From: Macrostomum lignano
Taxonomy: Eukaryota
Assembly (NCBI GenBank): GCA_002269645.1
Contig: NIVC01000105.1
Location: 907,992-971,991, forward strand
Length of the DNA stretch: 64,000 nucleotides
Reading direction: 5' to 3'
Shown: positions 1 to 64,000 of the stretch, one piece after another
Position numbering within the stretch: position 1 is the stretch's first letter
Layout of the letters: every line of letters starts with the position of its first letter
Notes under the pieces: generated by a model
What the model was told of the DNA's origin: nothing
The model's database searches: none
Seen by the model: only the letters and a program-made list of their open reading frames with translations
Program-made: the position numbers and the translations under genes

Positions 1-266
1 CGCATCAAATCTTGTCAGACGTCACAAAACTGACTGCTGCAGTATCTCAGTCCGCACGCATCAAATCTTGTCAGACGTCACAAAACTGACTGCTGCAGTA
101 TCTCAGTCCGCACGCATCAAATCTTGTCAGACGTCACAAAACTGACTGCTGCAGTATCTCAGTCCGCACGCATCAAATCTTGTCAGACGTCACAAAACTG
201 ACTGCTGCAGTATCTCAGTCCGCACGCATCAAATCTTGTCAGACGTCCCGACACTGACTGCTGCAG
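1..266. repeat. 56-bp tandem repeat (about 4.7 copies, truncated by window edge)
   Basis: Unit cgcatcaaatcttgtcagacgtcacaaaactgactgctgcagtatctcagtccgca starts at 1, 57, 113, 169 and 225. Confidence 0.95.
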
Positions 267-1068
267 CAGTGCTTCGAATTCTAAGCCAGAACGTCTTAAT
301 CGGTGATGTATGCATCTCAAAACCTACAATCAGAACTCTCGATCAAAGGTACTTATCGATGCAATTGACCTCCTTGAACCGCGTTGCCGACATCCATTTT
401 TGAGCCTCTTTATTACCCTTCAATGTACGCTCCTCGTCGACTTTAGATGAAAGCCAAAGTCAACGTCAACAATACCATGTAATTACCCGTGCATGCACGA
501 TTTTGTATGGCCAGCTGCCCGATCAGTCAGGTAGCTAAGGCGAACCTACAGGGTTGTAATTTGTCTCGAAGCTTTAACAGAGTTCAGCTGGACTGTGCAG
601 CCCTGGATTTTCGGGTTTTAATTGTTGTCTTTTCTTTTAGGAGTCAATTTATGCTCTGTTAACATAGAACTTCAGAAGCTATACATGTACGTATCGAGCT
701 GTATCTTTTGGGGCCAGCTCATATGTTGCGTCATTTTCTATTAATGTTGCCACTTTTCGGAATGGCGCAAATTTAATCTGAGAGAGGGGACGCCATCGTA
801 TCAATCTGAGGGGGTAATTAATTTCAGCTTCAACATCTGATTAGGCTGTCATATAAAATTGCATAAATTTAAGGTAAAGCTACATGTATGCAGAGATCGA
901 CAGTCAGTTACAAGTTAAGTAGTATTTTGGTTGGATCTGGTTACTGTTAGAAAAAATATTTCCATGTACATGTATGAAAATGCTTTTTGTCGTTATGGTC
1001 TCCGAGAATTCAACTTAAACTCAACCATACGGCGTTAAGGCAGAGCTAGGTTGGATAATTGAGAGCAG

Positions 1069-1453
1069 CAGGGGCGTCGCCACCCGGGGGAGACAGAGAG
1101 GGGGACATGTCCCCGGTAAGTTACATGGGGGACATGCCAATGCTTTGTCCACCCCACCAATTAATGACAACAATGGAAATGCAGTAATTTTGCTTCAGAG
1201 CGCCAAAATATAGCGCCTTTGGAACCTAAATGAGTGCCTGCGGCGCCAAAATAAGTGTCCGCAGCGCCAAAGATATCTGCGGCACCAAATTATTAAATTA
1301 GCGCACGCGGTGCCAAAATGAATGCTAGCAACATGCACTAGCTGATTCTCAAATGTACATGTACATGTAGGAATTTAGTCATGTGCATATATATGTATAT
1401 AGAATCCTTGGCTTGTCCCCCACCATCAAATTCATGGCGACGCGACGCCCCTC
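1069..1453. mobile_element. Old MITE-like non-autonomous DNA element
   Basis: Termini caggggcgtcgcca ... tggcgacg(cgacg)cccct are inverted. Flanks gagagcag and gagggcgg match at 6/8 (possible decayed 8-bp TSD). Internal gcgccaaaat repeats. A related copy lies at 53139-53266. Confidence 0.5.
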
Positions 1454-2555
1454 GAGGGCGGTAATTGCGCTGTAAAACCATGCAACAATCGTACATGTAC
1501 ATGTAACTCCAAGGCCACCGCGGCGTCACCCACTAATTACAGCGTCGTCACTGCCAATGAGAAGGCGCTCAGTCCTGATGCCGGCCATGGCGGTCGCCGG
1601 TCGGTGCGCAGCACAATACTCCACGACAGTAAACTAGTCCGGGGGATCGAGTTCGAGAGGGCTAGGGTCGCCATGAAATACAAAATCACAATTCGGAAAA
1701 GCCCTTTCCATCATAAGCTCGAAATATTATAAACCAGAAATATCATATTGCCGAAAGTTCTAGCAATAAGTGTTGCTATTTTAGTTTTCGGTGTTATGAT
1801 ATTTTTTAGGTTCGTAATATGTCGGTCTATCGGCCTCAATGGTGGCCGTTGCTAGCATTGGTAAAGATTTACACATCAACACGATCATCGTAATCGAAAT
1901 TGGAATCAATACCGTGGTGAAAATTTCAAAGTGCAAAAAACAAAAGTTCTCATGATTCTTGGAAAGTTTAACTCTAGCAGCTTTAGCTTAGGGCCTATTC
2001 AGCGACACAGAAAATACAAAGGGAAAGGGTACAAGGTTAAAAAATACTGTTTTCTGATGACTGCTATCGTGAATTTAATGCCATAATGTCATTGTCATTA
2101 TATTTATAATCTGATAAAAGATAGGGTCAGAAATTTTTTTCCTGTTTATTGTAATTGTAATTGCAGATTTACAGTTGCAGACTGCTTGTCTAAAGCCTAC
2201 TACTACTCTAGTCCTAATCTTATGCTGTGTTTTTTTAAATAATTCCTTTTTTGATGTAAATTTATCTGAAGCATTCACAATGCATATTATTCTGACCAGC
2301 AGGCCACTGAGCCTAAAGCCAGGCCAGCTGGCCAGGGTCTTACTCTTAGACCAAACTCTAATATTATAGTGGTAACTATGGTATGTATGACTGATGTCAG
2401 TGTAAATATGGCTTCCAAATTTAATCCCCAATTAACATTGTAACAAAACCATTACAAGTTACCACCATAAAACATTATCATTAGGCCAAATTTTGTCAAG
2501 AGCAAAAGTTGTTAAAATATCATCAGGCATTAGTTTTGCTATTTGCCCTTAGTTT

Positions 2556-3325
2556 TGTGACAGGCCTTTTGGCTCTGTCTTTCTAAACTTCTAACTATTA
2601 GTGTTTATTAAATATCCTACGAGCTGCCACCAAAGTTGTTACAGGCCTTTCACCTCTTACTTTATCAATTTTAATCCCACCGATTTGCCAACTACAGTTA
2701 TCCTGATTATACTTGCTTTTACTCCCTAACTATTTCTTAGAATTTCATTTAAATATTTCTGGGTAGCGTTCTTAGTAGCGTTTCTGGTAGCGTTCTTAGT
2801 AGCGTTTCTGGTAGCTTATGGCTTGCTTTCTGGTAGCGTTCTAGTAGCTTATATGGCCTGAGCGGTCTAGTACTGGTATATGTATTAGTGTATAGTCCTA
2901 ATCGGGCGTTCACCGAGACTAGAGGGTCACGGCGCCTCTCTTGGTATATCTCCAAGAATTAGTCCCAATTCCCTTCTCTTAGCAAATTTCTTAGAATCGT
3001 TTCACAGGTTTTGCAAATAAATAAGTCGCTATTTAGCTCAAAGACTTTGAAATGGTTTAGATTGAACTGCTTATTCTGTTCGCAATTATTTGCTCACGAG
3101 TAAAAGACAGTTAGAGTATATTTGTCGCAAAACCGCTCCTATATATAGTGATTTTCCCCACATACGATTAAAACAAAAAAATAATTCTCCAATTTATTTC
3201 GCGCATTAAAACAAACTATTATTTGGCGTTCGCGTAGATTCAGTTTCTAAGAAAGATTCGAATATACAGTTATTACATTGAAAGAACATTCGAGTATACT
3301 ATGATAAAGGCATAGCACTAGTACA
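2556..3325 (-). repeat. 3' LTR (770 bp)
   Basis: By eye, identical to the other LTR except for one extra A in an A-run. TATA-like TATATATA at 3140-3147 and minus-strand AATAAA at 2604-2609. Confidence 0.95.
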
Positions 3326-3327
3326 AC

Positions 3328-3338
3328 TTTCCTCCTCT
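3328..3338 (-). other. Polypurine tract (PPT)
   Basis: The minus strand reads AGAGGAGGAAA-GT immediately before the TGTAC start of the 3' LTR. Confidence 0.8.
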
Positions 3339-3611
3339 ATATATCAAATTTTGAACGAAATATTATATTATATGTATACAGTGAAAAATTGATATCGTAG
3401 GAAAATGCAGGTGAAAAGGTGCAAAGCAAGGTGCAGAAAACACAATTCAGTGCTAAAACAATTGGTGCATAAAATGGTTGTGATAGAACTATTATGTAGG
3501 TAAACCATTAAAGTGAGAACTATTATGGAAGCAAAACGAACTATTATAAAAGTATTATAAAATGCAAAATTGTTATTAAAGGCAACGCAAAAGTTAGTTC
3601 ACCTCAATAGT

Positions 3612-4487
3612 TCAGATAAACATGCAGGGCTCCGGGAGGTCGCGATAGTAGGGCCAGCCGACTTGAGCGAAAAACCATCGGTACTCTTCGTCGAGGACCG
3701 TCAGCGCTGGCGGCGGGTTGGCTCTTATAGCTCGCTGTAGGCGATAGGCGACGTCCTGGAGAACAGCGACAGCTTCCTGGTAACTGAATTGATCCCTCAG
3801 AAACTTCAGGTGTGTCCAAATTTGCGAGCATTGGGGGTAGCGCTGTCGGCTGTCGGATCGGTGGTACGCTACTTTCAGTGCATATTGCTCAATGTGGAAG
3901 CGTAGCTTTTCCACCTCTGCTCCGCGAGTCTCCACAAGTTCTCGGACGATGCGATGAAAATCTCTCTGCGAATTCGATTGCTGCTGGCTCGGCTGTAGTG
4001 CTGATGGCTGGCTAGACTGCTGCGCTGATTGCAGGCTCGGCTGCAGCGCTGACTGCTGCGCTGATTGCAGGCTCGGCTGCGACGCTGGCTGCTGAGCTGG
4101 CGGTGTCGCAGCTGTCGATTTCTTCTGCCGTGGTGCCGGGGTCTTTCTCGATGATGGGGCAGCTGGCGGTGACACCAACTGCTGCGTTCGGCTTGATGTC
4201 GACGATCCTGGCGTGGCCTTGACAACATAGGAGCGCACGGGCGCAGCTGCCTGTGCTGCCACCAGGGCGGCGCGCTTCTGCTCGGGGCCTTCGACCCTCA
4301 TTTGGCGGCAAGGCGATGAAGCTGGCGATGATGTTCTTGGCCGTTTGCTGGATACACCAGGCGCCTTTGGACGTGTTGCACATCGAAGCGGTGCCTCATT
4401 TTCATCGGTGTTGGGCGCTGGCTGGGGCTCCATATCGTCTGACAGATTGCCAATTAACTCGTCCAAGATATCAATAGAGTTGTTCAT
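3612..4487 (-). CDS. 291-aa accessory protein of the LTR element, unknown function
   Basis: Intact ATG (AAAATG context) to stop. Acidic amphipathic N-terminus (IDILDELIGNL), a KRPR NLS-like motif, an S/P/Q/A-rich linker and a roughly 115-aa predicted helical C-terminal domain. TATAAATA lies about 85 nt upstream. Visibly more GC-rich than the rest of the element. Confidence 0.75.
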   Translation of the reverse strand: MNNSIDILDELIGNLSDDMEPQPAPNTDENEAPLRCATRPKAPGVSSKRPRTSSPASSPCRQMRVEGPEQKRAALVAAQAAAPVRSYVVKATPGSSTSSRTQQLVSPPAAPSSRKTPAPRQKKSTAATPPAQQPASQPSLQSAQQSALQPSLQSAQQSSQPSALQPSQQQSNSQRDFHRIVRELVETRGAEVEKLRFHIEQYALKVAYHRSDSRQRYPQCSQIWTHLKFLRDQFSYQEAVAVLQDVAYRLQRAIRANPPPALTVLDEEYRWFFAQVGWPYYRDLPEPCMFI

Positions 4488-4570
4488 TTTGATTTCTCTG
4501 CGAATGGCTCTTAGAATAGAAAGGAAGCTAGCAGTGAGCTATGGGATCTGTGGGGCCTGCGGGGTGCTCG

Positions 4571-4578
4571 TATTTATA
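4571..4578 (-). promoter_or_regulatory. Candidate internal TATA box for the accessory ORF
   Basis: Minus strand reads cccgccagccTATAAATAcgag in a GC-rich patch upstream of the ATG at 4487. Confidence 0.5.
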
Positions 4579-4887
4579 GGCTGGCGGGCCGAAAAACTGG
4601 ACCTCTTCGAAGCACTCCCCTCGCGCGTGGGGCGGGGCATGTCAGATTTGACAGATTTGGCAACTAAATTTTTATGGATTTTCTATTTCTTTTTATAACT
4701 TTTTTATTTTTTGATAGATTTTCTTGAGTAAAGTATCAAATTAAAGATCGCATTTTGTAGATTAATATGGTATTTACAGATTCGCTCTATGTACAGCATG
4801 TCAAATTTTATAAGCAGATAAGTAATTCTAATACGGAATTTTAACTATTTAACACTGTTTCTTATGGGAAATTGCTTACGTCATGAT

Positions 4888-5367
4888 TTAAGGTGCTAAA
4901 TATTTCGCGTAGCGCCTTCGGGGCACAAATCCTGTCGCGCCTTCTCTTTCTCTCCTTCGCTGAGTCATCCTAAAGTTATACCTATTCTCTGGCTGAACTC
5001 GTTCCTCCTCTAACTCAAATGCTCCTTCTTCTTCTTCTGATGGCTCATCTGAGTCAGTCGCTCTCTCTGTATTCTCACTGTTCAATTCTTCATTTCCTTC
5101 GTTTTCACTCTGCGAATTCGGATCTGCGAATACTCTCCATTGAATTCTGTCTTCTTCGTCTGAGCTTTCCTCCTCTAAAATTTGAACTTCTGGAATTCTA
5201 ATTTCTTTTTGTCTATGGCAAATTCTTTTATTCGACTTCGGCGGTTCTTTCTTCTTAGTTGACACTGGTGCTGGTTTTAAATTATTATTAATTTCCTCTG
5301 GTAAATTAATTTCGGATTTCGGCACTGGAGTCAGATTATTACTGTTTTTCTTCGAACAATTTTGCAA
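4888..5367 (-). pseudogene. Acidic ORF, possibly a remnant of the pol/integrase C-terminal tail
   Basis: E/D-rich reading frame ending in a PENRYNFRMTQRRRE-type basic motif reminiscent of Gypsy pol tails. No ATG start and no catalytic motifs. Confidence 0.35.
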
Positions 5368-6154
5368 ATTCTCACAGCTTCTCTTCGAAATCTCATCTTC
5401 ATTTCATCTCATCTCAACTCAACAACTTCTCGACTCAATATCTCGACTCGACCCTGACCTCTCGAAAGCTTCTCTGCTGAACTCATGCCAGCTACAGCTC
5501 TACTGTCACGGGTCCTACAACTCTTAACAAATTCTCAAATCTCGAATCCCCTTCCGCTATCTCAGTTTGGCCTCGTCAGTAGAATCATAGAAATTCTGTA
5601 TTAATCTGCTCTTTAGGCCTTACTGCCCTTCCTTTCCTGCATGGCCTGACTCTCTGAACCTTTTTTGGCTCTTCTGAAAGCGTCATCGGCCTCTTCTTTC
5701 TGCCTTTGGCCAATCCGCAATTGGTCAGCATGCGTAGCTGTCCGCGCGTCATGCCAATCTCTGCAATCCAATCTTTTCGACAATTCTCTTCGCACAATTC
5801 TGCACAATTCTCTCAGCATCAACTTCTCGTCAACTTCTCTGAGTAAAATAATCTTCCTTCAATGTTTTCAGTCCGAAATTGCAGTTCCCTGGCTTTCCTA
5901 AATAAGTTTCTTAGTAAAACGGCCCTTTTAAGGTCAAACGGCCCTTTTAAGGGTTACCTCCTAAATTTTTAGCTATTTAACGAACTTTAGACGGCTTACT
6001 TGGTCAGTACATTGCAGTATGCAGACGAAATACTTCTTAAACAAATATTTTTTTGGGTTTTCTGAATTTTTTTATTCGTTTTTATATTTTTTTTGCATAT
6101 TTGAAACATATTTACAAATAGCTTTCAGATTCGCGCTCCTGTGTACGAGTCTTC

Positions 6155-6733
6155 TTAGGGTGGCTTCTGCTGGGCGTGCCGGTTGAAGTTGATTCGGCAC
6201 TGGTGTCCTGCCTGAGGCCTAATGGGTCCTGGCTGGTTGCAGAAGAAGCAGTGACCAGGTTTCGGCTCTGGCCTGATTCCACTGAATCTGTTCAGGCGGC
6301 GAGGTCTTGGTTCTGACTGATGCTGCTGCCCTGTCTTTGGCTCTAGGCTTATGTTCGTTAGCACAATTGACAGAGTCATTAGACACTCTACTAATGCGTC
6401 AATCCCTTCTTTCTTGTTCTGCTGCTTCGGCTCAAATTCTTCGATGATCCTTCGCCTAATCTCCTGGTACTGACTCTGCTCTTTTCTGTGACTGATTCGG
6501 CGTTTCAGTCCCTCTGGGATGTTTAGATTAGCAAAGAGAGCTTCCTTCTGTTTCTCGACTGTAATCCCTTGGATTCTGCACTGTTGCTCAAACGTGTTCA
6601 TCCACTGCCTAATGTTCTGACCAGGCGTGAACTTTTCTACTTGCACTTCAGCTTCTTTCGATCCTAACTTGAGATGTTTCCGCAGTTCCTCTGCCAGCAT
6701 GGCGATGGCATCATTAGCCTGATTCTGATTCAT
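6155..6733 (-). CDS. Short Gag-like protein (192 aa)
   Basis: First ORF after the PBS. KFTPGQNIRQWMNTFEQQC resembles the Ty3/Gypsy capsid N-terminal motif. Degenerate zinc knuckle CFFCNQPGPIRPQAGHQC. Confidence 0.75.
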   Translation of the reverse strand: MNQNQANDAIAMLAEELRKHLKLGSKEAEVQVEKFTPGQNIRQWMNTFEQQCRIQGITVEKQKEALFANLNIPEGLKRRISHRKEQSQYQEIRRRIIEEFEPKQQNKKEGIDALVECLMTLSIVLTNISLEPKTGQQHQSEPRPRRLNRFSGIRPEPKPGHCFFCNQPGPIRPQAGHQCRINFNRHAQQKPP

Positions 6734-6813
6734 CTTCTCTTTACGAAAAACTTTTCAAATTATTCTTCGGAATTCTTCTGAATCTAGCTTTTAAGAGTTC
6801 GCGCCGTTTCTCT

Positions 6814-6832
6814 AATCCCACCGCTGCCACCA
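6814..6832 (-). other. Primer-binding site complementary to the tRNA-Leu 3' end
   Basis: Plus strand AATCCCACCGCTGCCACCA equals the 3' end (including CCA) of metazoan tRNA-Leu(AAG/TAG). It lies 2 nt from the LTR end. Confidence 0.9.
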
Positions 6833-6834
6833 GC

Positions 6835-8717
6835 TGTGACAGGCCTTTTGGCTCTGTCTTTCTAAACTTCTAACTATTAGTGTTTATTAAATATCCTACG
6901 AGCTGCCACCAAAGTTGTTACAGGCCTTTCACCTCTTACTTTATCAATTTTAATCCCACCGATTTGCCAACTACAGTTATCCTGATTATACTTGCTTTTA
7001 CTCCCTAACTATTTCTTAGAATTTCATTTAAATATTTCTGGGTAGCGTTCTTAGTAGCGTTTCTGGTAGCGTTCTTAGTAGCGTTTCTGGTAGCTTATGG
7101 CTTGCTTTCTGGTAGCGTTCTAGTAGCTTATATGGCCTGAGCGGTCTAGTACTGGTATATGTATTAGTGTATAGTCCTAATCGGGCGTTCACCGAGACTA
7201 GAGGGTCACGGCGCCTCTCTTGGTATATCTCCAAGAATTAGTCCCAATTCCCTTCTCTTAGCAAATTTCTTAGAATCGTTTCACAGGTTTTGCAAATAAA
7301 TAAGTCGCTATTTAGCTCAAAGACTTTGAAATGGTTTAGATTGAACTGCTTATTCTGTTCGCAATTATTTGCTCACGAGTAAAAGACAGTTAGAGTATAT
7401 TTGTCGCAAAACCGCTCCTATATATAGTGATTTTCCCCACATACGATTAAAAACAAAAAAATAATTCTCCAATTTATTTCGCGCATTAAAACAAACTATT
7501 ATTTGGCGTTCGCGTAGATTCAGTTTCTAAGAAAGATTCGAATATACAGTTATTACATTGAAAGAACATTCGAGTATACTATGATAAAGGCCAGTGTTGG
7601 GCAAGTTACTTAAAAAAAGTAACTTGCGTTACTGTAACTTAAGTTACCAATTTTTAAAAAGTAACTTACGTTAGCCTAGTAACTTTAGACAAAAACCTGG
7701 TAACTTTTAAGTTACTGTCCGTTACTCACTTCCGTTACCCATGTTATTAACAAAATTTTCTGCTTTTTTCACATTGCACATTTTTTCACATTGTTGTTAC
7801 CGAAATTTGCCATTGGGCATTGGGATTAACCGATTAACAAACAGAGACAGGAATTGGCGACACGATGTGAGGCAAATAGAAGGACCAATGGGCAATGGCA
7901 ATCAATAATTAAAATTATAAATGATAAAATAAACGAATATCAATAATTCAATAGAGTAAAATAAATAGAACTGTATAAAATGGTGTAGTGTACTGCAGTG
8001 CCAGTGGAGGGACTTGTGGAGGCTACAGATGAATTTCTTTCTTTGGTTGTTTGTTTGAATCAAACTTGAAAATTTTTAGTAACGAAAATGGGCCTTTTCA
8101 TATAGCTAGTTCTGGTTCCAGAATCAGAACCAATTTGTGAAGTATAACTTTTTGTCTCCATAACTAGAGGGAGATACGTGCTATAAAGTTTTTATTATTG
8201 AATGAAAATCGCTAAGAAGAAAGTGAAAAATTGTGCTATGTGAGGTTGTTAAGGCAGTCAAACATTCAACAGAATTAAATAGTTATACTGCTGTTTTTCT
8301 TGGAAGATCCGAACCGATTCTGATTCTGGAATTGGTAATATGAAAAGCCTCAATGAAAGGCGAAAATATTTTACCAATATTAACAAAGTAATACTTGTTT
8401 CAAGTATTTCTTCATTAATTAAACGCAATACCATATGATACTATTCACTTAATTTTGAATTTATGAATGAAAAATGCAAAAACATGTGACAACCGGCGTA
8501 CTAGCTAAGCATTTCAGTTTTTAATTTAAATATTGCGATTGTTGCAAAGTAACTGTAACGGACTTCCGAAATTTGAGTAACTTACCGTTACTCCGTTACT
8601 AAAATAAAAAAGTAACTTGCGTAAGGAACGCTTTACGAAAAAGTAACTTGCGTTACCATTTGCAAGTTACTCGGTAACGGAAGTGCCCAACACTGATAAA
8701 GGCATAGCACTAGTACA
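6835..8717 (-). repeat. 5' LTR, interrupted by a DNA transposon
   Basis: Matches 2556-3325 up to 7591, resumes at 8704 and ends in ...gtaca at 8717. Confidence 0.93.
7592..8695. mobile_element. Non-autonomous hAT-type DNA transposon (1104 bp)
   Basis: 12-bp perfect TIR CAGTGTTGGGCA / TGCCCAACACTG. 8-bp TSD ATAAAGGC at 7584-7591 and 8696-8703. Clusters of GTAAC/GTTAC subterminal motifs at both ends; no transposase ORF. Confidence 0.92.
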
Positions 8718-10002
8718 GTTTATCATATTCATTATTCTATAATTTATACTAGGCCTAGCTAGCTAGGTAGTTTGGCTAGGTTGGCTACAGAGTAAAGCAG
8801 TTATGATGATATAATAGCTAGGCCAACTTTGACCAATTGTTTAAAGTTTACTAGAACTAGAATAAAGAGATTTCTTTCTAGGCCTTTTAAGAAAATTTAT
8901 CTAATCCAAAATGCTAATTGATAGGCCCTAGCCATAGTTTAGAAGGCAATATATTTGCTAGTATTTCCTAGCATATAACAAGGATCTTACCATTTTTAGC
9001 ATACATCAATGTATAATGTATAATATCCTAGCGTACATGACACAATAGAATAGATACTGAGATACATTGTGTCAAATAATAATTTTTTGTATATGGTGTA
9101 CAAGCATACAAACAAGGTCTCATCATTTTTTCTGGTATTGAACCTAGCATATACTAATATACAATCTAAACTATGGGCTAATAACTAATGACAATATGGT
9201 ATAATTCTTAAAAATTAACAATATTTACATTTATTATTTTGCTTTTCTAAGCCATTCAGCAACTCCAATATATTGCGAAACATTATTAGGCTTCAAGGTA
9301 TCTTCAGTGCTTTTTGCTCTTTTCTGGATCTTATTTCATTACAAGTTTCCAAATAATTTTTTTATGTTTTTATTATTTATATGGCCTTCCTCTTATTTTT
9401 TAGGTAGTTGTCTTCCATTTTCTTATCAATCTCCTTCTCTATGATCATCTTATGCCTATGTCAGTGTATATTATTGTTCTTGATGTTTGCAATTGGCTCC
9501 AAGAAAAGAGACTCCAAAAGTTGTGTTCAATAATTATATACTTGTAAATTAATATTCAATAGCATAGCCAAGCAATATAATATTGTATTTAATAACGTTT
9601 GCTATTAGTATTGGTGAAATAGAGCATTAGATAATTTTGTATTTTAGGTTGTTTAAATTTGAGCACTTTAATGTTTAAGATATAGAAAATTGACATTTAT
9701 GTCTAAAATGACTATTGCTAACAATGTGAAATTGATTTAAAAAAGTATTTTATTAGAACTCATTTCCTTTCTAACTTTAATTCAGTAATAAATTTATAAT
9801 ATAAAAATTTGCTTATTATTTGTATCCTAATTTTATTTGGTTGTTTGTACAAATATTATTTGGGTAAGCTTATATAATTCTTAGTAATCTATTGTTAGAG
9901 AATCTTGATTTGTATGAGAATTATTCATTAATTGCATTTCAGCTTTGAAACTGCGTATATAAGAGGTTGTCAAGATTTCTTATCTAATTTCTTGTCTTTT
10001 AG

Positions 10003-11868
10003 GAGTAAAAAGAAACAGCAAATTGCATTGAGCATGATGCAGAAGTTAATGAGAGCCTGCATCTCAAAGAATTTGCCGCCAGGCAATACTGGCAATGCGG
10101 ACTTGCAATCCAACAACAATAACAACAACTGCAGTCACTATGGTAATAACGGTGCCAAGCCGGGGTCCTCTTGCCGGCCTCAAGAACAGCCTGATGCAGA
10201 GGCCAGCTCTCCAGTTCAAACGCGTCGCAAGCATCAGCGCTGGCATCATAAAAGTTTGACTCTTAGTTTGATTCGGTCGCCCTGGAGACGCAGCAATGCG
10301 GATAACAATAACAAAGACTCGAAGAAGCAGGAACTGCAGTGCAACAGTAGCCAATCTGTGGCAGGCGACAGCAGCAGCTTCAGCCAATCATTGACAACTC
10401 GATCAGTCACTATGGACCATTTCCCTAATCCTGTGGCGCCATCTGCCACGCAAGAGTCTGTCACGCCGACTTCTCCGGCATTGCCTTGTCAGCCTCTAGC
10501 TGAGCAAGATGCCCCAGTAGTGGAATCTACAGTTAGCAGCCGTGGTGGCAGCTACCGGGATTATAAATCAACTAGGAACAGTTATATTAGCGAGCCAAGA
10601 CAGCTGGGCAGCAGCTTCAATCCGGATAATTATCGCCGGCCAAACAACTTGCCATTGTTGAAGATGCATCAGCTGCAACTGTCGCAGCAGGCTGGTCGGA
10701 GTCGGGCAGTGCCCGCTGCAGCTGCTAGCAGGTGCGTGTTGTACTACTCGCTAGACAACGTTCGCATCAGTAGTATAGTTAGGATGTTTTAGTTTTTTAT
10801 TAAAATAAGTTAAATATGAATAAATGTTATATGGTTGTTTCAGTGTGTCAAAGGGAATTCCTCCCCTGTGTCGAAGGGAATTCCTTCTGTATCTAAGGGG
10901 ATTCCGCCTCTGTATATAAAGTATTTCCTTCTGTCTATATAAAGGAATTCCTCCTTGGCATATAAGGGAATTCCTCCCCTGTATATAAGATAATTCCTCC
11001 ATTTTTATAAGGGAATTCCTTTCCTATTATAAAGGAATTCCTCTCCTCTTTATAAGGGAATTCCTCCCCTGTATATAAGGAAATTACTCCCCTGTTTGAA
11101 GAATTTTCGCGTTGTCAATGGGAATTCTCCTGTATTTATAAAAATTATCCGTTTTGAATGGATTTCCTGGCTCGATCTCGTTTCATTTAGAAAAATCTTC
11201 CCATGCCAATTTGGCGCTAAGTATTCTTTGTTTGACTTTCACCAACCCCCCCCCCTTTCCGCAGCAGCAGTTGCAGTCCCACCGCCCCAGCCGCAGCAGC
11301 GCCGTCCAACTCGTCATTGCGCCGGCGTCGCTACGAATCCGGCGGCAGCGTCAGCGTCAACTCGGACGACCTGATGCTCGACACCGACGTTGGCAACCTG
11401 CTGGACGAAGAGGACCTGCTGTCCGAGCTGGGCACCCCCGCCGCCGAGGGTCCTCCCAGCGCCTTCCCTCCCGCAGCCGGTGCGGTCAGGACCAGCGGCA
11501 GTTTTCGTCGGACGGCGTCGCTCAGGCAGCGGCGCCAAGCGCTGCTGTCGTCTACGGCAATGTCGCACTCGATGACCTCGGCAACGCAGCAACGGCCAAG
11601 GTCGATATCGTCGCCGCCGCCGCCAGCTGATGACGCTGTGCTGGTGGGCGGGTCGGATCTGCGGCAGCTGGCTCAGGAGGCGGCGGCGATGAGGCTCGCG
11701 CTGCTGAGGCTGCGCCGCCAGCTCATGAACGACGAGCCCGTGTCGGATGCCGCCGGCTCGGGGGTGTGCGCTGCCTGCGGCCTGGACGCCAAGCGAGTTC
11801 GTCTGCTCGAGACTCGAGTAGCTGAGCTGCAAGCTGAGGCTGACCGACTGCGGACTGCGGCGGAGTAG
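10003..11868 (+). CDS. Last two coding exons of a serine-rich coiled-coil protein, CCSER1/2 (FAM190)-like
   Basis: Exon 10003-10731 (tttttag acceptor, cag|gtgcgt donor, phase 2) joins in frame to exon 11265-11868 (ctttccgcag acceptor, TAG stop). Motifs SDDLMLD and LRQLAQEAAAMRLALLRLRRQL recall the DDLMLD and coiled-coil motifs of CCSER proteins. The 5' exons were not identified. Confidence 0.6.
10847..11135. repeat. Degenerate ~24-bp intronic tandem repeat
   Basis: Repeated aagggaattcctcccctgtatat variants inside intron 10732-11264. Confidence 0.75.
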
Positions 11869-11975
11869 AGCTGCGAGGATTTGGGAGATAATCTTGGAAC
11901 TATTCTGCCTCCCCGAGGTCTTTGTTTTCTAATCCGATTATTCCAGAATCAGATTGTCATATTCCAAAAAATCTT

Positions 11976-12384
11976 AATCTTCAGATTCCTAGAAATCCCC
12001 AATCTTCAGATTCCTAGAAATCCCCAAATCTTCAGATTCCTAGAAATCCCCAATCTTCAGATTCCTAGAAATCCCCAATCTTCAGATTCTCAGAAATCCC
12101 CAAATCTTTAGATTCTTAGAAATCCCCAAATCTTTAGATTCTCAGAAATCACAAAATCTTCAGATTCTCAGAAATCCCCAAATCTTTAGATTCTCAGAAA
12201 TCACAAAATCTTCAGATTCTCAGAAATCACAAAATCTTCAGATTCTCAGAAATCCCCAAATCTTCAGATTCTCAGAAATCCCCAAATCTTCAGATTCTCA
12301 GAAATCCCCAAATCTTCAGATTCTCAGAAATCCCCAAATCTTCAGATTCTCAGAAATCCCCAAATCTTCAGATACTCAGAAATC
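11976..12384. repeat. 26-bp minisatellite
   Basis: Unit aatcttcagattctcagaaatcccca. Confidence 0.92.
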
Positions 12385-13041
12385 GCAATTTCAACTCGCA
12401 GCAGTTCCTATTAGTCACAACATGTACTTTATATAAAGCCTATTTTTATCAAATTAAAGGTCACCTGCTATCTTAATTATACTTATTATGTATTTTCATA
12501 CCAAAAATTTTAGTCAAGCCAAATGCAAGGCTTACATGGAGCACAATACATCCATCTAATCTTAAATTATTCGTGTTTTTTGCATAAATTTTCTCTGCAT
12601 GAATCTCTTTAATCAGATTTTGTTTATAGTTATTTTTAAGCATTTAACTTATTAACTCGCAGTTTCATTCTTATTTTCATTTGTATTCCACCTATTTATA
12701 AAATGCTATATTAGCACAACTGGACTGACTACTTATGGTAGAATTGCATGCAAATCAAAATTGCGTGTGGTTGGCTTTGAACTATTGTTTACATTGCTCA
12801 AACAAATTGAGGAGATCAGATTTAATTTAAATCTCTTATCTATTAGTATTTACCTGGCTTGTTTACGCATGTGACCATGGTTTATAGAGCCTTGAGATAA
12901 AAGTCAGATCGCTGTTGGTCATTTATATCTATCAGCTTGCCTTGCCTTAAGCTTGCTTAACCCATTTTGTATTTATAGCGCGATTGAGATTCGCCACGTA
13001 TAGATCAGTTCTTGGCTTTTAAGGGTGCTTTTTTCAGCTTC

Positions 13042-14155
13042 CGATTCCTTAGGGCTGTTTTGGGGTGAGGGCGATTCCTTAGGGCTGTTCTGGGGTGAGG
13101 GCGATTCCTTAGGGCTGTTCTGGGGTGAGGGCGATTCCTTAGGGCTGTTCTGGGGTGAGGGCGATTCCTTAGGGCTGTTCTGGGGTGAGGGCGATTCCTT
13201 AGGGCTGTTCTGGGGTGAGGGCGATTCCTTAGGGATGTTCTGGGTGAGGGCGATTCCTTAGGGCTGTTCTGGGGTGAGGGCGATTCCTTAGGGCTGTTCT
13301 GGGGTGAGGGCGATTCCTTAGGGATGTTCTGGGGTGAGGGCGATTCCTTAGGGCTGTTCTGGGTGAGGGCGATTCCTTAGGGCTGTTCTGGGGTGAGGGC
13401 GATTCCTTAGGGCTGTTTTGGGGTGAGGGCGATTCCTTAGGGCTGTTTTGGGGTGAGGGCGATTCCTTAGGGCTGTTCTGGGGTGAGGGCGATTCCTTAG
13501 GGCTGTTCTGGGGGTGAGGGCGATTCCTTAGGGCTGTTCTGGGGGTGAGGGCGATTTCTTAGGGCTGTTCTGGGGGTGAGGGCAATTCCTTAAGGCTGTT
13601 CTGGGGGGGGGGGTGAGGGCGATTTCTTAGAGCTGTTCTGGGGTGAGGGCGATTCCTTAGGGCTGTTCTGGGGTGAGGGCGATTCCTTAGGGCTGTTTTG
13701 GGGTGAGGGCGATTCCTTAGGGCTGTTCTGGGTGAGGGCGATTCCTTAGGGCTGTTCTGGGGTGAGGGCGATTCCTTAGGGATGTTCTGGGGTGAGGGCG
13801 ATTCCTTAGGGCTGTTCTGGGGTGAGGGCGATTCCTTAGGGCTGTTCTGGGGTGAGGGCGATTCCTTAGGGCTGTTTTGGGGTGAGGGCGATTCCTTAGG
13901 GCTGTTTTGGGGTGAGGGCGATTCCTTAGGGCTGTTCTGGGGTGAGGGCGATTCCTTAGGGCTGTTCTGGGGTGAGGGCGATTCCTTAGGGCTGTTTTGG
14001 GGTAAGGGCGATTCCTTAGGGCTGTTCTGGGGTGAGGGCGATTCCTTAGGGCTGTTCTGGGGTGAGGGCGATTCCTTAGGGCTGTTTTGGGGTGAGGGCG
14101 ATTCCTTAGGGCTGTTCTGGGGTGAAGGCGATTCCTTAGGGCTGTTTTGGGGTGA
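13042..14155. repeat. 30-bp minisatellite (about 37 copies)
   Basis: Unit gattccttagggctgttctggggtgagggc. Confidence 0.95.
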
Positions 14156-14641
14156 TTAAGTTAAGGGTTTTGATAAAAAAACAGTCTTGATCCTTAGACG
14201 GCCTAGTCTTAGTTCTATATAGCTAATAGTATGCTAATAATGCTATGCATGTTACCCATGCTTAATCGGTCGCTTAATAAACCTTTGTTGCTATTATATA
14301 TGCCTTAAAACTGCTTCCATTATGCCTAATCTTCGTGCCCAAACAAACCTGTTGTGACTAGTAAAGTATGCAGTTACTGTACGCAATATTTCCGTTGTTA
14401 AGAAAGTGCAATAATTATTTATGTCAATGATTGATTTATAACTTATGGTAACGGTCAGTCGCGCACTTGTACGATATGATAACTGATTATAACACAGATA
14501 TTCATATGCTATTGCAACACGTGCTGCAATATTATTGGCAAATTTATGTCAGGAAATGTTTTCTGCTCTTGTTTTGCAAGAAAAAAATATTCTTCAGCCA
14601 AGAAGATCTTTGTATTTTCGATTGTTCGTTTTTTAATGGAA

Positions 14642-14990
14642 GATTCTACAGGGTGTGAGGGCGATTCTACAGATGGTGTGAGGGCGATTCTACAAATGGT
14701 GTGAGGGCGATTATACAGGGTGTGAGGGCGATTCTACAGATGGTGTGAGGGCGATTCTACAGATGGTGTGAGGGCGATTCTACAGATAGTGTGAGGGCGA
14801 TTCTACAGATGGTGTGAGGGCGATTCTGCAGAGGGTGTGAGGGCGATTCTGCAGAAAGTGAGAGGCGATTCTACAAGGGTGTGAAGGCGATTCTATAGAA
14901 AGTGTGAGGGCGATATTCTACAGAGGGTGTAAGGGCGAGTTTTCAGTGGGTGTGAGGGCGATGTTACAGAGAATGATGGGGCTATTCTAC
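14642..14990. repeat. ~23-bp minisatellite
   Basis: Unit gtgtgagggcgattctacagatg, decaying toward the right. Confidence 0.85.
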
Positions 14991-15290
14991 AGACTATAAG
15001 AATTCAGATTCTTACTGGAACGATTGTGGAGATACGTAGCTCTCCGTAAAACTACATGTATAACTCACTTGAGGCTATACGAAATAATTTTCATATTTCT
15101 TGAAACCGTGGATATCTAGAGTCGCTAAATTCCTTCCTTCCGCAGTCAAGAATTTCGCAGTGGATTGCCGCATTCTGTGTAATTGCTGCAATTTCTGCGA
15201 TAGATATTCTCAGTATTTTAGACTTTGGCAAGAACGAGTGAGGGTTCATACGTGTGTGAACGTGATGGGTTTTTTACAAAAAAAAAACGT

Positions 15291-15895
15291 GATGGGTGAG
15301 ATGAATGAGAGCCTTCAGGATGAGAATCTTCAGGGTGAGATGAATGAGAGTCTTCAGGGTGAGATGAATGATATTCTTCAGGGTGAGATGAATGAGAGTC
15401 TTCAGGGTGAGATGAATGATATTCTTCAGGGTGAGATAAATGAGAGTCTTCAGGGTGAGATAAATGAGAGTCTTCAGGGCGAGATGAATGATATTCTTCA
15501 GGGTGAGATAAATGAGAGTCTTCAGGGTGAGATGAATGATATTCTTCAGGGTGAGATGAATGATATTCTTCAGGGTGAGATGAATGATATTCTTCAGGGT
15601 GAGATGAATGAGAGTCTTCAGGGTGAGATGAATGAGAGTCTTCAGGGTGAGATGAATGAGAGTCTTCAGGGTAATATGAATGAGAGTCTTCAGGGTGAGA
15701 TGAATGAGAGTCTTCAGGGTGAGATGAATGAAAGTCTTCAGGGTGAGATGAATGAGAGTCTTCAGGGTGAGATGAATGAGAGTCTTCAGGGTGAGATGAA
15801 TGAGAGTCTTCAGGGTGAGATAAATGAGAGTCTTCAGGGTGAGATGAATGAGAGTCCACGGGTGAGATGAATGAGAGTCCACTGGGGAGATGCAT
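15291..15895. repeat. 24-bp minisatellite
   Basis: Unit gggtgagatgaatgagagtcttca. Confidence 0.93.
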
Positions 15896-16304
15896 GAGAG
15901 TTGCTGATATCTCTATGCATCGGTAAATACACGCACACATGTCATACAGGTAATCTGCGCGACTATAATATGCATGGCAGGCTCAGTAGCCCAAGCTGCT
16001 GCCCGAGAAAACAGGGGGGCCCAACGTGTCTTCTCGGGTTGCCGCCCATCCCCCCCCCCAACCCTGTGAAGCGATATGTGCCGGCCGAGAATAGAATAAC
16101 CAAGCGCAAGCATCTGAGGAGATGGGAAGCGATTATAAATTATAATTCAGAGCCGAGTCCAGCCATTGGACGGCAAGGTTCGAGAGCCGTGCGGTGGCTT
16201 AAATATACAGATGCATGCTTTTTAGCCCCCCCTGCTCACCTGCACATGTTTAATTTGATTCCCATTTCCAACCGTGTGAGCCGTGTTGTTGTTGCTGGGA
16301 GAAC

Positions 16305-16471
16305 ATGTGGGGCCGCAATCAGAGCATTCGGTCTCAAGGCGGAGGCGGCGGATTCTATGGCCTGAACTCCAGCTCGGCTGGTTACAATCGGCGCAGTTTT
16401 GGCTCAGCTCTGGGGGGCCAGACGGTGACTTCCAGGTCTTCCTCGCTGCACCGGGCCAAGTCGGACTCCAG
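16305..16471 (+). CDS. Candidate first coding exon (MWGRNQSIRSQGGGGGFYGLNSSSAGYNRRSF...HRAKSDS)
   Basis: ATG at 16305, 55 open codons with GC-rich coding-like composition, then a strong donor CAG|GTGAGG at 16472 (phase 2). The partner exon is not established. Confidence 0.45.
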
Positions 16472-16624
16472 GTGAGGGAACTGATCGAATTTGTGATTGA
16501 CATTTTCATCTCGTGAATTGATGGTTAATCTGTGAACTCTAACCTAGCTGCCAATATTTATCTGTCCCATGAGTTCATTCTGAAAGTGTGAATGTTAGTT
16601 GACATGTATGAATGTGTGAATATA

Positions 16625-17010
16625 TTCTGTGAATAGACAATGCATGTGTGAATCAATTCCGTGAATAGATCATGAATGTGTGAACCAATTCTGTGAATAG
16701 ATCATGAATGTGTGAACCAATTCTGTGAATAGATCATGAATGTGTTAATCTATTCCGTGATTAGATCATGAATGTGTTAATCTATTCCGTGATTAGATCA
16801 TGAATGTGTGAATCAATTCCGTGAATAGTTAATGAATGTGTGATTCAATTCCGTGGATAGATAATGAATGTGTGATTCAATTCCGTGGATAGATAATGAA
16901 TGTGTGAATCTATTCTGTGAATAGATCATGAATGTGTGAATCCATTCCGTGAGTATATCATGACTGTGTGAATCAGTTCTGTGAATAGATAATTAATGTG
17001 TGAAATGTGT
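16625..17010. repeat. 32-bp minisatellite
   Basis: Unit gtgaatagatcatgaatgtgtgaaccaattct. Confidence 0.88.
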
Positions 17011-17239
17011 GAATTTTTTAGTTCATCCCGTGAATATATAAATTTAGTGACTGTGATTCCTCCTCTCTTGTCCAATTCAATAACAACTTCTTTGCTAAGC
17101 TTGTTTTTTATCAACTTTTCGTGTCTCCCCCGGTTGACAATACAAAAAAGTAAAAAAGCAGCTCATTAGGGAAAGAAAACTTGAAGCAGGCATTCCTGAC
17201 TTGCTCGAATTTCAGGGCTTAAAGACGGCATCGGGAGCC

Positions 17240-18030
17240 ACTCTCTCCTCCCCTTCTTTGCTAAGAGTAGCCTCTCCCCTCTCCTTTCTCTCTCCTCTCC
17301 CCTCTCCTCTCGCCTTCTCCTCTCCCCATCGATCACCTCTCTTATCTCCTCTCTCCCTTCTCATTTCTCCTCTCTCTTCTGTCCCCTCTCCTCTCCCCTC
17401 TCCCCTCTCCTCTCCCCTCTCCCTCTCCTCTCCCCTCTCCCCTCTCCTCTCCCTCTCCTTTCCCCTCTCCCCTCTCCTCTCCTCTCCCCTCTCCCCTCTC
17501 CCCTCTCCTCTCCCCTCTCCTCTCCCCTCTCCTTTCCCCTCTCCTTTCCCCTCTCCTCTCCCTCTCCCCTCTCCTTTCCCTCTCCTTTCCCCTCTCCTTT
17601 CCCCTCTCCTCTCCCCTCTCCCCTCTCCTTTCCCCTCTCCTTTCCCCTCTCCTCTCCCCTCTCCCCTCCCCTCTCCTCTCCCCTCTCCCCTCCCCTCTCC
17701 TCTCCCCTCTCCTCTCCCCATTCCCCTCCCCTCTCCTCTCCCCTCTCCCCTCCCCTCTCCTCTCCCCTCTCCTCTCCCCACTCCCTCCCCTCTCCTCTCC
17801 CCTCTCCCCTCCCCTCTCCTCTCCCTCTCCTCTCCCCTCTCCTCTCCCCTCTCCTCTCCCCTCTCCTCTCCCCTCTCCTCTCCCCTCTCCTCTCCCCTCT
17901 CCTCTCCCGTCTCCCCCCTCCCCCCTCCCCTCCCCTCTCCTCCCCATCTCTAATCCCCTATCTCCCCTCTCCTCTCTTTCTCCTCTCTTCTCTGCCCTCT
18001 CCTTTCTCCATCTCCCCTCTCCCCTATCGT
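17240..18030. repeat. C/T-rich low-complexity array
   Basis: Variants of ccctctcctctc; almost purely pyrimidine on the plus strand. Confidence 0.9.
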
Positions 18031-18715
18031 GTCTCTTTCATCTCACTTACGTTTGATCTCCTTAGTATTTTATATTGCCGCTCCCGTTTGAACGTCTGTC
18101 TGTATCGATACGGTCAGGCAAGGCAGCAGATAAGCTTATTACCGAAATGGTGCGAATATTTACACGCAGTTAATAAGGCTGGCTGCATTTGCTTAAAAGT
18201 ACAAAACTGGCTGCAAAGGAAGGCAGCAGGAAGCTGCACTCCGCTGGGCGTGTCTAAGAGAAGCTCAATGGAAAGTGGGCGAGCAATGCAGGCTCGTAGG
18301 CTGCAGCTTATGAGCTTAGCTGGATGCCTATTTGGCGGGAGTCTGCTTCTGCACAAGACGGCTTCCTCTTCGAAGAGTCATTTCCAGTCAATGAGCATTG
18401 AGAGAGACAGGGGGGGAGAGTTCGTCTGAGCTAGGCGCCTCTTGTGTGCTGGAGGAAAAACATTCAGAGATCTGGCACACAGGCAGGTAGCTAATCGAAC
18501 GGGTTTCGAGCAGCAATAGACGGTCAGCTGTGATAGCTGCTTGCCCTAGCAACAGGATCAATTTCCCTTATCATGGAACTTTAGAAACGAACTCTACAGA
18601 AACTCTAAAAGATGAAGACACTGGTAACGGAAGTGCATCAGATGGTTAAGTGACTCTAGGTGGAGTTTTAGCAGACTGGGCTGAAAACGAAGGTGCAATA
18701 AAGGCAAGTATAGCC

Positions 18716-19095
18716 TAGGAGAGGGAATGGGTGACAGGGAAGAGGAAGAGAGGGGAGAGAGGGGAGAGAGGAAAGAGAGGGAGAGAGGGAAGAAGAGGAA
18801 AGAGGGGAGAGGGGGAGAGAGGGGAGAGAGGGAGAGAGGAGGAGAGGGGAGAGAGGGGAAAAGTTGGAGAGGGGAGAGAGGTCAGAGAGGGAGAGAGGGG
18901 AGAGAGGGAAGAGAGGGGAGACACGGAGAGAGGATAGAGGGGGAGAGAGGAGAGAGAGGGGAGAGAGCGGAGAGAGGGTGGAGAGGGGAAAAAGTTCGAG
19001 AGGGGAGAGAGGTCAGAGAGGGGCGAGAGGGAGAGAAGGGAGAAGAGGGAGAGGGGAGGGGAGAAGGGAGAGAGCGGAGAGAGGGGGAGGGGGAG
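18716..19095. repeat. G/A-rich low-complexity array
   Basis: Variants of ggagagagg; almost purely purine on the plus strand. Confidence 0.9.
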
Positions 19096-19403
19096 AATGA
19101 AGATTTGCAAGCAGAAACACTTCAAATTAGCGAGCAGGAAGGTTATTTTGCGCTTTTTTTCAACCGCGAGTGTTCATGCGTAAGGATTTCTTTTCTCTAT
19201 TCTTAAGTAGCAAAAAGCATTCATTTTCCTCTTTACTAATTAGGCCAACCTCGAGCAGCCGAGAGCTCTGCCGTGAGCACAAAGTGCTTGTAAATTAATG
19301 GCGTATTGAATAAAGCCTTCCTAAATTGTGCGCCACTGCCTTTTAATGGACTAATTCACTACTGTTCTCAGTAGCATTCACAGTAGTATTATCAGAGTAT
19401 CTC

Positions 19404-19830
19404 TGTGGCGCTAATCTGGGATTTCATTATGGCACCGATCTGGAATCTCATTATGGCGCCGATCTGGGATTTCATTGTGGCGCTAATCTGGGATTTCATT
19501 ATGGCACCGATCTGGGATTTCATTGTGGCACCGATCTGAGATTTCATTGTGGCGCCGATCTGGGATTTCATTGTGGCGCCGACCTGAGATTTCATTGTGG
19601 CGCCGACCTGGGATCTCATTATGGCGCCGACCTGGGATCTCAATGTGGCGCCAATCTGGGATTTCATTGTGGCGCCGACCTGAGATTTCATTGTGGCGCC
19701 GATCTGAGATTTCATTGTGGCGCCGACCTGAGATCTCATTGTGGCGCCGACCTGAGATTTCATTGTGGCGCCGACCTGAGATTTCATTGTGGCGCCGACC
19801 TGGGATCTCATTGTGGCGCCGATCTGGGAT
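19404..19830. repeat. 24-bp minisatellite
   Basis: Unit gggatttcattgtggcgccgatct and variants. Confidence 0.92.
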
Positions 19831-20231
19831 GTCATTGGTATCTCAATTTGAGCCAATAATAATTATAATTTATCTGTGGCACAAAAGTACCAATGTGAAT
19901 CGCCTCTGTAGAAGTGAAGAGGCCCGGCAAATACGATCACTGCGATGGCAAGCCACTCAGAACCGCCACTTGCCATATTTGTTACTCAATGCAGTCTGTG
20001 CCATGCTATTATGGGGGCTGAGTGGCTGAAGATGAGATGTTTATCAATGACCTGTTTATCACCCCCACTCCCATCGGATCATAGCTACTCTTGCATTTGA
20101 GTTATTTAGTCATCAGACTTTCTGCCTGAGTAGTTTATTTAATTGCATGAAACAACTAATGCCTTCTTAAGGTTGTCTCAATTTCCGTGATCCCATTAAA
20201 TACGATTGCATCTTATATACTTTCGCTTCAT

Positions 20232-20975
20232 CCTGCATGATCCCATCCCTATCCTGCATGATCCCATCCCTACCCTATATGATCCCATCCCCATCCTATA
20301 TGATCCCATCCCCATTCTATATGAACCCATCCCCATTCTATATGATCCCGTCCCCATCCTATATGATCCCACTGCAACCTATATGATCCCACTGCAACCT
20401 ATATGATCCCATTCTTATTCTATATGATCCCATCCCTATCGAATATGATCCCATCCTAATCCTATATGATCCCATCCCCATTCTATATGATCCCGTCCCC
20501 ATCCTATATGATCCCACTGCAACCTATATGATCCCACTGCAACCTATATGATCCCATTCTTATTCTATATGATCCCATCCCTATCGAATATGATCCCATC
20601 CTAATCCTATATGATCCCATCCTCATCCTACATGATCCCATTCTCATCCTACATGATCCCATTCTCATCCTACATGATCCCATTCTCATCCTACATGATC
20701 CCATCCTCATCCTACATGATCCCATTTCCATCCTACATGATCCCATCCTCATCCTACATGATCCCATTCTCATCCTACATGATCCCATCCTCATCCTACA
20801 TGATCCCATTTCCATCCTACATGGTCCCTTTTCCATCTTATCTGATCTCATCCCCATCCTACATGATCCCATCCTCATCCTACATGATCCCATCCTTATC
20901 TGATCTCCTTTTCCTTTTCCCATTTTGCATAATCCAACTCCAATCCTTTTCTCCATGATGCCAAGCCTACATGAT
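20232..20975. repeat. 21-bp minisatellite
   Basis: Units such as atcctacatgatcccatcctc and atcctatatgatcccatcccc. Confidence 0.9.
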
Positions 20976-21624
20976 CCCATCACACATTGATTTATTAAGC
21001 ATCATCCTCTGACATGGCACTGTAGAAACTTTCACAGCCATAGTGGAGGGGCAGCCAAGTGTCCAGACTCGAAATTCACGGCCAAATCCCGGTATCAGTC
21101 GGACATCTTGAAACGCACTTCTGGCACAATGCACGAAAAGTGTGCATGCAAATGTACACATGCAGTTCCCTCGTAACCTCTTGCGCGGCTCCGCACCCAC
21201 AGGGAAGGCAGGTAAGGTTGGACACTGTTTCACCAGCAAGCAAAAGCAGAGGCCGCAAGTCTGCTTTCGGCTTTCTTCCCCAATTTCCAAAAGCTGGTAA
21301 AGGGTCGCGTCCCACGCCAAGCCCTTTGCACCAGCGTGGCGAGCGAATAAAAGGCAGCGGCAACGAATCCCTGTCTTTAACAGCCACCTCTCTGCTGTCA
21401 AGGACCTCTGATTAGGGATGGCACCTGGACTGGAAGCCGAACAATGCACGAAACTAACATCTTGGCTAAATAACTGCATCTGAGGCATCCAACTTTCTAA
21501 AAGTCCGTTGCTTGCATGATTTTAATGCATTTCTTGCGTTAAATGGAAAATAATTCCTCAGCAACAAAATCCGTCTTACACAATTCCATTCCAATCCCAT
21601 CCAACATCCCATTCATACATTATC

Positions 21625-22142
21625 CCATCCTTCATGATGCCATCCTACATGATGCCATCCTACATGATGCCATCCTACATGATGCCATCCTACATGATCC
21701 CACCCTACATGATCCCATACTACTTGATCCTATCCTACATGATCCCATACTACTTGATCCTATCCTACATGATCCCACCCTACATGATCCCATACTACTT
21801 GATCCTATCCTACATGATCCCATACTACTTGATCCTATCCTACATGATCCCACCCTACATGATCCCATACTACTTGATCCTATCCTACATGATCCCATAC
21901 TACTTGATCCTATCCTACATGATCCCATCCTACATGATCCAATACTACTTGATCCTATCCTACATGATCCCACCCTACATGATCCCATACTACTTGATCC
22001 TATCCTACATGATCCCATACTACTTGATCCTATCCTACATGATCCCATCCTACATGATCCAATACTACTTGATCCTATCCTACATGATCCCATTCTACAT
22101 GATCCCATACTACTTGATCCTATCCTACATGATCCCATCCAT
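21625..22142. repeat. 15/30-bp minisatellite related to the 21-bp array
   Basis: Core atcctacatgatccc alternates with atactacttgatcct. Confidence 0.9.
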
Positions 22143-22664
22143 AAATCCATAAATGCGGATGACTAAAAAATGACAAAATGCCGTGTGGTAGATCGAGTTT
22201 CTCCAATTCAAGTTAGCAAAGAACGGGATTTGCTACTTGCTTTAAACCCTCTTTAGTGTACAGTCCAGGTAAATCTAGAGATCCTTGTCGACTTCGCACG
22301 AAAGCCGGTTTTGGAGGCTGCTTCGGGGCGCACGGGGGTCTAACCGAGACGAGGCAGACTTATAGGCGCATAAAATCACAAGGGAAGCGTGCGGTTCGTG
22401 CAGAGCCGTAGCATCCAGAGGCCTTGGCCAACTTACTGACGAATAATTTTATCAAATAATTTAGTATCGCTAAGTATTTTGTTTAATCAGAGCCATCAAA
22501 CCGAGGCGACTTGCAGCAGGGACTCAAGCATCCGGGGTGCTGTAGCTGACTAATTTTAACTGGCGATGCGACTTGCATTGCCGGGTCACTCGTCACTCTT
22601 TGGCAATGCTTTTGTAAGTTTACAGATGCTATTTCTAGCTTATTTTGTCTTTTTAATCAAATTG

Positions 22665-38650: not shown

Positions 38651-39203
38651 ATGTCGCACAGCTTCAAGCTCCAGTCCAGGGCAATTAAAGAGCACCCGGG
38701 CCAGCGGGCGGAGCACCAAGGCAGCAAGGGGCTGCAGCAGTCATGTTACCCAGTGCTGATATTGCCGCTATCTGCTGGAAATATTAGACGGCGCGCTCTT
38801 GTCAGAAAAAATACAAATATAGCTGCTTATCTGGAAGCCTATGGCCGATCCCCTGGCCATAGGCTTGGATGGGGGTTGTCGTGAGATATCTGTGCAGCCC
38901 CCAACTCATCATGTTTGTCCTCACTCGCTGCGTATCTCGTTTCCCTCTCCCCCCGACAGCAGACCCCTCACTGTTTGTGCTGGCCTAGTGGCTAACTGGG
39001 ATGGGGAGCAGCGTGTAGGATAGCGCCAACCCCCCTCCCCAACCCGGTTAGTTTGCTGGGAATCGCCCTCCAGCCAACCCTTCAACCTTAATCAAGGTCT
39101 TCTCTAGCTCTCTCTCTCTCTATCTCTCTGCGATCGCTCCCACACAAATAGGCATTTCGTATTTTGTCGCGAATAGAAGAGAGAAGAGAACCCGTGAAAA
39201 CAG

Positions 39204-39353
<150 letters not shown>

Positions 39354-39637
39354 GGTAGAGACGGGGGAACCCAGCAGCGACGACTCCTCCCCTTAAGTTT
39401 CAGCCCCGTAGCAACTGTCCCAGCCTCCCTTCCGCAGTGCTCCATCCTCGCTCTTGTTGCCCTACAAGCGGCGGCGCATGGGGACAGTGAGAGCAGCCAG
39501 ATAGTCGCTCAGAGATAGAGCCGGGCGGTAGCCTAATCCCAACCGCTGAGCCCCATGCCTTGCCGTCCTCCTAGAAGCATCGCAGTGAGCGTAGGCAGCA
39601 CTTGTTGCACCGCTGTGACCCGCTGTGCCGGCAGTCC

Positions 39638-41404
39638 ATGGAGGCGGCTTTAGCCGGCGTGTCGTCGACCTCGGCTGCCGAGGTTGGAAGCAGCTGCCCA
39701 GATACAGCTGGGGCTCAAACATGCGCTGGATATCAGCATCATCACCTGTACCACCGACAGCACCTGTACCACCAGCAGCCAACGGAGTCCTCCCCGCCGC
39801 GCCATTTCAGATCCTATCCGAGGATGCCGCCTTCGCAGCTGTCCCGGCCAGGGGAGGATCTTCAACATCCAGCGGAAGATTTTTCACCAACTTTGCCAGC
39901 TCTTCCCATCGCAGGTCAGCAGCAGCAGCAGCAGCAGCTTCAGCAGCAGCAACAGCAGCTTCAGCAGTATCAACTGGACGAAGATGTTGCCAAAGCGTTC
40001 GACAGCGAACGAGTAGTGATCAACGTCAGCGGCCTGCGCTTCGAGACGCAGCTCAGGACGCTGAATCAGTTCCCGGAGACGCTGCTCGGCAACTCGCAGA
40101 AGCGCAACCGCTACTACGATCCGTTGCGCAACGAGTACTTTTTCGATCGCAATCGGCCGTCTTTTGACGCGATTTTGTACTTTTACCAGAGCGGCGGCCG
40201 CCTGCGACGACCCGTCAACGTGCCGATTGACGTTTTCTCGGAGGAGATCCGGTTCTACGAGCTCGGCGAAGACGCCATCGAGAAGTACCGCGACGACGAG
40301 GGCTTTATTAAGGAGGAGGTCAAGGTGCTCCCGGTGAACGAGTTTCAAAGAAAGGTCTGGCTGCTGTTCGAGTATCCCGAGAGTTCCATGGCTGCTCGAG
40401 TGATTGCAATCATCTCCGTCTTCGTCATCCTGCTCAGCATTGTGATCTTCTGCGTTGAGACGCTGCCCCATTTCCGGCACTACAAGGTGATCAACGAGTC
40501 CTTCGGAAACGTAACTAGCCAGGTAATCGAAGAGGATGACATACCGCAGTTTGACGAGTCCTTCTTCATCATCGAGACTGTCTGCATTGTCTGGTTTACC
40601 TTTGAGCTGTTGGTTCGATTCGCTTCTTCGCCGGCCAAGATCGGCTTCTTCAAGAACATCATGAACCTCATCGACATCGTGGCCATCATTCCCTACTTCA
40701 TCACCCTGGGCACGGTGATCGCGGACGACAGTCGCAGCAACCAGGCGATGTCCCTGGCCGTGCTGCGAGTGATTCGTCTTGTACGGGTTTTTCGAATCTT
40801 CAAACTGAGCCGCCACTTCAAGGGACTTCAGATCCTGGGACAGACGCTGAAAGCATCCGTAAGGGAGCTCGGCCTGCTCGTGTTCTTCCTGTTCATCAGC
40901 GTGATCCTGTTCTCGTCGGCAGTTTACTTCGCCGAGGCTGACTCGGCGGATAAGTCGCATTTCGATTCGATTCCATCGGCATTCTGGTGGGCTGTTGTTA
41001 CCATGACAACGGTAGGGTACGGCGACATGCTACCGGTGACGGTCTGGGGCAAGCTGGTGGGGTCCCTGTGCGCCATAGCTGGCGTGCTGACCATTGCCCT
41101 GCCCGTGCCGGTGATCGTGTCAAACTTCAACTACTTCTACCACCGGGAGACCGAGTCGGAGGACAAACAGACCTACGTACACGTGCAGTCGTGCCCAGCC
41201 TACAGGGACAGCAAAAATAACTCGTTGATATCGAACAGCAGGGCGTCAGAGGCGTCCGAGGTTGACGCGGGCACCGAGGGCTACCTGCTCGTGATGCAGC
41301 AGTCGGAGTCGCAGGCGTCTGTAAAGCAGAATCATTCTCAACAGCAGCTGCATCAGCCAAACTCAAATAAAAGCAGCGTTGCTTGCTTTGAAACAGACGT
41401 CTGA
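39638..41404 (+). CDS. Sh: Shaker/Kv1 voltage-gated potassium channel alpha subunit (588 aa from the ATG at 39638)
   Basis: T1 domain [14 protein letters not shown]...[29 protein letters not shown]4 [14 protein letters not shown], pore TMTTVGYGD (GYG at 41015-41023), S6 PVP and C-terminal PDZ motif ETDV. MEAALAG resembles the Kv1.4/Aplysia Kv1 start. Uninterrupted ORF with an acceptor cctcctag| at 39574. Confidence 0.97.
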
Positions 41405-41554
41405 GCGGCTGGTCGCTGGTTCTGACATACAAGTGTGCTCATTGCTCATCTACTCCCAGCGAATTAAGCTCAACAGCCTATTTGCCAAGCCATTCAAGCC
41501 TAAATAGGTGAGTTTTATTGAGTTAATTATTTCTATAGTGTAGCTTGTATAGTG

Positions 41555-42008
41555 GCACTGAAGAGTCTAGAGTGCCAGTGAAGAGTCTGGAGTGCCAGTG
41601 AAGAGTCTGGAGTGCCAGTGAGTAGTCTGGAGTGCCAGTGAGTAGTCTAGAGTGCCAGTGAAGAGTCTGGAGTGCCAGTGAGTAGTCTGGAGTGCCAGTG
41701 AGTAGTCTAGAGTGCCAGTGAAGAGTCTGGAGTGCCAGTGAGGAGTCTAGAGTGCCAGTGAGGAGTCTGGAGTGCCAGTGAGGAGTCTAGAGTGCCAGTG
41801 AGGAGTCTAGAGTGCCAGTGAGGAGTCTAGAGTGCCAGTGAGGAGTCTAGAGTGCCAGTGAGGAGTCTAGAGTGCCAGTGAGGAGTCTGGAGTGCCAGTG
41901 AAGAGTCTAGAGTGCCAGTGAAGAGTCTAGAGTGCCAGTGAAGAGTCTGGAGTGCCAGTGAAGAGTCTGGAGTGCCAGTGAAGAGTCTAGAGTGCCTGTG
42001 AAGAGTCA
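41555..42008. repeat. 20-bp minisatellite
   Basis: Unit gagtctagagtgccagtgaa and variants. Confidence 0.93.
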
Positions 42009-42933
42009 CAGCCAAACATTCACAGCCTGCAGTGAAGCAGCTTGCACAAACATGGCCGCTATTTAAAAACTTCTCCGTTGGATTCATTCCACCTTTTCTA
42101 CCTTTGCTTTGCTACTTTGAAATTTGAGGATCCGAAAAAGCCTTTTGATGCTCAGCGGCCACTTAATCCATCCAGCCTTCTATGAAAGGCGCGCCATACA
42201 GGTGCAACGTTATAGAGGCATTTTTGATTCTCGCTAATCCTGTGTCCCAGCCGCTAGTTGCTAGGGGGAACAGGGGGCCGTGATCTTCCCTCATTGGCTG
42301 GCAAAATACTCAATGCCCCTTGGTGCTAAAGCCCCTTGGTGCTAAAGCCCCTGGTGCTAAAGCCCCTTAGTGCTAAAGCCCCTGGTGCTGGCGCAAGAAA
42401 GGAAAATTCTATCTGCACCCGTGATTAGAGGGAAGCAGAGAAGCTGTAAGTATAATTTATTATTTGTTTATAGCCATCGCAAAGGCCATCAAGCGGTGCG
42501 TAGAAAGTGCCGATTATACAAAATCAATGGGGCATTTGGTCAGGGAAGTTGTTAGAATTGCGTCTGCACTCCCGCCCGTCCGTCTGCCTGCAACTGACTG
42601 ACAGCAATGGACAATTCCTCATGCATCGCTCTGTTAAACTTCCACTACACCAGCCCAGCCCCCAGTCTGCCCCAATACTGAACCCCGGCCTCAGGGGGTG
42701 CGCAGTGTCCCATTTCCGTTGCCTCCACTGCGCCGGCTCAAATGTCACGCTGAAAAAGATTGGCTGCCTGCTTCCGACTGGAAACGCCACTGTTTCCCCC
42801 AGGGATGCTCCAATAGCCCTTAATGAGCGGCATGAGCGGCAGCTTAAAGTGCTGCCTCAGATAGCCTGTGACCGATAACTAGTTCTAACTATAACTAGTT
42901 CACAATAGACTTAGGAATGTATAGATAGATAGG

Positions 42934-42962
<29 letters not shown>

Positions 42963-42968
<6 letters not shown>

Positions 42969-44095
42969 TAGATAGCGAGAAAGAGCGAGCGAAGCGAGCT
43001 CTTTCGAGCTTGCTTGCCGCAGCCAATCAAGCTGAAAGCACGCACACAAGATCACCGGAAACGATTAAGGCAGCTGGAAAGCCAATGGGCGCGGTAAGCG
43101 CTTTTATCCAGAGGAACTACCTGCTGGAACCAGCCATGCCGAACGAAAATCAGACTACTCAAGTAGTGCAAAAGAGTACGTGCAACTACCGAGAAATCTA
43201 ATTTTCGTAACCGCTCCGGTGCAGGTCCTGGCTATAGATAGTAGATAGCGAGAAAGAGCGAGCGAAGCGAGCTCTTTCGAGCTTGCTTGCCGCAGCCAAT
43301 CAAGCTGAAAGCACGCACACAAGATCACCGGAAACGATTAAGGCAGCTGGAAAGCCAATGGGCGCGGTAAGCGCTTTTATCCAGAGGAACTACCTGCTGG
43401 AACCAGCCTGCCGTTAGAAAATCAGACTACTCAAGTAGTGCAAAAGAGTACGTGCAACTACCGAGAAATCTAATTTTCGTAACCGCTCCGGTGCAGGTCC
43501 TGGCTATAGATAGTAGATAGCGAGAAAGAGCGAGCGAAGCGAGCTCTTTCGAGCTTGCTTGCCGCAGCCAATCAAGCTGAAAGCACGCACACAAGATCAC
43601 CGGAAACGATTAAGGCAGCTGGAAAGCCAATGGGCGCGGTAAGCGCTTTTATCCAGAGGAACTACCTGCTGGAACCAGCCTGCCGTTAGAAAATCAGACT
43701 ACTCAAGTAGTGCAAAAGAGTACGTGCAACTACCGAGAAATCTAATTTTCGTAACCGCTCCGGTGCAGGTCCTGGCTATAGATAGTAGATAGCGAGAAAG
43801 AGCGAGCGAAGCGAGCTCTTTCGAGCTTGCTTGCCGCAGCCAATCAAGCTGAAAGCACGCACACAAGATCACCGGAAACGATTAAGGCAGCTGGAAAGCC
43901 AATGGGCGCGGTAAGCGCTTTTATCCAGAGGAACTACCTGCTGGAACCAGCCATGCCGAACGAAAATCAGACTACTCAAGTAGTGCAAAAGAGTACGTGC
44001 AACTACCGAGAAATCTAATTTTCGTAACCGCTCCGGTGCAGGTCCTGGCTATAGATAGTAGATAGCGAGAAAGAGCGAGCGAAGCGAGAGCGAGC
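42963..44095. repeat. 272/273-bp tandem repeat x4 plus a partial copy, embedded in GATA microsatellite
   Basis: The motif gatagcgagaaag recurs at 42971, 43244, 43516, 43788 and 44061. Flanked by GATA runs at about 42920-42965 and 44096-44530. Confidence 0.93.
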
Positions 44096-44530
<435 letters not shown>

Positions 44531-45505
44531 AGACAAGTTCCCTCTCGCCTCCATTTCAGATGCGGCGGAGACCACCCTAGCTCATCGAGCTCTTTGTCCT
44601 TGAAGTTGTGACAGCTGCTCCTTGCCAATTGCCAACAGGAAAGCGGAAAATTGAATCAGTTTGTTCATGATTAGCGGCTCATTCGATAGCTATTAAAATC
44701 TGTTATCGCTTCGTGTTTACAGTGCTTTTTCGATTCATTTACTTCCCTATTGCAGACTTGCCATCACTGGCTGCTGCCCAGCTACATGACTGATGTTATA
44801 CTTTTTGCACCGGTCTCATATGCTGAGGGGAAGCCGCGTGTGCTGGTGCTGCTTTTTCACGCGGAGACGCACCTGAGTCTCTTTCTCTCTGTCTCATTGT
44901 CTCCTAGTTCGTTCTCAACCCTACAACTGGGTAGGGTCGCTTCCCAGAGTTAAGTCCATTTCTCTACGATTTTATTGAACTTCCTGAAGCAACTTTGAAG
45001 AAGTTGTTTTCAACTTTTTGATCTTTGAATAGTTTCTGCCTTATACTTGGTGACTGCCTGCACAAGCTCACAACGTGCTTGAGACTGTTTGCACACTCTT
45101 GAGCAATAGCCAACTTACAATGCTATATAAGAGTTTCCCACCTGCCCTGCAGGCACTTTCTCAGTTTCTTACTCCAGTGCTTCTATTTGGCATGGCGACG
45201 TTGTTTAGCAATTCTTAATCGTTAATTTTTTACCACTAAAGCCATTTCTCTGCAGTATTACCGCCGTTGTACACTACAAAGCTTTTATATTATAATTGAT
45301 GCATATAAAACAAGAGAATAAGTTACCACTTATAATTATGGAGGCAAAGAAGTTTCACCTGATAAACTTCATTTTCTACAATATCTGCGCGCTGTCTTTG
45401 AACCAATAAATTTATATTTGCAAATTGCTCTTTCAAGACTTCAACCAACAACAGATTAGTTAATTTAGCTTTGATTTGTGCTCGTTCCTTTCAAAAAATT
45501 GGCAT

Positions 45506-48441
45506 TCAACAGTGGCTACCGGGAGACGCCACCAAGCTCAGCGACTTTCCCGACTCGATAGCGACATCGCCGGCGCAGAACAGCGACCTGCAAATTGGTT
45601 GCGGTTCTTTGTAGAGTCAAGAGATTTTGGAAGAATATAAATACAATTTTCCAACACCTAGTTTTCAGATCAGGCCTCAACACCCCCCAAGGCTTCAGGT
45701 CAGGCCTCAACACCCCCCAAGGCTTCAGGTCAGGCCTCAACACCCCCCAAGGCTTCAGGTCAGGCCTCAACACCCCCCAAGGCTTCAGGTCAGGCCTCAA
45801 CACCCCACCCCAGGCTTCAGGTCAGGCCTCAACACCCTCACCTCAGGCTTCAGGTCAGGCCTCAACACCCTCACCTCAGGCTTCAGGTCAGGCCTCAACA
45901 CCCTCACCTCAGGCTTCAGGCTAGGCCTCAACACCCTCACCTCAGGCTTCAGGTCAGGCCTCAACACCCCCCAAGGCTTCAGGTCAGGCCTCAACACCCC
46001 CCAAGGCTTCAGGTCAGGCCTCAACACCCCACCCCAGGCTTCAGGTCAGGCCTCAACACCCTCACCTCAGGCTTCAGGTCAGGCCTCAACACCCTCACCT
46101 CAGGCTTCAGGTCAGGCCTCAACACCCTCCCCTCAGGCTTCGGTCAGGCCTCAACACCCTCACCTCAGGCTTCAGGTCAGGCCTCAACACCCTCCCCTCA
46201 GGCTTCGGTCAGGCCTCAACACCCTCACCTCAGGCTTCGGTCAGGCCTCAACACCCTCACCTCAGGCTTCGGTCAGGCCTCAACACCCTCACCTCAGGCT
46301 TCGGTCAGGCCTCAACACCCTCCCCTCAGGCTTCGGTCAGGCCTCAACACCCTCACTTCAGGTTTCAGGTCAGGCCTCAACACCCCCATCTCAGGCTTCG
46401 GTCAGGCCTCAACACCACCCCAGGCTTCGGTCAGGCCTCAACAGCCTCACATCAGGCTTCAGGTCAGGCCTCATCTTCATAGCCTTCAGGGATCAGTCTG
46501 CCAAATAGTTTCCACGCTTATTTATAAAGTGCTCGAAAGCCTCTCACCTCTTCTCCTTAAATCCCTCAACAATCTCCACTCGGTTCACGTGCAGCTTCTG
46601 CTTCAAGATAGCCAAATTCCACCGGTGCTTCCAGGAGACAGTCAGACGCTTCAAATCAAACACCGGGTCAGTTCCGGTCAGCACAATGCTGATTAACTCG
46701 CCAGGCTCCATGTAGGATTTCTCAACGACTGTCAGCTGCGAGCTGCTCTGCCCGTCGGCGCCTTCCAGCGTGAGAAACAGGTCTCCGTACTGCTGTTTGG
46801 CGCTCGACACGCCCGAGATGATTATCTTGGCAAAGTAGTGGTGCACTGCGAATTCAAGGTTCAGTTTCATTACTTTTATTAAAACTCAATCGATTGAATC
46901 GAAACTTCAGATAAATCTAAGCAATAAGGAAGTCAACTCACTCTCGTAAGGCTCATGGCCATCGGTGTCAAGGAACATCTTCACGTTCGTGAGGCCGCTC
47001 GGGTTCCACTCGGCTGCCCGGATGCCCATCTGAGCGCAGCCGGTGATGCCACAGCCGGCGCACTTTCCCGCCTTAAAGTTCTCGTAGGAATCGCAGGGAA
47101 AGGCCTTGTAGTCACCTTGCGCGTGAATCAAGGTGGTGGACACCAGCTGAAGCACTCGCATGTGGTAGCAGGCGACGACCCACTTTGTGCCCTCAACGAT
47201 GCCATTGATGATGATGCCGGTAATGGGATTCTGGGAGCAGTCGGGCTGCTTCTTGCCACCGTTCGGGTAAAAGTCCACGTGACCAACGGGCTGCATGAGT
47301 CCCATTCCGCCCTGAAGCTTGATGCTATTCAGCAGGCTGTCGCCGTCAGTGTGGATGGCATCGACGAATCGAGCGTCTGTGGGGTCGAGCCGGACCTCCG
47401 GGTGCGTGTTCTCGAAGTACGGACCGGCCGGGTCCATGCCGGTAATGCGGCCGAGTCGCCGACTTCCGGTGAGCCTCTCGCCCGCGTATCCGGCGATGTG
47501 CGAGCCGAGGCTGTGGCCGAGAAGGTGGAACTGCTCACGGTTGGCTCCGAACTGGGTCTCCAGCCACATGATGAGCTGGGCGATCAAAGCTCCGACCACG
47601 CGAGTGTTGGCCGTAGCCTGGGTGTAGGGCAGCTGGTTGCCCTTGCTCCAGTCCACCAGCACTACATTGTGGTCTCCGTGCAGCAGCAGAGCTTTTTTCA
47701 TCTCACCCACCCAGGGCACATTTATGTCGTCAACGAAACCGTGAATGACCATCTTAGTTGGCAGTTTCGGGTTGAAGTTGGACTTTTCAATGCTGGCCTT
47801 GTCGCCGTAGCGTAAAATCTGAGGCAACATCGGATTGCGCAGAGTGAACAGCGCGTAAGTCGGTCGGAGGTGGTCGGGGCTCTGCGGCAGCAGTTGAATC
47901 GGCCGGTTCCAAAGGTCGTAAAAGTTTCCACCGGTGCTGAAGCAGCCGAGACCGTCGTAGCAGATCTTTTGTGGGACGAATCCTGGGATTCGGTGGTAAA
48001 CTGTTATTCATTTAGCGTTTCACCCTCGTGTTTGTATGACTTAGGTGTTTTTATTGTCGCCTGGTGTCTCGAAGTGTACTAATACTATTTATTGTTCACC
48101 CAAGAATTGTACCGATTTAGTCGCAATTTACATCTCCAGAACTGTCAGGAGCAAATTGATTGATACTTATGTCAGCATGCTCTTTCCACTATGATTTATT
48201 CTTGGGTCAGGTTATTCAGACTGCTTACTAAAAGCTTGAGCGAGCATAGAAGTATCTCCAAACTCTTGAAAAGAAAATTAGCACCTACAAAAACCTTTAA
48301 TCAGTGGCAAAACTAAGTAGAATATTTTTCGGTCGCGCAACTACGCAATAAATAGAGCTTACTTTTTCCGATAGAATTGGCGTCAATACGGCCTGCAGCT
48401 GAGAACAGCAGCAGAGTGCATCCAAGCATTAAAACCAACAT
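45506..48441 (-). CDS. Pancreatic lipase-related protein A, with PLAT domain (4 exons, 499 aa)
   Basis: Exons 48441-48363 (signal peptide [17 protein letters not shown]), 47982-46942 (IHGF oxyanion loop, GHSLG Ser, GMDPAG Asp, CYH His, full lid), 46845-46548 (PLAT beta-sandwich) and 45587-45506 (SLFCAG...SHC stop). All introns are GT-AG and in phase; total 1500 nt. Confidence 0.9.
45665..46475. repeat. 30/33-bp minisatellite filling the last intron of lipase A
   Basis: Units ggcttcaggtcaggcctcaacaccccccaa and caggcttcaggtcaggcctcaacaccctcacct. Confidence 0.93.
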
Positions 48442-49210
48442 GCTTTCTTCCAGAGTCTTTGTATTTTAAGTTTTATTCCAGAACAAAGCAAAATTTTAGT
48501 GATTTTGTGGCCATGCAGAGCTTTTATTTCAAGGTATGTGGATATCGTCACGTTCACAAATGCATGCAGCTATCTCAACCGACTTTCAGCTCATGTCTCA
48601 CCTGCTGCAGGTCTCATGCAACCGGTTTTGGACTTGCTGACACTTGGCTGTGCGGCTTTTGTACTTGTTGGAACGACATATTGGATTTGAACAAAACACT
48701 TCACGTTCACTCAGTAGAGCACCTGAAATTTCCAAGACTCAATCTATTTGTTAGCTGCCGTCTATCAGCAGTCCCGGCGATTTGTGTGCTGCTACAGCTG
48801 CCAAAGTCTCACAGCGAGTTCGATTCCGCTAATATATTTATTCTGCTTATCGATTGTGGAGCAGTATTACTTCTGCACTTTTTTATTTTCTCCGTGGAAG
48901 ATAAAATTTTTAAATTAGCTGTTACCACAGGTAACAGCTAGCCACACAAAAGTAGTAAAGGTATGACTCGTAGCGATTAAGCTAAGCTAGCTAAAATATC
49001 GATTTAATTCAGTCAGAAAAAACTTAAACAAAAACAAAAATATTTTCTATTAGGCGTTGCAAAAACGGGCACCAAAACTTGTATATATTTTTATAGTCTT
49101 ATTCGATAGTATTGCTATGCAATCAGTTTTATACAATACAGAAAATTTAGGATAATCAACAACACCGATAGGTCTGCTTCAGATCTCTTTTTCCTCGGCC
49201 TGGAGGTGAT

Positions 49211-50524
49211 TTAGCGGGGACCTGTGGAAATGTACGAAGGTTTTTGTTTTACAATTACGATGTTTTACAATTTGACGATGATAGTAACTAAAAATGGATG
49301 ATAAAACCAAGAAACTCACCAGTGCTCTCAAACGGCGCTTTACCAGCAGTGTCCAGGAACATCTTCACGTTGGTGCGGCCGTTCGGGTTCCACTCGTTGG
49401 CTTTGATGCCCATCTGCGCGCAGCCGACGCTACCGCAGCTCGAACACCTGCCGGCCTTGAATTTCTCGTAGGAGTCGCACGGGAAAGCTTTGTAGTTTCC
49501 CTGCTGGTGCTCAATGGTGCTGGTCACCATCGGCAGCACCCGGAGATGGTCGCAGGCAATAGTCCACTTTGTGCCTTCGATAATACCATCAATGATGATG
49601 TTGGTGATGGGGTTCTGCGTGCAGTCCGGCTGCTTTTTACCACCGTTAGCGTAGAAATCCACGTGACCGACCGCCTGCATCATGCCGAAGCCGCCTTTGA
49701 GGGAAATGCTGCTCAGCAGACTGTCGCCGTCAGTGTGGATGGCGTCGACGAATCGAGCGTCCGTGGGGTCGAGCCGGACCTCCGGGTGCGTGTTCTCGAA
49801 GTACGGACCGGCCGGGTCCATGCCGGTGATGCGGCCGAGTCGCCGACTTCCGGTGAGCCTCTCGCCCGCGTATCCGGCGATGTGCGAGCCGAGGCTGTGG
49901 CCGAGCAGGTGGAACTGCTCACGGTTGGCTCCGAACTGGGTCTCCAGCCACATGATGAGCTGGGCGATCAGGGCTCCGACCACGCGAGTGTTGGCCGTAG
50001 CCTGGGTGTAGGGCAGCTGGTTTCCATTGCTCCAGTCAACTTGTATCACATTGTAGTCTCCGTGCAGCAGCAGAGCCTTCCTCATGTCGACCATCCAGGC
50101 GACGTCCCCGGGGTCAAGGAAGCCGTGGATGATGAACTTAGTCGGCAGTCTCGGGTTAAAGTTGGAGCCAGTAACGCTGGCCTTGTTGTTGTAGACGATT
50201 CTCTGACCGGCAACGATGTTCCTGCGGGTGTAAAGCGCGAAGATCGGTCGGATGCGGTCGGGGCTCTGCGGCAGCAGTTGAATCGGCCGTCTCCACAGAT
50301 CGTAGAAGTTTCCACCAGTGCTGAAGCAGCCGAGACCGTCGTAGCAGACTTTCATCGGGATGAATCCTGTGGGATAATGTTCAACCAAATCGTCTAAGCA
50401 GCGTCCGCTGACATTAGCAATCTAATAAAGTGAGTAGAAACTTACTTGTCTGCCGGCGCAGATCCATTCCAACTGCCCACTGGTTGCAGAGCGCCAGGAC
50501 GCAGATCAGTGCAAGAACGCGCAT
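49211..50524 (-). CDS. Pancreatic lipase-related protein B, no PLAT domain (3 exons, 378 aa)
   Basis: Exons 50524-50446 (signal MRVLALICVLALC), 50366-49320 (complete catalytic triad and lid) and 49221-49211 (GT CCC CGC TAA after acceptor catttccacag). TATAAATA at 50673-50680; total 1137 nt. Confidence 0.88.
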
Positions 50525-53138
50525 CGCGATTATGAGCTGCTCGTAGTTAAATATTCGTCAAAAGGACCTCCTAACAAGCAGTGCAATTCAAACGATTCTA
50601 ACAAATCCAATTCAACTACTTTTCCTTCAGTTGTTTCAACTGCAGAGTAATTTGAAGTTCCAAGCATCTCAATATTTATAGAAAAGTGAGAAGCTAATTA
50701 CGGTTAAAATATGGCCGCAACTGTTGGGTTCTCAGTTAAATTCGCGTGCATCGGCGGTTCTTCTTTCTTGGAGTTATTTTATCGTTTTTATCAGCCGTGT
50801 GTTAATTTACCTTGACACTTTTATTTGTACTTAATTTCGCCGAGCCTAATTAGTTTCTTTAAAATTAATCAAGCTTAGATAAGCGGTACGGGAAGCATTT
50901 TGTGCGCCAGCACTATCTGTCTCTCGGTTAAAAATGACACTCCCACAATTACGACGTACAATAGAATTTGCAATGCTGAGCTAATCTGTGCTTTGCCACC
51001 TGCTGCCGCCACACCCCTTTGATAATTATATTGAGCTTTTTTACTGAGCCTCGAGATTCGCTCTACCGTAATCCAGTTCCGATCCAGTACAGTTCCGGTT
51101 CAGTTTCAATCCGATTGCGTCTGCCGTACAGATACTCTCTTTAAATCGAACGTCTTTGAAAGATAAATAAGAACGGTTCAAACGTGTTTTAAAATGTTGC
51201 AATTCGTTGAAGTACAAAGAAATTAGTATAGTTGATTCTAGTAAACCGGCTTTGTGACGTCGGCACAAGACTTAATTTTGAATTGATTCAAGACTCAGTC
51301 AATTTCCTCAAGACCAGATAAATATCAAGAATTGATGTCTCCTTTGCAATGCGTTTTAAAAAAGTCTACTTGCATTCATAATAAGCGCCAAACTTGTAGC
51401 TAGGGCTCATGGCTATTCATTAATTATTTTGATTTACACATTGATTGATTTTTAACTACTCATATATAACCGATCAGTTTTATTACAAAAATACCTAATA
51501 AAAATTCCACGCAAATTACGATGTTAAAATCGTTGAGACTCTACATTAACACGATATTTCGTAAGAGAGCTTTACGAGTCAAACGACTGCAGTTAAAGAA
51601 CGAGTCACTAAAATGCACCGGGGGCAAATCTCGGCGGGCAATTCGATATAAAAAGTTTTTTTTCCGTCCGAGTACTACAATATGCTGGATGCGTGTCGAC
51701 TTTCGCCACCTATTTCTACTGGGAGTATATTGATAAGCAACTTTTTCTTCAACGCGTCGTAGTGTTTTAGGAGATGCATGAGTTATTTATGCGTTTCCTT
51801 ACATGAAAGTTCCAATTTAATTTCAAATAAATACTCTCCAAACAGCTTAATATTTACGCTCCTGTTCTTAGCTCGTGAAATCCAGTGGAAAACAAAAACT
51901 CGATTTTCAGGATAAAATGATCAGGGAAAGGAATAACACTGTGACGTTGCCGAATTCGTGATTAATTTTCTTGACTTAAGATTTTTGAAATTATTTTCCT
52001 TTGTGTTGTTATCAGTATTATCTAATCATATTAGAAAATGCTGTCGATTATTTTTAGTTCATTGCTTACGTTTATTTTACTGCATCTCTAAATTATGACA
52101 CAAGAACGACCAACTTATAGACGTACAACTTTTTTCTATTTACGCGTACATTTGTGTACGCTGGCAGTGCCTTGCAGTTTCGCAGTACAGTGTTCAATTG
52201 CAGTATTCGTCTTACGAGCCAGGACAGCTCCAGTGAATTTTAATTCGGGATGAACCTTTAGTCATACATTTTTTTTTCGAATATTATCGCACCAAATATC
52301 TTTCGTAAAAATCGCACAACTGCAAGTGCCGGCGAGTTGACCAGAAAATTATAATTATAGTCCAACCGTTGGTTTAGCAAAGTCGTTCTAAACTAATCAG
52401 TCTTCAAAACACATGTTTGATGACGCAAGGAATCAAATAATTAATGAATTTTTACCGCACGTCCCAAATAAATATCGCGTATTTATAACTCAACCATCGT
52501 TTTTAAGTCATAACACTACAGCGCCGGATGAAAAAACTTGCAGATGAATTTCTCGTGTTCATTCGTTTTTTATTTAAATGAATAAATATAAGACATGCAG
52601 AAGCGCCTATGAAAGCTAAAGGAAAAAATATTTTCCTCAGTATTTATTTCAATAAAAAAGTTTTTCTATGTAAAAAATGTTTTTCCTATTCTTGCACTTA
52701 TAATTAGCTTATCAAAACTTTGCACTAAAGCAAATCCGCCTATAAACTCAACTCCATGTGGCTAATATCTCAGATTGTAAATTGACATTAACGTTATTTG
52801 AACTACCTTAGGTAGCTGGTAATTTGCACGTTATCTGGTAATTAAGGCTAGCTAGTGGTTTATTGGGATCGCAATGTATGTAAACATTTACGTTGTTGGT
52901 GACAATGGCGTGGTTCTGAACCGAACTAGTGCGCGACGGAACTTTTTCGTATTTTCTTATTGTCTAAAACAATAATCACCTGAAAATTTATGCGATTGTC
53001 TAAAACTTTAATAGGCTGGGTAGGTTTTATTCCTAAATTAATATTCCCATGTGCTGAATATGTAGTCATGTTATACTGCATTTAATTTAAGGAAGAGTTA
53101 TTAATTAATCGTCAAAATCTATCAATCCTACGGAGTAC

Positions 53139-53266
53139 TTTGGCGCCACAGGCACTCCTTTTAGCGCCCTAAAGCAAAACTATTGATTTCCACAAACTGG
53201 TCACAAAGCATCGGCATGTCCTCCATAGCTTTTACTTCCCCCTGTCCCCAGCTGGTGATGCCACTG
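53139..53266. mobile_element. Fragment of the same MITE family as 1069-1453, inverted
   Basis: The reverse complement shares ggacatgcc-atgctttgt, tggaaat...ttttgctt-ag-gcgc-aaaa and a cag-ggc-tc-cca terminus. Confidence 0.6.
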
Positions 53267-53361
53267 AGCCACTGAAAATAGGCCAAAATTTTTTTAGCAA
53301 AAAATTTTCTATTGGGCTGTCCAGCTAAGCTAGCCAGCTACTCACAATTCCCTGCTCGAAA

Positions 53362-53675
53362 AGGACTGTCTCATTGAGTCAGATTTCACTGAGCAAATCC
53401 TCGCAATGCTCATTTGGCGTTCGAGAATTCGATGGAAGAGGCAGACAAAGCGGGACAGAAATTGGAAGATGACTATCGATGGTTGCACTCCAATCTCTGA
53501 TATCATATCCTATTTGATGTATACTAAAATTTCACATTCAATACGTACAATCGAGCGTAAATACTTAATTACACTTTTAAATGCTCTGCAGCAGAAAATT
53601 TTAATTTTGAACTGTTTAAACTGCGGCTGGGCTGACTGAGGTGGGTGATAAACGGAACCACTGGCTCTGACCGAG
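53362..53675. repeat. Interspersed repeat, inverted copy of 29915-30220
   Basis: See 29915-30220. The ORF-track translations share IISYLM...LLN.LQ.K.LILNCLNCGW. Confidence 0.8.
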
Positions 53676-55123
53676 AGCTTCCGTTGTGTATCGATCTATT
53701 AAACACTCTGTCAGCGGTTAGTAACAGTCAGTTCGCCTGCGGTTGAACTCTTCTTTAATATTGTCACAGCAAGCAAAGCAAAAGAAGAGATACATGCGTG
53801 TATGAGCGACATATGTTAACTGCGCACGTTGCAGAAGTAAAAATTGAAGAAAGTGATGTTCCATAACAATGATGTTCATGATGTTCAATGAAAAGTGACA
53901 ATGTACAGTTATTAAAATAAAAAAATTGAATTACATCATCAAAGTTTACCGTGCTCTGGTCTTTCAAAAGCAGTTTCTTTCTTGTGTTGGGGCAAAATCT
54001 GTTCTTGGTCGAAATCGCTATTTTTAGCTCTAAAGAAATCTGTGAGGGGTCTTTTCACTTTTGTTTGTCTACTGGGCTATTCTCAGCATCGATCGAACAC
54101 ATACGCAACCACACTCTCACGACTCTAACAACTCTAACAACTCTAAGTTGTTAAACATGAGAAATTTCTATTGTACACTCTGTTACTTGGAGTGGCCCTC
54201 ACAAACTAAGCCTCAGGCCAATTTTCGATAACGAGCACCAAATAAATGCGGTTTTTTGAGCACGGAGTTCTGGGTGCGTTTCAAAGTTCGCATTGGATTT
54301 TACTTTCACAATTGAGAGATTGATAATTGTAAATCGTGTCATAATCAGGATACTACGCTGGGAAGACACTGTTGTATCTCTAATAGATGTATAATCATCT
54401 ATTTAGCTTAATAATAGATGAGCTTAGCTTAGCTTAATAATCCGCTCAGTCGCGGTGGCCGTTTTCAGTATATTTGCATACGGTTACAGTCACGGGTATA
54501 ATTGTCTATGGCCAAAGCCACACAAATAAGGCTGGGGATACACCTGACACTAGAAAGAGTGAGATTTAGAATAAGTTCAAGACATTGAATATGTGAATGG
54601 CCATGCAGAGCAGAGCGGCTCTAGGGCTTACTGCATGGACACTGCAACCACCATGGATGGTTTTAGAACGACGATGGTACCAAAACATATGCCTTAAATT
54701 TGTTATTTTAGGTCTTGCAGATGCAAAAGACTCGTAAACTATATAATAACTACTGTAACAGTTATTTAGGCGGATATTACAGATTATTATACAGAACTTT
54801 CTTACGAAATATTTAAAGTTTCACTTCCTGCTATGGCCCATCATATAAAATACATTTTAAAAACTTAACAAAAATAACAATGCCAGTACCTGTATTTTTC
54901 AAATAACAAAAAACAGCCGTAAGGTGGTCAAATCGTCGTTTCGTTGTCTTATGCCTGCGCTTATATTTCGATTCGACAACGCACAGCCACCACAACGTGA
55001 AACTACTTAATTATCATCTGTACATTTTAAAGTCAGAAGGACATCTACAATCACGAATTAATATAACTATCTGGTTTACGTCTCTCGTTGTGTCTTCTCG
55101 TCGCTTTGCCGTCGAACAAACCG

Positions 55124-56493
55124 CTAGCGAGGTCCTGGACAAAATTGAAGTGGAATAAACAATTTTATTATTTTCTGTGAGCCTTTTAATTGTACTCCAA
55201 CACTTTACTTAGACGCTGTAGTGTACGTTTTTGCCTACAAATAAAATCACCAGTGCTCTCAAACGGCGCTTTACCAGCAGTGTCAAGGAACATCTTCACG
55301 TTGGTGCGGCCGTTCGGGTTCCACTCGTTGGCCTGGATGCCCATCTGCGCGCAGCCGACACTACCGCAGCTCGAGCATTTTCCAGCCTTGAAGTTCGCGT
55401 AGGAGTCGCAAGGGAAAGCTTTGTAGTTGCCCTGCCGATTCTCGATGGTGCTGGTCACCATCGGCAGAACTCGGAGATGGTCGCAAGAGATGCTCCACTT
55501 GGTGCCTTCGATGACGCCGTCAATAATTATGTTAATGATGGGGTTCTGCGTGCAGTCCGGCTGCTTCTTGCCACCGTTCGGATAAATATCCACGTGACCG
55601 ACCGCCTGCATCATGCCGAAGCCGCCTTTCAACACAACACTACTCAGCAGGCTGTCGCCGTCAGTGTGGATGGCGTCGACGAATCGAGCGTCCGTGGGGT
55701 CGAGCCGGACCTCCGGGTGCGTGTTCTCGAAGTACGGACCGGCCGGGTCCATGCCGGTGATGCGGCCGAGTCGCCGACTTCCAGTGAGCCTCTCGCCCGC
55801 GTATCCGGCGATGTGCGAGCCGAGGCTGTGGCCGAGCAGGTGGAACTGCTCACGGTTGGCTCCGAACTGGGTCTCCAGCCACATGATGAGCTGGGCGATC
55901 AGGGCTCCGACCACGCGAGTGTTGGCCGTAGCCTGGGTGTAGGGCAGCTGGTTGCCCTTGCTCCAATCAAGTTGGATCACATTGTAGTCTCCGTGAAGCA
56001 GCAAAGCTTTCTTCATTTCCACCATCCAGGCGGTTGTGCCAACGTCGAGGAAGCCGTGTATAATGATCTTAGTCGGTAGCCTAGGGTTAAAGTTGGAACC
56101 AGTGACGCTGGCCTTGTTGTTGTAGACGATGTTTTGAGCGGCAACGATGTTCCTGCGGGTGAACAGCGCGTATGTCGGCTGGATGCGGTCGGGGCTCTGC
56201 GGCAGCACCTGCACCGGGCGCTTCAAGACGTCGTAGAAGTTTCCACCAGTGCTGAAGCAGCCGAGACCGTCGTAACAGACTTTCATGGGGATTAATCCTG
56301 AAGTTGATCAAGTTTTTGCAGTGATTTTCGCTTTTGTAATGTTTTGAATCATTTTGCCAGTTTTATTTTTCTAGAAAGGGATAGAGTAAAGTCGTAAATG
56401 CAATTCACTCTTCTGCCTGTGCAGCTCCATGCCGACAGTCAGCTGAACACCAACTGCCAGCACACACGCAAGCAGAAAAAGTCGGATGGCCAT
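55124..56493 (-). CDS. Pancreatic lipase-related protein C, no PLAT domain (3 exons, 380 aa)
   Basis: Exons 56493-56409 (signal MAIRLFLLACVLAVG), 56297-55251 (triad and lid; donor G|GTGATT) and 55134-55124 (GA CCT CGC TAG after acceptor ttttgtccag); total 1143 nt. Confidence 0.87.
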
Positions 56494-57044
56494 CGCGGTA
56501 GCAGGGGTTCTAGATGAAGCTTGATTTGAACTCGAAGACGCCTCTATCCTTCCTTCGATTCTGCCTTTTATGGCCGTCATTCAGCTCATTATTTATGTAC
56601 TTTTGTACCCAGAAAAGCATCAGTATCACGTGGCAAATTCTCATATTTTAATTATTGTTTAGCGGATAATTTATTAAACTGTTTAGTTCGATGAATTCCT
56701 ACCTTTAGCAGGTGGAGCATTTATTCTCATACTAATTGTGCTGAAGTGCTGTGTAAACTTCCCCGCACCCCGAAATTACTTTTTAAGTCAGCAGGTAAGT
56801 CTCTCACGTAAAATAACAGTAAATCCTTCTGTATTTGCTGTTCTATTTTGCGATGCTCATTAAAGTTGTTTGCTGCAACTACTGGCTCACTAACATAATA
56901 CCGGTTGGCTATTAGCTATATGGCATCGACAACGTGTACAAGTTGAACTCAGCTATTGAACCAATAATGCACAATAGTTTTGCAAGAATTTTAGAAGTGA
57001 CCTGACAGTTCATGCAATTTATTTCTTCTGAAACTGCACTTGTT

Positions 57045-57640
57045 CTTCTGACACTCCATCGTTTCTCCTGACACACTCCTATCGTTTCTCCTGACACTTT
57101 GCACTGTTTCCCCTGACACACTCCCATCCTTTCTCCTGACACACTCCCATCGTTTCTCCTGACACACTCCCATCGTTTCTCCTGACACACTCCCATTGTT
57201 TCTCCTGACACACTCCCATCGTTTCTCCTGACACACTCCCATCGTTTCTCCTGACACACTCCCATTGTTTCTCCTGACACACACCCATTGTTTCTCCTGA
57301 CACACTCCCATTGTTTCTCCTGACACACTCCCATCGTTTCTCCTGACACACTCCCATCGTTTCTCCTGACACACTCCCATTGTTTCTCCTGACACACTCC
57401 CATTGTTTCTCCTGACACACTCCCATTGTTTCTCCTGACACACTCCCATTGTTTCTCCTGACACACTCCCATCGTTTCTCCTGACACTCTGCATCGTTTC
57501 TCCTGACACTCTGCATCGTTTCTCCTGACACTCTGCATCGTTTCTCCTGACACTCTGCATCGTTTCTCCTGACACTCTGCATCGTTTCTCCTGACACTCT
57601 GCATCGTTTCTTCTGACACTCTGCATCGTTTCTCTTGACA
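57045..57640. repeat. 23/22-bp minisatellite
   Basis: tttctcctgacacactcccatcg grades into tttctcctgacactctgcatcg. Confidence 0.93.
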
Positions 57641-57689
57641 CACACACACATCAATCCTTAAATTCGTAGATTGGTTTTAGTATCAAATA

Positions 57690-57820
57690 TTGAATACTGA
57701 ATACTGAATACTGAATACTGAATACTGAATACTGAGTACTGAATACTTAGTACTGAATACTGAGTACTGAATAATGAATACTGAATACTGAGTACTGAAT
57801 ACTTAGTACTGAATACTGCT
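57690..57820. repeat. 7-bp repeat (aatactg)n
   Basis: Direct reading of the sequence. Confidence 0.9.
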
Positions 57821-58230
57821 CTGCATCGTGATTGAGAACAGCAAGGGAGCCACAGTGGCTGAGACAGTGGAAAACATTCAGCTTTAGTTGAAACTGTACT
57901 GCCGAAAACTTGATCAATAAGCTCTGGACACTTTCTAGGCTTATGCTATACCAACAACTCCCCTTTCTATTCAAAATTCTTTCTCATATGAAATAAGCTT
58001 TAGACTTTCGTGGCAACCCCCTCCCCCTTCCCGTGAACGGAGAGGCAATGGAGAGTTGAAGCGGGCGTGGAATTGAAAATAAAAAAAAATATCGATTGCT
58101 CAATATCGAAGATCTACTGCACTCGCGGTAGATCCACGCTTCTCTGTATGAATAGCCTTGCCTTAGTAGTTGTGTCTAGTTGCCATAATAAGCTTTCACA
58201 AAGCAAGCTTAAGGAGAAGCATTCCGCAGC

Positions 58231-60556
58231 ATGGAGTGCTCAATGTTCTGCCCCATCACGCTGGTGTTCCTCATCTCCGGCAGCGTCATGGTCGTCCTTG
58301 GCATCTTCACGCATAACTGGGGCTGCGAGAACTACGGAAGTCTGTATAGCGGTGAGAGCTGCCGTCTGGGGTGTGTTTTGCGTGTTTTAAACTGCGTTCT
58401 AAAACCGACTCAAAGTCGGAAATCCCCAATCCCTTGGCAATTAAGGCAATCAAACTGAAATCTCAATGCCTCACAATGAAAACCCTAATGCATCTTAATG
58501 GAAATCCCAATGCCTCCCAATGGAAACCCCAATGCCTCTCAATGTAAAACCCCAATGCCTCCCAATGGAAACCCCAATGCCTCCCAATGGAAACCCCAAT
58601 GCCTCTCAATGGAAATCCCGATGCCTCACAATGGAAATCCCAATGCCTCTCAAATAGAAATCCCAATGCCTCAAAATGGAAACCCCAATGCCTCTCAATG
58701 GGAACCCCAATGCCTACCAATGGAAATCCCGATGCCTCCCAATGGAAATCCCAATGCCTCTCAAATGGAAACCCCAATGCCTCTCAATGGAAATCCCAAT
58801 GCCTCTCAAATGGAAATCCCAATGCCTCTCAATGGAAACCCCAATGCCTCCCAATGAAAACCCCAATGCCTCTCAAATGGAAATCCCGATGCCTCACAAT
58901 GGAAATTCCAATGACTGTCAATGGAAATCCCAATGCCTCTCAATGGAAACCCCAATGCCTCCCAATGAAAACCCCAATGCCTCTCAAATGGAAATCCCGA
59001 TGCCTCACAATGGAAATTCCAATGACTGTCAATGGAAATCCCAATGCCTCTCAATGGAAATCCCAATGCCTCTCAATGGAAATCCCAATGCCTCCCAATG
59101 GAAATCCCAATGCCTCTCAATGGAAATCCCGATGCCTCACAATGGAAATTCCAATGCCTCTCAATGGAAATCCCGATGCCTCACAATGGAAATTCCAATG
59201 CCTCACAATGGAAATTCCAATGCCTCTCAATGGAAATCCCGATGCCTCTCAAATGGAAATCCCAATGCCTCCCAATGGAAACCCCAATGCCTCTCAAATG
59301 GAAATCCCGATGCCTCACAATGGAAATCCCGATGCCTCACAATGGAAATTCCAATGCCTCTCAATGGAAACCCCAATGCCTCTCAATGGAAACCCCAATG
59401 CCTCTCAAATGGAAATCCCGATGCCTCACAATGGAAATTCCAATGACTGTCAATGGAAATCCCAATGCCTCTCAATGGAAACCCCAATGCCTCTCAATGG
59501 AAATCCCGATGCCTCCCAATGGAAATCCCAATGCCTCTCAATGGAAATCCCGATGCCTCACAATGGAAATTCCAATGCCTCTCAATGGAAATCCCGATGC
59601 CTCACAATGGAAATTCCAATGCCTCACAATGGAAATTCCAATGCCTCTCAATGGAAATCCCGATGCCTCTCAAATGGAAACCCCAATGCCTCCCAATGGA
59701 AACCCCAATGCCTCTCAAATGGAAATCCCAATGCCTCTCAATGGAAACCCCAATGCCTCTCAATGGAAATCCCGATGCCTCCCAATGGAAATCCCAATGC
59801 CTCTCAATGGAAATCCCGATGCCTCACAATGGAAATTCCAATGCCTCTCAATGGAAATCCCGATGCCTCACAATGGAAATTCCAATGCCTCACAATGGAA
59901 ACTCCAATGCCTCTCAATGGAAACCCCAATGCCTCCCAATGGAAACCCCAATGCCTCTCAAATGGAAACCCCAATGCCTCCCAATGGAAACCCCAATGCC
60001 TCTCAAATGGAAACCCCAATGCCTCCCAATGGAAACCCCAATGCCTCTCAAATGGAAATCCCAATGCCTCTCAATGGAAACCCCAATGCCTCTCAATGGA
60101 AACCCCAATGCCTCTCAATGGAAATCCCAACGCCTCTCAATGGAAATCCCGATGCCTCACAATGGAAATCCCAATGCCTCCCACCAAACAGGCTGCAACG
60201 GTCGCTGGGCGGACCAGAACCAAGCAGGCTATTACGCCAGCAAGGTGATGGTGTTCATCGGGCTGGCCTGCACCCTGCTCGCAATTGTGCTGGAGATGCT
60301 GATATGCTGCATCGAAGCCTGCCGGGTGTCGCGGGTGTTCGCCATCATACGCGGCATTTTCATTATCCTGGCATTCGTCATCCTGATGAGCTCGGTGCTA
60401 ATCATCACCCACCTGATGGGAGGAATCTACAGCTACCTGAGCCTGGCCATGGGCACCGTATTCATTTTGCAAGCGTCTAGCATCATATTCGCCAGGCTGA
60501 CCAACACCATTCACTGCGGAGCTCTGCAGGAGGAGGAGAGACCGTTGAAGAAGTGA
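58231..60556 (+). CDS. Small four-TM claudin/PMP22-like membrane protein (2 exons, 161 aa)
   Basis: Exon 58231-58351 (donor G|GTGAGA) joins exon 60192-60556 (acceptor caaacag) in phase. Four hydrophobic segments; the first loop W-GC-ENYGSLYSGC resembles the claudin W...GLW..C signature. Confidence 0.82.
58463..60182. repeat. 22/23-bp minisatellite filling the intron
   Basis: Unit aatggaaatcccaatgcctctc and variants. Confidence 0.95.
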
Positions 60557-62001
60557 ACAGCCTGCCAGTGCGGAAGTACGATAACAGTCCGTTTAACGAG
60601 GTTTTCTCTGCAAAATGCATTGGCCAGTTTACATGGGAAGTTTGCAGTTCTTTTAGCACCTGAGCACCCAATTTCTTACTTTCTGGACTTCTCAAATGCA
60701 AATTGAGTAAATAAATACTCATTCCGTCTGTGGTCGTCACTTTTGAGAGTGCAGGTAAAGTCTCTCAATATCTCAATCAAGAAGACTTAAGTTGAGGAAT
60801 GAAGTTGGGGAGTGGTGTGCGAGAGTTGGAAGGATTAAAGCTACCCGATCAGTTTTCTTGTATCTTTTACTTCAGAGCAGTCCAAGAGAAATTGCTGACT
60901 GGCGCATAGAGTGGCGGCTTTTCAATGTTGCTGAGTATATATTGCTGTTGCATTGCTGGAATAAGCAGTATTGCATCAAATTAACTGATGTATTTAAAAT
61001 TCGTAAGTTTAGGGTTTCAGACATCAGTTACCAATTTCTATTGAAAACTCCAAATTTAGCCCATGCACTTTTCTGGGAAAACCAGCGTCCAATAAAAATC
61101 GCACTATCTATTCTTCCACTTAAGAAGTCAACATGATGAATTGTTTGCCAATCGGTTTTCACGCATAACTAATCCTTGGTAAAAGGTAATTAATGCAATA
61201 ATTAAGACCCTTTGAATTTATCTTCAAGTTGCAATATGGAGTTTGTATTTTTGTCTACGGAGGTTTTAATTCCGTCATTAAAATATGTCAGTCGTTATTG
61301 TTAAGTTTGTACATAAAAATATGGGTCAGATTGTCAACAGAGGTCAGTACAGTACATGCAACATGTATTTAAAACATGCAGATCAAATCTGATTGTCCAA
61401 TTATGTCAGTATTTGTCAGAAGGGATACTTTCGTAGTCTGCAAGGTTTGTCTGTCTGTCCTGGCGATGTCGGAATATTTTTTTAACATTTGCAATTTAAA
61501 TTAAAATAGCATATACCAGCCTTTTGACTTGCATGTTGGCCAAAATAATTTTCGTGTAAAAATAAATATTGCATCGGCTGCGGATTGTCTCAGAATAAAA
61601 CAGCAACTTTATCATCATTATTTTAATGAGGCCAGTGCTAAATAAATAACTGAGACCCACTTTGCCGATCAGCACTGGTGAGTTTCAAAACGATCGACAT
61701 TACAGCAAACGGATAGACGGATATGTTCTATACCAGCGCCCACAGGCAAAGCTGCCTTGCAATGTTTAGTACTAATCGGAGCATTTACATGTAGCAAATA
61801 ATTCCATTTCATGACCGAATAGTTGACAAACAGTTGCGCAATCGCAAGCATTGGTTAGGTTTAGTCCCTTTGGTGGTACTTAGGGGAGTGCGCAGTTGCC
61901 AGTTTTATCTACGGAGCAAATACGGGGATGGCATTGCATTGCATTGCAACAAAAACAACAACAAAAACAATTTCGCAAGCAAAGTCACAGAGCAGAGTGC
62001 A

Positions 62002-62420
62002 TCAGATGGCGCGCCGCAGAGCCTGAGAGCGGACGAAGTCCGCCCCGTTGGCAGTGTCGGGCACCCCGGCGTCGCGTAGGAGGCAGTCCACGCATCGACG
62101 GGTTTGGGCCTGACACCGCATGAACGGCCCTTGCAACGTAAGCAGCAGGACATCCTGAACAGGTTGGGGCAGTAGCCCTCGGTCCGGATCACGTGGCCCG
62201 CCAGTTAAAGTCGCCGCCGGCGCAGGATGATGGACGGGCGCTGCAGCTTGGCAATCAAGCAAGTCTAGGTATAGCCTCTCACCCAACCAATCAGAAACTT
62301 AACAGCCGGAGACCAGGTAATCCACAGTGCGAATCGGCTTAGGGATGATGATGTCACAGTTCTTTGCTGATAGCTATAGCAGGTGATAGTCTCAAACTCG
62401 TCGATCGACGCCGTTGACCG
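62002..62420 (-). pseudogene. Decayed non-LTR retrotransposon AP-endonuclease fragment
   Basis: The minus strand gives DEFETITC...ALWITWSP...PSIIL, then GGDFN after a 1-nt frameshift, matching the order of APE motifs. It contains stops and frameshifts. Confidence 0.4.
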
Positions 62421-64000
62421 GGGGATTCGTCCTTGATGATGAGGGGGGGGGTTGTCGCAATCCGGGGATCAAGAGACGGTCATGACTCCGGAGGTATGAG
62501 TCCGGGAGTCCAAAAAGGTTAAGTCAGGACGGGGACGAGGGTTGAGTCCGAGCGGGCCAAAAACATCGGTTTAAATAGCCGCCAACTGGACCGCAGTTTG
62601 TTAAAATGGAACACCTGGACACTGATTGGTTGAGCCGATTTGTTATAACTGACGTCGAAGTTTCTTCTAATTGGCTGAGCTTGTTGCGACCCAAACTCAC
62701 GTGACCAAACGATCCTATTAGTTCCCTCGGAGCTATAAAAATACTCCAGGCGCTGTCATAAATCATTCAAAATGGCTACATTGATGATTTTATGACCTTT
62801 CGCGTAGGAATTACAAAAATTAATAAAAAAATGCATTAGAAAGATCTTACTGTATTAAGTAGAAGGTGAAGATGGTGAAGAGAAATTGCTAATACTTTTA
62901 GGGGTAAAACGCATAGCTGTCAGAGCTGTCACACGCTTGAGTGAACACAAGAAACAGGCCCTGACCTCATAAATCTGATGGCCTGTCAAAAATGATGAGA
63001 AAAAAGCTACCGCCCGCATCTGCTCAGTCGACCATCTGGCGCCTGCCTCAGCACTGAGTGAGGCGCAGGTGGCTGTCAAAACAGGCTCACAAGCAATGAT
63101 TTATGACTCCAAAAGTAGGGAAAACCGCACCTATGTTATTATGACTACAAGTATGGCAAAATTATGCATTCAAGGAAAATTAAGTAAAGAGGAGAAAAAT
63201 GCTCATAGCCTGCTGTAATTGTAGGCCAACAAGTTTGGAGCCCATGTGCGAACGTGAAATTTGGAAAAAAGTGCGTCCTCATCATTATATTGAATAGAGC
63301 TCTTGCTAAGACTATTGGTTAAACTTAATTCCAATGTGAAATGCATGATCAATGCGAGCAAACTTCATTTGGCGGATCTTCGGCGGACAATCTTCAGCAG
63401 GCAAAATTCATGCTGGCAAACTTTGCTCGGGCAAGCTTCAGTGGGCAGACTTCGGCAGGCAGACTTTCGGGGCAAAATGCGAAAGATTAAAAAAAGGACC
63501 ACTGTAAATTAACTGTATACGTACAGTGGTCCTTACACCAAAGACCGATTTTTGGCCATCGGAGCTAGTGTTACTAGCTCTATTGATAAGGGGAGATAGG
63601 GATCCCTGTGACGTTGTCAATTTTAGTAGCCCCGTCAGGGGCCGTTTTAAAATACGTTACCAATCTGTAATATTGTCAATTTAATGGTCCCGTACTCTCA
63701 CGTCTGCTTAAAGTAGTGACCAAAGAATTTTAAATAACTTGCGTACGTTTGTAAGCCTAATTACAGTAGGCGATCGATAATTTCTGTTTTTCTCGCCGGC
63801 CAATCGAAAAGCCGGGCAAAAATTATGTTAGCCTGAAATTAAGTTCTCCGCGCGCACCCACCCCCAGCCCGCTCTTTATCAGTCCTGTCTGGCTGGGGCG
63901 CTCGGGTGTTCCCCTTTCTCCCCTTTCTTTGCCTCTTGCTTTTTTCTTGTTTACTCGTTAGCCAGCCTTATGCTCCTTAGACCCTTGCCACACCGGCACT

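Follow-up and report, generated by a model that had tools for sequence, protein, structure and literature searches.

A stretch of 64,000 nucleotides of the Macrostomum lignano genome (the window) contains an LTR retrotransposon with an intact reading frame in the env position, just upstream of the polypurine tract. What kind of protein does this frame, ORF3, encode, and what could it do for the element that carries it? An earlier note on this DNA had proposed a nuclear transactivator or anti-silencing factor, carried by an enzyme-less element that could supply it to its autonomous partner. The role of donor had to be dropped: full gag-pol copies elsewhere in the genome, L042 and L038 among them, themselves encode a protein identical to ORF3 of the window.

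The element and its third gene

The element lies on the minus strand, from position 8717 to 2556, and has the features of a Ty3/Gypsy LTR retrotransposon: LTRs, primer-binding site (PBS), polypurine tract (PPT) and a short target-site duplication.

2552 to 2555 (second copy 8718 to 8721): target-site duplication, GTTT
2556 to 3325, minus strand: 3′ LTR (TG...CA)
3326 to 3338, minus strand: PPT
3612 to 4487, minus strand (the sense strand of the element): ORF3, accessory gene, 291 aa, intact
3615 to 3971, minus strand: C-terminal domain (CTD) of ORF3, aa 173-291, five helices
4015 to 4099, minus strand: 36-bp repeat within the S/P/Q linker of ORF3
4176 to 4397, minus strand: conserved short motifs of ORF3, aa 31-104
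4428 to 4487, minus strand: acidic amphipathic N-terminal helix of ORF3
4572 to 4578, minus strand: TATA box (TATAAAT) of the internal promoter
4593 to 4613, minus strand: 21-nt H1-type box, identical to the promoter box of a host stem-loop histone H1 gene
4629 to 4638, minus strand: GC box, upstream of the H1-type box
4889 to 5343, minus strand: 3′ tail of pol, also in autonomous copies
6155 to 6733, minus strand: mini-Gag, 192 aa, intact, of the satellite lineage
6814 to 6832, minus strand: PBS, complementary to host tRNA-Leu
6835 to 8717, minus strand: 5′ LTR, its U3 split by a 1.1-kb insert
7592 to 8695, within U3 of the 5′ LTR: the 1.1-kb insert, with terminal inverted repeats and an 8-bp duplication

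The LTRs of the window element are 99.87% identical (757 nt compared), thus its insertion is very recent. ORF3 ends about 270 nt upstream of the PPT, beyond which lies the 3′ LTR. The sense-strand frame was as the earlier note had described it: intact, preceded by a TATA box 85 nt from the ATG, and with a GC content of 0.579 richer than its surroundings (0.30 downstream, 0.26 in the spacer that precedes the promoter). The term enzyme-less was also apt, the window element having neither RT nor integrase. Over the 805 nt preceding the ORF3 frame the window element and the autonomous copies are 97.6% identical.

Several details of the LTRs were seen in passing. The inverted repeats of the 1.1-kb insert, which we take to be hAT-like, begin CAGTGTTGGGCA, and its insertion point is 14 nt inside the 5′ LTR. 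R repeats are found at 2756-2848 and 7035-7127 of the window, and type-specific tandem repeats also occur in R of L084, L109 and L122. A hairpin-like word, CCGCTC, recurs in R regions and could pair with the PBS. The 3′ ends of LTRs (for example L052, L055, window 2556-2680) consist of several tandem U5+PBS-like units, which look like growth by repeated capture of the primer-site region. In U3 of most types TTTTGTTTTA words, presumably forkhead-like, are repeated upstream of the LTR TATA (for example window 3150-3325, L080).

The ORF3 family and its protein

A Ty3/Gypsy clade of M. lignano, large and young, carries ORF3 as its third gene. A DNA search gave 40 scored matches out of 45 candidates, and each of the CTD searches gave at least 150 scored matches, with identity down to 26-27%. 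All of the 150 scored CTD matches lie in the M. lignano genome, and as they extend down to 27% identity, ORF3 must be more than a chance reading frame. We picked 120 ten-kb loci for diversity and open frames; after removal of two duplicates, 118 remained, comprising 63 loci with an RT of the clade, 27 satellites, and 28 fragments or loci without context. In this sample, which favours open frames, ORF3 is open for at least 270 aa through the whole CTD in 45 of the 63 RT loci and 22 of the 27 satellites. LTR pairs are at least 99% identical in 59 of 77 cases. The autonomous partner, L042, encodes a Gag with a zinc knuckle and a Pol in the Gypsy order protease-RT-RNase H-integrase. The RT of the clade is 45% identical to that of the published M. 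lignano family id38 (PMC12801592, accessible part).

The earlier note had regarded disruption of the frame in most copies as an argument against a functional gene. Among the 30 closest copies 14 are intact and 16 are broken by frameshifts (L022, with two offsetting shifts, was counted as broken). Most of the breaks fall in base runs or dinucleotide repeats. Six of the 16 broken copies share one single-base loss in a run of C; as one of the six shares its flank with an intact copy, an assembly error is likely. One two-base loss was found both in an autonomous copy and in a satellite copy whose flanks differ; here a genuine broken allele may have been transmitted.

The architecture proposed earlier (acidic start, KRPR motif, 36-bp duplication, helical C-terminal domain) was found in all its parts. 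The first 30 residues carry a net charge of -7 to -11 in 25 of 25 types. Residues 31-104 contain the motifs EAPLRxxTRP, KRPR (NLS-like), a KRAAL..QA helix, VRSYVVK and RTQQL. The linker is rich in P, Q and S and disordered, and the copy number of its 36-bp repeat differs among ORF3 copies. The CTD was modelled by AlphaFold2 as five helices (mean pLDDT 86.6, pTM 0.83); the remainder of the protein is predicted to be disordered, save two low-confidence helices. The CTD is mildly basic (net +1 to +9), with an invariant D, P and W. A transmembrane segment or signal-like hydrophobic stretch was not detected in 25 types, the window's included (highest 19-aa Kyte-Doolittle mean 1.11 or less), which, together with the acidic N-terminus, agrees with the previous statement that ORF3 is not Env. 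No fusogen was among the fold matches listed (PDB, BFVD, VIA) for the small, all-helical CTD model.

The CTD, which had been called unrecognised, had no match in Pfam, PDB or the representative library, and it offers a domain without known relative. Foldseek searches of PDB and BFVD with the CTD model found nothing down to the E-value limit of 0.001, and the fold searches revealed no resemblance to a known DNA-binding fold. The best VIA match, to B12-cap-like bundles (Z 7.8, rmsd 2.7, 83 aligned residues), was rejected as lying in the range of common helical arrangements. Comparison of the CTD profile with the element's own Gag gave no likeness (probability 0.2%). Word-indexed searches outside the genome found nothing, a weak result because they also missed known members of the family. 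A full HMMER scan, queried with one sequence and no profile, gave five matches: three M. lignano hypothetical proteins, the Logan protein P0002 and a fungal TPR protein. The last was rejected as a relative (12.7 bits on the family profile), as was L154, a bacterial metagenome match that fails the same profile. The protein Atlas search gave no usable match. The only relatives found outside M. lignano records are the unnamed Logan proteins P0002 and P0006, at most 48% identical to any type. The Rfam search yielded no match at gathering level.

The three M. lignano clusters matched correspond to two element ORF3s and a solo CTD gene (see below); ORF3 of locus L060 encodes exactly the sequence of a hypothetical M. 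lignano protein at NCBI. According to the accessible part of PMC5730564 the Mlig annotation derives from assembled transcripts, thus the three clusters point indirectly to transcription, of types that do not include the window's. Contigs of four runs, guessed to be RNA, covered ORF3 and contained no gag-to-ORF3 joint. We found no account of ORF3 in the available portions of PMC12801592, PMC10309623, PMC13524379, PMC2582038, PMC12823420, PMC5730564, PMC4402516 and PMC12789967, and no described ORF3 in the literature searched, whose scope did not extend to the earlier LTR classification of M. lignano cited in PMC12801592. ORF3 gene identifiers were likewise not mentioned in the full texts and supplements searched, two large supplements being searched by term only.

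Promoter, cassette and satellite lineage

ORF3 appears to have a true internal promoter, as the earlier note had supposed from the TATA box: a predicted promoter is conserved across types. The 21-nt box of the window is identical to the stem-loop H1 promoter at 21 of 21 positions, whereas 500 shuffles reach 13 at most. The exact box has 41 matches in 764 Mb, namely 37 ORF3 promoters (assigned by coordinate against the ORF3 DNA and CTD search matches) and 4 H1 gene copies. Other ORF3 types match the promoter box variant of another H1 gene at 30 of 30 nt. A box ending GGTCCAGTTTT directly above the TATA, or a variant, is present in 18 of 49 types and in one half of the tree only; in the remaining half some types have a TATA box, and the conserved words are different ones. 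A degenerate form of the box had 445 genome matches against 0 for the reversed control. Thirteen of these stretches were sampled: ten were minisatellite arrays with differing units, two were histone H1 promoter and one was unexplained. Among 15 linker-histone loci the box was found in all 12 that belong to the four canonical H1 types and was absent from the three divergent ones; it was absent from all 12 H4 loci.

From these matches we infer that the ORF3 promoter mimics a host H1 element or has captured one, and that the H1 variant was switched in the window's lineage. ORF3 is likely switched on together with the host linker-histone genes, and its promoter would be a case of histone H1 promoter mimicry that is visible in sequence. 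In a reverse reading, the ORF3 protein itself may bind the H1-type box. Histone boxes of the GGTCC type bind HINFP (the Hinfp-H1 link), and H1 contributes to transposon silencing. A splice-acceptor-like stretch about 25 nt upstream of the ATG is not conserved across types, thus env-style splicing of ORF3 is unlikely. Many unrelated minisatellites, with periods of 29-50 nt, are built on the H1 promoter box (L170-L176, L178-L180; for example G000:C371:230604-231032).

The same type of promoter precedes a CTD-only reading frame of 118-119 aa at three contigs (G000:C846, C3012 and C2203). This solo gene has the H1-type box and TATA as in the ORF3 promoter, and it lacks the acidic helix, the linker and the last motif. 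Its flanks are syntenic (94-98%), and no LTR, PBS, PPT, gag or pol was found within 10-17 kb around it. It is 41-42% identical to the nearest element, intact in 3 of 3 syntenic copies, and has NCBI gene models. The copies differ by 4 silent and 2 conservative codon changes (p ~0.03, resting on six changes). The solo gene was likely domesticated by the host at a fixed locus and is a candidate host counter-gene. L077 and its four duplicates were also considered as a solo gene and rejected as a truncated element.

By its substitution pattern ORF3 is under strong purifying selection: between the CTD and a relative 80% identical in protein, pS is 0.78 and pN 0.11 (the earlier note had named a dN/dS near 1 as adverse). 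RT, integrase and, where present, gag of L032, L051 and L053 are 97.5-99.3% identical to L042 in DNA, whereas their CTDs are 80%, 64% and 53% identical to that of L042 in protein, with saturated silent sites (pS 0.73-0.80, pN 0.11-0.31). L068 shows a like pattern against L070 and L072, with near-identical backbone and diverged CTD. In sliding windows over four backbone groups, identity is mostly 90-100% until the promoter, where it drops to about 45-60% and stays low across ORF3 and on into the LTR; the diverged block spans promoter, ORF3 and U3/R. The 119 CTDs fall into 49 types (90% identity) and the 62 RTs into 10 (93%). In a tree of 26 CTDs, one for each RT/CTD pair out of 55, types group by backbone (9 changes against a shuffled mean of 15.2; none of 200 shuffles was as low).

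We infer that old ORF3/LTR alleles are maintained inside recombining element populations, a diversity that, in terms of population genetics, would be the mark of balanced alleles, here of a transposon gene. The coupling between CTD and LTR is loose: identical CTDs occur with U3s only 65-79% alike, one LTR is common to CTDs 77-80% alike, and R repeats are common to CTD types 50-100% alike. Reverse transcription couples ORF3 to U3 in any case. L036 and L047 are natural chimeras, with the N-terminus from one ORF3 type and the CTD from another.

The window element is a member of an old satellite lineage, in which a distinct mini-Gag is conserved; it is not a simple deletion derivative, since this separate lineage has a mini-Gag of its own under selection. 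This protein consists of a capsid-N-like part and a GHCFFC...GHxC motif, and its residues 1-101 are 48% identical to the autonomous Gag. In the lineage mini-Gag is 191-197 aa long and 64-78% alike among types (pS 0.52-0.89, pN 0.12-0.22), and 36 full-length stop-free mini-Gags were among the matches listed. The satellites (27 loci) bear 11 CTD types, several of which also occur in autonomous elements. Plant TR-GAG are non-autonomous LTR elements that retain a Gag-type gene. The satellites are likewise LTR elements that conserve a Gag gene but lack the Pol enzymes, in agreement with the definition of TR-GAG; they differ in that they belong to an animal lineage, that their Gag is shortened and evolves separately, and that they carry an ORF3 cassette. 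At G000:C1833:113466-123196 three identical mini-Gags about 4.6 kb apart form a tandem array of satellite elements. Two words like the host histone stem-loop lie antisense to the element in the satellite-only spacer (window 5921-5954, plus strand); 8 of 12 satellites have such words, whereas none of 5 autonomous elements does.

Possible roles of ORF3

The reading that we prefer, at a probability of roughly 0.45, is that ORF3 is a nuclear activator or anti-silencer that would switch on the element encoding it, much as foamy-virus Tas does. It fits best because of the layout of the protein, the position of the gene, the predicted LTR-independent promoter and the retention of ORF3 by satellites. 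A host factor driving H1 genes would fire the internal promoter, probably in dividing cells, while the LTR is still quiet. The basic motifs would take ORF3 into the nucleus, the CTD would dock on the element, whether on its DNA, its chromatin or the nascent RNA, and LTR transcription would rise once co-activators are recruited by the acidic helix. In the long term, selection in an arms race would preserve many old ORF3/LTR cassettes, with gag-pol being made uniform by recombination. The host's CTD-only copy, which has no acidic helix, would work as a dominant-negative brake.

An acidic helix, P/Q/S-rich disorder, KRP/KRA motifs and a folded basic CTD suit such an activator, as does a box whose exact matches are confined to ORF3 and H1. 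Open frames in satellites fit a self-serving product, and both the extent of the diverged block and the solo gene, intact with its promoter box and free of element parts, point the same way. On the other side, no binding site was found, and k-mer sharing between the internal promoter and the own LTR was not above that of non-self pairs. The coupling between CTD types and LTR types is not strict, no known DNA-binding fold resembles the CTD, the H1-type box occurs in only 18 of the 49 types, within one half of the tree, and the selection signal of the solo gene comes from six codon changes. Satellites could also hold ORF3 simply by re-acquiring it often, U3 and ORF3 moving together. For foamy-virus Tas (Bel1), an internal promoter feeding a transactivator is the precedent, and the 3′ accessory gene lies just before the 3′ LTR as here (PMC12789967, accessible part). 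ORF3, like Tas, is likely nuclear; it has, however, no sequence or fold link to it, its carrier is a Gypsy retrotransposon without env, and its promoter box is common to host H1 genes.

A more elaborate version of the self-activator, which we regard as doubtful, is a circuit of three parties. The retrotransposon would have copied the H1 box and switched between two H1 variants, so that an activator of new fold fires whenever the cell makes H1. This activator would be kept as balanced, MHC-like ancient alleles on a recombining backbone, on which a mini-Gag satellite would ride as well. The binding domain of the activator, still behind the same promoter, would have been domesticated by the host to serve as a dominant-negative restriction factor.

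The N-terminal helix that would serve the activator also suits a class-1 export-signal pattern, found in the first 30 residues of 19 of 30 ORF3 types against a background of 20-25% (8 of 32 Gag windows, 29 of 149 Pol windows). ORF3 could then be an adaptor similar to Rev or CERV, which binds element RNA (3′ UTR, U3 or R) and exports or stabilises the genomic RNA, the helix serving as export signal or TREX-binding motif. The middle region is basic (net +5 to +20), a word like I/V-x-x-RLG is present in 11 of 30 types, and R belongs to the diverged cassette. The N-terminus may also resemble the UAP56-binding motif of ALYREF. The pattern is, however, open to any amphipathic helix, and the window's own helix matches class 3 only. 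None of 26 N-termini matched Pfam export-motif families at E up to 10, and with an internal promoter there is no splicing problem for a Rev-type protein to solve. We consider this adaptor unlikely. CERV of C. elegans Cer1 provides the precedent in an LTR retrotransposon, being also a novel accessory protein with a candidate export signal; its mRNA is spliced and the protein has three domains that fold, whereas ORF3 has one domain and its own predicted promoter (PMC10309623, accessible part).

To much the same degree it seems improbable that ORF3 is a general antagonist of host silencing, timed to H1 expression and without preference for its own element, whose target would be a host protein such as H1, a chaperone of H1 or a component of the piRNA machinery. 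The promoter box common to H1 genes, the loose CTD-LTR coupling and the deep allelic diversity, consistent with a host arms race, would be expected of it; yet satellites should shed a public good, which most of them retain, and the change between types is purifying, not adaptive. VANC are anti-silencing proteins of Arabidopsis VANDAL transposons, fast-diversifying under purifying selection. ORF3 shares with them these properties and the status of a transposon accessory gene. VANC, however, belong to plant DNA transposons, no homology to ORF3 was found, and the k-mer test revealed no co-varying target motif for ORF3.

Many ancient types on near-identical backbones are also the pattern of frequency-dependent selection, and a CTD-only copy kept by the host resembles captured restriction genes, as if ORF3 were an interference or addiction factor by which residents exclude or poison other cassette types and rare types gain. 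We hold this to be very unlikely, since the cassette has no conserved second (antidote) frame and the layout is regulator-like, not toxin-like. The possibility that ORF3 is what remains of an Env or Gag, a fragment captured from a host gene or a sequence under no selection, suggested by its env position and by the frameshifts in close copies, is already largely refuted by the lack of a hydrophobic segment, of likeness to Gag and of any Pfam, PDB or fold match, by a pN far below pS, and by the location of most breaks in base runs or dinucleotide repeats.

Accessory regulators with their own promoter mark complex retroviruses, and few are known in LTR retrotransposons. Tor3b/4b of Oikopleura are also Gypsy-like with a third gene under an internal promoter, but that gene encodes a membrane glycoprotein, Env (PMC4402516, accessible part). 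The Gmr1/Osvaldo families described in M. lignano share genome and superfamily with the ORF3 clade; id38, however, lacks ORF3 in 3 of 3 copies, and in the main text of PMC12801592, as far as available to a term search, the words 'ORF', 'accessory' and 'non-autonomous' are absent. New here are the H1 box in the promoter, the diversity of ORF3/LTR cassettes, the mini-Gag satellite lineage and the solo CTD gene. RNAi and transgenesis are available in M. lignano, so that the timing of a transposon to stem cells and its escape from silencing are directly testable there.

Outside the element, the window contains on its plus strand ORFs of 252 and 164 aa (10034-10792 and 11374-11868), of which the former had no Pfam match; both are probably host-gene exons. 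Positions 12000-60000 are mostly filled by dense, varied minisatellite arrays.

Follow-up and report, generated by a model that had tools for sequence, protein, structure and literature searches.

Only one of three neighbouring lipase genes in the flatworm Macrostomum lignano carries exons for a C-terminal PLAT domain. The three belong to the pancreatic lipase family and lie in tandem on the minus strand of contig NIVC01000105.1, in the order C, B, A, within the 64-kb window that is the whole stretch of DNA analysed here and that matches the contig at 100% identity. The question raised by this arrangement is whether B and C are enzymes that have lost the PLAT domain, or catalytic units that borrow it from A.

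Layout of the locus and the domains encoded

Gene A encodes 499 amino acids, and B and C encode 378 and 380, respectively, both ending in ...ESTGPR (Table 1). Each gene has a separate first exon with its own ATG and signal-peptide-like sequence, and the N-termini are hydrophobic (10-aa hydropathy 2.7-3.4). The splice and stop coordinates proposed for all three genes in the earlier note on this DNA were reproduced, as were the phase-1 ends of the three catalytic exons, the in-frame join of B or C to the acceptor at 46845, and the intron of about 100 bp followed by an 11-nt coding exon in B and C (98 and 116 nt). Gene A is identical to GenBank PAA90690.1, its introns totalling 1436 nt, the same as the GenBank gene span minus the CDS. 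Gene B, including its mini-exon, is identical to PAA90691.1, where the span of 1314 nt less the CDS of 1137 nt gives 177 nt, equal to the predicted introns of 79 and 98 nt. The stop codon of B lies 770 nt from the ATG of A. Apart from the catalytic exon, the three genes showed no similarity to one another by blastn (word size 7), whether in flanks, introns or first exons, and no duplication boundaries could be placed.

Table 1. Features of the lipase locus, with positions counted from the first letter of the window
Feature	Position	Strand	Description and basis
Gene A exon 1	48363-48441	-	ATG and hydrophobic signal-peptide-like N-terminus; phase-1 end; part of PAA90690.1
Gene A exon 2	46942-47982	-	1041 nt, entire catalytic lipase domain; phase-1 end; PF00151 E 3e-91
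Gene A exon 3, first PLAT exon	46548-46845	-	Starts TG CAC CAC TAC (..M H H Y); tblastn with PLAT tails
Gene A exon 4	45506-45587	-	End of PLAT domain and TGA stop; tblastn with PLAT tails
33-bp minisatellite, 25.5 copies	45664-46473		Fills gene A intron 3
Gene B exon 1	50446-50524	-	ATG and signal-peptide-like N-terminus; phase 1; part of PAA90691.1
Gene B exon 2	49320-50366	-	Catalytic domain, 1047 nt; end ...GAG AGC ACT G/gtgagt, phase 1; PF00151 E 5e-99
Gene B intron 2	49222-49319	-	98 nt, GT..AG; absent from the transcript-derived GenBank model
Gene B terminal exon, coding start	49211-49221	-	GT CCC CGC TAA = (G)PR-stop; proposed vestige of first PLAT exon
Gene C exon 1	56409-56493	-	ATG and signal-peptide-like N-terminus; phase 1
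Gene C exon 2	55251-56297	-	Catalytic domain, 1047 nt; donor G/gtgatt; PF00151 E 1e-98
Gene C terminal exon, coding start	55124-55134	-	GA CCT CGC TAG = (G)PR-stop; copy at duplicate locus L003 GA CCC CGC TAG
Gene-conversion tract, 310 nt	A 47329-47638; B 49713-50022; C 55644-55953	-	Identity in 50-nt windows and dS

The PF00151 scores of A, B and C were 307, 332 and 331 bits, against a curated cut-off of 27 bits. All three contain the triad motifs GHSLG, GMDPA and AC(Y/D)H, the last with its His behind the lid cysteine, and these align with the same motifs of the PLRP2 entry 1w52, the triad of gene A being Ser184/Asp210/His300. Each protein has a lid of 24 residues and a β9 loop of 25 residues. 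Triacylglycerol activity has been linked to a lid of at least 18 residues combined with a β9 loop of more than 15 (PMC7240578), lengths that A, B and C all reach. Judged from these sequence features, the three lipases are probably secreted, and B and C are most likely lid-gated triacylglycerol or broad-specificity lipases that would work without a PLAT domain.

The claim that gene A alone has PLAT exons was borne out by a tblastn search (E ≤ 10) in which seven lipase PLAT tails of flatworm, mollusc and nemertean origin located a single set in the 64 kb, and the mollusc and nemertean tails matched exon 3 of A at E 2e-7 to 5e-5. The phmmer alignment of gene A with 1w52 extends as far as residue 480, in line with the assignment of exon 3. 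A Pfam PLAT search with exon 3 by itself gave no match, and the spliced tail scored 14.9 bits against PF01477 (E 0.045, profile positions 4-102 of 117), below the 23-bit gathering score. In the AlphaFold model of gene A (pLDDT 88.5), the strands of the tail run from 375 to 493, with a block-mean pLDDT of at least 88 except for 78 at residues 451-460. The model matches lipoxygenase PLAT domains over ~120 residues (E ~1e-8, rmsd ~2 Å) and whole two-domain pancreatic lipases over ~465 alignment columns. At the level of the predicted fold the PLAT label is right, the modelled tail being an eight-stranded β-sandwich.

Gene conversion links A, B and C. Inside the conversion tract the identity is 94-100% per 50-nt window, as compared to ~50-90% (A-B, A-C) and 70-98% (B-C) outside it, and the B-C dS is 0.039 inside versus 0.525 outside. 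The PLAT-bearing sister A both adjoins the short genes and trades sequence with them.

The mini-exon and the probable loss of the PLAT domain

The window has exactly two occurrences of the motif AGGNCCNCGCTAR, each at a predicted acceptor, versus 0.03 expected; the mini-exon is beyond chance. Across the five B and C copies it shows synonymous differences only (GGT/GGA, CCC/CCT, TAA/TAG). Selection had earlier been proposed from the synonymous codons of the two GPR-stop ends. Selection on the peptide GPR itself is weaker than this implied: the corresponding ends in other paralogs are SRG, SLE or SP. The 11-nt coding end is not peculiar to GPR.

Use of the mini-exon of B is already supported by transcripts, since the GenBank annotation of M. 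lignano was derived solely from RNA-seq transcripts by way of StringTie/TACO, a mapped de novo transcriptome, TBONE and TransDecoder (PMC5730564); the splicing support for B is this deposited transcript-derived model. Two duplicate copies of B (g2 and g3) likewise encode 378 amino acids ending in ESTGPR. A second PLAT-less cluster on another contig (L004) has the 11-nt coding ends GT CGA GGT TAG and GT CTG GAA TAG, and a tblastn search with PLAT tails found no PLAT exon within 22 kb of it. Logan mRNA contig L005, from a separate public RNA-seq run, stops just after the catalytic domain (GAG AGT CCC TAG); it includes an AATAAA signal. Together with PAA90691.1 and the two duplicate 378-aa loci, the L004 cluster and the L005 mRNA support the earlier suggestion of a subfamily that has dropped the PLAT domain. 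In L004, gene 1 has a long intron with a tRNA-like sequence in which ARAGORN detected no tRNA.

The place of the stop codon bears on the origin of the mini-exon. In PLAT-bearing paralogs the PLAT exon follows a phase-1 intron and starts with the pattern NN CAC CAC TAY (TT CAC CAC TAT in the P0004 gene; see Table 1 for A). In B, C and genes 1 and 2 of L004, a phase-1 intron is followed by the 11-nt coding end, and its stop falls where the PLAT exon has this Tyr codon. For this reason the mini-exon is most likely what a nonsense mutation left of the first PLAT exon, an idea that draws on its position, its phase, the length of the intron and a match at 6 of 9 bases. The acceptor of the mini-exon resembles the one formerly used by the PLAT exon, so that common descent would explain the shared phase 1. 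No trace of a decayed PLAT sequence was picked up behind the B and C mini-exons or in L004 by tblastn with PLAT tails (E ≤ 10).

The reading we prefer, with a probability of roughly 0.8, is a tandem of separate secreted lipase genes in which A is the ancestral two-domain enzyme and B and C are PLAT-less through a nonsense-truncated PLAT exon. Gene A would keep the ancestral combination of a catalytic domain and a C-terminal PLAT β-sandwich. The ancestral event was most likely a TAY-to-TAR nonsense mutation at the conserved Tyr, the fourth codon of the PLAT exon, after which the downstream PLAT sequence would have decayed while the genes duplicated further. The old domain-boundary intron (phase 1, ~100 nt) would still be spliced in the PLAT-less subfamily, and the exon beyond it would code for three residues and a stop, the remainder being 3' UTR. 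In a neighbour-joining tree of 227 unconverted columns, the branching among (A, P0004), (B, C) and (P0005/6/9/7) has bootstrap values of 23-38, too low to place B and C either with the other PLAT-less genes or with A and P0004, so it is the shared exon architecture that bears on one versus two PLAT losses.

The case would represent an apparently clean instance in which one stop codon, early in the first exon of a domain, removed that domain, with the old intron and its acceptor retained as a 'fossil' whose splicing is still required. Natural enzyme pairs that share a catalytic core but differ in the presence of PLAT could be used to probe what the domain adds to a lipase in an animal with no known colipase. 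The short form of B is already in GenBank in exactly this shape; the finding is correct but ordinary, and its significance beyond annotation is small.

Gene C and alternative transcripts

The GenBank annotation has no model for gene C at either of the two loci that carry it, and C is not found within 10 kb upstream of B at a third duplicate locus. Both observations would suit a silent or decaying duplicate, leaving A and B as the only working genes, yet we consider this improbable. Both copies of C have an intact reading frame, with splice sites, triad and mini-exon all preserved, and they differ by 10 synonymous versus 4 non-synonymous changes (dN/dS ~0.12); gene C is under purifying selection. 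The GenBank set was filtered, with low-expression and repeat-overlapping transcripts taken out (PMC5730564), and the absence of a model for C is thus weak evidence. Its conservation suggests that gene C is expressed and that its mini-exon is used. A full-text literature search for Mlig011289 or Mlig003920 returned no paper, and the three lipases are unmentioned in a paper on M. lignano gut genes.

It is very unlikely that the mini-exons are unused and the GPR-stop match incidental, with B and C reading through the intron to ESTGEFLGFIIHF-stop and ESTGDFICRQKRTLQRLSKVLEYN-stop, respectively. Both frames do meet a stop in 13 to 24 codons, which would leave the protein still PLAT-less, and the gtgatt donor of gene C in the window is weaker than the gtgagt found at L003. 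Nevertheless, at three loci the transcript-derived model of B is spliced and encodes 378 amino acids, the L004 genes are annotated with the same spliced architecture, and no entry of the protein collection exactly matches the 385-aa or the 398-aa read-through form. The tails predicted from read-through are dissimilar between B and C, whereas the mini-exon varies only synonymously, and the excess of the motif over expectation also speaks against an incidental match.

The earlier note had further raised a variable-constant locus of the UGT1A or protocadherin type, in which read-through splices from 55251 in C or 49320 in B to the PLAT exon at 46845 would give each enzyme a long and a short form. 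The single PLAT exon set, the common phase 1 that keeps such joins in frame and the short distance between B and A fit this idea, as does the capacity of M. lignano to make multi-gene precursor transcripts, which amount to ~7% of assembled transcripts (PMC5730564). The proposal was not supported by the data, however, and we give it very little credence. B and C each finish in a conserved terminal exon with a stop of its own, and each of the three units has two coding exons before the domain-boundary intron rather than a single donor-only first exon. Transcript-derived models at three duplicate loci give a B of at most 378 amino acids and an A that starts from its own ATG, with no B-PLAT or C-PLAT form among them, and the protein collection contains no exact match to a B-PLAT or C-PLAT protein. 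The same ending occurs in L004, which has no nearby PLAT exon, and the shared phase is accounted for by common descent. Moreover, the same-phase acceptor of A exon 2 lies between the B donor and the PLAT exon, so read-through would more likely yield lipase-lipase fusions, as in UniProt A0A1I8G0Z8, an ab initio model that is a fusion of three genes. Given the frequent multi-gene precursors, rare read-through transcripts of B or C are plausible; the chance that these skip the mini-exon and borrow the PLAT exons of A, or join its catalytic exon, is slim. If true, one PLAT set serving three catalytic domains would be a variable-constant arrangement in the making.

Comparison with known systems

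The likeness to UGT1A and the clustered protocadherins lies in tandem 5' units with individual starts upstream of a single phase-compatible 3' exon set. Unlike in those loci, the B and C units have their own stop and terminal exon, the units of A, B and C comprise two exons, and the transcript-based annotation treats A and B as separate genes.

Read as separate genes, with the PLAT domain kept in A and lost from B and C, the cluster can be compared with lipases of known structure. Vertebrate pancreatic lipase and PLRP1/2 (PDB 1lpa, 1w52, 2ppl, 2oxe) have the same two-domain fold as the model of gene A (TM 0.85-0.90 over the ~465 columns), and likewise a Ser-Asp-His triad, a lid that is bounded by a disulphide and similar in length, and a C-terminal PLAT domain, whereas B and C share the catalytic domain but are without the C-terminal one. 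The identity to the solved structures is ~32-36%, as measured on gene A. To our knowledge, no colipase has been described in M. lignano.

Vespid venom phospholipase A1 (PDB 4qnn, 300 aa) and the insect neutral lipases are secreted PF00151 enzymes, as B and C are predicted to be, and similarly end right after the catalytic α/β-hydrolase domain. The venom enzymes have short lids and short β9 loops and no triacylglycerol activity (PMC7240578), in contrast to the 24-residue lid and 25-residue β9 loop of B and C. Because PLAT-bearing paralogs lie next door, the loss in M. lignano is distinct from those in arthropods. The human splice variant PS-PLA1 deltaC, whose C-terminal region is truncated and whose substrate use is altered by this (PMC3039968), is, like B and C, a C-terminally shortened enzyme of the pancreatic lipase family; it is an alternative isoform of one gene, whereas the short form of B and C is fixed in separate genes.

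Lipase genes of the array and their domains

A comparison covering 22.9 kb gave 100% identity between the window and Macrostomum lignano contig NIVC01000105.1 (assembly GCA_002269645.1), and the DNA is of animal rather than prokaryotic origin. Genes A, B and C are three paralogs of the pancreatic lipase family, encoded head to tail by the minus strand, and their large exons match Pfam PF00151 with E-values of 3e-91 to 5e-99. The gene models were rebuilt from sequence, and the splice and stop coordinates proposed in an earlier note on this DNA all proved correct. The catalytic exon of each gene has a phase-1 3' end. Antisense open frames of 282-367 aa lie over the catalytic exons (46955-47815, 49294-50397 and 55231-56079, plus strand); they are reflections of the GC-rich coding exons opposite, not genes.

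Coordinates of the lipase genes, the conversion tract and tandem arrays in the window
Feature	Position	Strand	Details
Gene A	exons 48441-48363, 47982-46942, 46845-46548, 45587-45506	minus	499 aa
Gene B	exons 50524-50446, 50366-49320; mini-exon 49221-49211	minus	mini-exon GT CCC CGC TAA; 378 aa, ends ...PFESTGPR
Gene B, intron before mini-exon		minus	98 nt, GT..AG
Gene C	exons 56493-56409, 56297-55251; mini-exon 55134-55124	minus	mini-exon GA CCT CGC TAG; 380 aa, ends ...PFESTGPR
Gene C, intron before mini-exon		minus	116 nt
Conversion tract	A 47329-47638; B 49713-50022; C 55644-55953	minus
Minisatellite filling intron 3 of gene A	45664-46473		33 bp x 25.5 copies
Example tandem arrays	13042-14155, 22670-24088, 25362-26889, 28017-29842, 30222-31814, 58457-60180

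PLAT exons had been attributed to gene A only, in agreement with tblastn searches (E<=10) using the PLAT tails of seven flatworm, mollusc and nemertean lipases, which matched the window at 46845-46548 and 45587-45506 and revealed no further PLAT exons there. The spliced tail of A scored 14.9 bits against Pfam PLAT, under the cut-off of 23, and phmmer aligned A with horse PLRP2 (1w52) from residue 32 through 480. The AlphaFold model of A (37 homologues as input, pLDDT 88.5) contains a beta-sandwich at residues 375-493, and matched whole pancreatic lipases with TM 0.85-0.90 (target-length normalised) over about 465 alignment columns and, separately, lipoxygenase PLAT domains (E about 1e-8, rmsd about 2 Å). 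Judged by the predicted structure, the assignment of the A tail as a PLAT domain holds at the fold level.

The catalytic domain occupies a single exon of ~1.04 kb in A, B and C and likewise, by gene span, in gene 2 of a second PLAT-less lipase cluster on another contig (L004). That of P0004, a PLAT-bearing paralog, is spread over at least three exons (L006 8001-11878), which suggests that intron loss preceded the A/B/C duplications.

PLAT-less ends and their origin

Gene A is identical to GenBank PAA90690.1 (BOX15_Mlig003920g1) and gene B, including the mini-exon (the 11-nt coding start of its terminal exon), to PAA90691.1 (BOX15_Mlig011289g1). The annotated B gene covers 50524-49211, and the difference between its span (1314 nt) and its CDS (1137 nt) equals the sum of the two predicted introns, 79 + 98 nt. 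The GenBank annotation of the assembly was derived solely from RNA-seq, using StringTie/TACO assemblies and a mapped de novo transcriptome, with transcripts cut by trans-splicing and poly(A) data and ORFs taken from TransDecoder (PMC5730564); splicing of the B mini-exon therefore already has transcript support, via the deposited model. Large duplicated blocks are present in the M. lignano genome (PMC5730564), and the duplicate loci on NIVC01000283.1 and NIVC01001298.1 each carry a 378-aa B ending ESTGPR beside a 499-aa A.

GenBank contains no model of gene C at its two loci (NIVC01000105.1 and NIVC01001298.1), and among database proteins C is present only within UniProt A0A1I8G0Z8. Between the copy on NIVC01001298.1, which is intact, and that in the window there are 10 synonymous and 4 non-synonymous differences (dN/dS about 0.12); gene C (55124-56493) is intact and, by this comparison, under purifying selection. 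No C copy was found within 10 kb upstream of B on NIVC01000283.1 (1-10000), where a deletion or a larger spacer could be responsible.

The sequence AGGNCCNCGCTAR was found exactly twice in the 64 kb, both times at the predicted acceptors, against an expectation of 0.03. Nucleotide similarity of B and C beyond the catalytic exon was not detectable, and the mini-exon match thus did not come along with a recently duplicated block of surrounding DNA. In the five copies of B and C, differences in the mini-exon are confined to synonymous sites; on NIVC01001298.1 that of C reads GA CCC CGC TAG and the C donor is GTGAGT. The two proteins of the L004 cluster end ...ESRG and ...ASLE, encoded by the 11-nt ends GT CGA GGT TAG and GT CTG GAA TAG. 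The catalytic exon there ends in phase 1, as in B and C, the intron before the mini-exon measures about 515 nt in gene 1 and about 100 nt in the second gene, and tblastn with the PLAT tails gave no PLAT exon within 22 kb. In an mRNA contig from another public sequencing run (Logan, SRR30276812), the coding end reads GAG AGT CCC TAG and the UTR behind it, about 100 nt long, has an AATAAA signal. With the L004 ends included, what stays constant is the architecture and not the GPR peptide.

Past the same phase-1 intron, the PLAT-bearing genes read TG CAC CAC TAC (A) and TT CAC CAC TAT (P0004), that is NN CAC CAC TAY, and in every 11-nt end the stop thus sits at the position of a conserved Tyr codon of the PLAT exon. 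The CCC CGC TAA of B differs from the CAC CAC TAC of A by one base per codon. The mini-exon acceptor would accordingly be the former PLAT-exon acceptor: a TAY-to-TAR change would have shortened the protein, after which the PLAT sequence downstream would have decayed and the PLAT-less gene would have been duplicated further. A neighbour-joining tree of the unconverted columns does not separate one PLAT loss from two.

Of the two readings originally proposed, a PLAT-less subfamily is supported, B being already deposited as PAA90691.1 and the L004 cluster having the same design. The other, a variable-constant locus of the UGT1A or protocadherin type in which 5' units are joined to shared constant exons, draws on the correct observation that splicing from 49320 or 55251 to 46845 keeps the frame. 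An origin of the mini-exon from the PLAT-exon acceptor would explain this phase compatibility without any shared-exon mechanism. UGT1A-like units are expected to lack a stop of their own and to consist of a single first exon, whereas B and C carry their own stops and are two-exon units. Joins to the constant exons are seen in none of the transcript-derived models at three loci, although short-read assembly could miss rare isoforms, and read-through and PLAT-joined B or C proteins gave zero exact matches in the protein collection. A0A1I8G0Z8 (P0127), a 1157-aa ab initio model covering window positions 45506-56297, does join the catalytic exons of all three genes, in the order C, B, A, and the PLAT exons of A, each donor being spliced to the next acceptor in phase 1. 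This model almost certainly merges separate genes, a fusion made possible by the shared phase. We consider a variable-constant arrangement unsupported and highly improbable.

Gene conversion and repeats

Among A, B and C, a central tract of the catalytic exon, about 310 nt long and spanning the nucleophile elbow and the Asp, has 94-100% identity per 50-nt window, compared with about 50% to 98% outside it. Identity over the whole tract is 98.1-99.4% (six mismatches for A-B, six for A-C and two for B-C), and B-C dS is 0.039 within the tract versus 0.525 outside. This pattern reflects gene conversion between PLAT-bearing and PLAT-less neighbours.

Roughly two dozen long tandem arrays occur in the window (1-64000): minisatellites whose units measure 12-56 bp, two (GATA)n microsatellites and one 272-bp array. 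They account for its strong GC-skew swings. The long intron of L004 gene 1 (about 515 nt) holds a tRNA-like stretch, …GGTTCGATTC… (L004 11660-11740), in which ARAGORN called no tRNA and which may be a SINE insertion.

Likely function and relation to known lipases

Each of the three proteins has a hydrophobic N-terminus, a triad of Ser (GHSLG), Asp (GMDPA) and His (AC[Y/D]H), a 24-residue lid flanked by two cysteines and a 25-residue beta9 loop. By the values quoted for triacylglycerol activity, both the lid and the beta9 loop are long enough, whereas venom phospholipases A1 have short lids (PMC7240578). From these features we infer that B and C are secreted, lid-gated lipases working without PLAT. 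The array holds uncharacterised members of a known lipase family, with an evolutionary footnote.

PLAT-less members of the pancreatic lipase family are well known. A hornet venom PLA1 of 300 aa was one such member among the matches, and short forms of 354-381 aa occur among nemertean and snail homologues. Human PS-PLA1 offers a further parallel: one of its splice forms is truncated at the C-terminus and differs in substrate use (PMC3039968).
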